Part shown: in pieces, positions 1 through 5,860 of the stretch
How the letters are laid out: the number at the start of each line of letters is the position of its first letter
Position numbering within the stretch: position 1 is the first letter of the stretch
From: a virus
Taxonomy: Duplodnaviria > Heunggongvirae > Uroviricota > Caudoviricetes
Virus record (IMG/VR): IMGVR_UViG_3300029121_000098
Strand: one strand, 5' to 3'
Length of the DNA: 5,860 nucleotides
Made by a program: the position numbers and the translations under genes
Notes under the pieces: generated by a model
Seen by the model: the letters and a program-made list of their open reading frames with translations, nothing else
Database searches by the model: none
What the model was told of the DNA's origin: nothing

Positions 1-1
1 T

Positions 2-157
2 ATGAAGCAGCAAAAGGCGATGTTAATCGCCCTGATCGTCATCTGTTTAACCGTCATAGTGACGGCACTGGTAACGAGGAAAGACCTCTGCGAGGTACGA
101 ATCCGAACCGGCCAGACGGAGGTCGCTGTCTTCACAGCTTACGAACCTGAGGAGTAA
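2..157 (+). CDS. hokD: Hok/Gef-family type I membrane toxin, 51 aa (HokD/RelF-like)
   Basis: ATG at 2, TAA at 155-157. Translation MKQQKAMLIALIVICLTVIVTALVTRKDLCEVRIRTGQTEVAVFTAYEPEE: one hydrophobic helix plus a charged tail with a conserved Cys, matching the Hok/Gef family as I recall it. Absent from the ORF track because it is short. The mok/sok partners would lie upstream, outside the window. Confidence 0.88.
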   Translation: MKQQKAMLIALIVICLTVIVTALVTRKDLCEVRIRTGQTEVAVFTAYEPEE

Positions 158-164
158 GAGACCC

Positions 165-186
165 GGCGAGGGAGAAATCCCTCGCC
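165..186 (+). other. Perfect 9-bp stem-loop with GAAA tetraloop in the hok 3' UTR (candidate hok mRNA folding/processing element)
   Basis: GGCGAGGGA-GAAA-TCCCTCGCC; all nine pairs are Watson-Crick, starting 8 nt after the hok stop. Hok mRNAs are known to carry structured 3' elements (fbi); which element this is remains inference. Confidence 0.4.
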
Positions 187-225
187 ACCTCTGATGTGGC
201 AGGCATCCTCAACGCACCCGCACTT

Positions 226-252
226 AACCCGCTTCGGCGGGTTTTTGTTTTT
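226..252 (+). terminator. Rho-independent terminator downstream of hokD
   Basis: AACCCGC-TTCG-GCGGGTT hairpin followed by TTTTGTTTTT. Confidence 0.6.
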
Positions 253-373
253 ATTTTCAACGCGTTTGAAGTTCTGGACGGTGCCGGAATAGAATCAAAA
301 ATACTTAAGTAGCGCGCAGGGATAAGAGGGATGGTCCCTTAAAGGGGAGAGCTAATTATCCGGAAGAATTCTG

Positions 374-625
374 ATGATGAACATCGAAGAACTGCGTAAA
401 ATTTTTTGTGAAGATGGCCTCTATGCTGTGTGCGTTGAAAATGGAAATCTTGTTAGTCATTACCGCATTATGTGTTTGCGAAAGAATGGGGCTGCGTTAA
501 TTAATTTTGTGGATGGTCGAGTGACAGACGGATTTATCTTGCGCGAAGGTGAGTTTGTCACTTCATTACAGGCACTGAAAGAGATCGGAATAAAAGCAGG
601 CTTTTCAGCTTTTGCAGAAGAATAA
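374..625 (+). CDS. rem: Rem-like small prophage protein, 83 aa
   Basis: 83-aa ORF starting MMNIEELRKIF..., same length and gene neighbourhood (hokD - rem - ydfU) as Qin prophage Rem in E. coli K-12 as I recall it; weak GGAAG Shine-Dalgarno 8 nt upstream. Confidence 0.75.
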   Translation: MMNIEELRKIFCEDGLYAVCVENGNLVSHYRIMCLRKNGAALINFVDGRVTDGFILREGEFVTSLQALKEIGIKAGFSAFAEE

Positions 626-691
626 ACTCATCTACAATCTTGCGCGGGGCTGAACTCCCGCTGAGTAACACCGTGCCACCGGAGAAAACCG

Positions 692-970
692 ATGGCACGC
701 AACGTAAAATATTACAATTCTGATAATTCGCCCGTTCTTGCCTGCACGCACGAGCGGTATTCTCACGCATTCAAGTCTGAATGGTTCCAGCACCCTCCAT
801 GCACTGAAGAGCAGGCTGAATGGATAATTCAGTGTTACCGCAGGCGCGGATACGAGGTTAAGAAAGCCCTTAGTCTCGACTACCGTCACTGGATAATCTC
901 AGTCAGATTGCCTTACTCCGAACGCCCACCGCGTCCGTCCCGTACATTCCAGCAACGCATCTGGAGGTAA
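692..970 (+). CDS. Hypothetical prophage protein, 92 aa, Cys/His-containing
   Basis: ATG start with GGAGA Shine-Dalgarno about 7 nt upstream. Its stop (968-970) lies inside the Shine-Dalgarno/start region of the next gene (GGAGGTAACGTG), indicating translational coupling. No family recognised. Confidence 0.5.
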   Translation: MARNVKYYNSDNSPVLACTHERYSHAFKSEWFQHPPCTEEQAEWIIQCYRRRGYEVKKALSLDYRHWIISVRLPYSERPPRPSRTFQQRIWR

Positions 971-971
971 C

Positions 972-2021
972 GTGCGGGTATTACTTCGACCTGTTCTGGT
1001 ACCGGAACTCGGGCTGGTGGTCGTTAAGCCGGGCCGTGAATCCATGCCGGTATTCCACAATACCCGGGTACTGGTGGAGCCGGAACCGAAAAGCATGCGT
1101 AATCTGCCGTCCGGGGTCGTTCCTGCCGTTCGCCAGCCGCTGGTGGAAGACAAAACATTGCTGCCGTTTTTCAGTAACGCACGGGTAATTCGTGCTGCTG
1201 GTGGTGCTGGTGCATTGTCTGACTGGCTGTTGCGCCATATTAAATCCTGCCAGTGGCCACACGGCGATTATCATCACAGCGAAACCGTTATTCACCGTTA
1301 TGGTACCGGCGCAATGGTGTTGTGCTGGCACTGCGACAACCAGCTGTGTGACCAGACATCCGAATCACTCGAGCAGCTTGCTCATCAAAACCTGTCAGCA
1401 TGGATGATTGACGTCATCGGTCACGCAATAAGCGGTACGCAGGAGCGTGAATTATCTCTGGCTGAATTATCCTGGTGGGCGGTCCGCAATCAGGTGGCGG
1501 ACGCGCTACCGGAAGCGGTATTACGTCGTTCGCTGGGGTTGCGTGCGGAAAAAATCCGCTCAATGTACCGTGAAAGCGACATCGTACCGGGAGAGCAGAC
1601 CGCCACCAGCATACTGAAACAGCGCACAAAAAATCTTGCGCCGCTGCCTCACGCCCACCAGCAACAGAACCCACCACAGGAAAAGACGGTGGTCAGCATT
1701 GCCGTTGATCCTGAGTCTCCGGAATCTTTTATGAAACGACCTAAACGTCGCCGCTGGGTTAACGAGAAATACACACGCTGGGTGAAGACACAGCCGTGTG
1801 CGTGTTGTGGTAAGCCAGCCGACGATCCCCATCACCTGATTGGTCATGGTCAGGGCGGAATGGGGACAAAATCTCACGATATTTTCACGCTACCGCTGTG
1901 TCGGGAGCATCACAACGAGCTTCATGCGGATCCGCTGGCGTTCGAAGAAAAGCATGGTTCTCAGGTTGATTTAATTTTTCGTTTTCTTGATCACGCCTTT
2001 GCAACTGGCGTGCTTGGGTAA
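972..2021 (+). CDS. ydfU: YdfU-like prophage protein, 349 aa, with C-terminal HNH-like Cys/His motif
   Basis: GTG start preceded by GGAGG. Length and N-terminus (MRVLLRPVLVPELGLVV...) match Qin prophage YdfU as I recall it. C-terminal segment CACCGKPADDPHHLIGHGQGGMGTKSHDIFTLPLCREHHNELH resembles a zinc-binding HNH-type nuclease motif. Confidence 0.8.
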   Translation: MRVLLRPVLVPELGLVVVKPGRESMPVFHNTRVLVEPEPKSMRNLPSGVVPAVRQPLVEDKTLLPFFSNARVIRAAGGAGALSDWLLRHIKSCQWPHGDYHHSETVIHRYGTGAMVLCWHCDNQLCDQTSESLEQLAHQNLSAWMIDVIGHAISGTQERELSLAELSWWAVRNQVADALPEAVLRRSLGLRAEKIRSMYRESDIVPGEQTATSILKQRTKNLAPLPHAHQQQNPPQEKTVVSIAVDPESPESFMKRPKRRRWVNEKYTRWVKTQPCACCGKPADDPHHLIGHGQGGMGTKSHDIFTLPLCREHHNELHADPLAFEEKHGSQVDLIFRFLDHAFATGVLG

Positions 2022-2033
2022 AAGAGGTGACTG

Positions 2034-2408
2034 ATGCTCATAGATTTGGTTTTACCTTACCCGCCGACGGTGAACACTTACTGGCGACGCCGTGGCAGCA
2101 CATATTTTATCTCGGAGGAGGGAAAGCGTTATCGCCGGGCTGTGGCGCTTATTGTTCGCCAGCAGCGGCTGAAATTAAGCCTGTCCGGAAGGCTGGCGAT
2201 AAAGGTGATTGCAGAGCCACCGGATAAGCGTCGTCGCGACCTGGACAATATCCTGAAAGCACCGCTGGATGCGCTGACGCATGCGGGAGTGTTAATGGAC
2301 GATGAGCAGTTTGATGAAATCAATATCGTTCGTGGTCAGCCAGTATCTGGTGGACGTATGGGGGTGAAGATTTACCCCATAATGCATGAAGAGCAGGTCA
2401 AAAAATGA
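2034..2408 (+). CDS. rusA: RusA-family crossover junction endodeoxyribonuclease (Holliday junction resolvase), 124 aa
   Basis: AGAGGTG Shine-Dalgarno upstream. The acidic core PDKRRRDLDNILKAPLDALTHAGVLMDDEQ aligns with the [30 protein letters not shown] region of E. coli RusA as recalled. Position between the nin-like genes and Q is typical. Confidence 0.82.
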   Translation: MLIDLVLPYPPTVNTYWRRRGSTYFISEEGKRYRRAVALIVRQQRLKLSLSGRLAIKVIAEPPDKRRRDLDNILKAPLDALTHAGVLMDDEQFDEINIVRGQPVSGGRMGVKIYPIMHEEQVKK

Positions 2409-3226
2409 AACTGGAAGATTTACCGAAATACTACTCCCCAAAATCCCCTTGCCTGACCGATGCATCGGCTTCAACGTCAAAAGATGCGCTGAGTATCACT
2501 GATGTGATGGCCGCGCAGGGCATGACACAGAATCGGGCTGAGATGGGGTTTTCTGCGTTCCTGGGGAAAATGGGCATCAGTATGAATGACAGGGCACGGG
2601 CAACAGAATTACTGGCAGATTATGCACTCAGTCGGTGCGATCGTGTGGCGGCGTTGAGAAAACTTCCGGCAGAAATAAAACCGGTAGTGATGCGCATTAT
2701 GGCTTCGTACGCTTTTGAGGATTATGCCCGCAGCGCAGCGAGTAAAAAGCAGTGCCCTTGTTGCTATGGGGAAAAATTTATTGAAAGCGTAGTTTTTACA
2801 AACAAGGTCCAGTATCCGGATGGTAAGCCGCCGGTATGGGCAAAGTGTACGAAAGGTGTGTATCCGTCTTACTGGGAAGAATGGAAAAAAGTCAGGGAGG
2901 TGGTAAAAGTTGCCTGTCCGGAGTGTGGCGGAAAGGGTGAGGTTTCCACCGTCTGTAAGGATTGCCGTGGGCGTGGTGTCGCCATTCACCGTGAAGAGTC
3001 GGTAAAACGTGGTATGCCTGTTATCAGAGACTGCCAGCGTTGTGGTGGTCGTGGCTATGAAAGACTACCATCAACGGAGGCATTTAATGCTATATGCGAG
3101 GTGACAAACCAGATAACACGCGCGTCATGGGAAAAAACAGTTAAGAAATTCTATGATGCGCTGGTGACCCGGTTTGATATTGAAGAAGCATGGGCTGAGC
3201 GGCAGTTAAAAAAGGTAACTAGGTAA
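2405..3226 (+). CDS. Q: Lambda-type late antiterminator Q, 273 aa, with an enlarged Cys-rich insertion
   Basis: ATGA overlap with the rusA stop. Blocks KYYSPKSP, TDVMAAQGMTQNRAEMGFSAFLGK, ASYAFEDYARSAA, CQRCGGRGYERLP and SWEKTVKKFYDALV...VTR align with lambda Q (KFHSPKSP, TDVMAAMGMAQSQAGFGMAAFCGK, ATFAYADYCRSAA, CGRCKGVGYSRMP, TWSRTVKPLYDALV...VTR) as I recall it. Sits immediately upstream of a pR'-like promoter. Confidence 0.88.
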   Translation: MKLEDLPKYYSPKSPCLTDASASTSKDALSITDVMAAQGMTQNRAEMGFSAFLGKMGISMNDRARATELLADYALSRCDRVAALRKLPAEIKPVVMRIMASYAFEDYARSAASKKQCPCCYGEKFIESVVFTNKVQYPDGKPPVWAKCTKGVYPSYWEEWKKVREVVKVACPECGGKGEVSTVCKDCRGRGVAIHREESVKRGMPVIRDCQRCGGRGYERLPSTEAFNAICEVTNQITRASWEKTVKKFYDALVTRFDIEEAWAERQLKKVTR

Positions 3227-3231
3227 CAAGG

Positions 3232-3275
3232 TTGATTTTTCCGGAATCTGTGGTAAATTCATCATAATGATGGGC
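3232..3275 (+). promoter_or_regulatory. pR'-like late promoter with a promoter-proximal sigma70 pause element (Q engagement region)
   Basis: -35 TTGATT (3232-3237), 16-nt spacer, -10 TAAATT (3254-3259), identical to the lambda pR' -10 as I recall it. It is followed by CATCATAATGATGGG, a -10-like repeat resembling the lambda pause-inducing ACGATGGG segment. Confidence 0.55.
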
Positions 3276-3307
3276 TTTTTATGCCTGACGTTAGAAGAGT
3301 TTCTACA

Positions 3308-3332
3308 ACCCGCCGCCGAGCGGGTTTTTTAT
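3308..3332 (+). terminator. tR'-like rho-independent terminator
   Basis: ACCCGC-CGCCGA-GCGGGT hairpin followed by TTTTTTATT, about 45-65 nt downstream of the predicted start site. Confidence 0.6.
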
Positions 3333-3369
3333 TGCGGAATTAATTACGGACCGTTATTATTCTGCTCCC

Positions 3370-3445
3370 GGCCCTTTAGCTCAGTGGTGAGAGCGAGCGA
3401 CTCATAATCGCCAGGTCGCTGGTTCAAATCCAGCAAGGGCCACCA
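3370..3445 (+). tRNA. ileZ: tRNA-Ile2 (anticodon CAT, presumably lysidine-modified to read AUA)
   Basis: Cloverleaf fits: acceptor GGCCCTT/AAGGGCC, D-arm GCTC...GAGC, anticodon loop CTCATAA, T-arm CGCTGG-TTCAAAT-CCAGC, encoded CCA. Near-identical to E. coli ileX as recalled; the C4:G69/C5:G68 acceptor pairs fit an Ile2 (TilS substrate) rather than an elongator Met. Confidence 0.85.
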
Positions 3446-3528
3446 TCACAAACCGCCATTAGCTTATCAGGAAGAGCAGACGACACGATAACAGGGTTGT
3501 TGGTGCGGGGGCGGGTCCCCGATGGCGG

Positions 3529-3605
3529 TCGTTGTTAGCTCAGCCGGACAGAGCAATTGCCTTCTAAGCAATCGGTCACTGGTTCGAATCCAGTACAGCG
3601 CGCCA
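3529..3605 (+). tRNA. argO: tRNA-Arg (anticodon UCU, reads AGA)
   Basis: D-arm GCTC-AGCCGGACA-GAGC, anticodon stem ATTGC/GCAAT with loop CTTCTAA, T-arm ACTGG-TTCGAAT-CCAGT, encoded CCA. The 1:72 acceptor pair is T:C in my fold, so the 5' boundary is uncertain by 1-2 nt. Confidence 0.75.
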
Positions 3606-3715
3606 TATTCATTCTTCCAGATTCCTTCCGGCAGAGCCTTATACTGGAATATACCTGGCTCAGGATATTGTTGAAAACATAATATGTTTGTCAAAAATAA
3701 AAGTTCTGTTAAGTA

Positions 3716-4069
3716 TTGATTGAGTGTTTGTTATACGGTCTAATGGTTTTTTCAGCATTAAATATTTATCATTCATATGGTGTGGGTAGAGTGAATATTG
3801 ATGAGGCGTCGGGGTGTTTCATCCTTAGGCAGCGTATTGATATAGTCAATGCAGCACGAGCAAAGGCCTTCAGCCGTTTGACAGTTTTGTTCTGTGCTCC
3901 TGATCGTCTTTCGGGAAGAGACGTTATTATTCTGAATAGTGATGCTATACAGAGGGTTTGCGATGAGTTCATGGTTGCTAATTCAGAATTATTTGCTCTT
4001 GTTCAGGAGTACAACAGAATAGCCAGGACCTGTGGTATGGATGAACTTCGGATTACTCATCTGGGGTAG
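3716..4069 (+). CDS. Hypothetical 117-aa ORF (TTG start, no clear RBS); possibly a gene remnant
   Basis: Only ORF longer than 100 aa in the roughly 1-kb AT-rich stretch after the tRNAs; same strand as all flanking genes. The first in-frame ATG (3743) also lacks a Shine-Dalgarno. No family recognised. Confidence 0.3.
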   Translation: MIECLLYGLMVFSALNIYHSYGVGRVNIDEASGCFILRQRIDIVNAARAKAFSRLTVLFCAPDRLSGRDVIILNSDAIQRVCDEFMVANSELFALVQEYNRIARTCGMDELRITHLG

Positions 4070-4533
4070 ATACATATCTGGATTATCACCTGTTACGGTA
4101 AAAAGTGATTGCTTACTGTTTTTGTGAATGGCATTGCAGCAGCCGGATAATATCAGTGCTGGCTGACGGTGTGCTGGTGGCGGGTGTGGTGGTTGTTGCT
4201 TTCCCGTTGCTGAAAAAGAAAACGCCAGACTGTTAGCCGGGTATCAGTTAGCGGGAGAAATTTTTAAATACTTCACAATTCAGGCGGTTGACTGTTCTCT
4301 GGTTTGCGGGGAGTTTGTTAAAAGAAACTGGCATGGTGAATCCCCCTGTGCGGAGGGGCAATCAGCGAGTAGGTATATGGGATAATCGCGGATTCAGGTG
4401 CTGGTACTGAATTCACCCGGCACCATGCACTTCAATAGATTCTCTCCACATTATGGATATTCTTTCAGAATATCCCACGCAGACTTTGTGTAAATGTTAA
4501 CAAATGTGCGTTTTATTTGATCTGATTCGCTGT

Positions 4534-4563
4534 TTGAGCGTCCAAAACAACGGTATATATAAT
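4534..4563 (+). promoter_or_regulatory. Candidate sigma70 promoter for the TolA-like lipoprotein genes
   Basis: -35 TTGAGC (4534-4539), 18-nt spacer, consensus -10 TATAAT (4558-4563), about 30 nt upstream of the 4593 start codon. Confidence 0.4.
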
Positions 4564-4592
4564 CCTTTACTATATGACATATGTGAGGAAAA

Positions 4593-5021
4593 ATGGGTTT
4601 TCGTAGCGCATCAATTCTTACGTTGATTATTAGTGGGATTATTATCGGGTGCACTGATGCTGTATCGACAAATTATCATGACCGTACATCATATTACTCC
4701 GATAAAGCAATAGAGACACAGTATGTGAGTTCATCTGAACGTACTTCTGATGTTAGTGAGGATATCCGTCTGTATGCCCATCAAATCAAGAGCGCCATCG
4801 AAAAACAGTTCGGGGATGCGAGTAAGTATTCAGGAAAAGAGTGTACACTGAGAATGCATATGGCCCCGAATGGCCTTCTACTGGAGGTTAAAAGAGAAAG
4901 TGGAGACCTCGATTTATGTCGTGAAGCGATGAATGCGATAAAGAATGCTGATATACCTGCCCCCCCTTCGCCGGAAGTATATAAAGTATTTCAAAATGGG
5001 GTGCTGGATTTTAAACCCTGA
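4593..5021 (+). CDS. Lipoprotein with C-terminal TolA domain III-like fold, 142 aa
   Basis: GAGGA Shine-Dalgarno before the ATG. Signal peptide MGFRSASILTLIISGIIIG with lipobox Cys (IIGC), then a Ser/Thr/Tyr-rich linker. The C-terminus IKSAIEKQFGDASKYSGKECTLRMHMAPNGLLLEVKRESGDLDLCREAMNAIKNADIPAPPSPEVYKVFQNGVLDFKP aligns almost residue for residue with the E. coli TolA C-terminus (QIKSAIESKFYDASSYAGKTCTLRIKLAPDGMLLDIKPEGGDPALCQAALAAAKLAKIPKPPSQAVYEVFKNAPLDFKP) as I recall it, including both cysteines. Confidence 0.8.
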   Translation: MGFRSASILTLIISGIIIGCTDAVSTNYHDRTSYYSDKAIETQYVSSSERTSDVSEDIRLYAHQIKSAIEKQFGDASKYSGKECTLRMHMAPNGLLLEVKRESGDLDLCREAMNAIKNADIPAPPSPEVYKVFQNGVLDFKP

Positions 5022-5171
5022 TATTTATTGTTTTGTAATAAACGGTTTCGGCTTAGGTTTGTTCTGACACAACTACGGCACTGAGCTAAATTTAGCGGAT
5101 AGTCAGCTCTGAGCCAGTGGCGGACGTAACAACTACTATTGCTGAGATTTTAATGGATTGAGGAGCAAGAA

Positions 5172-5567
5172 GTGGGATTAAAGAAAATCGTTATGTTGAC
5201 TTTTTGGGTCGGTTTTGTTGCGGGATGCACACCTTTACACCCTTCAGATTGCCACAAAACTACTGCTACAGGTAGTTGCAGTTCAGGACGCTGGGATGAT
5301 CAGGATGAATGGGGGGCGCAAGCGCGGGGAATCAGAGCTGCAATTAATGCCAAACTTGATGAGCCGCATAACTGGAAAGGGAAAAAATGCAGGTTGCATA
5401 TGGAATTCTCTCAGGATGGCACGGCGTTAAAAATATCTACCAGTAATGGTGATAAAGCCTATTGCGAAGCGATAAAGTCCGCAGCTCATAAAGCCAAATT
5501 TCCGGCCTTCAACAATCCGGAAGTCTACAGAGATTTTCAGAAATCTGGCTTTGACATGCGAGGTTAG
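5172..5567 (+). CDS. Second, divergent TolA domain III-like lipoprotein (paralogue), 131 aa
   Basis: GTG start 6 nt after a GAGGAG Shine-Dalgarno. Signal peptide MGLKKIVMLTFWVGFVAG with lipobox Cys (VAGC). C-terminus GIRAAINAKL...GKKCRLHMEFSQDGTALKISTSNGDKAYCEAIKSAAHKAKFPAFNNPEVYRDFQ aligns with the upstream paralogue and with TolA domain III, keeping both cysteines. Confidence 0.75.
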   Translation: MGLKKIVMLTFWVGFVAGCTPLHPSDCHKTTATGSCSSGRWDDQDEWGAQARGIRAAINAKLDEPHNWKGKKCRLHMEFSQDGTALKISTSNGDKAYCEAIKSAAHKAKFPAFNNPEVYRDFQKSGFDMRG

Positions 5568-5692
5568 CTCTTCAATTACTATATCTCATTCATAGCAAAC
5601 TGACAGATTTGATGATGTTCTATATACGAAACCTGTGATGTCAAGTCTGAGCTAATACAAATAAACATAATATCAGAGAAATACATTTTATT

Positions 5693-5716
5693 AGCTCGCT
5701 ACGGCGAGCTTTTTAT
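5693..5716 (+). terminator. Rho-independent terminator downstream of the lipoprotein pair
   Basis: AGCTCGC-TACG-GCGAGCT hairpin followed by TTTTAT. Confidence 0.5.
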
Positions 5717-5860
5717 ATTGCATCGTCTCCAGCATATATATCAATTAAGGCTCTGATTGATGTGTCTGGAAGCCTACACATAATAACTGGATTTGCCCCT
5801 ATATTTCCAGACATCTGTTATCACTTAACCCATTACAAGCCCGCTGCCGCAGATATTCCC

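What the first reader, a model, noticed from the sequence alone, without database searches (positions are those of the whole stretch)
2..252. Hok-family toxin at the prophage edge with a strongly structured 3' UTR
A 51-aa Hok/Gef toxin is carried inside a prophage, a post-segregational killing or stress-lysis module that could stabilise the prophage or act in abortive infection. The region directly after the stop folds into a perfect 9-bp stem with a GAAA loop and then a terminator, consistent with the elaborate mRNA folding that controls hok translation. The mok/sok control elements cannot be assessed because they lie upstream of the window.
Basis: partly seen in the sequence, partly recalled or inferred. 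Interest (0 to 1): 0.4.

Follow-up and report, generated by a model that had tools for sequence, protein, structure and literature searches.

The report
Known hokD toxin gene and tail
This is the well-known small membrane toxin gene hokD of a Qin-type E. coli prophage, together with the conserved RNA tail that keeps its message silent; it is ordinary and already described.

Summary
Window 2-157 encodes the 51-aa HokD toxin (Pfam HOK_GEF, 82.9 bits). A perfect 9-bp GAAA hairpin lies at 165-186 and an intrinsic terminator at 226-252.

The window starts one base before the hok ATG, so the control region is cut off. It is present in all five closest E. coli genomes (258-260 of 260 bases identical). 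There I found:
- a hok promoter;
- the 5' tac element;
- an in-frame mok start 57 nt upstream of hok;
- the antisense Sok gene (Rfam sok, 115 bits).

It pairs with tac in the full-length fold (z -8.5). This duplex is kept in all 35 hok loci compared, with compensatory changes.

The hairpin matches the 3' stem-loop that protects the processed, active hok mRNA in plasmid R1.

The locus is 92.6% identical to mokW/hokW/sokW of phage 933W/Sp5. That system is a tested type I toxin-antitoxin pair that speeds lysis after prophage induction.

The gene sits inside the prophage, not at its edge. The closest genomes have no relBE upstream.

Verdict: already known, low interest.

The parts
2..157 (+). hokD coding sequence (51 aa plus TAA stop at 155-157): a small hydrophobic Hok/Gef-family inner-membrane toxin.
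   Evidence: ORF. Pfam HOK_GEF 82.9 bits. NCBIfam Hok family below its cut-off, 48.5 against 73. RefSeq annotates the identical DNA as hokD. The CDS is identical to E. coli K-12 hokD.
135..149 (+). Weak candidate stem (CAG 135-137 / CUG 147-149) around a loop holding UACG at 140-143 (Tyr47 codon UAC at 140-142). This is the reported A-to-I (TadA) editing site that would recode Tyr to Cys.
   Evidence: RNAalifold pairs columns 309/323 (CG 21, UA 14) and 310/322 (GC 22, AU 11) on 35 loci. The stem is not stable alone: -0.6 kcal/mol, z +0.6. hokD mRNA is reported as 6% edited (PMC12214031). Support is weak.
154..160 (+). GUAAGAG, spanning the hok stop codon. In the full-length mRNA it is predicted to pair with the leader element CUCUUAC, which lies upstream of the window next to the Sok promoter.
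   Evidence: RNAalifold helix, columns 141-147 with 328-334, paired in 35 of 35 loci. The helix is essentially invariant, so there is no covariation evidence for or against it. It is also present in the MFE fold of L002.
165..186 (+). Perfect 9-bp hairpin with a GAAA loop. It is the counterpart of the last stem-loop of the 3'-processed (truncated, translatable) hok mRNA, which protects that mRNA against 3'-5' exonucleases.
   Evidence: -19.7 kcal/mol, z -5.8. Conserved in 35 hok loci with 97.5% of cells paired and compensatory changes at column pairs 345/363 and 348/360. An A-U to G-C change at the same pair is seen in hokW. The function is inferred from R1 hok mutagenesis (PMC9841398).
187..206 (+). 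ACCUCUGAUGUGGCAGGCAU. This segment is complementary to the mok start / Sok-target region of the leader and helps close the full-length mRNA.
   Evidence: Present in the MFE fold of the L002 transcript. Cognate duplexes average -15.6 kcal/mol, against -11.7 for non-cognate pairs and about -6.6 for shuffled sequences, mean z -3.8, over 34 distinct loci.
207..219 (+). fbi (fold-back inhibition) element CCUCAACGCACCC. It pairs with the 5'-terminal tac element GGGUGCUUGAGG, which lies about 167 nt upstream of the window start.
   Evidence: Full-length fold, -173.3 kcal/mol, z -8.5. A 12-bp duplex forms in all 35 loci at -17 to -24 kcal/mol, against -9.5 +/- 2.8 for shuffled 3' ends. The column pair 4/404 is UA 22, CG 11. 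No tac-like partner exists inside the window.
226..252 (+). Intrinsic terminator of the hok transcript: 7-bp stem 226-243, UUCG loop, then a T-run.
   Evidence: and 51 (-11.8 kcal/mol, z -3.0).

Best explanation
Window 2-252 is the toxin half of a complete hok/mok/sok type I toxin-antitoxin locus. It is the hokD allele of Qin-type lambdoid prophages and is nearly identical to hokW/mokW/sokW of Stx phage 933W/Sp5. The window boundary cuts off the regulatory half.

Shown here, by sequence and folding in the closest genomes:
- A promoter about 175 nt upstream starts a transcript of about 420 nt.
- The first 12 nt of that transcript (tac) pair with fbi at window 207-219.
- The segment 187-206 and the stop-codon region 154-160 pair with the mok start / Sok-target region and the neighbouring leader.
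- The full-length mRNA is therefore closed.

Inferred from work on plasmid R1 hok:
- The closed mRNA is neither translated nor bound by Sok.
- Slow 3'-5' trimming removes the terminator and fbi and stops at the 165-186 hairpin.
- The shortened mRNA refolds. It is then either bound by the unstable antisense Sok RNA and cut by RNase III, or translated when Sok has decayed.
- mok translation is coupled to hok translation. HokD inserts into the inner membrane and collapses it.

Inferred from hokW-sokW in Sp5: in a prophage the likely trigger is induction. Sok disappears, Hok is made before the holin and endolysin, and lysis and phage release are advanced.
For: Identity of the gene:
- Pfam HOK_GEF 82.9 bits.
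- Window 1-700 is 100% identical to many E. coli chromosomes annotated hokD-rem.
- The best whole-window match is 99.7% identical, inside a Qin-like prophage.

Control region in related genomes:
- Rfam sok RF01794 scores 115.3 bits (gathering score 59) directly upstream of the hok ATG in L002.
- A promoter-like site TTGGCG-17-TAGAAT ends 6 nt before the tac G.
- All five closest genomes carry tac at -169 and a leader 167-170 of 170 bases identical.
- A mok ATG lies in frame 57 nt upstream, as in the annotated mokW.
- The annotated sokW maps to L002 7883-7953 on the minus strand. That RNA folds at -28.7 kcal/mol, z -5.1.

Structure:
- The full transcript folds at -173.3 kcal/mol, z -8.5, with tac paired to fbi.
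- Covariation and conservation were checked over 35 loci from Escherichia, Kluyvera, Photorhabdus, Pantoea, Citrobacter and others.

Relation to hokW and to published experiments:
- The locus is 92.6% identical over 432 nt to the hokW locus of 933W and VT2-Sakai.
- Primers from the hokW paper match L002 and the window at 25/25, 24/25, 49/50 and 43/50.
- hokW-sokW is a tested TA pair that speeds lysis and doubles phage release (PMC8621323).
- Mutations in the last 3' stem-loop of truncated R1 hok mRNA abolish toxicity, which the authors attribute to RNase degradation of the destabilised mRNA (PMC9841398).
- HokD was among the previously characterised toxic Hok sequences used as controls in an overexpression assay (bioRxiv 10.1101/2025.08.07.668861).
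Against: - The presence of tac, mok and sok in this particular genome is inferred from its closest relatives.
- 1164 of 5426 complete E. coli genomes carry the K-12 arrangement, with relE replacing the leader.
- No expression, processing or toxicity data exist for this exact locus.
- Chromosomal hok loci tested in the literature did not mediate post-segregational killing (cited in bioRxiv 10.1101/2025.08.07.668861).
- Most covariation is clustered by clade, so it reflects few independent events.
- The 35 loci were selected with a pattern that required tac-like and fbi-like motifs. That inflates conservation, though not the compensatory changes.
Confidence: 0.9

Rival explanations
1. K-12-type relBEF arrangement. 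In the window's own genome hokD is the third gene of a relB-relE-hokD operon with no tac, mok or sok. The 3' fbi and the other pairing segments would then be orphan relics, and the hairpin and terminator would simply end the operon.
For: In E. coli K-12, homology to the leader stops about 18 nt upstream of the hokD ATG, with relE 71 nt away. This junction occurs in 1164 of 5426 complete genomes. The hok CDS and 3' UTR are nearly identical in both arrangements, differing by one base in the hairpin.
Against: All five genomes closest to the window (258-260 of 260 bases identical, four of them sharing its rusA-Q-tRNA context) have the full leader and no relBE. K-12 Qin has no rusA gene and no tRNA genes annotated downstream of ydfU, unlike the window. 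Leader-bearing hokD loci are found in at least 2622 genomes.
Confidence: 0.06
2. An intact-looking but functionally silent relic. The locus is carried along in a cryptic prophage, is never activated, and has no selectable role, as has been proposed for chromosomal hok loci.
For: [quoted passage not shown] Decayed copies exist: L006 has a degenerate tac, L044 and L048 have broken reading frames, and the Salmonella prophage L061 carries a hok pseudogene.
Against: The CDS, promoter, tac, mok, the Sok hairpin and fbi are all intact and highly conserved in thousands of genomes. Compensatory changes keep the long-range pairings. The 92.6%-identical hokW-sokW is active and affects phage release (PMC8621323).
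Confidence: 0.2
3. The hairpin-plus-terminator region (166-247) is an independent small RNA, isrK-like and Hfq-binding, rather than part of the hok mRNA.
For: A sub-threshold Rfam isrK match spans the whole model: 25.7 bits against a gathering score of 50, E 0.016 and 0.0023.
Against: The score is far below the gathering score. The match rests on a generic hairpin followed by a terminator. No promoter-like site lies between the hok stop codon and the hairpin. A Gifsy-like Salmonella prophage with a decayed hok gives no isrK hit. The same segment is accounted for by conserved hok elements.
Confidence: 0.02

Closest known systems
hokW / mokW / sokW of Stx2 phage 933W and Sakai prophage 5 (Sp5)
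   Same: 92.6% DNA identity over 432 nt, from the promoter to fbi. It has the same 51-aa toxin length, the same in-frame mok start 57 nt upstream, and an identical Sok promoter region. The tac and fbi sequences are the same. The 3' hairpin is at the same place, with one compensatory A-U to G-C change. Both are carried by lambdoid prophages.
   Different: The C-terminal residues of the toxin differ. About six differences lie in the 5' single-stranded part of Sok and its target. The 3' end diverges after fbi, so the terminator is different. The position in the phage genome also differs: 933W carries the locus near one end of its linear record, whereas here it lies between the replication/cargo genes and rem-ydfU-rusA-Q.
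hokD (relF) of the E. coli K-12 Qin cryptic prophage, third gene of the relBEF operon
   Same: The coding sequence is identical. The 3' UTR is identical up to position 225, where my K-12 extract ended, except for one base in the hairpin (A-U becomes G.U). The neighbours rem and ydfU are the same.
   Different: K-12 lacks the hok promoter, tac, mok and sok, with relE in their place. The closest genomes to this window keep the complete leader. K-12 has no rusA gene and no tRNA genes annotated downstream of ydfU, whereas the window has both.
hok/sok (parB) of plasmid R1, the experimentally defined paradigm
   Same: The parts come in the same order: tac, ucb, mok SD, Sok target, dcb, hok, 3' stem-loop, fbi, terminator. 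The tac/fbi fold-back is the same. The Rfam sok model matches at 115 bits. The element names and roles are as described in PMC9841398.
   Different: The R1 system is plasmid-borne and acts in post-segregational killing. Per PMC8621323, Hok of R1 and HokW share only 44% protein identity. I did not align the R1 sequence here.
hokC (gef) / mokC / sokC of the E. coli chromosome
   Same: A close paralogue, 82% protein identity. It has the same tac, a wobble variant of fbi (CUUCAACGCACCC), the 8-bp version of the 3' hairpin, and an in-frame mok.
   Different: The leader is shorter. It is chromosomal and not in a prophage. The copy in one K-12-like genome (L016) loses homology to the other hokC 3' UTRs inside the hairpin, so its 3' arm and fbi are missing.

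Membership tests
[quoted passage not shown] | A small (about 50 aa) hydrophobic Hok/Gef toxin that matches the family profile. | tested here: met
   Pfam PF01848, 82.9 bits against a cut-off of 22, covering profile positions 1-42 of 42. RefSeq names the identical sequence HokD.
[quoted passage not shown] | An antisense Sok RNA gene in the hok leader, with its own promoter. | tested here: met
   This feature is outside the window and was tested in the closest genomes. Rfam sok scores 115.3 bits against 59 at L002 7833-8007. The annotated sokW of 933W maps to L002 7883-7953 on the minus strand and folds into a stem-loop with a free 5' tail, z -5.1. The Sok promoter region is identical to that of sokW. 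It cannot be tested for the window's own genome.
[quoted passage not shown] | A mok reading frame that starts upstream of hok and overlaps it (translational coupling). | tested here: met
   An ATG lies 57 nt upstream of hok and in frame with it in L002. This is the same geometry as the annotated mokW, 213 nt against 156 nt with a shared stop codon. It is outside the window.
[quoted passage not shown] | Long-range pairing of the 5' end (tac) with a 3' element (fbi) that closes the full-length mRNA. | tested here: met
   fbi lies at window 207-219. The pairing appears in the MFE fold, z -8.5. It forms in 35 of 35 loci with compensatory changes.
[quoted passage not shown] | A stable stem-loop between the hok stop codon and fbi, which becomes the 3' end of the processed mRNA. 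| tested here: met
   Window 165-186, conserved with 97.5% of cells paired. That processing actually stops there was not tested.
[quoted passage not shown] | The protein is toxic, and Sok neutralises it. | not testable with these tools
   From the literature only. HokD served as a previously characterised toxic control in an overexpression assay (bioRxiv 10.1101/2025.08.07.668861). sokW neutralises HokW (PMC8621323).
relBEF operon (E. coli K-12 Qin arrangement of hokD) | relE ends about 70 nt upstream of hokD, and there is no hok leader. | tested here: not met
   None of the five closest genomes has relBE upstream, and all have the leader.
isrK Hfq-binding sRNA (Rfam RF01394) | A score at or above the Rfam gathering score. 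| tested here: not met
   25.7 bits against 50. No hit in a Gifsy-like Salmonella prophage locus.

The most novel reading that the evidence does not exclude
The hok/sok cassette may be the fixed right-hand anchor of a cargo-exchange hotspot in Qin-type prophages. Directly upstream of it, different strains carry relBE, an AIPR/AbiU-like gene, an ABC-three-component system or a HEPN gene. On this reading, the K-12 relBEF operon, and a parallel relE-hok junction in Kluyvera, arose when such an exchange crossed over inside the hok leader. That crossover would have stripped sok, mok and tac and put the toxin under relBE control.
Probability: 0.3. Interest if true: 0.3.

Novelty: already known. Interest (0 to 1): 0.1.

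Why it matters
There is little new here. hokD/relF and the hok mRNA fold-back mechanism have been known for decades. The phage copy (hokW/mokW/sokW) is annotated in the 933W GenBank record, and its function was tested in 2021.

The check is still useful for annotation:
- It shows that the 3' UTR features are the standard hok elements.
- It shows that the K-12 relBEF form of hokD is the less common arrangement. At least 2622 complete E. coli genomes have a leader-bearing copy, against 1164 with the relE junction.

Tried and rejected
1. isrK. A sub-threshold Rfam hit at 166-247 suggested that a known Salmonella prophage sRNA might derive from a hok 3' UTR. A Gifsy-like Salmonella prophage with a decayed hok gave no isrK hit, and the IsrK paper never mentions hok. 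I dropped this as a generic hairpin-plus-terminator resemblance.

2. TadA-editing hairpin at 135-149. RNAalifold shows two covarying pairs, but the 3-bp stem is not stable on its own. I kept it only as a weak candidate.

3. Column-wise pair counting of the inner half of tac/fbi. This was spoiled by a one-column MAFFT shift in the Photorhabdus rows. I replaced it with per-sequence duplex folding.

4. Consensus promoter scan. It did not find the Sok promoter, whose -10 element TAACCT matches only 3 of 6. I placed it by homology with sokW instead.

5. NCBIfam. It gives only sub-threshold Hok-family hits for HokD, and PADLOC has no Hok model hit.

6. Tools not used. Protein-database searches, structure prediction and fold search were unnecessary for a 51-aa protein of known family.

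Full report
**1. Observation**

The window opens one base before an ATG. The ORF 2-157 encodes MKQQKAMLIALIVICLTVIVTALVTRKDLCEVRIRTGQTEVAVFTAYEPEE. It matches Pfam HOK_GEF over the whole profile at 82.9 bits, against a cut-off of 22.

After the TAA stop at 155-157 come two structures:
- a perfect 9-bp inverted repeat, 165-173 / 178-186, with a GAAA loop;
- a terminator-like hairpin at 226-243 followed by a T-run.

The hairpin alone folds at -19.7 kcal/mol (z -5.8). The terminator folds at -11.8 kcal/mol (z -3.0). The whole 3' UTR folds at -39.8 kcal/mol (z -3.3). Only one other perfect short-loop hairpin of 9 bp or more exists in the 5860 bases. The description is therefore accurate and not a chance feature.

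**2. Identity and context**

Window 1-700 is 100% identical to many E. coli chromosomes in which RefSeq annotates hokD and rem. The best match to the whole window is 99.7% identical.

That match lies inside a Qin-like lambdoid prophage with this gene order:
- dicB, then the repressor and cro genes;
- replication genes and a DUF977 gene;
- a variable cargo slot;
- hokD, rem, an unnamed ORF, ydfU (DUF968), rusA and the antiterminator Q;
- tRNA genes and TolA-like genes;
- lysis genes, the terminase and the portal gene.

The toxin gene is thus in the interior of the prophage. 'Edge' applies only to the window.

**3. What lies upstream**

In L002 the 169 bases before the hok ATG match the Rfam sok family at 115.3 bits, against a gathering score of 59. 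The model is written in the sense of the hok leader and ends at the hok AUG.

- A promoter-like site (TTGGCG-17-TAGAAT) ends 6 nt before GGGUGCUUGAGG, the tac element.
- An ATG 57 nt upstream of hok is in frame with it. This is the same geometry as the annotated mokW of phage 933W.
- The annotated sokW maps to L002 7883-7953 on the minus strand. That RNA folds into a long stem-loop with a free 5' tail, -28.7 kcal/mol, z -5.1.
- Its promoter, TTGCCT-17-TAACCT, lies in a stretch identical to 933W.

All five genomes closest to the window carry this leader. They are 258-260 of 260 bases identical over hok plus the 3' UTR, and their leaders are 167-170 of 170 bases identical to L002. None of them has relBE upstream.

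E. coli K-12 is different. There, homology stops about 18 nt before the hokD ATG and relE takes the place of the leader.

Among 5426 complete E. coli genomes:
- at least 2622 hold a hokD-type locus with promoter and leader;
- 1164 hold the relE-hokD junction.

**4. The 3' UTR explained**

I folded the predicted transcript, L002 7833-8251. It gives -173.3 kcal/mol, z -8.5. The first 12 nt pair with CCUCAACGCACCC, which is window 207-219. This is the tac/fbi fold-back that defines hok mRNAs (PMC9841398). The window itself contains no tac-like partner.

To test conservation I collected 53 Hok loci from one genome per species. I aligned 35 non-redundant ones with a recognisable leader, from Escherichia, Kluyvera, Photorhabdus, Pantoea, Citrobacter, Pseudocitrobacter and unnamed Enterobacteriaceae.

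tac/fbi:
- Every locus forms a 12-bp 5'/3' duplex of -17 to -24 kcal/mol. Shuffled 3' ends give -9.5 +/- 2.8.
- The fourth pair is U-A in 22 loci and C-G in 11.
- GAGG/CCUC alternates with GAGA/UCUC and GAAG/CUUC.

Hairpin:
- It is paired in 97.5% of cells.
- Compensatory changes occur at two pairs. A further A-U to G-C change is seen in hokW.

RNAalifold, run without my structure, recovers the following:
- the outer six pairs of tac/fbi;
- the hairpin;
- an essentially invariant helix between leader CUCUUAC and GUAAGAG at the stop codon (window 154-160);
- a small covarying helix around the UACG editing motif.

The segment between the hairpin and fbi (187-206) pairs with the mok start / Sok-target region. 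Cognate duplexes average -15.6 kcal/mol, non-cognate -11.7 and shuffled about -6.6.

Two caveats apply:
- The loci were picked with a pattern requiring tac-like and fbi-like motifs.
- The compensatory changes cluster by clade, so there are few independent events.

**5. Mechanism**

Shown here: the parts, their order and the predicted closed fold.

Inferred from R1 hok (PMC9841398):
- The closed full-length mRNA is neither translated nor bound by Sok.
- 3'-5' trimming removes the terminator and fbi.
- The stem-loop after the stop codon becomes the new 3' end and protects the RNA.
- tac then pairs with ucb, freeing the mok Shine-Dalgarno sequence and the Sok target.
- Sok binding leads to RNase III cleavage. 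Without Sok, mok and hok are translated.

In R1, nineteen substitutions at nine positions of that last stem-loop abolished toxicity. The authors attribute this to RNase degradation of the destabilised truncated mRNA. This gives the window's hairpin a concrete role.

For the biological role, the closest tested system is hokW-sokW of Sp5, which is 92.6% identical in DNA. Primers from that paper match at 25/25, 24/25, 49/50 and 43/50. In that system (PMC8621323):
- sokW disappears after mitomycin C;
- HokW is made in a RecA-dependent way, about an hour before the endolysin;
- growth arrest comes about 40 minutes earlier than in the deletion mutant;
- phage release is about twofold higher.

A role in post-segregational killing or abortive infection remains untested. 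Chromosomal hok loci did not show post-segregational killing in earlier work (cited in bioRxiv 10.1101/2025.08.07.668861).

HokD was used as a previously characterised toxic control in that preprint's overexpression assay. hokD mRNA is reported as 6% A-to-I edited at the Tyr codon that corresponds to window 140-142 (PMC12214031).

**6. Comparison and novelty**

The locus passes every sequence-level criterion of the hok/sok family. It differs from the closest known members only in small ways:
- From hokW: toxin C-terminus, a few Sok positions, terminator and genome position.
- From K-12 hokD: it has a complete leader rather than relE.

It fails the relBEF criterion in the closest genomes and the isrK gathering score. 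It is an already known element.

**7. Remaining uncertainty**

I put the probability that it carries the complete leader at about 0.9.

Noticed in passing
L001 4548-6323; L002 4770-7556; L058 887-1819; L003 5347-5873 (E. coli K-12, minus strand): The slot directly upstream of the hok locus holds different cargo in otherwise similar Qin-type prophages. The cargo is an AIPR protein (PADLOC AbiU, 82.9 bits), an ABC-three-component system (PADLOC PDC-M68B, 139.8 bits), a HEPN-domain protein, or relBE in K-12. It looks like a cargo or defence hotspot bounded by a DUF977 gene on one side and hok on the other.
   Followed up: partly
L028 about 1016-1200 (Kluyvera sp. CHPC 1.2972): A relE 3' end is joined directly to a different Hok variant (MKQQSWRFITL...). 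As in K-12, there is no tac, mok or sok, but an fbi-like 3' element remains. The relBE-hok fusion therefore recurs outside E. coli with another hok allele.
   Followed up: partly
L002 7704-7790; L001 about 6701-6790: A conserved hydrophobic ORF of 28-29 aa (MLVLKCSLTIAVVRVIYCSVILMDRLSD) lies just upstream of the hok promoter. It is absent from 933W and K-12 and has no NCBIfam match. It may be a small membrane protein.
   Followed up: no
window 4302-4482 (+): A full-length match to the Rfam sRNA family STnc100, at 84.9 bits against a gathering score of 47. It lies between the tRNA genes and the TolA-like genes.
   Followed up: no
window 3370-3445 and 3529-3605 (+): Two tRNA genes lie downstream of the Q antiterminator gene. 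One has anticodon CAT and is annotated tRNA-Ile in RefSeq copies. The other is tRNA-Arg (TCT). My recollection is that Stx-type lambdoid phages carry similar tRNA genes in this region.
   Followed up: no
window 3227-3333 (+): Just after the Q gene there is a strong terminator-like hairpin at 3307-3326 and a weak Trp_leader Rfam hit (25.7 bits, below the gathering score). This is probably the short late-promoter transcript and terminator on which Q acts.
   Followed up: no
window 4593-5021 and 5172-5567 (+): Two paralogous prophage genes encode TolA C-terminal domains (Pfam TolA, 82.6 and 54.6 bits). They could interfere with TolA-dependent phages or colicins.
   Followed up: no
window 166-247 (+): A sub-threshold Rfam isrK match, 25.7 bits against 50, covers the hairpin and terminator. 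It was not reproduced in a Gifsy-like Salmonella prophage that carries a decayed hok (L061 1426-1602).
   Followed up: yes
window 266-295 (+): A promoter-like site (TTGAAG-18-TAGAAT) lies right after the hok terminator and about 80 nt upstream of rem. It might drive rem independently of hok.
   Followed up: no
E. coli complete genomes: hokD-type loci occur at a median of 2 and up to 9 places per genome, and at several hundred places on plasmids. Some copies are decayed: L006 has lost tac, and L044 and L048 have broken reading frames.
   Followed up: partly

What the first reader, a model, noticed from the sequence alone, without database searches (positions are those of the whole stretch)
2753..3056. 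Lambda-type Q with an expanded four-CxxC region
Lambda Q (about 207 aa) has a single Cys4 zinc site. This Q is 273 aa, and the extra length falls in the zinc region, which carries four CxxC pairs (CPCCYGEKF, CPECGGKG, CKDCRGRG, CQRCGGRG). Three of them fit the CxxCxGxG pattern of DnaJ-type zinc fingers. That suggests a duplicated or two-site zinc module inserted in the domain that contacts RNA polymerase and the Q-binding element DNA.
Basis: partly seen in the sequence, partly recalled or inferred. Interest (0 to 1): 0.5.

Follow-up and report, generated by a model that had tools for sequence, protein, structure and literature searches.

The report
Lambda-family Q antiterminator, common two-zinc form
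The gene is an ordinary, widely distributed lambda-family Q late-gene antiterminator of an E. coli lambdoid prophage, and its four CxxC pairs are the usual form in this family (phi80 Q and the K-12 Qin Q have them too), while lambda's own Q is the reduced form.

Summary

It is not unusual. All eight cysteines are invariant in 30 divergent long-form representatives (23-48% identical to the window protein). Long forms are about 29 of 35 full-length 50%-identity clusters and about half of the phage records. They include phi80 Q and E. coli K-12 Qin YdfT/QuuQ. This gene occurs at 80% or more nucleotide identity in 2495 of 5426 complete E. coli genomes. The whole window is 97.8% identical to phage mEp460_ev081. 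Short, lambda-like forms sit in at least four places on a crude tree, so lambda looks reduced rather than this protein expanded.

AlphaFold2 (pLDDT 86) places a 12+12-residue beta-hairpin between motifs 1 and 2. A profile comparison aligns that module to the lambda-type ribbon (94%). The best reading is two tandem zinc ribbons and a second structural zinc. What the second ribbon does is unknown. Interest is low.

The parts
2405..3226 (+). Q gene, a 273-aa lambda-family late-gene antiterminator. Its ATG overlaps the RusA stop codon (ATGA).
   Evidence: ORF list. PF03589 at 182 bits against a cutoff of 26.7. PHROG 127 'anti-termination protein Q-like', E 5e-110. Lambda Q PDB chains, E 2e-40. RefSeq annotates the same 822-nt CDS as 'antitermination protein'.
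2405..2743 (+). Residues 1-113. These are the N-terminal segment, which forms the RNA-exit-channel torus in lambda Q, and the first half of the helical body. The stretch ends in the conserved S110-A111-A112, which corresponds to the lambda residues that touch the RNAP beta' zinc-binding domain.
   Evidence: Aligns collinearly to lambda Q 1-113 at 84 bits. The AF2 model best matches the engaged form 7ubn_Q. Contact residues are taken from PMC9388147. S110 and A111 are at least 90% conserved.
2744..2950 (+). The extra module absent from lambda Q (residues 114-182). It comprises motif 1 (C117xxC120, nt 2753-2764), a predicted beta-hairpin (strands 125-136 and 159-170), motif 2 (C171xxC174-GGKG, nt 2915-2938) and a 9-residue linker. 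It is a predicted second zinc ribbon.
   Evidence: Gap in the lambda alignment. C117, C120, C171 and C174 are invariant in 30 of 30 long-form representatives and in all 89 sequences of A2. AF2 secondary structure, pLDDT about 78-86, reproduced on the isolated region. hhalign against the lambda-type ribbon, 94% probability.
2951..3064 (+). Lambda-type zinc-ribbon arm (residues 183-220). It comprises motif 3 (C184xxC187-RGRG), a strand-helix-strand hairpin and motif 4 (C210xxC213-GGRG). It is equivalent to lambda C118, C121, C144 and C147.
   Evidence: Aligned to lambda 117-152. C184, C187, C210 and C213 are invariant in all 30 long-form representatives; C210 and C213 are also invariant across all 34 rows of A1, short forms included. 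AF2 gives E192-194, H196-202 and E207-209.
3065..3223 (+). Second half of the body (residues 221-273), corresponding to the helix-turn-helix and C-terminal helix of lambda Q.
3232..3274 (+). Candidate late promoter pR' with the Q-loading site: -35 TTGATT (3232-3237), a 16-nt spacer that would hold the Q-binding element (3238-3253), -10 TAAATT (3254-3259), 6 nt, then a -10-like pause element AATGAT (3266-3271) followed by GGG.
   Evidence: Read from the sequence. It aligns in register with pR' of lambda (TAAATT-6-AACGATGGG) and K-12 Qin; the annotated phi80 pR' aligns through its -35 and -10, but its AACGCTGGG element needs a 7-column gap there. The consensus scan did not call it, because it matches only 8 of 12 positions.
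3307..3335 (+). Intrinsic terminator (tR'-like) about 40 nt downstream of the pause site. This is the terminator Q would override.
   Evidence: Terminator scan: 7-bp stem with 5 GC pairs, then a T-run. A similar hairpin aligns in K-12 Qin.

Best explanation
This is a standard Q-lambda-family (PF03589) late-gene antiterminator of an E. coli lambdoid prophage, with the family's common 'long' architecture. The helical body, the N-terminal segment and the zinc-ribbon arm known from lambda Q are all present. By homology the protein should bind a Q-binding element inside pR' (3232-3274), load onto RNA polymerase paused at the -10-like element, and carry it through the terminator at 3307-3335. That step is inferred.

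Between body helix 2 and the lambda-type ribbon sits a second, tandemly duplicated zinc ribbon. Motif 1 (C117/C120) and motif 2 (C171/C174) lie at the base of a long beta-hairpin and most likely bind a second structural Zn2+. Motifs 3 and 4 (C184/C187, C210/C213) form the lambda-type site. This pairing is predicted and was not measured.

The second ribbon emerges three residues after the conserved S110-A111-A112, which corresponds to lambda residues that contact the RNAP beta' zinc-binding domain. My best guess is that it acts as a second arm adding a contact in the loading or loaded complex, more likely with a host component than with phage DNA. This last step is weakly supported. Lambda's one-site Q is a reduced derivative of this form.
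For: Family membership:
- PF03589 scores 182 bits.
- phmmer to lambda Q chains gives E 2e-40, collinear except for the 69-residue gap.

Context:
- The pR' / pause element / terminator architecture aligns with lambda and Qin, and largely with phi80.
- In a near-identical locus, lysis genes lie downstream.
- The window is 97.8% identical over 99% of its length to phage mEp460_ev081.

Second zinc site:
- All 8 motif cysteines are invariant in 30 of 30 long-form 50%-identity representatives and in all 89 rows of A2. The 5 non-motif cysteines are not conserved.
- The spacer between motifs 1 and 2 varies widely in length, so that the whole extra module ranges from 29 to 78 residues across representatives, while the cysteines stay fixed.
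- AF2 gives equal 12-residue strands 125-136 and 159-170 between motifs 1 and 2, both in the full-length model and in the isolated region.
- hhalign aligns motif 1 to motif 3 and motif 2 to motif 4 (94% probability, E 1.3e-7).
- Motifs 1 and 2 are lost together in every short form.

Commonness and direction of change.

Host-partner guess: hairpin A is the best-conserved region between this Q and phi80 Q (59% against 41% overall and 23% in the C-terminal body that carries the HTH). It is unrelated in most other long forms. The insertion point lies next to the residues that contact the beta' zinc-binding domain in lambda (PMC9388147).
Against: - No model coordinates were available, so Cys-Cys distances and the pairing (1+2 / 3+4 against 1+4 / 2+3) were not measured.
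- AF2 does not model metal.
- The hhalign score rests largely on the Cys and Gly motifs.
- The tree is neighbour-joining on p-distances with a midpoint root.
- Hairpin A varies greatly in length and sequence across Qs that use the same host RNAP. That argues against one universal conserved partner, and the module is dispensable in lambda, P22 and other short forms.
- No paper in the held library describes the module, and Guo & Roberts 2004 on phi80 Q could not be read.
Confidence: 0.7

Rival explanations
1. The four motifs form a nested, DnaJ-type two-zinc domain. Motifs 1+4 would form one site and motifs 2+3 the other, as in the DnaJ cysteine-rich domain. The domain would then be a single elongated two-centre finger rather than two tandem ribbons.
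For: - The Pfam DnaJ_CXXCXGXG model aligns motifs 2-3-4 to its positions 1-52. It scores 28.8 bits on the whole protein, 33.6 bits on residues 114-222 alone, and 35.4 bits on K-12 Qin Q, against a cutoff of 32.7.
- The NCBIfam anti-TRAP model aligns residues 169-193, that is motifs 2+3 with a 9-residue spacer like anti-TRAP's single site.
- The best non-Q structural neighbours are DnaJA2, DnaJ and anti-TRAP.
- Motif 1 sits at the same distance from the SAA motif as lambda's first knuckle.
- One representative (P0190) seems to keep only motifs 2 and 4.
Against: - Lambda Q's solved site is formed by the equivalents of motifs 3+4.
- Short forms arose repeatedly by removing exactly motifs 1+2.
- The AF2 hairpin 125-136 / 159-170 brings motifs 1 and 2 together.
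- hhalign pairs module 1-2 with module 3-4.
Confidence: 0.2
2. The extra module is a tolerated remnant of duplication with no functional role. The cysteines might bind no additional metal, or only stabilise a dispensable loop.
For: - Short forms without the module (lambda, P22, HK620-type) are fully functional Qs and make up about half of the phage records.
- The hairpin is the most variable part of the protein across the family, 0-26% identical to the window in most representatives.
Against: - All four module cysteines are invariant in 30 lineages that are only 23-48% identical overall, while non-motif cysteines drift.
- The G-x-G residues of motif 2 are also conserved.
- The phi80-type hairpin is more conserved than the rest of the protein.
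- The long form persists in most clusters.
Confidence: 0.08
3. The second arm is a DNA-specificity element that reads extra bases of the Q-binding element or DNA upstream of -35, and so sets which pR' each long Q recognises.
For: - Lambda's own arm contacts positions 11-13 of the Q-binding element.
- Hairpin A comes in distinct cassettes across the family.
- The window and phi80, which share the hairpin type, have similar spacer sequences, TTCCGGAA and TCGCGGAA.
Against: - Promoter geometry (-35, 16-17 nt, -10, 6 nt, pause element) is the same for long-form Qs (window, Qin) and the short-form lambda Q, and similar for phi80.
- In the window the Q stop codon lies 5 nt from -35, so no dedicated upstream element is evident.
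- The hairpin carries only about +3 net charge (my count from the sequence).
- No covariation test could be completed.
Confidence: 0.15

Closest known systems
Bacteriophage lambda Q (Q-lambda; PDB 4MO1, 7UBJ-7UBN)
   Same: Same Pfam family (PF03589). The N-terminal segment, helical body, zinc-ribbon arm and C-terminal HTH region are collinear. The SAA motif that contacts the beta' zinc-binding domain is conserved. Both sit upstream of a pR' with a -10-like pause element and a terminator.
   Different: Lambda Q is 207 aa with one Cys4 site. It has three residues (PGA) where this protein has the 69-residue module with motifs 1 and 2. Identity over the full-length tblastn alignment, gap included, is about 29%.
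Phage phi80 Q (gp17, 269 aa), an experimentally studied Q (Guo & Roberts 2004, J Bacteriol 186:3599; cited in PMC9388147 but not readable here)
   Same: Same long architecture with four Cys motifs and the same hairpin-A cassette (59% identity in the hairpin, 41% overall). Its annotated pR' has a Q site between -35 and -10.
   Different: Motif 3 is CxC (CRCHGKG) rather than CxxC. The C-terminal body is only 23% identical. The upstream neighbours are nin-region genes (ppp, rap, a Lar-family gene) rather than DUF968 and RusA.
E. coli K-12 Qin prophage YdfT/QuuQ (b1559, 250 aa, 'putative antitermination protein Q')
   Same: Four CxxC motifs. The same hokD - rem - ydfU(DUF968) - Q gene order, and an alignable pR'/terminator region.
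   Different: The hairpin between motifs 1 and 2 is shorter and unrelated. There is no rusA between ydfU and Q. It passes the Pfam DnaJ_CXXCXGXG cutoff (35.4 bits), whereas the window protein scores 28.8 bits.
DnaJ/Hsp40 cysteine-rich (CXXCXGXG) domain, and B. subtilis anti-TRAP
   Same: The CxxCxGxG knuckle sequence pattern. They are also the weak best structural neighbours of the isolated zinc region.

Membership tests
Q-lambda family of lambdoid antiterminators (Pfam PF03589) | Scores above the Pfam PF03589 gathering threshold | tested here: met
   182.1 bits against a cutoff of 26.7, E 2e-54. Lambda, phi80 and Qin Q score 193, 119 and 181 bits in the same scan.
Q-lambda family of lambdoid antiterminators (Pfam PF03589) | Homology in sequence and fold to the solved lambda Q body plus zinc-ribbon arm | tested here: met
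   [not shown]
Q-lambda family of lambdoid antiterminators (Pfam PF03589) | Cys4 zinc ribbon equivalent to lambda C118/C121/C144/C147 | tested here: met
   C184/C187/C210/C213 align to the lambda ligands and are invariant in all 30 long-form representatives; C210/C213 are also invariant in all 34 rows of A1. Metal binding itself was not measured.
Q-lambda family of lambdoid antiterminators (Pfam PF03589) | N-terminal segment of about 60 residues that refolds into the RNA-exit-channel torus | tested here: inconclusive
   Residues 1-60 are about 50% identical to lambda and align without gaps. The model best matches the engaged conformation. Torus formation cannot be shown by sequence.
Q-lambda family of lambdoid antiterminators (Pfam PF03589) | Gene lies immediately upstream of a late promoter with an embedded Q-binding element, a sigma-dependent pause element and a terminator, ahead of the lysis genes | tested here: met
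   TTGATT-16-TAAATT-6-AATGATGGG at 3232-3274 aligns with pR' of lambda, Qin and phi80. Terminator at 3307-3326. essD/rrrQ/rzpQ lie downstream in a locus that is 99.9% identical.
Q-lambda family of lambdoid antiterminators (Pfam PF03589) | Antitermination and antipausing activity on RNAP | not testable with these tools
   Needs in vitro transcription or a reporter assay. Indirect support only: the same Q (98.5% identical) is the only PF03589-type Q found (tblastn) in the genome record of phage mEp460_ev081.
DnaJ-type cysteine-rich zinc-finger domain (Pfam PF00684) | Four CxxCxGxG repeats scoring above the Pfam gathering threshold | tested here: inconclusive
   Three exact repeats plus one CxxCxGxK. 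The whole protein scores 28.8 bits, below the 32.7 cutoff. Residues 114-222 alone score 33.6 bits, and only profile positions 1-52 of 65 are matched.
DnaJ-type cysteine-rich zinc-finger domain (Pfam PF00684) | Nested topology, with Zn1 from motifs 1+4 and Zn2 from motifs 2+3, in a V-shaped hairpin | tested here: not met
   [not shown]
DnaJ-type cysteine-rich zinc-finger domain (Pfam PF00684) | Embedded in an Hsp40 protein (J domain, G/F region, C-terminal domains) | tested here: not met
   No J-domain or DnaJ_C hit. TIGR02349 scores 27.9 bits against a cutoff of 377.
Anti-TRAP (RtpA) | NCBIfam NF058604 / Pfam PF15777 above cutoff | tested here: not met
   [not shown]

The most novel reading that the evidence does not exclude
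The structural model of Q-lambda loading, which was built entirely on the reduced one-ribbon lambda protein, may be incomplete for most of the family. In long Qs such as this one, phi80 Q and Qin QuuQ, the second zinc-ribbon arm would make an additional specific contact in the loading or loaded complex. The partner could be the RNAP beta' zinc-binding domain or flap, sigma region 4, NusA, or DNA. Such a contact could change loading requirements, for example dependence on NusA, or stability on the elongation complex. The exchangeable hairpin cassettes would tune this.
Probability: 0.35. Interest if true: 0.4.

Novelty: already known. Interest (0 to 1): 0.17.

Why it matters
It matters little for discovery. 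The gene, its family, its genomic role and the four-motif sequence pattern are already in the databases and in well-known phages and prophages.

There is one modest point for people who work on Q. Every solved Q-lambda structure is of the minority, reduced form. Most family members carry a second, strictly conserved Cys4 module, inserted next to residues that correspond to those contacting the RNAP beta' zinc-binding domain in lambda. I found no description of its metal content or function in the literature I could read. The question is answerable with phi80 Q or this Q, but it is not a surprise.

Tried and rejected
1. I first read Pfam's 'two stretches' of PF03589 as the database recognising the insert as a duplicated Antiterm domain. 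That was wrong. Lambda Q itself also gives two stretches, and residues 100-183 alone give no Antiterm hit.

2. A direct BLASTP of the insert against the lambda-type ribbon was only marginal (E 0.007 over 29 residues). The profile comparison was clearer.

3. I tried to use a natural deletion pair, short P0163 against long P0133 (82% identical in shared regions), to compare their pR' sites.
- The search for related loci found nothing in viral contigs.
- It found only two spurious short hits in genome contigs.
- tblastn against the phage collection found no close relative.
So the test could not be done.

4. Guo & Roberts 2004 (PMC415771) and Vorobiev 2014 (PMC3951671) are not held. Full-text searches for Q with CXXCXGXG, for QuuQ, for PF03589, and for zinc ribbon with Q-loading complex found nothing that describes the extra module.

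5. Model coordinates are not exposed, so Cys-Cys distances could not be measured. Pairing was inferred from secondary structure.

6. The sigma-70 scan does not call pR', which matches 8 of 12 positions. I identified the promoter by alignment to lambda, Qin and phi80 instead.

7. An Fe-S or redox-sensing role for the eight cysteines was considered. Nothing supports it beyond cysteine count.

Full report
**What is there**

The window holds a lambdoid-prophage late-regulatory region. In order it contains:
- a Hok-type toxin ORF (2-157)
- a DUF968 protein (972-2021)
- RusA (2034-2408)
- a 273-aa ORF (2405-3226, +)
- two tRNAs (3370-3445 and 3529-3605)
- an STnc100 sRNA match (4302-4482)
- two small proteins with TolA C-terminal domains

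The whole window is 97.8% identical over 99% of its length to phage mEp460_ev081. The 822-nt ORF occurs at 80% or more nucleotide identity in 2495 of 5426 complete E. coli genomes, where RefSeq calls it 'antitermination protein'.

**Checking the observation**

- C117/C120, nt 2753-2764
- C171/C174, nt 2915-2926
- C184/C187, nt 2954-2965
- C210/C213, nt 3032-3043

Three are CxxCxGxG. The first is CxxCxGxK here, but CxxCxGxG in the family consensus. Shuffling the protein gives four or more CxxC with P = 0.0012.

The protein belongs to the Q-lambda family, with PF03589 at 182 bits. Against the lambda Q chains in the PDB, residues 1-113 align with lambda 1-113 and residues 183-273 with lambda 117-207 (E 2e-40). 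The 69 extra residues (114-182) therefore replace lambda's three-residue 'PGA', just before lambda's first zinc ligand. In the lambda structures the body is residues 61-113 plus 153-207, and the zinc-ribbon arm is residues 114-152. Residues 110-112, 117 and 122-126 touch the RNAP beta' zinc-binding domain (PMC9388147). The module thus sits at the junction of body and arm, next to that contact.

**How unusual it is**

It is not unusual.
- An exhaustive HMMER search of 1.84 billion cluster representatives found a small family, with 236 representatives at E <= 1e-3.
- In an alignment of its full-length members, about 29 of 35 carry a motif 1 - spacer - motif 2 module at this position. The whole module ranges from 29 to 78 residues across representatives.
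- In an evenly spaced sample of 40 of the 249 phage records that match the protein, 21 are long and 18 are the 621-nt lambda-like form.
- The long forms include phi80 Q, a Q that has been studied experimentally, ES18 gp73, mEp237 and Q genes of Stx2c phages.
- They also include YdfT/QuuQ of the Qin prophage in E. coli K-12 MG1655.
- All eight motif cysteines are invariant in the 30 long-form representatives, which are 23-48% identical to the window protein, and in an 89-sequence alignment of closer relatives. The five other cysteines of the protein are not conserved.

**Direction of change**

On a neighbour-joining tree of the shared regions, long forms occupy the whole tree. Short forms appear in at least four separate places:
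- the lambda / P0213 pair
- P0182
- P0258
- P0163, which is 82% identical in shared regions to the long P0133 and differs by a clean excision from motif 1 to just before motif 3

The tree is crude. Even so, it suggests the four-motif form is ancestral and lambda's one-site Q is a reduction, the reverse of the 'expanded' framing.

**Structure**

The extra module is predicted as two 12-residue strands (125-136 and 159-170) forming a hairpin between motifs 1 and 2, at pLDDT about 78-86. The same elements appear when residues 108-226 are folded alone (pLDDT 74).

A profile-profile comparison aligns motif 1 with motif 3 and motif 2 with motif 4 (94% probability, E 1.3e-7). Motifs 1 and 2 are always lost together in short forms. 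Taken together, this supports two tandem zinc ribbons, with sites 1+2 and 3+4, that arose by duplication of the ribbon.

I could not obtain coordinates, so the pairing is inferred rather than measured. The DnaJ-like nested alternative (1+4, 2+3) stays open at about 20%. Similarity to DnaJ is limited to the knuckle pattern:
- PF00684 scores 28.8 bits on the whole protein, below the 32.7 cutoff.
- It scores 33.6 bits on the isolated zinc region.
- There is no J domain.

**A correction to my own early reading**

Pfam's 'two stretches' of PF03589 is not recognition of a duplicated insert. Lambda Q gives two stretches as well, and the insert alone gives none.

**How it most likely works**

By homology the protein should act as lambda Q does. 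It would bind a site inside pR', load onto RNA polymerase paused at a -10-like element, and make the polymerase resistant to the downstream terminator.

The DNA signals are present. TTGATT (3232-3237), 16 nt, TAAATT (3254-3259), 6 nt, then AATGAT-GGG (3266-3274) aligns in register with lambda and Qin. The annotated phi80 pR' aligns through its -35 and -10, but its AACGCTGGG element needs a 7-column gap. A terminator follows at 3307-3326 plus a T-run.

The role of the second ribbon is unknown. Its hairpin behaves as an exchangeable cassette. It is the best-conserved region between this Q and phi80 Q (59% against 41% overall and 23% in the HTH-bearing C-terminal body), yet it is unrelated in most other long forms. 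The module emerges three residues after the conserved SAA motif, which corresponds to the lambda residues that contact the beta' zinc-binding domain.

My working guess is an accessory arm that adds a contact with a host component during loading. Confidence for that specific step is low, about 0.35. Rival readings are a DNA-specificity element and a tolerated remnant. Promoter geometry does not differ clearly between long and short Qs, which argues mildly against a need for extra DNA.

**Literature**

The structural papers on lambda Q that I could read do not mention the long forms or a second zinc site. The paper most likely to mention it, Guo & Roberts 2004 on the lambda and phi80 Q proteins, is not held. 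Four further full-text searches found no description. I therefore cannot say whether the module has been commented on in print.

**Verdict**

It is a lambda-type Q with a probable duplicated, two-site zinc region. I rate the novelty as already known and the interest as low.

Noticed in passing
window 3370-3445 and 3529-3605 (+): Two tRNA genes lie directly downstream of the pR' terminator: tRNA-Met(cat) and tRNA-Arg(tct), the rare AGA codon. A 'cat' anticodon could instead belong to a lysidine-modified tRNA-Ile2, which was not tested. In the 99.9%-identical Q locus of strain EC21Z-014 only the tRNA-Met is annotated, so the region downstream of Q is mosaic.
   Followed up: partly
window 4593-5021 and 5172-5567 (+): Two paralogous small proteins (142 and 131 aa). 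Each has a hydrophobic N-terminus and a TolA C-terminal domain (PF06519: 82.6 and 54.6 bits). They lie between Q and the lysis genes and are also present in phage mEp460_ev081. They may be decoys or exclusion factors for TolA-dependent colicins or filamentous phages. This was not examined.
   Followed up: no
window 4302-4482 (+): Rfam match to sRNA STnc100 (RF02076): 84.9 bits against a gathering score of 47, full-length. It lies between the tRNAs and the TolA-like genes.
   Followed up: no
window 2-157 (+): A 51-aa Hok-family toxin ORF (MKQQKAMLIALIVICLTVIVTALVTRKDLCEVRIRTGQTEVAVFTAYEPEE). hokD or mokW is annotated at the corresponding place in related loci.
   Followed up: no
window 972-2021 (+); L007:1568-2617: The DUF968 protein (YdfU-like, with a weak HNH-nuclease match) upstream of RusA is labelled 'Phage antitermination protein Q' in the mEp460_ev081 record. 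That looks like a misannotation: it has no PF03589 hit.
   Followed up: partly
A1 alignment, columns about 200-215 (proteins P0124, P0126, P0129, phi80 Q L001:1501-2310, and others): In roughly two thirds of long-form representatives and in phi80 Q, motif 3 is CxC (CR-CxGxG) rather than CxxC. One representative (P0190) appears to keep only motifs 2 and 4, with a cysteine-less remnant of motif 3 (AAGAG). This suggests that knuckles 2 and 3 are spatially interchangeable.
   Followed up: partly
[not shown]
   Followed up: no

What the first reader, a model, noticed from the sequence alone, without database searches (positions are those of the whole stretch)
3370..3605. Phage tRNA pair decoding rare AUA and AGA codons, with no third tRNA and an atypical acceptor stem
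Both tRNAs read codons that are rare in E. coli. I counted in-frame AGA and ATA codons in the cargo genes: the first lipoprotein has at least two AGA (LRM, KRE) and three ATA; the second has two AGA and one ATA. This fits tRNA supply matched to cargo expression. Stx phages carry three tRNAs (ileZ-argN-argO), but here the 83-nt spacer (3446-3528) does not fold into a cloverleaf. The tRNA-Arg also has a T:C mismatch at 1:72 in my fold.
Basis: partly seen in the sequence, partly recalled or inferred. Interest (0 to 1): 0.4.

Follow-up and report, generated by a model that had tools for sequence, protein, structure and literature searches.

The report
Known prophage tRNA cassette, partly broken
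This is the familiar isoleucine/arginine tRNA cassette that lambda-like E. coli prophages carry just after their late-gene switch; here the middle slot holds a tRNA-shaped relic that cannot decode, and a rare 17-base deletion has removed the first base of the arginine tRNA, so the feature is ordinary and partly damaged rather than specially designed.

Summary
They are the ileZ and argO genes of the lambdoid ileZ-argN-argO cassette, just downstream of antiterminator Q and its terminator in a Qin-like E. coli prophage.

The "spacer" is not plain spacer. It fills the argN slot and keeps argN's acceptor, D and T stems. Its anticodon arm is replaced by a 7-bp hairpin with a 3-nt loop, and its T loop is mutated. 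It still folds into a four-arm cloverleaf-like shape. The same two-tRNA state is already annotated in Stx2e phage P27, and matches consistent with it occur in about 1,270 E. coli records.

The U1:C72 mismatch comes from a 17-bp deletion. It removed the relic's CCA, the 13-nt linker and G1 of argO. I found this allele in one of 5,426 complete E. coli genomes and one IMG/VR contig. RefSeq annotates no tRNA-Arg in that genome but does in undeleted alleles.

ATA and AGA are 5-7 times enriched in the cargo genes, but similarly enriched in lysis and defence genes and less so (3-5 times) in early genes. The feature is already known; interest is low.

The parts
2405..3226 (+). Antiterminator Q gene. 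It marks the start of the late operon and the canonical position of the tRNA cassette.
   Evidence: Pfam PF03589 'Antitermination protein Q', E = 2e-54. RefSeq annotates it 'antitermination protein' in the near-identical record.
3307..3333 (+). Intrinsic terminator after the late-promoter leader (tR'-like). The tRNAs lie just downstream of it, so Q-modified transcription would read into them.
   Evidence: Terminator scan finds a 7-bp stem with 5 G-C pairs followed by TTTTTTATTG. The role as tR' is inferred from its position after Q.
3332..3360 (+). Putative tRNA promoter (TTGCGG, 17-nt spacer, TATTAT).
   Evidence: It aligns column for column with the feature annotated 'pT; putative tRNA promoter' in Stx2 phage 06-3462, L003 3003-3031. 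The generic promoter scan does not call it. Activity was not tested.
3370..3445 (+). ileZ: tRNA with CAU anticodon of the Ile2 type, which reads AUA after lysidine modification. CCA is encoded.
   Evidence: ARAGORN. Rfam tRNA 72.5 bits. 76/76 identical to ileZ of an Stx2 phage. RefSeq annotates the identical sequence tRNA-Ile. 68/76 identical to host ileX, with a compensatory change at pair 6:67.
3453..3529 (+). tRNA-shaped relic in the argN slot.
- Acceptor strands: 3453-3459 and 3522-3528.
- D arm: 3462-3477.
- Hairpin replacing the anticodon arm: 3486-3502 (CGATAAC-AGG-GTTGTTG).
- T-like arm: 3506-3521, with a 6-nt loop GCGGGT in place of TTCGAGT.
- No CCA.
   Evidence: Alignments to argN of an Stx2 phage, to phage P27 and to mEp460. 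Fold. Neither ARAGORN nor Rfam calls it a tRNA. It has 0.159 variable columns per nt against 0.066 for ileZ across 22 haplotypes.
3529..3530 (+). Junction of a 17-bp deletion. Relative to mEp460 the missing bases are CCATTATCGGTATTCAG: the relic's CCA, the 13-nt linker and G1 of argO.
   Evidence: Alignment A2. The junction 23-mer occurs only in CP151161 and in IMG/VR UViG_2778261105_000008, and in no JGI metagenome contig.
3529..3605 (+). argO: tRNA-Arg(UCU) for AGA/AGG. It has U1xC72 in place of G1:C72, and U4.G69. CCA is encoded.
   Evidence: ARAGORN. Rfam gives 59.1 bits, against 68.0 bits for the undeleted copy in mEp460. The acceptor stem was read directly. RefSeq does not annotate it in the identical allele but does in undeleted alleles.
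4105..5567 (+). Downstream cargo ('moron') genes used for the codon test: DUF3927 (4105-4236) and two TolA C-terminal-domain lipoproteins (4593-5021, 5172-5567). An STnc100-like sRNA lies between them (4302-4482).
   Evidence: Pfam PF13064 and PF06519. Rfam RF02076, 84.9 bits. Codon counts.

Best explanation
The segment is a copy of the tRNA cassette that lambdoid prophages of E. coli carry between antiterminator Q with its terminator and the moron/lysis region. This is the cassette named ileZ-argN-argO in Stx phages. Here it sits in a Qin-like prophage. Closely related copies of that prophage are complete, running from integrase to tail gene J.

ileZ (3370-3445) is intact. After lysidine modification of C34 by host TilS it should read AUA.

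The middle slot (3453-3529) holds a tRNA-shaped relic, not tRNA-Arg(UCG). The relic keeps the acceptor, D and T stems of argN. It has a 7-bp/3-nt hairpin where the anticodon arm should be and a mutated 6-nt T loop. It therefore cannot decode and is most likely a pseudogene. This two-tRNA state is common and is already annotated in phage P27.

The copy in the window also carries a rare 17-bp deletion. The deletion fused the relic's 3' acceptor strand directly to argO and removed argO's G1, leaving U1xC72. argO keeps its anticodon UCU, a D-loop A at the A20 position and G73, so it may still be charged. Its 5' processing and its use in elongation are probably impaired.

Shown: homology, anatomy, allele rarity and codon statistics. 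Inferred: expression from pT and from the late promoter, lysidine modification, and reduced function of argO.
For: - **Position.** Q (Pfam), then a terminator at 3307-3333, then the tRNAs, the morons and the lysis genes.
- **Homology.** Of 289 phage records with a match, most are Stx phages annotated ileZ/argN/argO. P27 is annotated ileZ + argO. mEp460 matches at 95.9% over the full length.
- **ileZ.** It is identical to ileZ of an Stx2 phage.
- **The relic.** The alignments show it sharing argN's arms but not its anticodon arm, and they show the 17-bp gap that removes G1.
- **Allele frequencies.** One full-length identical match among 5,426 complete genomes. The next 59 records are the 208-nt undeleted allele, and 1,270 records fall in that identity band. 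The junction occurs in only one IMG/VR contig and in no metagenome contig.
- **Annotation contrast.** RefSeq gives tRNA-Ile only in the deleted allele, and tRNA-Arg plus tRNA-Ile in every listed undeleted allele.
- **Scores.** The Rfam score falls from 68.0 to 59.1 bits and the fold energy from -23.1 to -18.5 kcal/mol.
- **Variation across 22 haplotypes.** The relic varies more than ileZ (0.159 against 0.066 variable columns per nt), with indels and one stem-breaking change. argO shows a compensatory 51:65 change, as expected for a working tRNA.
- **Other eroded forms.** A few loci have ileZ and the relic but no called argO, and some genomes match the window only as far as the relic.
Against: - ARAGORN and Rfam still call the window's tRNA-Arg with good scores, so loss of function is not shown.
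- The reason RefSeq omits it is unknown. I could not run tRNAscan-SE, and the contrast rests on a single genome carrying the deleted allele.
- The relic keeps a stable four-arm fold, and related tRNA-like elements elsewhere are strongly conserved. 'Pseudogene' may therefore be too simple for the lineage as a whole.
- No expression data were available.
Confidence: 0.85

Rival explanations
1. This is a purpose-matched two-tRNA set that supplies AUA and AGA decoding specifically for the downstream cargo lipoproteins, with an ordinary spacer and an acceptor stem that is unusual by design.
For: The cargo genes have ATA at 22.2 and AGA at 12.7 per 1000 codons, against 4.0 and 1.8 in 56 host genes (p = 3e-4 and 3e-3). 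The tRNAs and the cargo lie on the same strand downstream of the same terminator.
Against: - The enrichment is not specific to the cargo. Early genes have 11.4/8.9, lysis genes 19.4/11.6 and defence genes 37.5/10.9 per 1000.
- The same cassette sits upstream of entirely different cargo, such as stx in P27 and Stx2 phages.
- The spacer is homologous to argN's arms.
- The mismatch is confined to one rare allele.
Confidence: 0.08
2. The middle element is not junk. It belongs to a family of non-decoding tRNA-like RNAs that keep an acceptor/T-arm 'minihelix' and carry a free-form third hairpin. Such an RNA could act as a processing signal for RNase P or the CCA-adding enzyme within the late transcript, or as a decoy for tRNA-binding factors.
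For: - Elements in Salmonella, Citrobacter, Buttiauxella, Lelliottia, Brenneria and Proteus have the same acceptor stem, which the search pattern required. They also have near-identical D and T arms, which the pattern did not require. Their third arms are unrelated in sequence, yet most fold as a hairpin.
- The window's hairpin is homologous to that of a chromosomal element between yahL and yahM.
- That chromosomal element is 81/81 identical in five Escherichia species, while its flanks are 55-77% identical where they align.
- In a Proteus prophage the element again lies just downstream of a Q homologue.
Against: - In the window's lineage the T loop has lost TTCGAGT and become a 6-nt GCGGGT.
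- The D stem has a G.U pair, the CCA is deleted, and sister haplotypes carry indels and a stem-breaking G-to-C change.
- No tRNA model recognises it.
- There are no transcript data.
- The search pattern fixed 21 acceptor-arm bases, which biases the sample toward conserved-looking copies.
Confidence: 0.1
3. The 17-bp gap, and hence the U1:C72 mismatch, is a sequencing or assembly artefact.
For: It is extremely rare: one of 5,426 complete genomes. The window also has a second small private deletion of 10 bp at about 4413.
Against: The same junction is present in three sequences that differ from each other elsewhere. These are the window, CP151161 (5 mismatches and one indel against the window) and IMG/VR UViG_2778261105_000008 (4 mismatches and one indel). 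The deleted stretch is not a homopolymer.
Confidence: 0.03

Closest known systems
ileZ-argN-argO tRNA cluster of Stx2-converting lambdoid phages (933W/Sakai type; here phage 06-3462, OP797663, and Stx2a_WGPS8)
   Same: Same position after Q and upstream of the moron slot. ileZ is identical. The putative pT promoter is conserved. argO is homologous with the same UCU anticodon. The spacing between ileZ and the middle element is the same.
   Different: The middle gene there is a real tRNA-Arg(UCG) of 77 nt with CCA. Here it is a tRNA-shaped relic with a foreign hairpin. argO there has G1:C72 and A69. A terminator and stx follow the cassette there, whereas TolA-domain lipoprotein morons follow it here.
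ileZ + argO pair of Stx2e phage P27 (AJ298298, AJ249351)
   Same: The record annotates two tRNAs (ileZ, argO). The region between them carries the same replaced anticodon arm, GACGACACGATAACAGGGTTGTTGGTG. This is the already-described 'two tRNA' state.
   Different: P27's relic keeps the TTCGAGT T loop and the CCA. The 13-nt linker and G1 of argO are present. The cargo is stx2e.
Escherichia phage mEp460 (LR597641) and the roughly 1,270 E. coli records consistent with the 208-nt allele
   Same: Same relic with the same mutated T loop, same G69, and the same cargo genes. This is the direct parent allele.
   Different: It lacks the 17-bp deletion. Its argO scores 68.0 bits, and RefSeq annotates tRNA-Arg in the E. 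coli genomes that carry this allele (the mEp460 record itself annotates no tRNA).
Host tRNA-Ile2 genes ileX/ileY and host argU (tRNA-Arg UCU)
   Same: ileZ shares 68/76 bases with ileX, including the CUCAUAA loop, C4:G69 and C5:G68. argO has the same anticodon as argU (own knowledge of argU).
   Different: These are phage-borne paralogues. ileZ has A27xC43 where ileX has G27.U43.
tRNA genes downstream of Q in other lambdoid phages (SfI, Sf6, ST64T, P21)
   Same: Same genomic slot and the same proposed role of supplementing rare-codon decoding (PMC3636060, read).
   Different: Those are tRNA-Asn and tRNA-Thr, not Ile/Arg.

Membership tests
Lambdoid prophage ileZ-argN-argO cassette | Lies immediately downstream of antiterminator Q and its terminator, upstream of the moron and lysis genes, on the late-operon strand | tested here: met
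   Q at 2405-3226 (Pfam), terminator at 3307-3333, tRNAs at 3370-3605, lysis genes downstream in the matching genome.
Lambdoid prophage ileZ-argN-argO cassette | First gene is ileZ (CAU anticodon, Ile2 type) | tested here: met
   76/76 identical to ileZ of an Stx2 phage. RefSeq annotates it tRNA-Ile.
Lambdoid prophage ileZ-argN-argO cassette | Second gene is argN, a tRNA-Arg with anticodon UCG | tested here: not met
   ARAGORN and Rfam make no tRNA call in 3446-3528. The anticodon arm is replaced by a 7-bp/3-nt hairpin.
Lambdoid prophage ileZ-argN-argO cassette | Third gene is argO, a tRNA-Arg with anticodon UCU | tested here: met
   ARAGORN calls tRNA-Arg(tct). It differs from mEp460 argO only at position 1.
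tRNA-Ile2 (lysidine-dependent, ileX/ileY type) | CAU anticodon in a CUCAUAA loop, plus C4:G69 and C5:G68 in the acceptor stem. These are the TilS determinants according to published work that I recall and did not re-read here. | tested here: met
   Read directly from the sequence. 68/76 identity to ileX, whose sequence I confirmed in 5,424 genomes annotated tRNA-Ile.
tRNA-Ile2 (lysidine-dependent, ileX/ileY type) | C34 is actually converted to lysidine and the tRNA is charged with isoleucine | not testable with these tools
   Needs mass spectrometry or tRNA sequencing.
Canonical bacterial elongator tRNA (applied to argO) | Seven-pair acceptor stem with a standard 1:72 pair | tested here: not met
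   T1xC72. G1 is present in 21 of 22 cassette haplotypes.
Canonical bacterial elongator tRNA (applied to argO) | ArgRS identity elements: A20 in the D loop, C35, U36, and A or G at position 73 (own knowledge of E. coli ArgRS) | tested here: met
   The D loop reads AGCCGGACA, with an A at the A20 position by my own numbering. The anticodon is TCT and the discriminator is G. Charging itself was not tested.
tRNA gene (applied to the relic 3453-3529) | 7-nt anticodon loop with U33, a T loop with T54-Psi55-C56, and recognition by tRNA models | tested here: not met
   The loop is AGG (3 nt), the T loop is GCGGGT, and ARAGORN and Rfam give no hit.

The most novel reading that the evidence does not exclude
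The element in the argN slot belongs to an undescribed family of non-decoding, tRNA-shaped RNAs in Enterobacterales and their lambdoid prophages. Members share a fixed acceptor/D/T 'chassis' with encoded CCA and carry a free-form third hairpin.

One chromosomal member lies between yahL and yahM in E. coli K-12, under the annotated xtpA ORF. It is base-for-base identical across five Escherichia species although its flanks are only 55-77% identical where they align. Such RNAs might punctuate transcripts for RNase P and CCA-adding enzyme processing, or act as decoys for factors that bind tRNA.

The window's copy would be a decayed representative of this family.
Probability: 0.12. Interest if true: 0.55.

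Novelty: already known. Interest (0 to 1): 0.15.

Why it matters
For the finding as stated, it matters little. It re-identifies a cassette described with the first Stx phage genomes.

Three practical points follow:
- tRNA finders disagree on this allele. ARAGORN and Rfam accept it, while RefSeq annotation omits it.
- A strain with this allele probably gains AUA decoding from the prophage but gains less, or no, extra AGA/AGG decoding.
- Rare-codon enrichment near phage tRNAs should be compared with the rest of the mobile element before 'cargo matching' is claimed.

The only lead of wider interest is the side observation of a tRNA-shaped element family with a perfectly conserved chromosomal member.

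Tried and rejected
- **Third tRNA in the spacer.** ARAGORN and an Rfam scan at E up to 1 on the window found none. An Rfam scan at E up to 10 on mEp460's copy of the cassette also found none. A weak YrlA (Y RNA-like) hit there (16.2 bits, E = 0.8) spans half of ileZ and half of the relic, so I dismissed it as chance.
- **Spacer as a simple deletion remnant of argN.** Rejected. It is 3-4 nt longer than argN (74 nt to the discriminator), and its middle part is homologous to a different tRNA-like lineage, not to argN.
- **Cargo-specific codon matching.** Rejected after comparison with the early, lysis, defence and structural genes of the same prophage.
- **Assembly artefact for the deletion.** Rejected, because three different sequences share the junction.
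- **Literature.** Searches for ileZ/argN/argO, XtpA, and yahM with 'tRNA-like' found no paper on any of them in the held library. Plunkett 1999 and Recktenwald & Schmidt 2002 could not be fetched, so the naming history rests on GenBank annotations and my own recollection.
- **orf3716 (3716-4069).** It is rich in AGA, AGG and ATA, but it has no Pfam hit and RefSeq does not annotate it. I reported the codon test both with and without it.
- **Type-C element in phages.** The exact hairpin pattern is absent from IMG/VR.

Full report
**1. What is in the sequence**

ARAGORN finds exactly two tRNA genes in the window. One is at 3370-3445 with anticodon CAT and one at 3529-3605 with anticodon TCT. The Rfam tRNA model scores them 72.5 and 59.1 bits against a gathering score of 29. 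In the second it marks only pair 1:72 as non-canonical. Reading the bases directly gives the acceptor stem T1xC72, C2:G71, G3:C70, T4.G69, T5:A68, G6:C67, T7:A66, then discriminator G and an encoded CCA. Neither tool reports a tRNA in 3446-3528.

**2. Genomic setting**

The window is the late-control region of a lambdoid prophage of E. coli.
- The whole window matches 356 complete E. coli genomes over at least 80% of its length. The best match is strain 20220828076 (CP151161), at 99.7% identity.
- The gene order in that record is hokD, rem, a DUF968 gene, rusA, an antitermination protein, tRNA-Ile, DUF3927, two TolA C-terminal-domain genes, then essD, lysozyme and Rz.
- The prophage there is complete from integrase to tail gene J and lies next to rspB, the Qin position.
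- Pfam confirms Q (PF03589, E = 2e-54), DUF3927 and two TolA_C proteins.
- An intrinsic terminator lies at 3307-3333, between Q and the tRNAs.
- Window 3332-3360 (TTGCGG, 17 nt, TATTAT) aligns with the feature annotated 'pT, putative tRNA promoter' in an Stx2 phage.
- tRNA genes directly downstream of Q are a known feature of lambdoid phages (PMC3636060).

**3. Identity of the two tRNAs**

A search of the phage collection returns 289 records. Most are Stx-converting phages whose features under the match are named ileZ, argN and argO. Phage P27 is annotated with tRNA-Ile (ileZ) and tRNA-Arg (argO) only.

The window's CAT tRNA is identical over all 76 bases to ileZ of Stx2 phage 06-3462. RefSeq annotates the same sequence as tRNA-Ile. 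It shares 68 of 76 bases with the host ileX gene. I recalled the ileX sequence from memory and then confirmed it at 100% identity in 5,424 of 5,426 genomes annotated tRNA-Ile. The CUCAUAA loop, C4:G69 and C5:G68 are kept, and pair 6:67 has changed on both sides. ARAGORN's 'Met' label is therefore the usual mislabel of a lysidine-type tRNA-Ile2. The modification itself cannot be tested here.

The TCT tRNA is argO.

**4. The 'spacer' is the argN slot occupant**

The alignment with Stx2 phage 06-3462, P27 and mEp460 shows that 3453-3529 begins with argN's 5' acceptor strand and D arm (CCGCCATTAGCT.ATC.GGA). It ends with argN's T stem and 3' acceptor strand (CGGGG...CC.CGATGGCGGT). The anticodon arm of argN (CCAGC-CTTCGAA-GCTGG) is replaced by GACGACACGATAACAGGGTTGTTGGTG. 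P27 carries exactly the same replacement, so the two-tRNA state is the one already on record for P27. The window and mEp460 also have a mutated T loop, GCGGGT (6 nt) instead of TTCGAGT.

It has an 8-bp acceptor helix, a D arm, a 7-bp stem with an AGG triloop, and a 5-bp T-like stem (-30.3 kcal/mol, z = -2.2). With a 3-nt loop and no T-Psi-C it cannot work as a decoding tRNA.

Across 22 haplotypes of this cassette type, the relic has 0.159 variable columns per nt against 0.066 for ileZ. The variation includes indels and a G-to-C change that breaks a hairpin pair. argO, by contrast, shows a compensatory 51:65 change. For the window's lineage that pattern fits a decaying pseudogene flanked by working genes.

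**5. Origin of the U1:C72 mismatch**

Relative to mEp460, P27 and Stx2 phages, the window lacks 17 bases between GATGGCGGT and CGTTGTT. In mEp460 these bases are CCATTATCGGTATTCAG. They are the relic's CCA, the 13-nt linker and G1 of argO. T3529, the relic's discriminator base, now sits at position 1 of argO opposite C72.
- The undeleted argO scores 68.0 bits in Rfam and folds at -23.1 kcal/mol. The window's copy scores 59.1 bits and folds at -18.5 kcal/mol.
- Among 5,426 complete E. coli genomes, only CP151161 has a full-length identical match to 3430-3620. The next 59 records all carry the 208-nt undeleted allele, and 1,270 records fall in that identity band.
- The junction 23-mer occurs in one IMG/VR contig (UViG_2778261105_000008) and in no JGI metagenome contig.
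- The window, CP151161 and the IMG/VR contig differ from one another at several other sites, so the deletion is real and is shared by a small lineage.
- RefSeq annotates tRNA-Arg plus tRNA-Ile in every listed undeleted allele, but only tRNA-Ile in CP151161.
- G69 (U4.G69) is an older polymorphism, found in 13 of 22 haplotypes.

**6. Likely function**

The following are inferred rather than shown.
- Both tRNAs would be transcribed from pT in the lysogen and by Q-modified read-through of the terminator after induction.
- ileZ should add AUA-decoding capacity.
- argO keeps UCU, a D-loop A at the A20 position and G73, so ArgRS may still charge it.
- Established knowledge of E. coli tRNA biology, which I did not test here, says that a 1:72 mismatch is the hallmark of initiator tRNA. 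Such a mismatch weakens EF-Tu binding and blocks peptidyl-tRNA hydrolase.
- The 5' leader of argO is now the G+C-rich 3' strand of the relic's acceptor helix with no linker, which may disturb RNase P cleavage.

I therefore regard argO in this allele as probably impaired, though impairment has not been demonstrated.

**7. Codon test**

In 56 host genes of CP151161 (17,459 codons), ATA, AGA and AGG occur at 4.0, 1.8 and 0.7 per 1000 codons. The three cargo genes (316 codons) have 22.2, 12.7 and 3.2 per 1000, with p = 3e-4 for ATA and 3e-3 for AGA.

The same prophage shows the following values per 1000 codons:

| Gene set | ATA | AGA | AGG |
|---|---|---|---|
| Host (56 genes) | 4.0 | 1.8 | 0.7 |
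| Cargo (3 genes) | 22.2 | 12.7 | 3.2 |
| Early/regulatory | 11.4 | 8.9 | 5.8 |
| Lysis | 19.4 | 11.6 | 3.9 |
| ABC-three-component defence | 37.5 | 10.9 | 3.6 |
| Structural late | 3.6 | 3.2 | 4.0 |

The structural late genes are host-like for ATA, mildly enriched for AGA, and more strongly enriched for AGG (4.0) and CGG (14.8 against 4.7 in the host). The bias tracks A+T-rich accessory DNA in general, not this cargo in particular. The same cassette also precedes quite different cargo (stx) in other phages.

**8. Side observation**

A scan for argN's acceptor arms with any 45-75 nt between them recovered several classes.
- Intact argN (74 nt to the discriminator, inside three-tRNA cassettes): 71 loci.
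- The window-type relic flanked by ileZ and argO: about 37 loci.
- Stand-alone tRNA-shaped elements in Escherichia, Salmonella, Citrobacter, Buttiauxella, Pseudocitrobacter, Lelliottia, Brenneria and Proteus. Their D and T arms and encoded CCA are nearly identical. Their third arms are unrelated in sequence, yet most fold as a hairpin with a loop of 3-7 nt.

The window's hairpin is homologous to that of the Escherichia chromosomal element, not to argN. That element has these properties:
- It lies between yahL and yahM, inside the ORF annotated xtpA in NC_000913.3.
- It is present in 5,171 of 5,426 genomes.
- It is absent from IMG/VR.
- Rfam does not recognise it as a tRNA.
- It is 81/81 identical in E. 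coli, E. albertii, E. whittamii, E. ruysiae and Escherichia sp. E1V33. Where the flanks align they are 55-77% identical, and downstream of the element the alignment is mostly gaps in three of these species.
- A transcription start site upstream of yahM, repressed by IHF, has been reported.

This suggests that the wider lineage may contain functional non-decoding tRNA-like RNAs. The sample is biased, however, because the search pattern fixed the acceptor sequence. The window's own copy also shows clear decay.

**9. Verdict**

The feature is an already known cassette in a common two-tRNA form, carrying a rare lesion. Novelty: already known. Interest: low (0.15). The most novel reading still open is the tRNA-like RNA family, at a probability of about 0.12.

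Noticed in passing
Outside the window: L163 (NC_000913.3) about 2335-2415, which is record positions 345334-345414; also L012 727-807: An unannotated 81-nt tRNA-shaped element with encoded CCA lies between yahL and yahM, under the annotated xtpA ORF. It is present in 5,171 of 5,426 E. coli genomes and is 81/81 identical across five Escherichia species, while its flanks are 55-77% identical where they align. It has a 7-bp stem and a 6-nt loop in place of an anticodon arm, and Rfam's tRNA model does not hit it.
   Followed up: partly
L010, L023 (Salmonella), L038 (Citrobacter), L017 (Buttiauxella), L019/L032 (Pseudocitrobacter), L031 (Lelliottia), L013/L037 (Brenneria), L021 (Proteus): Stand-alone tRNA-like elements share argN's acceptor stem, have near-identical D and T arms and CCA, but carry unrelated third hairpins. 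ARAGORN gives them odd calls: '?(gg)', Glu, His, Lys, Asn. Several sit near integrase fragments or IS elements. The Proteus one lies downstream of a Q homologue and upstream of lysis genes.
   Followed up: partly
window 4302-4482: STnc100-family sRNA (Rfam RF02076, 84.9 bits, gathering score 47) between DUF3927 and the first TolA-domain gene. The window's copy lacks 10 nt (CACCGGGAGG, flanked by a CACC repeat) at about 4413. Those bases are present in CP151161, mEp460 and the IMG/VR contig, and their loss removes a small hairpin.
   Followed up: partly
window 4593-5021 and 5172-5567: Two tandem small lipoproteins (lipoboxes IIGC and VAGC) consist of a TolA C-terminal domain (PF06519). As prophage morons they might interfere with TolA-dependent phage or colicin entry. 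That idea is speculation and was not examined.
   Followed up: no
window 3227-3333: The leader between Q and the tRNAs ends in a strong intrinsic terminator and gives a sub-threshold Trp_leader hit (25.7 bits). It is probably the short late-promoter transcript that Q antiterminates, the counterpart of the region that yields a regulatory sRNA in Stx phages (own recollection).
   Followed up: no
window 161-247: Sub-threshold Rfam hits to isrK (25.7 bits, gathering score 50) and rsmX lie just downstream of hokD. They may be chance or part of the hok/sok-type RNA structure.
   Followed up: no
L161 20461-23005 (CP151161, upstream of the window's left end): An ABC-three-component defence system (three genes, 32.7% G+C) is inserted in the prophage early region. 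It has the most extreme ATA usage in the prophage, 37.5 per 1000 codons.
   Followed up: no
L161 33312-48160 (structural late genes of the same prophage): The structural genes use CGG three times more often than the host sample (14.8 against 4.7 per 1000) and CGA 2.7 times more (7.3 against 2.7). These codons would be read by argN's UCG anticodon (own knowledge of wobble decoding), and argN is the tRNA this cassette lacks.
   Followed up: no
E. coli genomes H74-H77 and three loci: Other eroded forms of the cassette exist. Some have ileZ plus the relic with no recognisable argO downstream, and some have argO alone.
   Followed up: no

What the first reader, a model, noticed from the sequence alone, without database searches (positions are those of the whole stretch)
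3606..5720. Cargo (moron) region in the position stx occupies in Stx phages
The order Q, then pR'/tR', then tRNA-Ile2 and tRNA-Arg is the arrangement that precedes stxAB in Shiga-toxin phages. Here the slot holds a visibly more AT-rich segment carrying a hypothetical ORF and the two TolA-like lipoprotein genes, which have their own candidate sigma70 promoter (4534-4563) and terminator (5693-5716). The genes could therefore be expressed both in the lysogen and, through Q antitermination, during induction. That is the classical signature of lysogenic-conversion cargo.
Basis: partly seen in the sequence, partly recalled or inferred. Interest (0 to 1): 0.6.

Follow-up and report, generated by a model that had tools for sequence, protein, structure and literature searches.

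The report
TolA-decoy lipoprotein cargo in stx slot
Between the late-gene switch and the lysis genes of a Qin-like E. coli prophage, exactly where Shiga-toxin phages carry stx, sits a swappable AT-rich cargo block whose main load is two outer-membrane lipoproteins that copy the tip of the host TolA protein and most likely act as decoys against colicins and filamentous phages.

Summary
Window 3606-5720 is 41.8% GC against 51.0% for the backbone. It lies between Q/pR'/tR'/tRNA-Ile2/tRNA-Arg and the holin. It carries two real genes for lipoproteins with a TolA C-terminal domain (TolAIII), bracketed by the best sigma70 match and a strong terminator.

Comparative genomics supports the cargo reading. 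Related prophages hold iraM, cspB/cspF, a methyltransferase, only tRNAs, or stx2AB in this slot. In strain W24 a tolA-like gene replaces argO plus stx2AB between flanks 86-97% identical to an Stx2a phage.

The region is a mosaic. The left block (a phrog_2873 gene, a DUF3927/TciB-like ORF, an STnc100 sRNA) is shared with other cargoes. The TolA module proper is about 4414-5788 and occurs at 99% identity or more in 772 of 5426 complete E. coli genomes, behind at least two Q types.

Relatives of gene 2 sit on IncI1/B/O plasmids, on pO157 and on Enterobacter and Citrobacter chromosomes. A Klebsiella bacteriocin plasmid pairs a TolAIII lipoprotein with an exported TonB C-terminal domain.

Function is inferred: uncoupled periplasmic TolAIII decoys that give tolerance to Tol-dependent colicins and filamentous phages. 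Expression and phenotype were not tested.

The parts
2405..3226 (+). Late antiterminator Q (273 aa). Upstream anchor of the slot.
   Evidence: PF03589 E=2e-54. PGAP annotates the homologue as 'antitermination protein'.
3232..3259 (+). Candidate late promoter pR': TTGATT, 16-nt spacer, TGgTAAATT (extended -10).
   Evidence: My own reading of the sequence. It scores 8 of 12, below the scan threshold. The position is between the Q stop codon and tR'. The -10 TAAATT matches lambda pR' as I recall it, which I did not verify here.
3307..3333 (+). tR' intrinsic terminator. The homology breakpoint of several relatives falls at 3330.
   Evidence: Terminator scan. Fold of -11.2 kcal/mol. SLK172 homology ends at 3330.
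3370..3445 (+). tRNA with anticodon CAU, the tRNA-Ile2 (ileZ) type.
   Evidence: ARAGORN. Rfam 72.5 bits. PGAP annotates tRNA-Ile. The tRNA block 3330-3613 is 84% identical to the ileZ region of an Stx2a phage.
3529..3605 (+). tRNA-Arg (UCU), which reads the rare AGA codon.
   Evidence: ARAGORN. Rfam 59.1 bits.
3791..4069 (+). Conserved gene of unknown function (phrog_2873). The longest ORF starts at 3716 (TTG). The conserved 92-aa core starts at GTG 3791.
   Evidence: phrog_2873 E=2e-69. dN/dS 0.27 against the L015 copy. PGAP does not annotate it in relatives.
4105..4236 (+). 43-aa DUF3927 small hydrophobic protein, TciB-like.
   Evidence: PGAP 'DUF3927 family protein'. phrog_1470 'TciB-like inhibition of cell division or resistance to colicin', E=1.5e-11.
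4302..4482 (+). STnc100-family prophage sRNA gene. Its canonical GC-rich terminator is replaced from about 4420 onward by an AU-rich hairpin with no U-tract.
   Evidence: Rfam RF02076, 84.9 bits against a gathering score of 47. Alignment with six other copies. Fold.
4414..4420 (.). Left recombination boundary of the TolA module, inside the sRNA gene.
   Evidence: Homology with the iraM-carrying prophage L006 ends at 4420. Homology with the Rac-like prophage L016 begins at 4414.
4534..4563 (+). Candidate sigma70 promoter of the tolA-like operon (TTGAGC-18-TATAAT).
   Evidence: Best + strand match, 10 of 12. It lies 30 nt upstream of the ATG and inside the mobile module. It is not conserved upstream of the divergent L015 gene.
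4593..5021 (+). TolA-like lipoprotein 1 (142 aa): signal peptide, lipobox IIGC with Cys20, about 30 disordered residues, then a TolAIII domain at residues 51-142.
   Evidence: PF06519 E=2e-23. 59% identity to E. coli TolAIII over 88 aa. AF2 pLDDT about 90 and 0.7 A rmsd to 2X9A_B and 1TOL. Lipobox kept in variants at 65% identity. dN/dS 0.34. SD GAGGA lies 6 nt upstream.
5172..5567 (+). TolA-like lipoprotein 2 (131 aa, GTG start): lipobox VAGC with Cys19, a conserved Cys-rich linker, then a TolAIII-like domain at residues 43-131.
   Evidence: PF06519 E=1e-14. 34% identity to TolAIII. AF2 pLDDT above 90. 118 of 120 homologues have a lipobox. dN/dS 0.11-0.12 against the plasmid copies. SD GAGGAG lies upstream of the GTG.
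5693..5716 (+). Intrinsic terminator closing the tolA-like operon, just upstream of the holin.
   Evidence: Seven-pair stem with 5 GC pairs plus TTTTTAT. -13 kcal/mol, z=-3.7.
5788..5860 (.). End of an IS2 element, inserted at the right edge of the cargo about 31 bp before where essD (holin) starts in relatives.
   Evidence: 73 nt are 100% identical to the IS2 end annotated in L001. Relatives run on from window 5788 into essD. Homology with K-12 Qin resumes at the equivalent of about 5792.

Best explanation
Window 3606-5788 is accessory (moron) DNA in the hypervariable slot between the Q-dependent late promoter/terminator and the lysis cassette of a Qin-like lambdoid prophage. This is the slot that holds stxAB in Stx phages.

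It is a mosaic of two parts. The left block (3606 to about 4420) holds a phrog_2873 gene, a TciB-like 43-aa ORF and an STnc100-family sRNA. The same block also accompanies other cargoes such as iraM. The right block (about 4414-5788) is a self-contained module: a candidate promoter, two genes and a terminator. Modules appear to be exchanged by recombination within the conserved STnc100 sequence and at the holin-proximal edge.

The two genes encode lipoproteins. By the +2 rule (Thr after the lipid-modified Cys), they should be anchored in the inner leaflet of the outer membrane. From there they would hang a TolA domain III into the periplasm on a flexible tether of about 25-30 residues.

These copies lack TolA domains I and II, so they cannot couple to the TolQR motor. 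I infer that they act as decoys. They would capture the TolA-binding epitopes of incoming group A colicins and of filamentous-phage g3p as these emerge at the periplasmic face of the outer membrane, which would stall import and make the lysogen tolerant.

In the lysogen the operon would run from its own promoter and stop at the 5693 terminator, so it would not read into the holin. After induction, Q-modified polymerase starting at pR' must traverse it on the way to the lysis genes.

What is shown: anatomy, homology, fold, mobility, purifying selection and slot equivalence. What is inferred: localisation, expression and the decoy function. The confidence given (0.5) is for the whole statement including the decoy mechanism. 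For cargo status alone I would put it at about 0.9.
For: Slot and cargo status:
- The same backbone carries different inserts.
- The TolA module is present at 99% identity or more in 772 of 5426 complete E. coli genomes. Q plus the tRNAs are in 1269, and the whole arrangement is in 358.
- The same module sits behind a DUF1133-type antiterminator in a Rac-like prophage.
- A tolA-like gene replaces argO plus stx2AB between Stx2a-phage-like flanks.
- GC is 41.8% against 51.0%.

The genes are real:
- dN/dS is 0.34 for gene 1 and 0.11-0.12 for gene 2.
- The lipobox is conserved across variants at 65% identity and in 118 of 120 gene-2 homologues.

TolAIII identity:
- HMMER E=5e-28 and 5e-9 against PDB TolAIII chains.
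- The gene-1 model superposes at 0.7 A on TolAIII from the g3p complexes.
- The ligand-binding beta3 strand is kept in protein 1 (APLDFKP in TolA, GVLDFKP here), as are E381, A391 and F419. The ColA box LLDIKP becomes LLEVKR (alignment, mapped with PMC4339652).

Decoy logic:
- g3p, ColN and TolB bind beta3 by strand addition, and ColA binds beta2 (PMC7391070, PMC4339652).
- Colicins bind about 40 times tighter than TolB: 1 uM for ColN against 40 uM for TolB (PMC4339652).
- TolAIII exported to the periplasm perturbs Tol function in vivo, causing periplasmic leakage (PMC6195910, citing Wan & Baneyx 1998 and Levengood-Freyermuth 1993).
- From my own recollection, not verified here, the 1993 paper also reported colicin tolerance.

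Context elsewhere:
- Gene-2 relatives at 88% identity lie on about 600 plasmids, next to the IncI1/B/O relaxase and on pO157. IncI pili are receptors for the TolA-dependent phage IF1 (PDB 2X9A).
- A 10-kb Klebsiella bacteriocin plasmid carries a TolAIII lipoprotein next to a Sec-exported TonB C-terminal domain, beside a colicin-like tRNase bacteriocin/immunity/lysis operon.
- 53 of 72 short homologues found among 1.8 billion representative proteins have lipoboxes.
Against: - There are no transcript, localisation or phenotype data of any kind.
- The promoter is a consensus match only, and it is absent upstream of the divergent W24 gene.
- Protein 2 is only 34% identical to TolAIII, and both binding strands have changed (SGFDMR, ALKIST). 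Its ligand may therefore differ.
- Gene-2 relatives are stand-alone chromosomal genes among ordinary metabolic genes in Enterobacter kobei and Citrobacter. That fits a general envelope role as well as a defensive one.
- PADLOC has no matching defence model, and PHROG 5772 is 'unknown function'.
- A TolAIII decoy could also titrate TolB and damage the envelope, which would be a cost.
- In this window IS2 separates the cargo from the holin, so the prophage copy here is probably defective for lysis.
Confidence: 0.5

Rival explanations
1. Late-phase envelope saboteurs. The TolAIII lipoproteins are made mainly from the Q-antiterminated late transcript. They titrate TolB or otherwise jam Tol-Pal. 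That would loosen the outer membrane, raise vesiculation or leakage, and so help lysis and the release of virions or periplasmic contents.
For: - The genes lie on the late transcript path between pR' and the holin, on the same strand.
- Signal-sequence-directed TolAIII overproduction releases periplasmic proteins (PMC6195910).
- The Tol-Pal review suggests that modulating TolB-TolA contacts could regulate vesicle formation (PMC7391070).
Against: - The same families occur on conjugative plasmids, on a bacteriocin plasmid and as stand-alone chromosomal genes, none of which have a lytic phase.
- The module has its own promoter-like site and a terminator that insulates it from the holin. That suits expression in the lysogen.
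- The TolA-TolB affinity is weak, at 40-200 uM (PMC7391070).
- Lambdoid phages already have spanins for the outer membrane.
Confidence: 0.2
2. An envelope lipoprotein with a physiological role unrelated to colicin or phage import, for example a second outer-membrane-side partner for TolB/Pal/CpoB under some stress. It would then be carried by mobile elements simply as a fitness gene.
For: - Gene-2 relatives at 78-89% identity sit at a fixed chromosomal position among ordinary metabolic and regulatory genes in Enterobacter kobei, and in Citrobacter.
- Purifying selection is very strong, and the Cys-rich linker is highly conserved with no counterpart in TolA.
Against: - No operon partner or regulatory clue points to a specific physiology.
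- The recurring association with elements that attract or deliver Tol-dependent agents argues for defence: IncI plasmids, a bacteriocin plasmid where it is paired with a TonB-CTD, and prophages.
- Protein 1 keeps the parasite-binding strand of TolA almost unchanged.
Confidence: 0.2
3. The tolA-like ORFs are decaying fragments of a captured host tolA gene. This is what PGAP implies when it flags gene 1 as 'incomplete; missing N-terminus'. On this view the AT-rich region is junk between Q and the holin.
For: PGAP marks the gene-1 homologue as a pseudogene in several genomes.
Against: - Both reading frames are complete, with Shine-Dalgarno sequences, signal peptides and lipoboxes.
- dN/dS is 0.11-0.34.
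- The lipobox is retained while the signal-peptide sequence diverges.
- The modelled folds are confident.
- In strain W24, PGAP annotates the divergent (65-67% identity) variant of this 142-aa protein as an intact CDS.
- The pseudogene flag arises because a full-length TolA model is applied to a protein that has only the C-terminal domain (NCBIfam scores are below the equivalog cut-off).
Confidence: 0.03
4. The region is ancestral phage backbone rather than cargo.
For: The whole 2.6-kb arrangement is 98-99% conserved in 358 genomes and in one deposited phage genome.
Against: - Five other contents were found in the same slot on the same backbone.
- The module occurs behind different antiterminators.
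- Only 1 of 50,697 phage records carries these genes.
- The base composition is deviant.
Confidence: 0.02

Closest known systems
stxAB locus of Stx-converting lambdoid phages (Q - pR'/tR' - ileZ/argN/argO - stxAB - STnc100 - nanS-p - holin)
   Same: - The slot, the strand and the tRNA genes are the same (the 3330-3613 block is 84% identical).
- An STnc100 sRNA lies next to the cargo in both.
- Late read-through is obligatory in both.
- In strain W24 a tolA-like gene literally replaces argO plus stx2AB.
   Different: - The cargo is a pair of envelope lipoproteins, not an AB5 toxin.
- The Q here is a PF03589 273-aa type, not the 144-aa Q of phage WGPS8.
- No link to virulence is known.
Morons of lambdoid phages (lambda bor and lom; the cspB/cspF block of K-12 Qin; iraM in related prophages)
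   Same: An AT-rich insert between backbone genes with its own promoter-like site and terminator. It is variably present among otherwise homologous prophages.
   Different: The gene content differs. Expression in the lysogen has not been shown for this insert.
Phage lipoproteins that block entry of competitors: T5 Llp and the Cor proteins of phi80/N15/mEp167, which inactivate FhuA
   Same: A small lipoprotein of the inner leaflet of the outer membrane, encoded by a phage and proposed to protect the cell from agents that cross the envelope.
   Different: - Llp and Cor bind and plug the outer-membrane receptor.
- The proteins here copy the periplasmic energy-transducer tip, TolAIII. They would act after receptor binding as decoys for the translocation step.
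- There is no sequence relationship. The comparison rests on my own knowledge plus bioRxiv 10.64898/2026.03.26.714494, listed.
E. coli TolA domain III (PDB 1TOL, 2X9A, 3QDP, 3QDR, 1S62)
   Same: - The fold is the same (0.7 A rmsd).
- Protein 1 is 59% identical and protein 2 is 34% identical.
- The disulfide cysteines and the C-terminal beta3 strand LDFKP are conserved in protein 1.
   Different: There is no transmembrane domain I and no helical domain II, so no coupling to TolQR. A lipoprotein signal peptide and a short tether take their place.
Laboratory constructs that export TolAIII (or the TonB C-terminal domain) to the periplasm
   Same: A free C-terminal domain in the periplasm competes with the native transducer. 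It causes periplasmic leakage (PMC6195910). By my recollection of Levengood-Freyermuth 1993, it also causes colicin tolerance.
   Different: These are natural genes, lipid-anchored, carried on mobile elements and under purifying selection.

Membership tests
Moron / lysogenic-conversion cargo of a lambdoid prophage | Present in some and absent from other otherwise homologous phage genomes, at a fixed inter-gene position. | tested here: met
   Six different contents were found in the Q-to-holin slot on related backbones. Breakpoints fall at 3330, 4414-4420 and about 5788.
Moron / lysogenic-conversion cargo of a lambdoid prophage | Base composition differs from the flanking phage genes. | tested here: met
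   GC 41.8% against 51.0%. GC3 0.36-0.42 against 0.48-0.55.
Moron / lysogenic-conversion cargo of a lambdoid prophage | Its own promoter and terminator, so that it is an autonomous transcription unit. | tested here: inconclusive
   The terminator is strong. The promoter is a 10-of-12 consensus match inside the mobile module, but promoter-like sites are common here (12 found against 6.7 expected) and this one is not conserved in the W24 variant.
Moron / lysogenic-conversion cargo of a lambdoid prophage | Expressed from the repressed prophage and changes the host phenotype. | not testable with these tools
   Needs RNA-seq or 5' end mapping, plus phenotype assays.
Stx-phage stx slot | Located downstream of Q, pR'/tR' and the ileZ/arg tRNA genes, and upstream of the holin, on the late strand. 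| tested here: met
   Direct replacement of argO plus stx2AB by a tolA-like gene in L015.
TolA C-terminal domain (Pfam PF06519) | Score above the Pfam gathering threshold, and the TolAIII fold. | tested here: met
   82.6 and 54.6 bits against a cut-off of 25. Foldseek E=1e-11, TM 0.95 and 0.7 A to 2X9A_B. The protein 2 model has the same order of secondary-structure elements, with pLDDT above 90.
Full-length TolA (NCBIfam equivalogs PRK09510 and TIGR02794) | Transmembrane domain I, long helical domain II and domain III, with a score above the equivalog cut-off. | tested here: not met
   Against PRK09510 the scores are 107.8 and 53.7 bits, with a cut-off of 213. Only profile positions of about 293-387 match. 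The proteins are 142 and 131 aa long. The PGAP gene name 'tolA' is therefore a misnomer.
Bacterial outer-membrane lipoprotein | Signal peptide ending in a lipobox [LVI][ASTVI][GAS]C, with no Asp at position +2. | tested here: met
   IIGC followed by TD, and VAGC followed by TP. The feature is conserved in homologues. Lipidation and sorting themselves were not tested.
STnc100 sRNA (Rfam RF02076) | Score above the gathering threshold over the full model, including the 3' intrinsic terminator. | tested here: inconclusive
   84.9 bits against 47, over model positions 1-206. However, the GC-rich terminator and U-tract seen in other copies (132-172 bits) are replaced by an AU-rich hairpin with no U-run.
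Known anti-phage defence systems (PADLOC-DB) | Match to a curated defence-protein model. | tested here: not met
   No hit at E <= 0.01 for any of the four cargo proteins.

The most novel reading that the evidence does not exclude
Lipid-anchored or secreted copies of the C-terminal domains of TolA (and, on some plasmids, TonB) form a widespread and so far uncharacterised class of mobile-element defence genes in Enterobacterales. They would be 'transducer-tip decoys' that neutralise Tol- or Ton-dependent colicins, klebicins and filamentous phages at the translocation step. Prophages would carry them in the stx slot, IncI-type plasmids next to the relaxase, and bacteriocin plasmids next to the toxin operon. 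The conserved STnc100 sRNA gene would double as the recombination joint that shuffles such cargoes between lambdoid phages.
Probability: 0.4. Interest if true: 0.7.

Novelty: new member of a known kind. Interest (0 to 1): 0.45.

Why it matters
Why the finding would matter:
- The Q-to-holin slot is where Shiga toxin is carried and regulated. Knowing what else occupies it, and how cargoes are swapped, bears on how new converting phages arise.
- The main cargo here is present in about 14% of complete E. coli genomes. Close relatives sit on pO157 and on IncI1/B/O resistance plasmids. No functional study turned up in the literature searches.
- If the proteins are TolA decoys, they would be a new and common way to become tolerant to colicins and filamentous phages. 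That is relevant to bacteriocin- and phage-based therapeutics and to competition in the gut.
- There is also a practical annotation point. PGAP names these genes 'tolA' or flags them as pseudogenes. Both labels are misleading.

Tried and rejected
- Literature searches for a characterised prophage or plasmid TolA-like lipoprotein found nothing specific. PMC10269471 only notes 'TolA and TolB family proteins' on a CloDF13-like plasmid. PMC2948877 concerns the host tolA.
- The 1993 paper on periplasmic TolA fragments (PMC196117) is not held. Its colicin-tolerance result is therefore cited from memory only.
- tblastn of both proteins against 50,697 phage records found only mEp460_ev081. No survey across phages was possible.
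- The word-index protein search with gene 1 reached only close E. coli and Shigella relatives.
- I looked for a conserved promoter upstream of the divergent W24 gene and found none.
- I looked for a conserved sigma70 promoter upstream of STnc100 in a seven-copy alignment. A conserved GTTGAC block exists, but I could not assign a convincing -10 element.
- PADLOC gave no hits.
- The weak Rfam hits (isrK 166-247, Trp_leader over pR'-tR', sR55, Plastid-ycf2 antisense to the tRNA) are all below their gathering scores, and I treated them as chance or as generic terminator and tRNA resemblance.
- I rejected the pseudogene and backbone readings (see the rival explanations).
- I could not model complexes with g3p, ColA or TolB, because only window or database sequences can be submitted for structure prediction.


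Full report
**What the window is.**
The 5860 bases are the late-control region of a Qin-like lambdoid prophage of E. coli. In order on the + strand:
- hokD, 2-157
- rem, 374-625
- a 92-aa ORF
- ydfU/DUF968, 972-2021
- rusA, 2034-2408
- a PF03589 Q antiterminator, 2405-3226

These assignments come from Pfam and from RefSeq annotation of 98-99% identical chromosomal regions. The same 5.8 kb is 97.9% identical to a record deposited as phage mEp460_ev081.

After Q comes a promoter-like site that I read by eye: TTGATT at 3232-3237, a 16-nt spacer, then TGgTAAATT. It falls below the scan threshold. Next come:
- a terminator hairpin at 3307-3333
- tRNA(CAU), annotated elsewhere as tRNA-Ile/ileZ, at 3370-3445
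- tRNA-Arg(UCU) at 3529-3605

The window ends in 73 nt that are 100% identical to the end of an annotated IS2. This IS2 is inserted about 31 bp before the position where essD (holin) starts in relatives.

**Check of the observation.**
- The segment 3606-5720 is 41.8% GC against 51.0% for 1-3226. GC3 is 0.36-0.42 for the cargo genes and 0.48-0.55 for the backbone genes.
- The promoter-like site at 4534-4563 (TTGAGC-18-TATAAT) is the top + strand match.
- The hairpin at 5693-5710 plus T-run is a good terminator, at -13 kcal/mol and z=-3.7.
- Promoter-like sites are common in this AT-rich DNA (12 found, 6.7 +/- 2.1 expected). The promoter is therefore a candidate and nothing more.

The 'hypothetical ORF' is a real gene. 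It matches phrog_2873 at E=2e-69. Its 92-codon core from GTG 3791 has dN/dS 0.27 against a 71%-identical copy in another prophage.

The two TolA-like ORFs both match PF06519 well above threshold. Both begin with a signal peptide and a lipobox.

1. A 43-aa DUF3927 ORF at 4105-4236. PHROGs files it as 'TciB-like inhibition of cell division or resistance to colicin'.
2. An STnc100-family sRNA gene at 4302-4482, scoring 84.9 bits against a gathering score of 47. STnc100 is a known prophage sRNA. It lies 75 nt downstream of stx2B in Stx2 phages (PMC12370729) and is related to the PasD sRNAs found near Q genes (bioRxiv 10.64898/2026.05.13.724894). I confirmed a 158-bit copy just after stx2B in phage Stx2a_WGPS8.
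3. The region is a mosaic.
   - A prophage of strain ZH063 is 97% identical to the window from 675 to 4420 and then diverges into iraM.
   - A Rac-like prophage of strain 1500 has a different antiterminator (DUF1133 family). It is 99.8% identical from 4414 to 5788 and unrelated to the left of that, apart from a diverged STnc100 5' part.
   - The joint at 4414-4420 lies inside the sRNA gene.
   - Both TolA-carrying contexts have the same AU-rich 3' hairpin with no U-tract, in place of the GC-rich terminator of other STnc100 copies.

**Is it cargo?**
Yes. Prophages that share the backbone and the holin/ydfR/lysozyme cassette carry different contents in the slot:

| Prophage or strain | Content of the Q-to-holin slot |
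|---|---|
| This window | phrog_2873 gene, DUF3927 ORF, STnc100, two tolA-like genes |
| ZH063, AR435 | DUF3927, STnc100, iraM, DUF1737 fragment |
| S1-IND-01-A | tRNA-Ile, tRNA-Thr, tRNA-Gly only |
| SLK172 | a hypothetical gene and a DNA methyltransferase |
| K-12 Qin | ynfS, cspF, cspB, ynfU |

- Homology breaks fall at 3330 (the end of tR'), at 3445 and 3530 (tRNA edges), at 4414-4420 and at about 5788-5792.
- Q plus the tRNAs occur in 1269 of 5426 complete genomes. The whole arrangement occurs in 358. The TolA module alone occurs in 772, at 99% identity or more.
- The strongest single result concerns strain W24. Its flanks are 94% (tRNA-Ile/Arg region), 86% (STnc100) and 97% (nanS-p esterase) identical to Stx2a phage WGPS8. 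That phage has argO plus stx2AB between the first two flanks. W24 has a single 142-aa tolA-like gene there.

**The proteins.**
Protein 1 (142 aa):
- It is 59% identical to E. coli TolA residues 334-421.
- An AlphaFold model has residues 1-50 disordered and residues 51-142 at pLDDT of about 90.
- The model superposes on TolAIII from the IF1-g3p and M13-g3p complexes at 0.7 A.
- It keeps the two disulfide cysteines.
- It keeps the C-terminal beta3 strand that g3p, colicin N and TolB bind by strand addition (APLDFKP in TolA, GVLDFKP here), together with E381, A391 and F419.
- The colicin A box LLDIKP becomes LLEVKR (residue roles from PMC4339652 and PMC7391070).

Protein 2 (131 aa, GTG start with a GAGGAG Shine-Dalgarno sequence):
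- It is 34% identical to TolAIII and has the same predicted order of secondary-structure elements, with pLDDT above 90 for residues 43-131.
- Both binding strands have changed.
- It has a very conserved Cys-rich linker that TolA lacks.

The two proteins are 29% identical to each other.

Both genes are under purifying selection. dN/dS is 0.34 for gene 1 and 0.11-0.12 for gene 2. The lipobox cysteine is retained even where the signal peptide has diverged. PGAP's 'tolA, incomplete, missing N-terminus' label for gene 1 is an artefact of applying a full-length TolA model, since the scores are below the equivalog cut-off.

With Thr at position +2, the established sorting rule predicts an outer-membrane location. 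That is an inference and was not tested.

**Distribution.**
- Only one of 50,697 phage records carries either gene.
- Gene 2 has relatives at 88% identity on about 600 E. coli and Shigella plasmids. They lie directly after the relaxase gene of IncI1/B/O plasmids such as pHUSEC41-1, and between hok and toxB on pO157.
- Relatives at 78-89% identity are stand-alone chromosomal genes in Enterobacter kobei, Citrobacter, Serratia, Raoultella and Klebsiella.
- An exhaustive HMMER search of 1.8 billion representative proteins found 130 relatives. Of these, 72 are 100-170 aa long and 53 of the 72 have lipobox-like signals.
- More distant members sit on Klebsiella IncFII plasmids.
- On a 10-kb ColRNAI plasmid, a TolAIII lipoprotein (LLTAC; C-terminus FKNAPLDFRP) is followed by a Sec-exported TonB C-terminal domain. 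The pair lies beside a colicin-like tRNase bacteriocin/immunity/lysis operon.

**Most likely mechanism (inferred).**
These proteins keep the ligand-binding tip of TolA. They lack the membrane anchor and the helical stalk that couple TolA to the TolQR motor. Tethered under the outer membrane, they would meet the TolA-binding epitopes of group A colicins and of filamentous-phage g3p as these emerge. They would hold those epitopes unproductively. The result would be tolerance.

Three points support this reading:
- Colicin N binds TolAIII at 1 uM, against 40 uM for TolB (PMC4339652). A decoy should therefore capture parasites more effectively than it disturbs the host.
- TolAIII exported to the periplasm is known to perturb Tol function (PMC6195910, which cites Wan & Baneyx 1998 and Levengood-Freyermuth 1993). 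I recall that the 1993 paper also reported colicin tolerance, but I could not read it.
- The association with IncI plasmids fits defence, because their pili are receptors for the TolA-dependent phage IF1 (2X9A). So does the pairing with a TonB-domain protein on a bacteriocin plasmid.

The terminator at 5693 would keep lysogen-phase transcripts out of the holin. Q-modified polymerase from pR' must cross the operon after induction. The STnc100 copy next to the module lacks its terminator, so it might also feed transcription into the operon. That point is unexplained.

**Rival explanations.**
1. Late-phase sabotage of Tol-Pal to aid lysis or vesiculation. This is plausible from the leakage phenotype. 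It is hard to reconcile with plasmid and chromosomal homes and with the insulated operon design.
2. A physiological envelope role unrelated to parasites. The chromosomal copies and the conserved linker of protein 2 suggest this.
3. Pseudogenes. Rejected.
4. Backbone rather than cargo. Rejected.

**Novelty and verdict.**
The Q-to-holin slot is a known hot spot for accessory genes, so the finding is a new member of a known kind. The cargo family is annotated in databases (PGAP names; PHROG 5772, 'unknown function'). I found no functional study of it. The decoy idea, its extension to TonB-domain genes, and the role of STnc100 as a recombination joint are testable hypotheses of moderate to good interest. 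Nothing about expression or phenotype has been shown.

Noticed in passing
window 4302-4482: This is an STnc100-family prophage sRNA gene (84.9 bits). Its canonical GC-rich terminator and U-tract are replaced from about 4420 by an AU-rich hairpin without a U-run. The same variant 3' end accompanies the TolA module in a Rac-like prophage (L016 4876-5062). Transcripts from the sRNA promoter might therefore read into the tolA-like operon, or the sRNA may be defunct.
   Followed up: partly
window 5788-5860: An IS2 end is inserted at the right edge of the cargo, about 31 bp upstream of where the holin gene essD begins in relatives. It should uncouple the lysis cassette from pR'/Q in this genome, which points to a defective prophage. 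In strain STLEFF_47 an IS2 sits inside the holin instead.
   Followed up: partly
L015 7440-8419 (E. coli W24 prophage): Four tandem STnc100 copies (119-142 bits each) lie upstream of the nanS-p esterase gene, and a fifth (172 bits) lies right after the tolA-like gene. Repeated sRNA genes could serve as portable homology for swapping cargo.
   Followed up: partly
L012 5905-6638 (Klebsiella pneumoniae plasmid p44-3, 10,060 bp): A bacteriocin plasmid (colicin-like tRNase, immunity, lysis) also encodes a TolAIII lipoprotein. Its stop overlaps the start of a gene for a Sec-exported TonB C-terminal domain. This looks like a pair of decoys for both import systems. PMC10269471 mentions such genes without interpreting them.
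   Followed up: partly
L010 5965-6396 (pHUSEC41-1, IncI1/B/O) and L013 4965-5396 (pO157-like): An 88%-identical homologue of tolA-like gene 2 lies immediately downstream of the relaxase gene on IncI1/B/O plasmids, and between hok and toxB on pO157. About 600 plasmid records carry it.
   Followed up: partly
L001 7589-7849, L002 7589-7849, L016 5341-5601 (equivalents of window 4761-5021): RefSeq/PGAP annotates tolA-like gene 1 as a pseudogene ('tolA, incomplete, missing N-terminus'). It also starts gene 2 at an internal ATG, which removes the charged n-region of the signal peptide. Both look like annotation artefacts.
   Followed up: yes
window 4105-4236: This 43-aa DUF3927 ORF matches PHROG 1470, labelled 'TciB-like inhibition of cell division or resistance to colicin'. 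The label is an inherited annotation, but it is curious to find it next to TolA-domain genes.
   Followed up: no
window 3791-4069 (longest ORF from 3716): A conserved phage gene of unknown function (phrog_2873, dN/dS 0.27) is left unannotated by PGAP in the closest genomes.
   Followed up: partly
window 1-260: The window opens at the hokD start codon, so the sok antisense gene (106.7 bits in L006 2005-2176) lies just outside it. The hairpin after hokD gives a sub-threshold isrK hit at 166-247 (25.7 bits against a gathering score of 50), probably only terminator resemblance.
   Followed up: no
window 3446-3528 against L001/L002 6247-6346: The spacer between the two tRNA genes is 83 nt here and 100 nt in the closest relatives. 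Other relatives have a second tRNA-Arg, or tRNA-Thr and tRNA-Gly, at this place. The tRNA array is itself variable.
   Followed up: no

What the first reader, a model, noticed from the sequence alone, without database searches (positions are those of the whole stretch)
4593..5021. Prophage lipoprotein whose C-terminal domain looks like a copy of TolA domain III
The last roughly 85 residues are near-collinear with the C-terminal domain of TolA, down to the terminal LDFKP and both cysteines. TolA domain III is the periplasmic hub bound by TolB, by the translocation domains of group A colicins and by the g3p N1 domain of filamentous phages. Here it is fused to a lipoprotein signal peptide (IIGC lipobox, Thr at +2, so probably outer-membrane targeted) instead of the TolA transmembrane anchor and helical domain II. 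A lipid-tethered periplasmic TolA-III decoy could titrate incoming colicins or phage proteins (superinfection exclusion, bacteriocin tolerance) or rewire Tol-Pal during lysogeny or lysis. I am not aware of a characterised function for such a protein.
Basis: partly seen in the sequence, partly recalled or inferred. Interest (0 to 1): 0.85.

Follow-up and report, generated by a model that had tools for sequence, protein, structure and literature searches.

The report
Prophage lipoproteins copying TolA's docking domain
An E. coli prophage carries two small lipoprotein genes that are stand-alone copies of TolA's C-terminal docking domain, which colicins and filamentous phages use to enter cells; they most likely act as decoys, belong to a large family on prophages and plasmids, and have never been studied.

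Summary
ORF 4593-5021 encodes a 142-aa protein with a canonical lipoprotein signal (Cys20, Thr at +2), a disordered tether of about 33 residues, and a TolA domain III. The domain is 59% identical to E. coli TolA 334-421 with no gaps. It keeps both cysteines and the terminal LDFKP. The AF2 model superposes on 2x9a_B at TM 0.96 and 0.6 A.

Both genes sit in an AT-rich moron block between the antiterminator Q plus tRNAs and the lysis genes of a Qin/mEp460-like prophage. A promoter-like site lies upstream and an intrinsic terminator downstream. Both are under purifying selection.

Relatives form a diverse family of exported stand-alone TolA-III proteins (phrog_5772, unknown function). They occur on lambdoid prophages, just downstream of the IncI1 relaxase gene nikB, on Klebsiella IncF plasmids, and at fixed chromosomal sites in Enterobacter and Serratia. 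I found no paper on them.

The best mechanism is an outer-membrane-tethered decoy for TolA-binding invaders. It is inferred, not shown (about 0.45). The main rival is Tol-Pal antagonism. I rate it a new variant of a known kind, interest about 0.65.

The parts
3307..3326 (+). Intrinsic terminator-like hairpin about 80 nt after the Q antiterminator gene (2405..3226). It may be the tR'-type terminator that Q-modified polymerase reads through.
   Evidence: 7-bp stem, 5 GC pairs, T-run. Q is identified by the PGAP annotation of the identical locus. The tR' role is inferred.
3370..3605 (+). Two phage tRNA genes, as found upstream of stx in Stx phages: tRNA with CAT anticodon (3370-3445; PGAP calls it tRNA-Ile) and tRNA-Arg(TCT) (3529-3605).
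4105..4236 (+). Small DUF3927 ORF (43 aa) in the same AT-rich moron block. It belongs to phrog_1470, annotated 'TciB-like inhibition of cell division or resistance to colicin'.
   Evidence: Pfam E=1.2e-26; PHROG E=1.5e-11. Function not verified.
4302..4482 (+). Copy of the STnc100 sRNA element with a degenerate 3' hairpin. It is a repeated element of lambdoid late regions that flanks the TolA-like genes.
   Evidence: Rfam RF02076, 84.9 bits against a gathering score of 47, full-length model. There are five copies in L005, one directly downstream of its A-type gene.
4534..4563 (+). Sigma-70 promoter-like site (TTGAGC-18-TATAAT, 10/12) ending 30 nt before the ATG of gene A. It is a candidate for Q-independent expression in the lysogen.
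   Evidence: It is the best match in the region but only a consensus match. It is not conserved in other A subtypes, whose upstream DNA is non-homologous.
4593..4652 (+). Gene A lipoprotein signal peptide (aa 1-19) and lipidated Cys20 (lipobox I-I-G-C). An SD-like GAGGA lies at 4585-4589.
   Evidence: Passes PS51257. Thr21 at +2 and no Asp imply outer-membrane sorting by the Lol pathway under the established +2 rule (inference). Sequence read.
4653..4751 (+). Gene A tether (aa 21-53). It is Ser/Thr/Tyr-rich, predicted disordered, and the most variable part of the family.
   Evidence: pLDDT below 50 for aa 13-50. N-terminal dN is 0.23-0.42 against 0.11-0.12 in the domain. Conservation profile.
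4752..5021 (+). Gene A TolA domain III (aa 54-142) plus stop codon. Fold order is alpha-beta-beta-alpha-alpha-beta, with disulfide C84-C109, beta2 LLEVKR and beta3 VLDFKP.
5172..5567 (+). Gene B, a second TolA-III lipoprotein (131 aa). GTG start with a GAGGAG SD at 5160-5165, lipobox V-A-G-C (Cys19), and a conserved Cys-containing tether (aa 20-43). Its TolA_C domain (aa 44-131) is 31% identical to E. coli TolA-III.
   Evidence: The GTG start passes PS51257, whereas PGAP's ATG at 5193 does not. Domain dN/dS is 0.05-0.09.
5693..5710 (+). Intrinsic terminator-like hairpin (AGCTCGCTACGGCGAGCT + TTTTTAT) that closes the A-B cassette.
   Evidence: Terminator-like hairpins also follow A-type genes in unrelated loci.
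5789..5860 (.). End of an IS2 element inserted between the cassette and the holin gene in this particular genome. It is not part of the system but bears on whether the prophage can still lyse.
   Evidence: 100% identity to IS2 ends, 12,015 places. The intact prophage H1 diverges from the window after 5788.

Best explanation
Genes A and B encode outer-membrane lipoproteins. Each carries a stand-alone TolA domain III on a flexible tether of about 25-35 residues hanging from the inner face of the outer membrane. They lack TolA's inner-membrane anchor (domain I) and its periplasm-spanning helical domain II, so they cannot couple to TolQR or transmit force. I propose they act as decoys. TolA-binding segments of group A colicins, or the N1 domain of filamentous-phage g3p, would be captured by beta-strand addition as they emerge through the outer membrane, before they reach the real, energised TolA. 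Import would then stall and the lysogen or plasmid host would survive. Shown here: the fold, the export and lipidation signals, retention of the published contact segments in A, purifying selection, the moron architecture and the distribution. Inferred: lipidation and outer-membrane sorting, ligand binding, the protective phenotype, and the division of labour between A (a close mimic of E. coli TolA) and B (a divergent, pan-enterobacterial type that may have another ligand).
For: (1) A has a TolA-III fold. It is 59% identical to E. coli TolA-III with no gaps, and the model superposes at TM 0.96 and 0.6 A on TolA-III from the IF1-g3p complex.
(2) A keeps the published ligand-contact segments. 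Helix alpha1 343-349 (QIKSAIE) is identical. Beta3 417-421 (LDFKP) is identical, including D418 and K420, whose backbone H-bonds are required for ColN, g3p-N1 and TolB binding (PMC4339652). The ColA strand LLDIKP becomes LLEVKR, with K379 and K396 kept (PMC3365938; mapping).
(3) Published affinities favour invaders over the host partner: ColN about 1 uM, ColA about 1.3 uM, g3p-N1 about 12-15 uM, TolB about 40 uM. A decoy could therefore trap invaders at modest cost to Tol-Pal.
(4) The canonical lipobox without Asp at +2 is conserved across three lineages. Among short representatives, 59 of 92 have a lipobox and others have plain signal peptides.
(5) The distribution fits host or element protection. 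The gene lies 68 nt downstream of the IncI1 relaxase gene nikB, with a remnant on pO157-type plasmids. About 600 plasmids carry B-type genes, and about 310, mostly Klebsiella, carry a third lipoprotein type on IncF/IncR plasmids; 488 of the 917 plasmids are conjugative. I- and F-pili are receptors of filamentous phages that use TolA-III as co-receptor (PDB 2x9a and 1tol titles; pilus specificity is from my own knowledge).
(6) The cassette is in 775 of 5,426 complete E. coli genomes but in only 1 of 50,697 deposited phage genomes. It stays intact in prophages whose lysis region is hit by IS elements.
(7) Domain dN/dS is 0.23-0.29 for A and 0.05-0.09 for B.
(8) The moron architecture comprises low GC, a promoter-like site and a terminator. 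In Serratia the gene neighbours a GmrSD/HEPN defence-type pair.
(9) From memory only: Levengood-Freyermuth et al. 1993 (J Bacteriol 175:222) reported that soluble TolA-III exported to the periplasm makes cells colicin-tolerant and leaky. The paper is cited but could not be read.
Against: There is no experimental datum for any family member. Binding is largely backbone-mediated, so sequence conservation cannot prove or exclude a ligand. In B the ColA cation-pi lysines are all lost and beta3 is GFDMRG, so B may not bind the E. coli TolA ligands at all. The position directly upstream of the holin in the Q-dependent late operon would equally suit a lysis-associated role. The promoter-like site that would give lysogenic expression is only a consensus match and is not conserved in other A subtypes. 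Chromosomal copies in Enterobacter sit among housekeeping-type genes, which could indicate an envelope-physiology role. PADLOC has no model for the family, so there is no independent defence annotation.
Confidence: 0.45

Rival explanations
1. Tol-Pal antagonist used by the element. The tethered TolA-III competes with TolA for the N-terminal TolA box of TolB, so TolB is not pulled off Pal. The outer membrane is then destabilised, which helps late-stage lysis and release or boosts vesicle production.
For: The genes lie in the late region immediately upstream of holin, endolysin and Rz, which is the stx slot. A keeps beta3 D418/K420, the TolB site. Blocking TolA-TolB gives a full tol phenotype with periplasmic leakage (PMC4339652). 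tol-pal mutants hypervesiculate (PMC7391070).
Against: TolB binds TolA-III weakly, at about 40 uM. The same family is carried by conjugative plasmids and fixed chromosomal loci that have no lysis programme. It is virtually absent from deposited, plaque-forming phage genomes. It is retained where IS elements have hit the adjacent lysis region. The prophage already encodes Rz-type spanin functions.
Confidence: 0.2
2. Accessory envelope-homeostasis protein. An outer-membrane-anchored TolA-III serves the cell's own physiology, for example as an extra docking site for TolB or another TolA partner under particular conditions, and mobile elements carry it as a fitness gene.
For: B-type genes occupy the same non-prophage chromosomal site in more than 15 Enterobacter genomes, and a fixed site in Serratia. 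Purifying selection is very strong, including on the tether (domain dN/dS 0.05-0.09). The Klebsiella plasmid lineage is paired with a periplasmic thioredoxin-fold protein.
Against: The gene is absent from most E. coli: only 1,340 of 5,426 genomes have any match. The distribution is dominated by mobile elements. Without domains I and II it cannot transduce force. No known Tol-Pal model requires such a component (PMC7391070).
Confidence: 0.15
3. An exclusion factor with a different target. The TolA-III scaffold has been re-tuned, especially in B, to bind something other than the classical TolA ligands. Candidates are a periplasmic component of another phage's DNA-entry pathway, a bacteriocin of other Enterobacterales, or a conjugation component.
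For: B differs from TolA at every mapped contact: beta2 is ALKIST, the cation-pi positions are E/S/H, and beta3 is GFDMRG. Yet its C-terminal 25 residues and its Cys-rich tether are almost invariant across genera. A and B coexist in tandem, which suggests non-redundant specificities.
Against: No candidate ligand can be identified. A, the gene in the finding, retains the classical sites.
Confidence: 0.15
4. A non-functional leftover: a 3' fragment of tolA picked up by the phage, as PGAP's 'pseudogene, missing N-terminus' call implies.
For: PGAP annotates A as an incomplete tolA in some genomes.
Against: A has its own SD, ATG and a complete lipoprotein signal that TolA lacks. The ORF is intact in subtypes that are 65-91% identical, with dN/dS of 0.23-0.36. 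GC3 is 36%, which does not fit a recent copy of the host gene. The pseudogene call is an artefact: the C-terminal domain alone passes the TIGR02794 tolA_full cutoff (75.6 against 59.45).
Confidence: 0.03

Closest known systems
E. coli TolA domain III (TolA residues about 334-421; PDB 1S62, 3QDP, 1TOL, 2X9A)
   Same: Same fold and topology, 59% identity without gaps, the same disulfide, an identical alpha1 core (QIKSAIE) and an identical C-terminal LDFKP strand that binds TolB, g3p-N1 and ColN.
   Different: There is no transmembrane domain I (TolQR coupling) and no helical domain II. A lipoprotein signal and a short disordered tether replace them, so the domain hangs from the outer membrane and is not energised. 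Positions K368 and P380 of the ColA site are changed (to H and R).
Engineered soluble periplasmic TolA-III (Levengood-Freyermuth, Click & Webster 1993, J Bacteriol 175:222)
   Same: It is the same domain, exported without domains I and II. As I recall, it was reported to give colicin tolerance and outer-membrane leakiness, which is the experimental precedent for a dominant-negative or decoy effect. Natural soluble versions with plain signal peptides also exist in the family (P0210, P0252, P0312).
   Different: It is a laboratory construct that is overexpressed and soluble. Here the domain is a natural gene, lipid-tethered and carried by mobile elements. I could not read the paper, so its results are quoted from memory.
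Phage and plasmid outer-membrane lipoprotein exclusion factors (Cor of phi80/N15/mEp167, Llp of T5, TraT of F)
   Same: These are small lipoproteins encoded by temperate phages or plasmids that protect the carrier against incoming phages, colicins or conjugation. They are typically moron-like genes (from my own knowledge).
   Different: There is no sequence or fold relationship. Cor and Llp block an outer-membrane receptor (FhuA). The TolA-III lipoproteins would instead mimic a periplasmic hub and titrate the invader's translocation domain.
TonB C-terminal domain family (Pfam TonB_2 / TonB_C)
   Same: A distantly related fold that also uses beta-strand augmentation. There is a weak Pfam TonB_2 hit (E=5.6e-5) and Foldseek hits to TonB C-terminal domains at TM about 0.45-0.56.
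   Different: The match is far weaker than to TolA-III. A and B are clearly on the TolA side.

Membership tests
TolA (cell envelope integrity protein TolA; NCBIfam NF007065 / TIGR02794 equivalogs) | N-terminal inner-membrane anchor (domain I) that couples to TolQ-TolR | tested here: not met
   The N-terminus is a cleavable lipoprotein signal (PS51257). HMM matches cover only the last 94-98 profile positions (293-386 of 387 and 265-362 of 362).
TolA (cell envelope integrity protein TolA; NCBIfam NF007065 / TIGR02794 equivalogs) | Long Ala/Lys/Glu-rich helical domain II spanning the periplasm | tested here: not met
   The protein is 142 aa. Residues 21-53 are a Ser/Thr/Tyr-rich disordered tether. 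NF007065 scores 107.8 against a cutoff of 213, so it fails. TIGR02794 scores 75.6 against 59.45 and passes on the C-terminal domain alone, which explains PGAP's misleading 'tolA' name.
TolA C-terminal domain (Pfam PF06519, TolA_C) | Domain III sequence profile, alpha/beta fold and conserved disulfide | tested here: met
   Gene A scores 82.6 bits and gene B 54.6 bits against a cutoff of 25. The A model superposes on 2x9a_B at TM 0.96. Cys pairs are conserved in A and B.
Bacterial lipoproteins (PROSITE PS51257; Lgt/LspA/Lnt pathway) | Positively charged n-region, uncharged h-region, lipobox [LVI..][ASTVI..][GAS]-C with Cys at position 15-35 | tested here: met
   A has Cys20 and B has Cys19 with the GTG start; both pass the full rule. 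24 of 29 full-length A-family and 114 of 119 B-family members pass.
Bacterial lipoproteins (PROSITE PS51257; Lgt/LspA/Lnt pathway) | Actual lipidation, signal peptidase II cleavage and Lol-dependent outer-membrane sorting | not testable with these tools
   Only inferred, from the absence of Asp at +2 (Thr in A and B; Ala, Ser or Thr in relatives).
Phage morons (autonomous promoter-gene-terminator insertions in late operons) | Own promoter and terminator, atypical composition, presence or absence between otherwise related phages | tested here: inconclusive
   The terminator (5693-5710), low GC (42-46% against 49-54%) and variable presence are all met. The promoter is only a 10/12 consensus match and is not conserved in other subtypes.
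Superinfection-exclusion or colicin-tolerance factors | Demonstrated protection of the carrier against a phage or bacteriocin | not testable with these tools
   No experimental report was found and there is no PADLOC model.

The most novel reading that the evidence does not exclude
Stand-alone, exported TolA-III proteins form a widespread and so far unrecognised class of hub-mimic defence genes. Prophages, IncI1 and IncF conjugative plasmids and some chromosomes would deploy outer-membrane-tethered copies of the periplasmic docking domain that colicins and filamentous phages must grasp. These copies would neutralise the invaders in the periplasm without altering any surface receptor. Conjugative plasmids would use them to offset the filamentous-phage liability created by their own pili. 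The tandem A and B genes would cover different invader specificities.
Probability: 0.4. Interest if true: 0.8.

Novelty: new variant of a known kind. Interest (0 to 1): 0.65.

Why it matters
TolA domain III is one of the best-studied entry hubs in bacteriology. It is the co-receptor for Ff, If1 and CTXphi filamentous phages and the target of group A colicins. It is also the point where Tol-Pal force is applied to TolB.

A natural family of lipid-tethered copies would be a new mode of protection, in which a periplasmic hub is mimicked and no surface receptor is blocked. The cassette is present in about 14% of complete E. coli genomes and B-type genes on hundreds of IncI1-type and pO157-type plasmids.

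If the decoy idea holds, several things follow:
- It would affect colicin-based and phage-based antimicrobial strategies.
- It would help explain strain-to-strain differences in colicin and filamentous-phage sensitivity.
- It would give plasmid biology a concrete answer to how conjugative plasmids offset pilus-specific phages.
- It would provide ready-made natural tools for perturbing Tol-Pal.

The work also corrects a systematic annotation error: PGAP labels these genes 'tolA' or 'tolA pseudogene'. The hypothesis can be tested directly with standard colicin spot tests and M13/If1 infection assays.

Tried and rejected
- The expression lead from PMC11125564 ('EDL933_2012 ... TolA', 32-fold induced by ciprofloxacin) is spurious. 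The paper's own table lists that gene as a tail fibre protein, so it is not evidence for this family.
- The single-sequence AF2 model was poor (pLDDT 56) and was discarded in favour of the alignment-based model.
- The IMG/VR scan with the family alignment returned 80 essentially identical copies (99-100% identical) and gave no information on diversity.
- I tested whether the promoter upstream of A is conserved across A subtypes. The upstream regions are not homologous, and the other subtypes show only chance-level 9/12 matches, so lysogenic expression remains unproven.
- I tried to read Levengood-Freyermuth 1993 (PMC196117), but it is not held. Reviews that cite it did not restate the phenotype.
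- The 'TciB' and DUF3927 literature search returned nothing relevant.
- The 'truncated TolA' hits were unrelated: a helix-deletion kinetics experiment and a co-conservation analysis.
- The pseudogene or fragment reading is rejected on the basis of the signal peptide, intact ORFs, dN/dS and GC content.
- Recent capture from the host tolA gene is rejected. A is about equally distant from all full-length TolA representatives (55-60% identity), and its GC3 is 36%.
Full report
OBSERVATION. The ORF at 4593..5021 (+) is real and encodes 142 aa. Its last 88 residues align without a gap to E. coli TolA 334-421, with 52 identities (59%). Both disulfide cysteines and the terminal LDFKP are included. Pfam TolA_C scores 82.6 bits (E=2.4e-23), and PDB TolA-III chains score E about 5e-28. 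An AF2 model built from a 25-sequence alignment has pLDDT above 90 for residues 51-142 and below 50 for residues 13-50. It superposes on TolA-III from the IF1-g3p complex (2x9a_B) at TM 0.96 and rmsd 0.6 A, and on 1tol, 3qdp and 3qdr. The N-terminus passes the complete PROSITE lipoprotein rule, with R4, an uncharged core, I-I-G-C20 and Thr at +2. Divergent relatives keep the lipobox.

A second gene lies 150 bp downstream, at 5172..5567, and encodes another TolA_C lipoprotein of 131 aa (Pfam E=1.3e-14). It is 29% identical to A and 31% identical to TolA-III. Its GTG start is preceded by a GAGGAG SD six bases upstream and yields a rule-conforming signal peptide with Cys19. PGAP's downstream ATG (5193) does not.

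CONTEXT. The window is 99.7% identical to a lambdoid (Qin/mEp460-like) prophage of E. coli. The gene order is hokD, rem, a hypothetical gene, DUF968, rusA, Q antiterminator, a terminator-like hairpin, tRNA(CAT), tRNA-Arg, an unknown ORF, DUF3927, an STnc100 element, A, B, a terminator, then holin essD, ydfR, lysozyme and Rz. This is the slot that stx occupies in Stx phages. A divergent A-type gene sits in exactly that setting in other prophages: after Q, the tRNAs and, in L005, a methylase, and upstream of the nanS-p-type esterase and the holin.

The block 3700-5567 is AT-rich. A is 42% GC (GC3 36%) and B is 46%, against 49-54% for Q, rusA and DUF968. A 10/12 sigma-70-like site ends 30 nt before A's ATG, and an intrinsic terminator follows B. 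This is the classic moron layout. However, the promoter is only a consensus match and is not conserved in other A subtypes. In this particular genome an IS2 end begins at about 5789, between the cassette and the holin. Other genomes have IS421, IS3, ISEc8 or IS2 in the same stretch.

FAMILY.
- A-type proteins (65-100% identical, about 142 aa) are essentially confined to E. coli and Shigella prophages.
- B-type proteins form 368 clusters at 90% identity across Escherichia, Shigella, Citrobacter, Enterobacter, Klebsiella, Raoultella and Serratia. Their Cys-containing tether is nearly invariant.
- B-type genes are also on plasmids. There are 526 plasmid places among complete E. coli genomes and about 600 PLSDB plasmids at 80-90% amino-acid identity. 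The gene lies 68 nt downstream of the IncI1-type relaxase nikB, with a remnant next to a truncated nikB on pO157-type plasmids.
- A third lipoprotein lineage (lipobox ITAC|S, C-terminus ALDFRL) sits on about 310 plasmids, mostly Klebsiella IncF/IncR. It is paired with a periplasmic thioredoxin-fold CxxC protein.
- B-type genes also occupy fixed non-prophage chromosomal sites. In Enterobacter the site is between a glutathione peroxidase gene and ridA, in more than 15 genomes. In Serratia it is next to nrdDG and a GmrSD/HEPN pair.
- An exhaustive profile search of 1.84 billion representatives found 636 proteins at E<=1e-3. Of the top 150, 92 are 170 aa or shorter. Of those 92, 59 have a lipobox and several others have an ordinary signal peptide.
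- PHROGs groups A and B in phrog_5772, 'unknown function'. PADLOC has no model.
- The cassette is in 775 of 5,426 complete E. coli genomes. A tblastn search of 50,697 deposited phage genomes finds it in one record only, mEp460_ev081, which is this same locus.

THE GENES ARE FUNCTIONAL. Pairwise dN/dS in the domain is 0.23-0.29 for A subtypes and 0.05-0.09 for B. PGAP's 'tolA, incomplete, missing N-terminus' label for A is an artefact. The C-terminal domain alone exceeds the TIGR02794 cutoff (75.6 against 59.45) while failing NF007065 (107.8 against 213). A is about equally distant from all full-length TolA representatives (55-60% identity) and has a low GC3, so it is not a recent copy of the host gene.

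MECHANISM. Published structures and mutagenesis define two ligand sites on TolA-III.
- Site 1 is strand beta3 plus helix alpha1. TolB, g3p-N1 and ColN add a beta-strand there. D418P or K420P abolish all three interactions and give a full tol phenotype (PMC4339652).
- Site 2 is strand beta2, L375-P380, plus K368, K379 and K396. Colicin A binds there (PMC3365938).

A keeps QIKSAIE (343-349) and LDFKP (417-421) exactly. It has LLEVKR in place of LLDIKP, keeps K379 and K396, and changes K368 to H. B has diverged at all these positions. Reported affinities are about 1 uM for ColN and ColA, 12-15 uM for g3p-N1 and about 40 uM for TolB.

A TolA-III domain lacking domains I and II cannot be energised. 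Tethered by about 33 disordered residues to the inner face of the outer membrane (inferred from the +2 rule), it would sit where colicin translocation domains and g3p emerge. The most economical reading is a decoy that captures these invaders before they reach energised TolA.

Several observations are consistent with a benefit to the carrier cell or element, as opposed to a role in the lytic programme:
- carriage by IncI1 and IncF plasmids, whose pili are the primary receptors of If1- and Ff-type phages (from my own knowledge; the co-receptor complexes are 2x9a and 1tol);
- persistence in IS-disrupted prophages;
- rarity in deposited phage genomes;
- a defence-type neighbourhood in Serratia.

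From memory, exported soluble TolA-III was shown in 1993 to confer colicin tolerance and leakiness (Levengood-Freyermuth et al.). I could not read that paper. I put this mechanism at about 0.45.

RIVALS.
(i) A Tol-Pal antagonist that helps lysis or vesiculation (0.2). It is favoured by the late-operon position and the retained TolB site. It is disfavoured by the weak TolB affinity and by the plasmid and chromosomal distribution.
(ii) An envelope-homeostasis accessory (0.15). It is favoured by the fixed Enterobacter locus and the extreme conservation of B.
(iii) An exclusion factor with a different ligand, especially for B (0.15).
(iv) A dead tolA fragment (0.03), which is effectively refuted.

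COMPARISON WITH THE KNOWN. By membership, A and B belong to the TolA_C domain family and to the predicted bacterial lipoproteins. They are not TolA orthologues, because domains I and II were tested and are absent. Functionally, the nearest natural analogues are the phage and plasmid lipoprotein exclusion factors Cor, Llp and TraT. These are unrelated in fold and act on surface receptors. The nearest experimental analogue is the engineered periplasmic TolA-III. Ten full-text searches found no description of natural stand-alone TolA-III proteins, and the comprehensive 2020 Tol-Pal review does not mention prophages. The searchable library omits most subscription-journal papers, so an older report cannot be excluded.

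VERDICT. It now covers two tandem paralogues and a large family of three lineages carried on mobile elements. The function remains inferred, with the decoy reading the best supported. I rate it a new variant of a known kind, with interest 0.65. The most novel reading still open is a general 'hub-mimic' defence class, with probability 0.4 and interest 0.8 if true.

Noticed in passing
window 4302-4482 (+); L005 7468-7680 and 9439-10396: There is a full-length match to the Rfam sRNA family STnc100 directly upstream of gene A (84.9 bits, degenerate 3' hairpin). A related Stx-phage-like late region has five copies, one just downstream of its A-type gene and four in tandem. It appears to be a repeated element of lambdoid late regions, possibly a terminator or recombination module at moron boundaries.
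   Followed up: partly
window 5789-5860: The window ends in an IS2 terminus inserted about 80 nt after the cassette terminator and upstream of the holin gene. Other genomes carry IS421, IS3, ISEc8 or IS2 in the same stretch. The lysis module is therefore often disrupted while the TolA-like genes stay intact.
   Followed up: partly
window 4105-4236 (+): A 43-aa DUF3927 ORF (Pfam E=1.2e-26) belongs to phrog_1470, annotated 'TciB-like inhibition of cell division or resistance to colicin'. It may be a second colicin-related moron next to the TolA-III genes. I found no literature on it.
   Followed up: partly
window 4593-5021 and 5172-5567; L001 16771-17031 and 17203-17577: There are systematic annotation problems in RefSeq/PGAP. 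Gene A is named 'tolA' or 'tolA pseudogene missing N-terminus' because the C-terminal domain alone passes the TIGR02794 equivalog cutoff. Gene B is started at an internal ATG (5193) that removes the charged n-region of its signal peptide.
   Followed up: yes
L004 6995-7426; L003 6995-7426: A B-type TolA-III lipoprotein gene lies 68 nt downstream of the IncI1-type relaxase gene nikB, opposite trbCBA, with no promoter-like site in the short gap before it, so it is probably co-transcribed with nikAB. pO157-type plasmids keep it next to a truncated nikB and upstream of toxB.
   Followed up: partly
L095 5217-6246 (K. pneumoniae IncFIB/IncFII plasmid pMR0617ctx); L096: A third TolA-III lipoprotein lineage (144 aa, lipobox ITAC|S) is paired with a signal-peptide-bearing thioredoxin-fold protein carrying a CVYC motif. 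That partner may be a dedicated oxidoreductase for the domain's disulfide.
   Followed up: no
L001 9012-11556; L097 48-1823: The slot just upstream of hokD in this prophage type holds different defence-type cargo in different genomes. One has an ABC-three-component system with a DUF2326 protein, and another has an AIPR-family protein. This suggests a defence hot-spot.
   Followed up: no
window 5229-5300 (gene B aa 20-43): The B-family tether (C-x-PLHPS-x-C-HKTTATGSC-SSGRWDDQDEWG) is almost invariant across six genera and has two extra cysteines. In the A family the tether is the most variable part. The B tether may therefore be a structured, functional element and not a passive linker.
   Followed up: partly
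window 3716-4069 (+): A 117-aa ORF matches phrog_2873 (unknown function, E=2e-69) and has no Pfam hit. PGAP does not annotate it in the identical locus.
   Followed up: no

What the first reader, a model, noticed from the sequence alone, without database searches (positions are those of the whole stretch)
5172..5567. Tandem, strongly diverged second TolA-III-like lipoprotein
The second gene keeps the lipobox, the two cysteines and the core of the TolA-III-like domain but has diverged heavily (terminal FQKSGFDMRG instead of FQNGVLDFKP) and has a different linker with extra cysteines. A tandem duplication followed by divergence suggests two specificities, for example different ligands or targets, or an arms-race pattern typical of exclusion and defence genes.
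Basis: partly seen in the sequence, partly recalled or inferred. Interest (0 to 1): 0.7.

Follow-up and report, generated by a model that had tools for sequence, protein, structure and literature searches.

The report
Second, unrelated-origin TolA-domain lipoprotein gene
The second gene is a real, intact and strongly conserved outer-membrane lipoprotein carrying a copy of the TolA "docking" domain, but it is a mobile gene cassette (also found on conjugative plasmids, on pO157 and in other enterobacterial chromosomes) parked next to an independently derived one. It is not a diverged tandem duplicate, and it most plausibly acts as a decoy for colicins and filamentous phages that must dock on TolA.

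Summary
Window 5172-5567 (+) is an intact 131-aa ORF with a lipobox (VAGC), two extra cysteines, and a C-terminal domain that hits Pfam TolA_C (E 1.3e-14). That domain models as TolA domain III (pLDDT >95, rmsd 1.1 A to PDB 3QDP).

The evolutionary reading does not hold.
- Gene 1 (4593-5021) is 60% identical to E. coli TolA-III. Gene 2 is about 31-34% identical to both gene 1 and TolA-III.
- In a tree the two are never sisters (0/100 bootstraps).
- Each occurs alone elsewhere. Gene 1 variants sit alone at the stx position of other lambdoid prophages.
- Gene 2 (module 5137-5568) is solo in Enterobacter, Citrobacter, Klebsiella and Serratia chromosomes. It is also solo after the nikB relaxase gene of I-complex conjugative plasmids and on pO157.
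- Gene 2 is under strong purifying selection (dN/dS 0.04-0.23).
- Its "linker" (C-xPLHPSxCHKTTATGxC-SGRWDDQDEWG) is its most conserved part.
- No decay was seen: 157/157 viral-contig copies are intact.

No published function was found. The best guess (about 0.4) is an outer-membrane-tethered, motor-less TolA-III mimic that non-productively captures TolA-dependent invaders (group A colicins, Ff/If1 g3p). The main rival is modulation of Tol-Pal. I rate this moderately interesting: an uncharacterised, widespread mobile-element lipoprotein family.

The parts
4534..4563 (+). Sigma-70-like promoter candidate (TTGAGC-18 nt-TATAAT), 30 nt upstream of gene 1. It could drive gene 1 and gene 2 independently of the phage late promoter.
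   Evidence: Consensus scan, 10/12 match, the best in 3200-5860. Consensus match only; not shown to be functional.
4593..5021 (+). Gene 1: a 142-aa lipoprotein (lipobox IIGC, Cys20) with an S/T/Y-rich linker and a TolA-III domain 60.5% identical to E. coli TolA 334-421. The beta3 edge LDFKP is identical.
   Evidence: The module shared with solo-gene-1 prophages is 4647-5021. PGAP calls it 'tolA', sometimes as a pseudogene, because the TolA equivalog model matches only its C-terminus.
5137..5171 (+). Conserved leader of the gene 2 cassette, including the Shine-Dalgarno GAGGAG (5160-5165).
   Evidence: Homology with the pO157, IncI-complex plasmid, Citrobacter, Enterobacter, Serratia and Klebsiella copies begins at 5135-5142.
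5172..5567 (+). Gene 2 CDS, 131 aa plus stop. This is the finding.
5172..5228 (+). Lipoprotein signal peptide: n-region KK, hydrophobic core, lipobox VAGC, Cys19. Thr at +2 implies sorting to the outer membrane (inferred from the Lol +2 rule).
   Evidence: Read from the sequence. The lipobox Cys is conserved in at least 90% of 49 aligned small TolA-III proteins (A1).
5226..5312 (+). N-terminal segment of the mature protein, C-TPLHPSD-C27-HKTTATGS-C36-SSGRWDDQDEW.
   Evidence: Mean column entropy is 0.20 against 0.37 for the domain, and 15/29 against 16/84 positions are invariant among 83 unique family sequences. C27 and C36 are invariant down to 30%-identity relatives. AF2 pLDDT is about 50. 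No PDB sequence match.
5301..5564 (+). TolA domain III fold (residues 44-131): helix 46-61, strands 72-79 and 85-93, helix 95-107, helix 116-122, strand 124-130. The cysteine pair C73/C98 corresponds to TolA C363/C388.
   Evidence: AF2 block pLDDT is 95-98. Foldseek against PDB: 3qdp E 6.8e-9, rmsd 1.1 A, TM(target) 0.92; next are 2x9a, 3qdr and 1tol. phmmer against PDB: 1s62 E 5e-9.
5693..5720 (+). Intrinsic-terminator-like hairpin (AGCTCGC-TACG-GCGAGCT) followed by a T-run, downstream of gene 2. No such site lies between gene 1 and gene 2.

Best explanation
SHOWN. Gene 2 is an intact, selectively maintained gene for a small lipoprotein. It consists of a signal-peptidase-II signal, a 29-residue invariant Cys-loop segment and a TolA domain III fold. 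It belongs to an old, discrete family that moves horizontally as a roughly 430-bp single-gene cassette (window 5137-5568). The cassette occurs in enterobacterial chromosomes, in the nikA-nikB relaxase operon of I-complex conjugative plasmids, on pO157, and here in a Qin-like lambdoid prophage between the antiterminator Q/tRNA region and the lysis genes. In this prophage it lies 150 nt downstream of gene 1, an independently derived TolA-III lipoprotein that is a much closer copy of the host's own TolA-III. The pair is therefore a juxtaposition of two lineages, not a duplication.

INFERRED mechanism. [quoted passage not shown] This is where TolA-III normally meets its ligands. It has no TolA domains I and II, so it cannot couple to the TolQR motor. 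It would therefore act as a competitive, non-productive sink for ligands that dock on TolA-III by beta-strand augmentation. These ligands are the N1 domain of filamentous-phage g3p (Ff, If1) and the translocation domains of group A colicins. Capturing them at the outer membrane would block import and make the lysogen or plasmid host tolerant.

Gene 1 has a native-like beta3 edge and ColA box, so it would mimic E. coli TolA closely. Gene 2 has both edges altered and carries the extra Cys-loop module, so it would cover a different ligand set. Stacking the two would broaden protection. Expression is probably from a promoter upstream of gene 1 and/or by Q-antiterminated late transcription.

Confidence is about 0.9 for the identity and evolutionary part and about 0.4 for the decoy mechanism.
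For: Fold and family.

Independent origins:
- Identities are 60.5%, 33.8% and 31.2%.
- In the NJ tree the gene 1 clade has 99/100 support, the gene 2 plus Cys-loop clade 99/100, and the two as sisters 0/100.
- No full-length TolA among 1.84 billion representatives is more than about 38% identical to gene 2.

Solo occurrences:
- Gene 2 in Citrobacter, Enterobacter, Serratia and Klebsiella chromosomes, each in a different non-phage neighbourhood.
- Gene 2 on pO157.
- Gene 2 in IncI1/B/O, IncK2/Z and IncI-gamma/K1 MPF_I plasmids, 67 nt after the relaxase gene.
- Gene 1 variants alone at the stx position of three other prophages.

Counts: gene 2 occurs in 1263 and gene 1 in 883 of 5426 complete E. 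coli genomes, with 525 gene 2 places on plasmids.

Selection:
- dN/dS is 0.04-0.23.
- dS between Citrobacter and Serratia is only 0.19, which indicates horizontal transfer.
- 157/157 copies in viral contigs are intact.

Circumstantial support for the decoy idea:
- Free TolA-III exported to the periplasm perturbs Tol function and causes leakage (PMC6195910, citing Wan & Baneyx 1998 and Levengood-Freyermuth 1993).
- g3p, ColN and TolB all compete for the TolA beta3 edge, and ColA binds 375-LLDIKP-380 (PMC4339652; PMC7391070).
- I-complex plasmids make the pili used by If1, whose g3p uses TolA-C as coreceptor (PDB 2x9a title).
- A K. pneumoniae ColRNAI bacteriocin plasmid lineage carries an operon of a TolA-III lipoprotein plus a secreted TonB C-terminal-domain protein beside its colicin-like toxin, immunity and lysis genes.
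- The neighbouring DUF3927 ORF hits a PHROG labelled 'TciB-like ... resistance to colicin'.
Against: There are no functional data for any member, and no paper was found in 10 full-text searches. There is no PADLOC hit.

Gene 2 differs from TolA at both known ligand edges (GFDMRG, ALKIST), so binding of g3p or colicins is unproven. The most conserved part is the Cys-loop segment, not the TolA-like surfaces. This hints that the key interaction may be something else.

Strong purifying selection and chromosomal, non-mobile-looking contexts in several genera fit a housekeeping envelope role as well as they fit defence. Only 1 of 50,697 sequenced phage genomes carries either gene.

The bacteriocin-plasmid example is one plasmid lineage and a different TolA-III subfamily. 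Outer-membrane sorting and periplasmic orientation are rule-based predictions.
Confidence: 0.42

Rival explanations
1. Tol-Pal modulator. The tethered TolA-III domain titrates the N-terminus of TolB (or CpoB) away from the real TolA. This locally weakens Pal mobilisation and the outer membrane-peptidoglycan connection. The benefit to the element would be easier outer-membrane disruption and particle release at lysis (prophage), vesiculation, or easier pilus and mating-channel assembly (nikAB operon of I-complex plasmids).
For: Gene 2 sits just upstream of the holin-lysozyme-Rz cassette in the late region (L001/L002), and in the relaxase operon on plasmids. Periplasmic TolA-III is used experimentally to make E. 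coli leak periplasmic proteins. TolB binds the same beta3 edge as g3p and ColN. Low dN/dS fits a conserved host target such as TolB.
Against: Constitutive chromosomal copies in Enterobacter, Citrobacter, Klebsiella and Serratia would be costly if they destabilised the envelope. TolA-III-TolB affinity is low (Kd 40-200 uM). Gene 2's beta3 edge differs from TolA. A promoter-gene-terminator 'moron' layout suggests expression in the lysogen rather than only at lysis.
Confidence: 0.25
2. The conserved Cys-loop segment is the business end. The protein binds an outer-membrane protein from the periplasmic side (a porin, TolC, BtuB, or a pilus or secretin component) in the manner of T5 Llp or Cor. The TolA-III fold would then serve as a scaffold or a second contact, blocking a receptor or translocon rather than mimicking TolA.
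For: The N-terminal 29 residues are more conserved than the domain, and C27/C36 are invariant across the extended subfamily. The subfamily forms a deep, separate clade. Small lipoproteins encoded by mobile elements that block receptors are an established class (T5 Llp preprint listed).
Against: No similarity of the segment to anything solved. AF2 gives it no confident structure or contact with the domain. Many other TolA-III lipoproteins lack the Cys-loop yet have the same overall architecture, so the TolA-III domain is the common denominator.
Confidence: 0.18
3. Gene 2 arose by tandem duplication of gene 1 inside the prophage and diverged rapidly under an arms race.
For: Adjacency, same strand, same architecture (lipobox plus TolA-III), and 29% identity. 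The pair is fixed with 150-nt spacing in one widespread prophage lineage.
Against: Gene 1 is closer to host TolA than to gene 2. Sister grouping is 0/100. Both genes occur alone elsewhere, and homology breakpoints hug each gene. Gene 2 dN/dS is 0.04-0.23 with orthologues 85-91% identical across genera. There is no hypervariable face.
Confidence: 0.03
4. Gene 2 is a decaying or non-functional passenger.
For: A few frameshifted or truncated variants exist in the databases (for example P0081 and P0088; P0169-P0172). The window's prophage is itself damaged by IS2.
Against: 112 of 121 cluster representatives keep the exact 113-aa mature length. 157/157 viral-contig copies are intact. Purifying selection is strong. 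The RBS and start are conserved.
Confidence: 0.03

Closest known systems
E. coli TolA domain III (PDB 1TOL, 1S62, 2X9A, 3QDP/3QDR)
   Same: Same fold (rmsd 1.1 A over 84-86 columns). Same cysteine pair. The strand-helix order matches. Pfam PF06519 is hit above the cut-off.
   Different: Only about 34% identity for gene 2. There is no transmembrane domain I, no helical domain II and no tol-pal operon context. The N-terminus is a lipoprotein signal plus a Cys-loop. The ligand edges are altered: GFDMRG for LDFKP, and ALKIST for LLDIKP. It scores below both NCBIfam TolA equivalog cut-offs.
Gene 1 of the same window (4593-5021) and its prophage variants
   Same: Small lipoprotein with a C-terminal TolA-III domain, placed in the Q-to-lysis 'moron' slot. 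Both genes fall in PHROG 5772, function unknown.
   Different: Separate lineage. Gene 1 is 60% identical to TolA-III, has an unconserved S/T/Y-rich linker without cysteines, is restricted to E. coli/Shigella prophages (46 clusters) and evolves faster (dN/dS 0.22-0.37). Gene 2 is multi-genus (about 370-415 clusters), occurs on plasmids and chromosomes, and has dN/dS of 0.04-0.23.
Recombinant periplasmic TolA-III (Levengood-Freyermuth et al. 1993; Wan & Baneyx 1998, as cited in PMC6195910)
   Same: A TolA-III domain present in the periplasm without connection to TolQR. This is the experimental precedent that such a domain interferes with Tol-dependent processes.
   Different: It is soluble, overproduced and uses the native E. 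coli sequence. The natural proteins here are lipid-anchored, divergent and presumably made at low level. The statement that it confers colicin and phage tolerance rests on my recollection of the 1993 paper, which the library does not hold.
Exclusion lipoproteins of mobile elements (T5 Llp, phi80/N15 Cor, F TraT)
   Same: Small outer-membrane lipoproteins, encoded by phages or plasmids, that protect the carrier cell against incoming phage or DNA. They are encoded as accessory genes.
   Different: No sequence or fold relationship. They act on outer-membrane receptors (FhuA, OmpA). The protein here would mimic a periplasmic coreceptor domain instead. No PADLOC or defence-family hit.
TolA-III lipoprotein plus secreted TonB-CTD operon on K. 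pneumoniae ColRNAI bacteriocin plasmids (for example NZ_CP031718)
   Same: A stand-alone lipoprotein (LLLTAC) with a TolA-III domain on a mobile element. It implies a link between such domains and bacteriocin traffic.
   Different: Different TolA-III subfamily: about 27% identity, TolA-like NAPLDFRP end, no Cys-loop. It is paired with a TonB-domain protein. It is also uncharacterised; PMC10269471 only notes its presence.

Membership tests
Pfam PF06519 TolA C-terminal domain | Profile score above the gathering threshold | tested here: met
   54.6 bits against 25, E 1.3e-14, residues 44-125.
Pfam PF06519 TolA C-terminal domain | TolA-III alpha/beta fold (three-stranded sheet packed by helices) | tested here: met
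   AF2 pLDDT 95-98 for residues 50-131. Foldseek top hits are all TolA-III, rmsd 1.1 A, TM 0.92.
Pfam PF06519 TolA C-terminal domain | Conserved cysteine pair (E. coli C363/C388) | tested here: met
   C73 and C98 are invariant in A1 and align with TolA GKTC and ALCQ.
Canonical TolA (NCBIfam TIGR02794 / NF007065 equivalogs) | Whole-protein score above the equivalog cut-off | tested here: not met
   47.2 against 59.45 and 53.7 against 213. Only the last ~80 positions of the models match.
Canonical TolA (NCBIfam TIGR02794 / NF007065 equivalogs) | N-terminal transmembrane anchor (domain I) and long helical domain II | tested here: not met
   The protein is 131 aa in total. Its N-terminus is a lipoprotein signal, and only 29 residues lie between Cys19 and the domain.
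Canonical TolA (NCBIfam TIGR02794 / NF007065 equivalogs) | Encoded in the ybgC-tolQRA-tolB-pal-cpoB operon | tested here: not met
   It lies in a prophage late region. Elsewhere it is solo in unrelated neighbourhoods or after nikB.
Bacterial lipoproteins (signal peptidase II substrates) | Positively charged n-region, hydrophobic core, lipobox [LVI][ASTVI][GAS]C | tested here: met
   MGLKK-IVMLTFWVGF-VAGC. The Cys is conserved in at least 90% of 49 small TolA-III proteins.
Bacterial lipoproteins (signal peptidase II substrates) | Actual lipidation and outer-membrane localisation | not testable with these tools
   Outer-membrane sorting is predicted only from the absence of Asp at +2 (Thr20).
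In-situ tandem paralogue pair | The two copies are each other's closest relatives | tested here: not met
   Gene 1 to TolA is 60.5% against gene 1 to gene 2 at 31.2%. Sister grouping is 0/100.
In-situ tandem paralogue pair | The copies co-distribute, and solo copies are derived losses | tested here: not met
   Gene 2 is solo in four other genera, in I-complex plasmids and on pO157. Gene 1 variants are solo in 3/3 inspected prophages. Module boundaries are at 5137-5568 and 4647-5021.
Known anti-phage defence or exclusion families (PADLOC; PHROG functional categories) | Profile match to a described defence or exclusion protein | tested here: not met
   No PADLOC hit. PHROG 5772 is 'unknown function'.
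TolA-ligand decoy (functional class proposed here) | Binds g3p-N1, group A colicin T-domains or the TolB N-terminus, and confers tolerance | not testable with these tools
   Only edge-sequence comparison was possible. Gene 1 keeps LDFKP; gene 2 has GFDMRG.

The most novel reading that the evidence does not exclude
Stand-alone, lipid-anchored copies of the Tol/Ton 'docking' domains may be an unrecognised, widespread class of resistance determinants carried by mobile elements. The class would include TolA-III lipoproteins, and on some bacteriocin plasmids a secreted TonB C-terminal domain as well. They would work as receptor-domain decoys against Tol/Ton-dependent bacteriocins and pilus-specific filamentous phages. 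This prophage would stack two evolutionarily independent decoys (a close TolA mimic and the Cys-loop family) to widen its protective spectrum. I-complex plasmids would co-express one with their relaxase genes to shield piliated donors from If1-type phages.
Probability: 0.3. Interest if true: 0.75.

Novelty: new variant of a known kind. Interest (0 to 1): 0.5.

Why it matters
If the decoy idea is right, about a quarter of complete E. coli genomes carry a cheap, single-gene shield against group A colicins and filamentous phages, and nobody has assayed it. The carriers include pO157 and many I-complex resistance plasmids. Such a shield would affect colicin- and phage-based therapeutics, phage display hosts and plasmid ecology. 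It would also add 'coreceptor-domain mimicry in the periplasm' to the known ways mobile elements exclude competitors.

If these proteins instead tune Tol-Pal, they are natural tools for probing TolB-Pal mobilisation and vesiculation.

There are also annotation errors to correct. PGAP labels gene 1 as 'tolA' or as a tolA pseudogene. It also starts gene 2 at an internal ATG, which removes the charged n-region of the signal peptide.

Tried and rejected
No study of these proteins was found. The nikB search returned only author-name noise.
- Levengood-Freyermuth 1993 (PMC196117) is not held, so its colicin and phage tolerance result is cited from memory only.
- A ciprofloxacin-induction paper mentions a 32-fold induced 'TolA'-type prophage gene, EDL933_2012. 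I looked at 49 kb of EDL933 (1.87-1.92 Mb) and found no TolA-type gene there, so I do not use it as expression evidence.
- The third homologue search, with an alignment of distant Cys-loop relatives, mostly returned the same close family. It did not deepen the alignment, so I ran no further search on the N-terminal segment.
- A phmmer search of the 32-aa Cys-loop segment against PDB found nothing.
- PADLOC found nothing.
- tblastn against 50,697 phage genomes found only mEp460_ev081, so a phage-by-phage 'single versus paired' survey had to rely on E. coli genomes, plasmids and IMG/VR.
- I looked for a hypervariable ligand face in gene 2. The variable sites are scattered.
- Considered and rejected: that gene 2 is a recent capture from any sampled TolA (at most about 38% identity to full-length TolAs), and that the longer N-terminal extensions annotated in some homologues are real (an in-frame stop precedes the GTG in the window, and the SD and start are conserved).
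Full report
WHAT IS THERE

The window is the right-hand part of a Qin-like lambdoid prophage of E. coli. In order it carries:
- hokD (2-157), rem, and ydfU/DUF968 (972-2021);
- rusA (2034-2408) and antiterminator Q (2405-3226);
- a tR'-like terminator (3307-3326);
- tRNA(CAT) at 3370-3445 and tRNA-Arg(TCT) at 3529-3605;
- a 117-aa ORF and a DUF3927 ORF;
- gene 1 (4593-5021), gene 2 (5172-5567) and a terminator-like hairpin (5693-5710);
- the end of an IS2 (from 5788).

The same arrangement without IS2 is in phage mEp460_ev081, where the holin-lysozyme-Rz genes follow directly.

CHECKING THE OBSERVATION

Gene 2 is a 131-aa ORF starting at GTG 5172. GAGGAG lies 6 nt upstream. At the same aligned position the pO157 and Klebsiella homologues have ATG, and the Citrobacter, Enterobacter and Serratia homologues have GTG. 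An in-frame stop precedes the GTG in the window. RefSeq starts the protein at ATG 5193 (WP_001348108.1), which removes the Lys-Lys n-region. I consider 5172 the real start.

The N-terminus, MGLKKIVMLTFWVGFVAGC, is a textbook lipoprotein signal. Residues 44-125 hit Pfam TolA_C (E 1.3e-14) and E. coli TolA-III structures (E 5e-9).

An AlphaFold2 model built on a 49-sequence alignment has pLDDT 95-98 for residues 50-131. Foldseek against the PDB returns only TolA-III entries at the top (3QDP, 2X9A, 3QDR, 1TOL). The best has rmsd 1.1 A and a target-normalised TM-score of 0.92.

The two domain cysteines (C73, C98) are invariant. The two additional cysteines (C27, C36) are real. Gene 1 and gene 2 share 29% identity overall.

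THE PAIR IS NOT A DIVERGED TANDEM DUPLICATION

1. Over the 88-residue domain, gene 1 is 60.5% identical to E. coli TolA 334-421. Gene 2 is 33.8% identical to TolA and 31.2% identical to gene 1.

2. I built a neighbour-joining tree of 47 TolA-III domains.
- The gene 1 family has 99/100 bootstrap support.
- Gene 2 plus its Cys-loop relatives has 99/100.
- The two are never exclusive sisters (0/100).
- Gene 1's nearest outsider is E. coli TolA-III.

3. Gene 2 orthologues are single genes in ordinary chromosomal neighbourhoods of Citrobacter, Enterobacter, Serratia and Klebsiella. Their mature parts are 85-91% identical to gene 2. Each lies in a different neighbourhood, and none has a gene 1 nearby.

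4. In E. coli, an 88%-identical gene 2 sits alone on pO157, next to a nikB remnant. It also sits 67 nt after the relaxase gene in conjugative I-complex plasmids: IncI1/B/O, IncK2/Z and IncI-gamma/K1, all MPF_I. About 600 PLSDB plasmids carry this type.

5. Gene 1 variants (about 82% nucleotide identity) sit alone in three of three inspected prophages. They occupy the Q-tRNA-[x]-esterase-lysis slot where Stx phages carry stx.

6. DNA homology with the solo copies is confined to 5137-5568 for gene 2 and 4647-5021 for gene 1.

Counts in 5,426 complete E. coli genomes:
- Gene 2 is in 1,263 genomes. Of the matching records, 782 are at least 99% identical and 518 are 80-90% identical, and 525 of the 1,350 places lie on plasmids.
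- Gene 1 is in 883 genomes. Of the matching records, 782 are at least 99% identical and 97 are 80-90% identical.
- The adjacent pair is in at least 771 genomes.

The pair is thus one successful prophage module. It joined two independent lineages.

GENE 2 IS NOT FAST-EVOLVING OR DECAYING

- Pairwise Nei-Gojobori dN/dS for the mature part is 0.04-0.23. Gene 1 is more relaxed, at 0.22-0.37.
- dS between the Citrobacter and Serratia copies is only 0.19. That is low for two such distant genera and, together with the different neighbourhoods, suggests horizontal spread of the cassette.
- Of 121 family representatives, 112 keep the exact 113-residue mature length.
- In IMG/VR, 157 of 157 copies of gene 2 are intact, against 155 of 157 for gene 1. 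Spacing is 150 nt in 155 loci and 1,349 nt in two.
- Variable sites are scattered, with no hypervariable face.

Its entropy is 0.20 against 0.37 for the domain, and 15 of 29 positions are invariant. C27 and C36 are invariant in relatives down to 30% identity. It defines a Cys-loop subfamily within a large, diverse population of 110-160-aa TolA-III lipoproteins of Gammaproteobacteria. AF2 gives the segment no confident structure, and it matches nothing in the PDB.

HOW IT PROBABLY WORKS

Shown: a lipoprotein signal, a conserved Cys-loop and a TolA-III fold. There is no TolA domain I or II and no tol-pal context.

From the literature:
- TolA-III is the hub on which TolB's N-terminus, Ff/If1 g3p-N1 and colicin N dock by beta-strand augmentation at beta3 (D418, K420). 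Colicin A docks at 375-LLDIKP-380 (PMC7391070; PMC4339652).
- TolA-III exported on its own into the periplasm perturbs the envelope (PMC6195910).

A motor-less TolA-III tethered at the outer membrane is therefore well placed to capture such ligands unproductively. Gene 1 keeps LDFKP and LLEVKR and should mimic E. coli TolA closely. Gene 2 has GFDMRG and ALKIST and may bind other partners.

The carriers fit a protective role:
- I-complex plasmids make the pili that If1 uses, and If1 g3p uses TolA-C as coreceptor (PDB 2X9A).
- A K. pneumoniae bacteriocin plasmid lineage carries a TolA-III lipoprotein together with a secreted TonB C-terminal-domain protein, beside its colicin-like toxin genes.
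- The neighbouring DUF3927 ORF falls in a PHROG labelled 'resistance to colicin'.

I put about 0.4 on this decoy mechanism and about 0.25 on deliberate Tol-Pal modulation (lysis, vesicles or mating). I put about 0.18 on a receptor-blocking role driven by the Cys-loop. Nothing here tests binding.

Expression is also inferred. A good promoter-like site (4534-4563) precedes gene 1, no terminator separates the genes, and a terminator-like hairpin follows gene 2. This is the classic moron layout, inside the Q-dependent late transcription unit.

COMPARISON WITH WHAT IS KNOWN

Gene 2 is a member of the TolA C-terminal domain family by profile, fold and cysteine pair. It is not a TolA: it falls below both equivalog cut-offs, lacks domains I and II, and has the wrong genomic context.

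Functionally it may resemble exclusion lipoproteins (Llp, Cor, TraT), but it is not related to them and has no PADLOC match. PHROG 5772, which holds both genes, is 'unknown function'. I found no publication on these proteins. One paper merely notes TolA-like genes on a cloacin-type plasmid.

VERDICT

The duplication and arms-race interpretation is refuted. 'Two specificities' remains open. The family is catalogued but uncharacterised, and its architecture departs from canonical TolA in the defining features. I therefore rate it as a new variant of a known kind, with moderate interest (0.5). The stronger reading is that mobile elements deploy Tol/Ton docking-domain decoys. It has roughly a 0.3 chance and would be clearly interesting.

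Noticed in passing
window 4302-4482 (+): Rfam match to the sRNA family STnc100 (84.9 bits, gathering score 47), about 110 nt upstream of gene 1. Its first ~50 nt (4310-4359) recur 4-5 times in the late regions of related prophages L018 and L019.
   Followed up: partly
window 5788-5860: Terminal inverted repeat and end of IS2. Compared with mEp460_ev081 (L001), the insertion lies about 31 nt upstream of the holin start. The lysis cassette is therefore separated from the late promoter, and the prophage is probably lysis-defective.
   Followed up: partly
window 4105-4236 (+), and L020 36439-37034: The 43-aa DUF3927 ORF hits PHROG 1470, 'TciB-like inhibition of cell division or resistance to colicin'. 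In an EDL933 prophage the equivalent post-tRNA slot holds a TerB-family gene plus DUF3927. This is a possible cluster of envelope and colicin-related morons.
   Followed up: partly
L014 1512-2245 (-), K. pneumoniae plasmid NZ_CP031718; same in L184 and L185: A ColRNAI bacteriocin plasmid lineage carries a two-gene operon: a 123-aa TolA-III lipoprotein (LLLTAC...NAPLDFRP) and a 121-aa secreted TonB C-terminal-domain protein. The operon is divergent from a colicin-like tRNase toxin, immunity and lysis cluster. About 690 mostly Klebsiella plasmids carry distant TolA-III genes.
   Followed up: partly
L016 6965-7396, L017 5965-6396, L021 and L022 3465-3896, L012 5964-6395: The gene 2-type cassette is the gene immediately after the nikA-nikB relaxase genes in I-complex (IncI1/B/O, K2/Z, I-gamma/K1) conjugative plasmids. 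It survives beside a nikB remnant on pO157, upstream of toxB.
   Followed up: partly
window 4593-5021 and 5172-5194; L002 8348-8608: Annotation problems in RefSeq. Gene 1 is named 'cell envelope integrity protein TolA', and in some genomes it is flagged as an N-terminally truncated tolA pseudogene although the lipoprotein ORF is intact. Gene 2 is started at ATG 5193, which loses the charged n-region.
   Followed up: yes
window 3370-3445 and 3529-3605: ARAGORN calls tRNA-Met(CAT). PGAP annotates the corresponding tRNA in the related prophage of strain STLEFF_47 (L002) as tRNA-Ile (lysidine type). It is followed by tRNA-Arg(TCT). This is the rare-codon tRNA pair typical of Stx-phage late regions. 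Gene 1 variants occupy the stx position downstream of this pair in other prophages.
   Followed up: no
IMG/VR loci among L024-L183 (two with 1349-nt spacing; L069; L099): Two viral contigs have a ~1.2-kb insertion between gene 1 and gene 2. One contig has a frameshifted gene 1 and one a disrupted gene 1. Gene 2 is intact in all of them.
   Followed up: no
L009 5957-7736 (Serratia marcescens): The solo gene 2 orthologue lies next to a GmrSD-type (DUF262/PF03235) gene and a HEPN-domain gene, which are likely defence genes.
   Followed up: no
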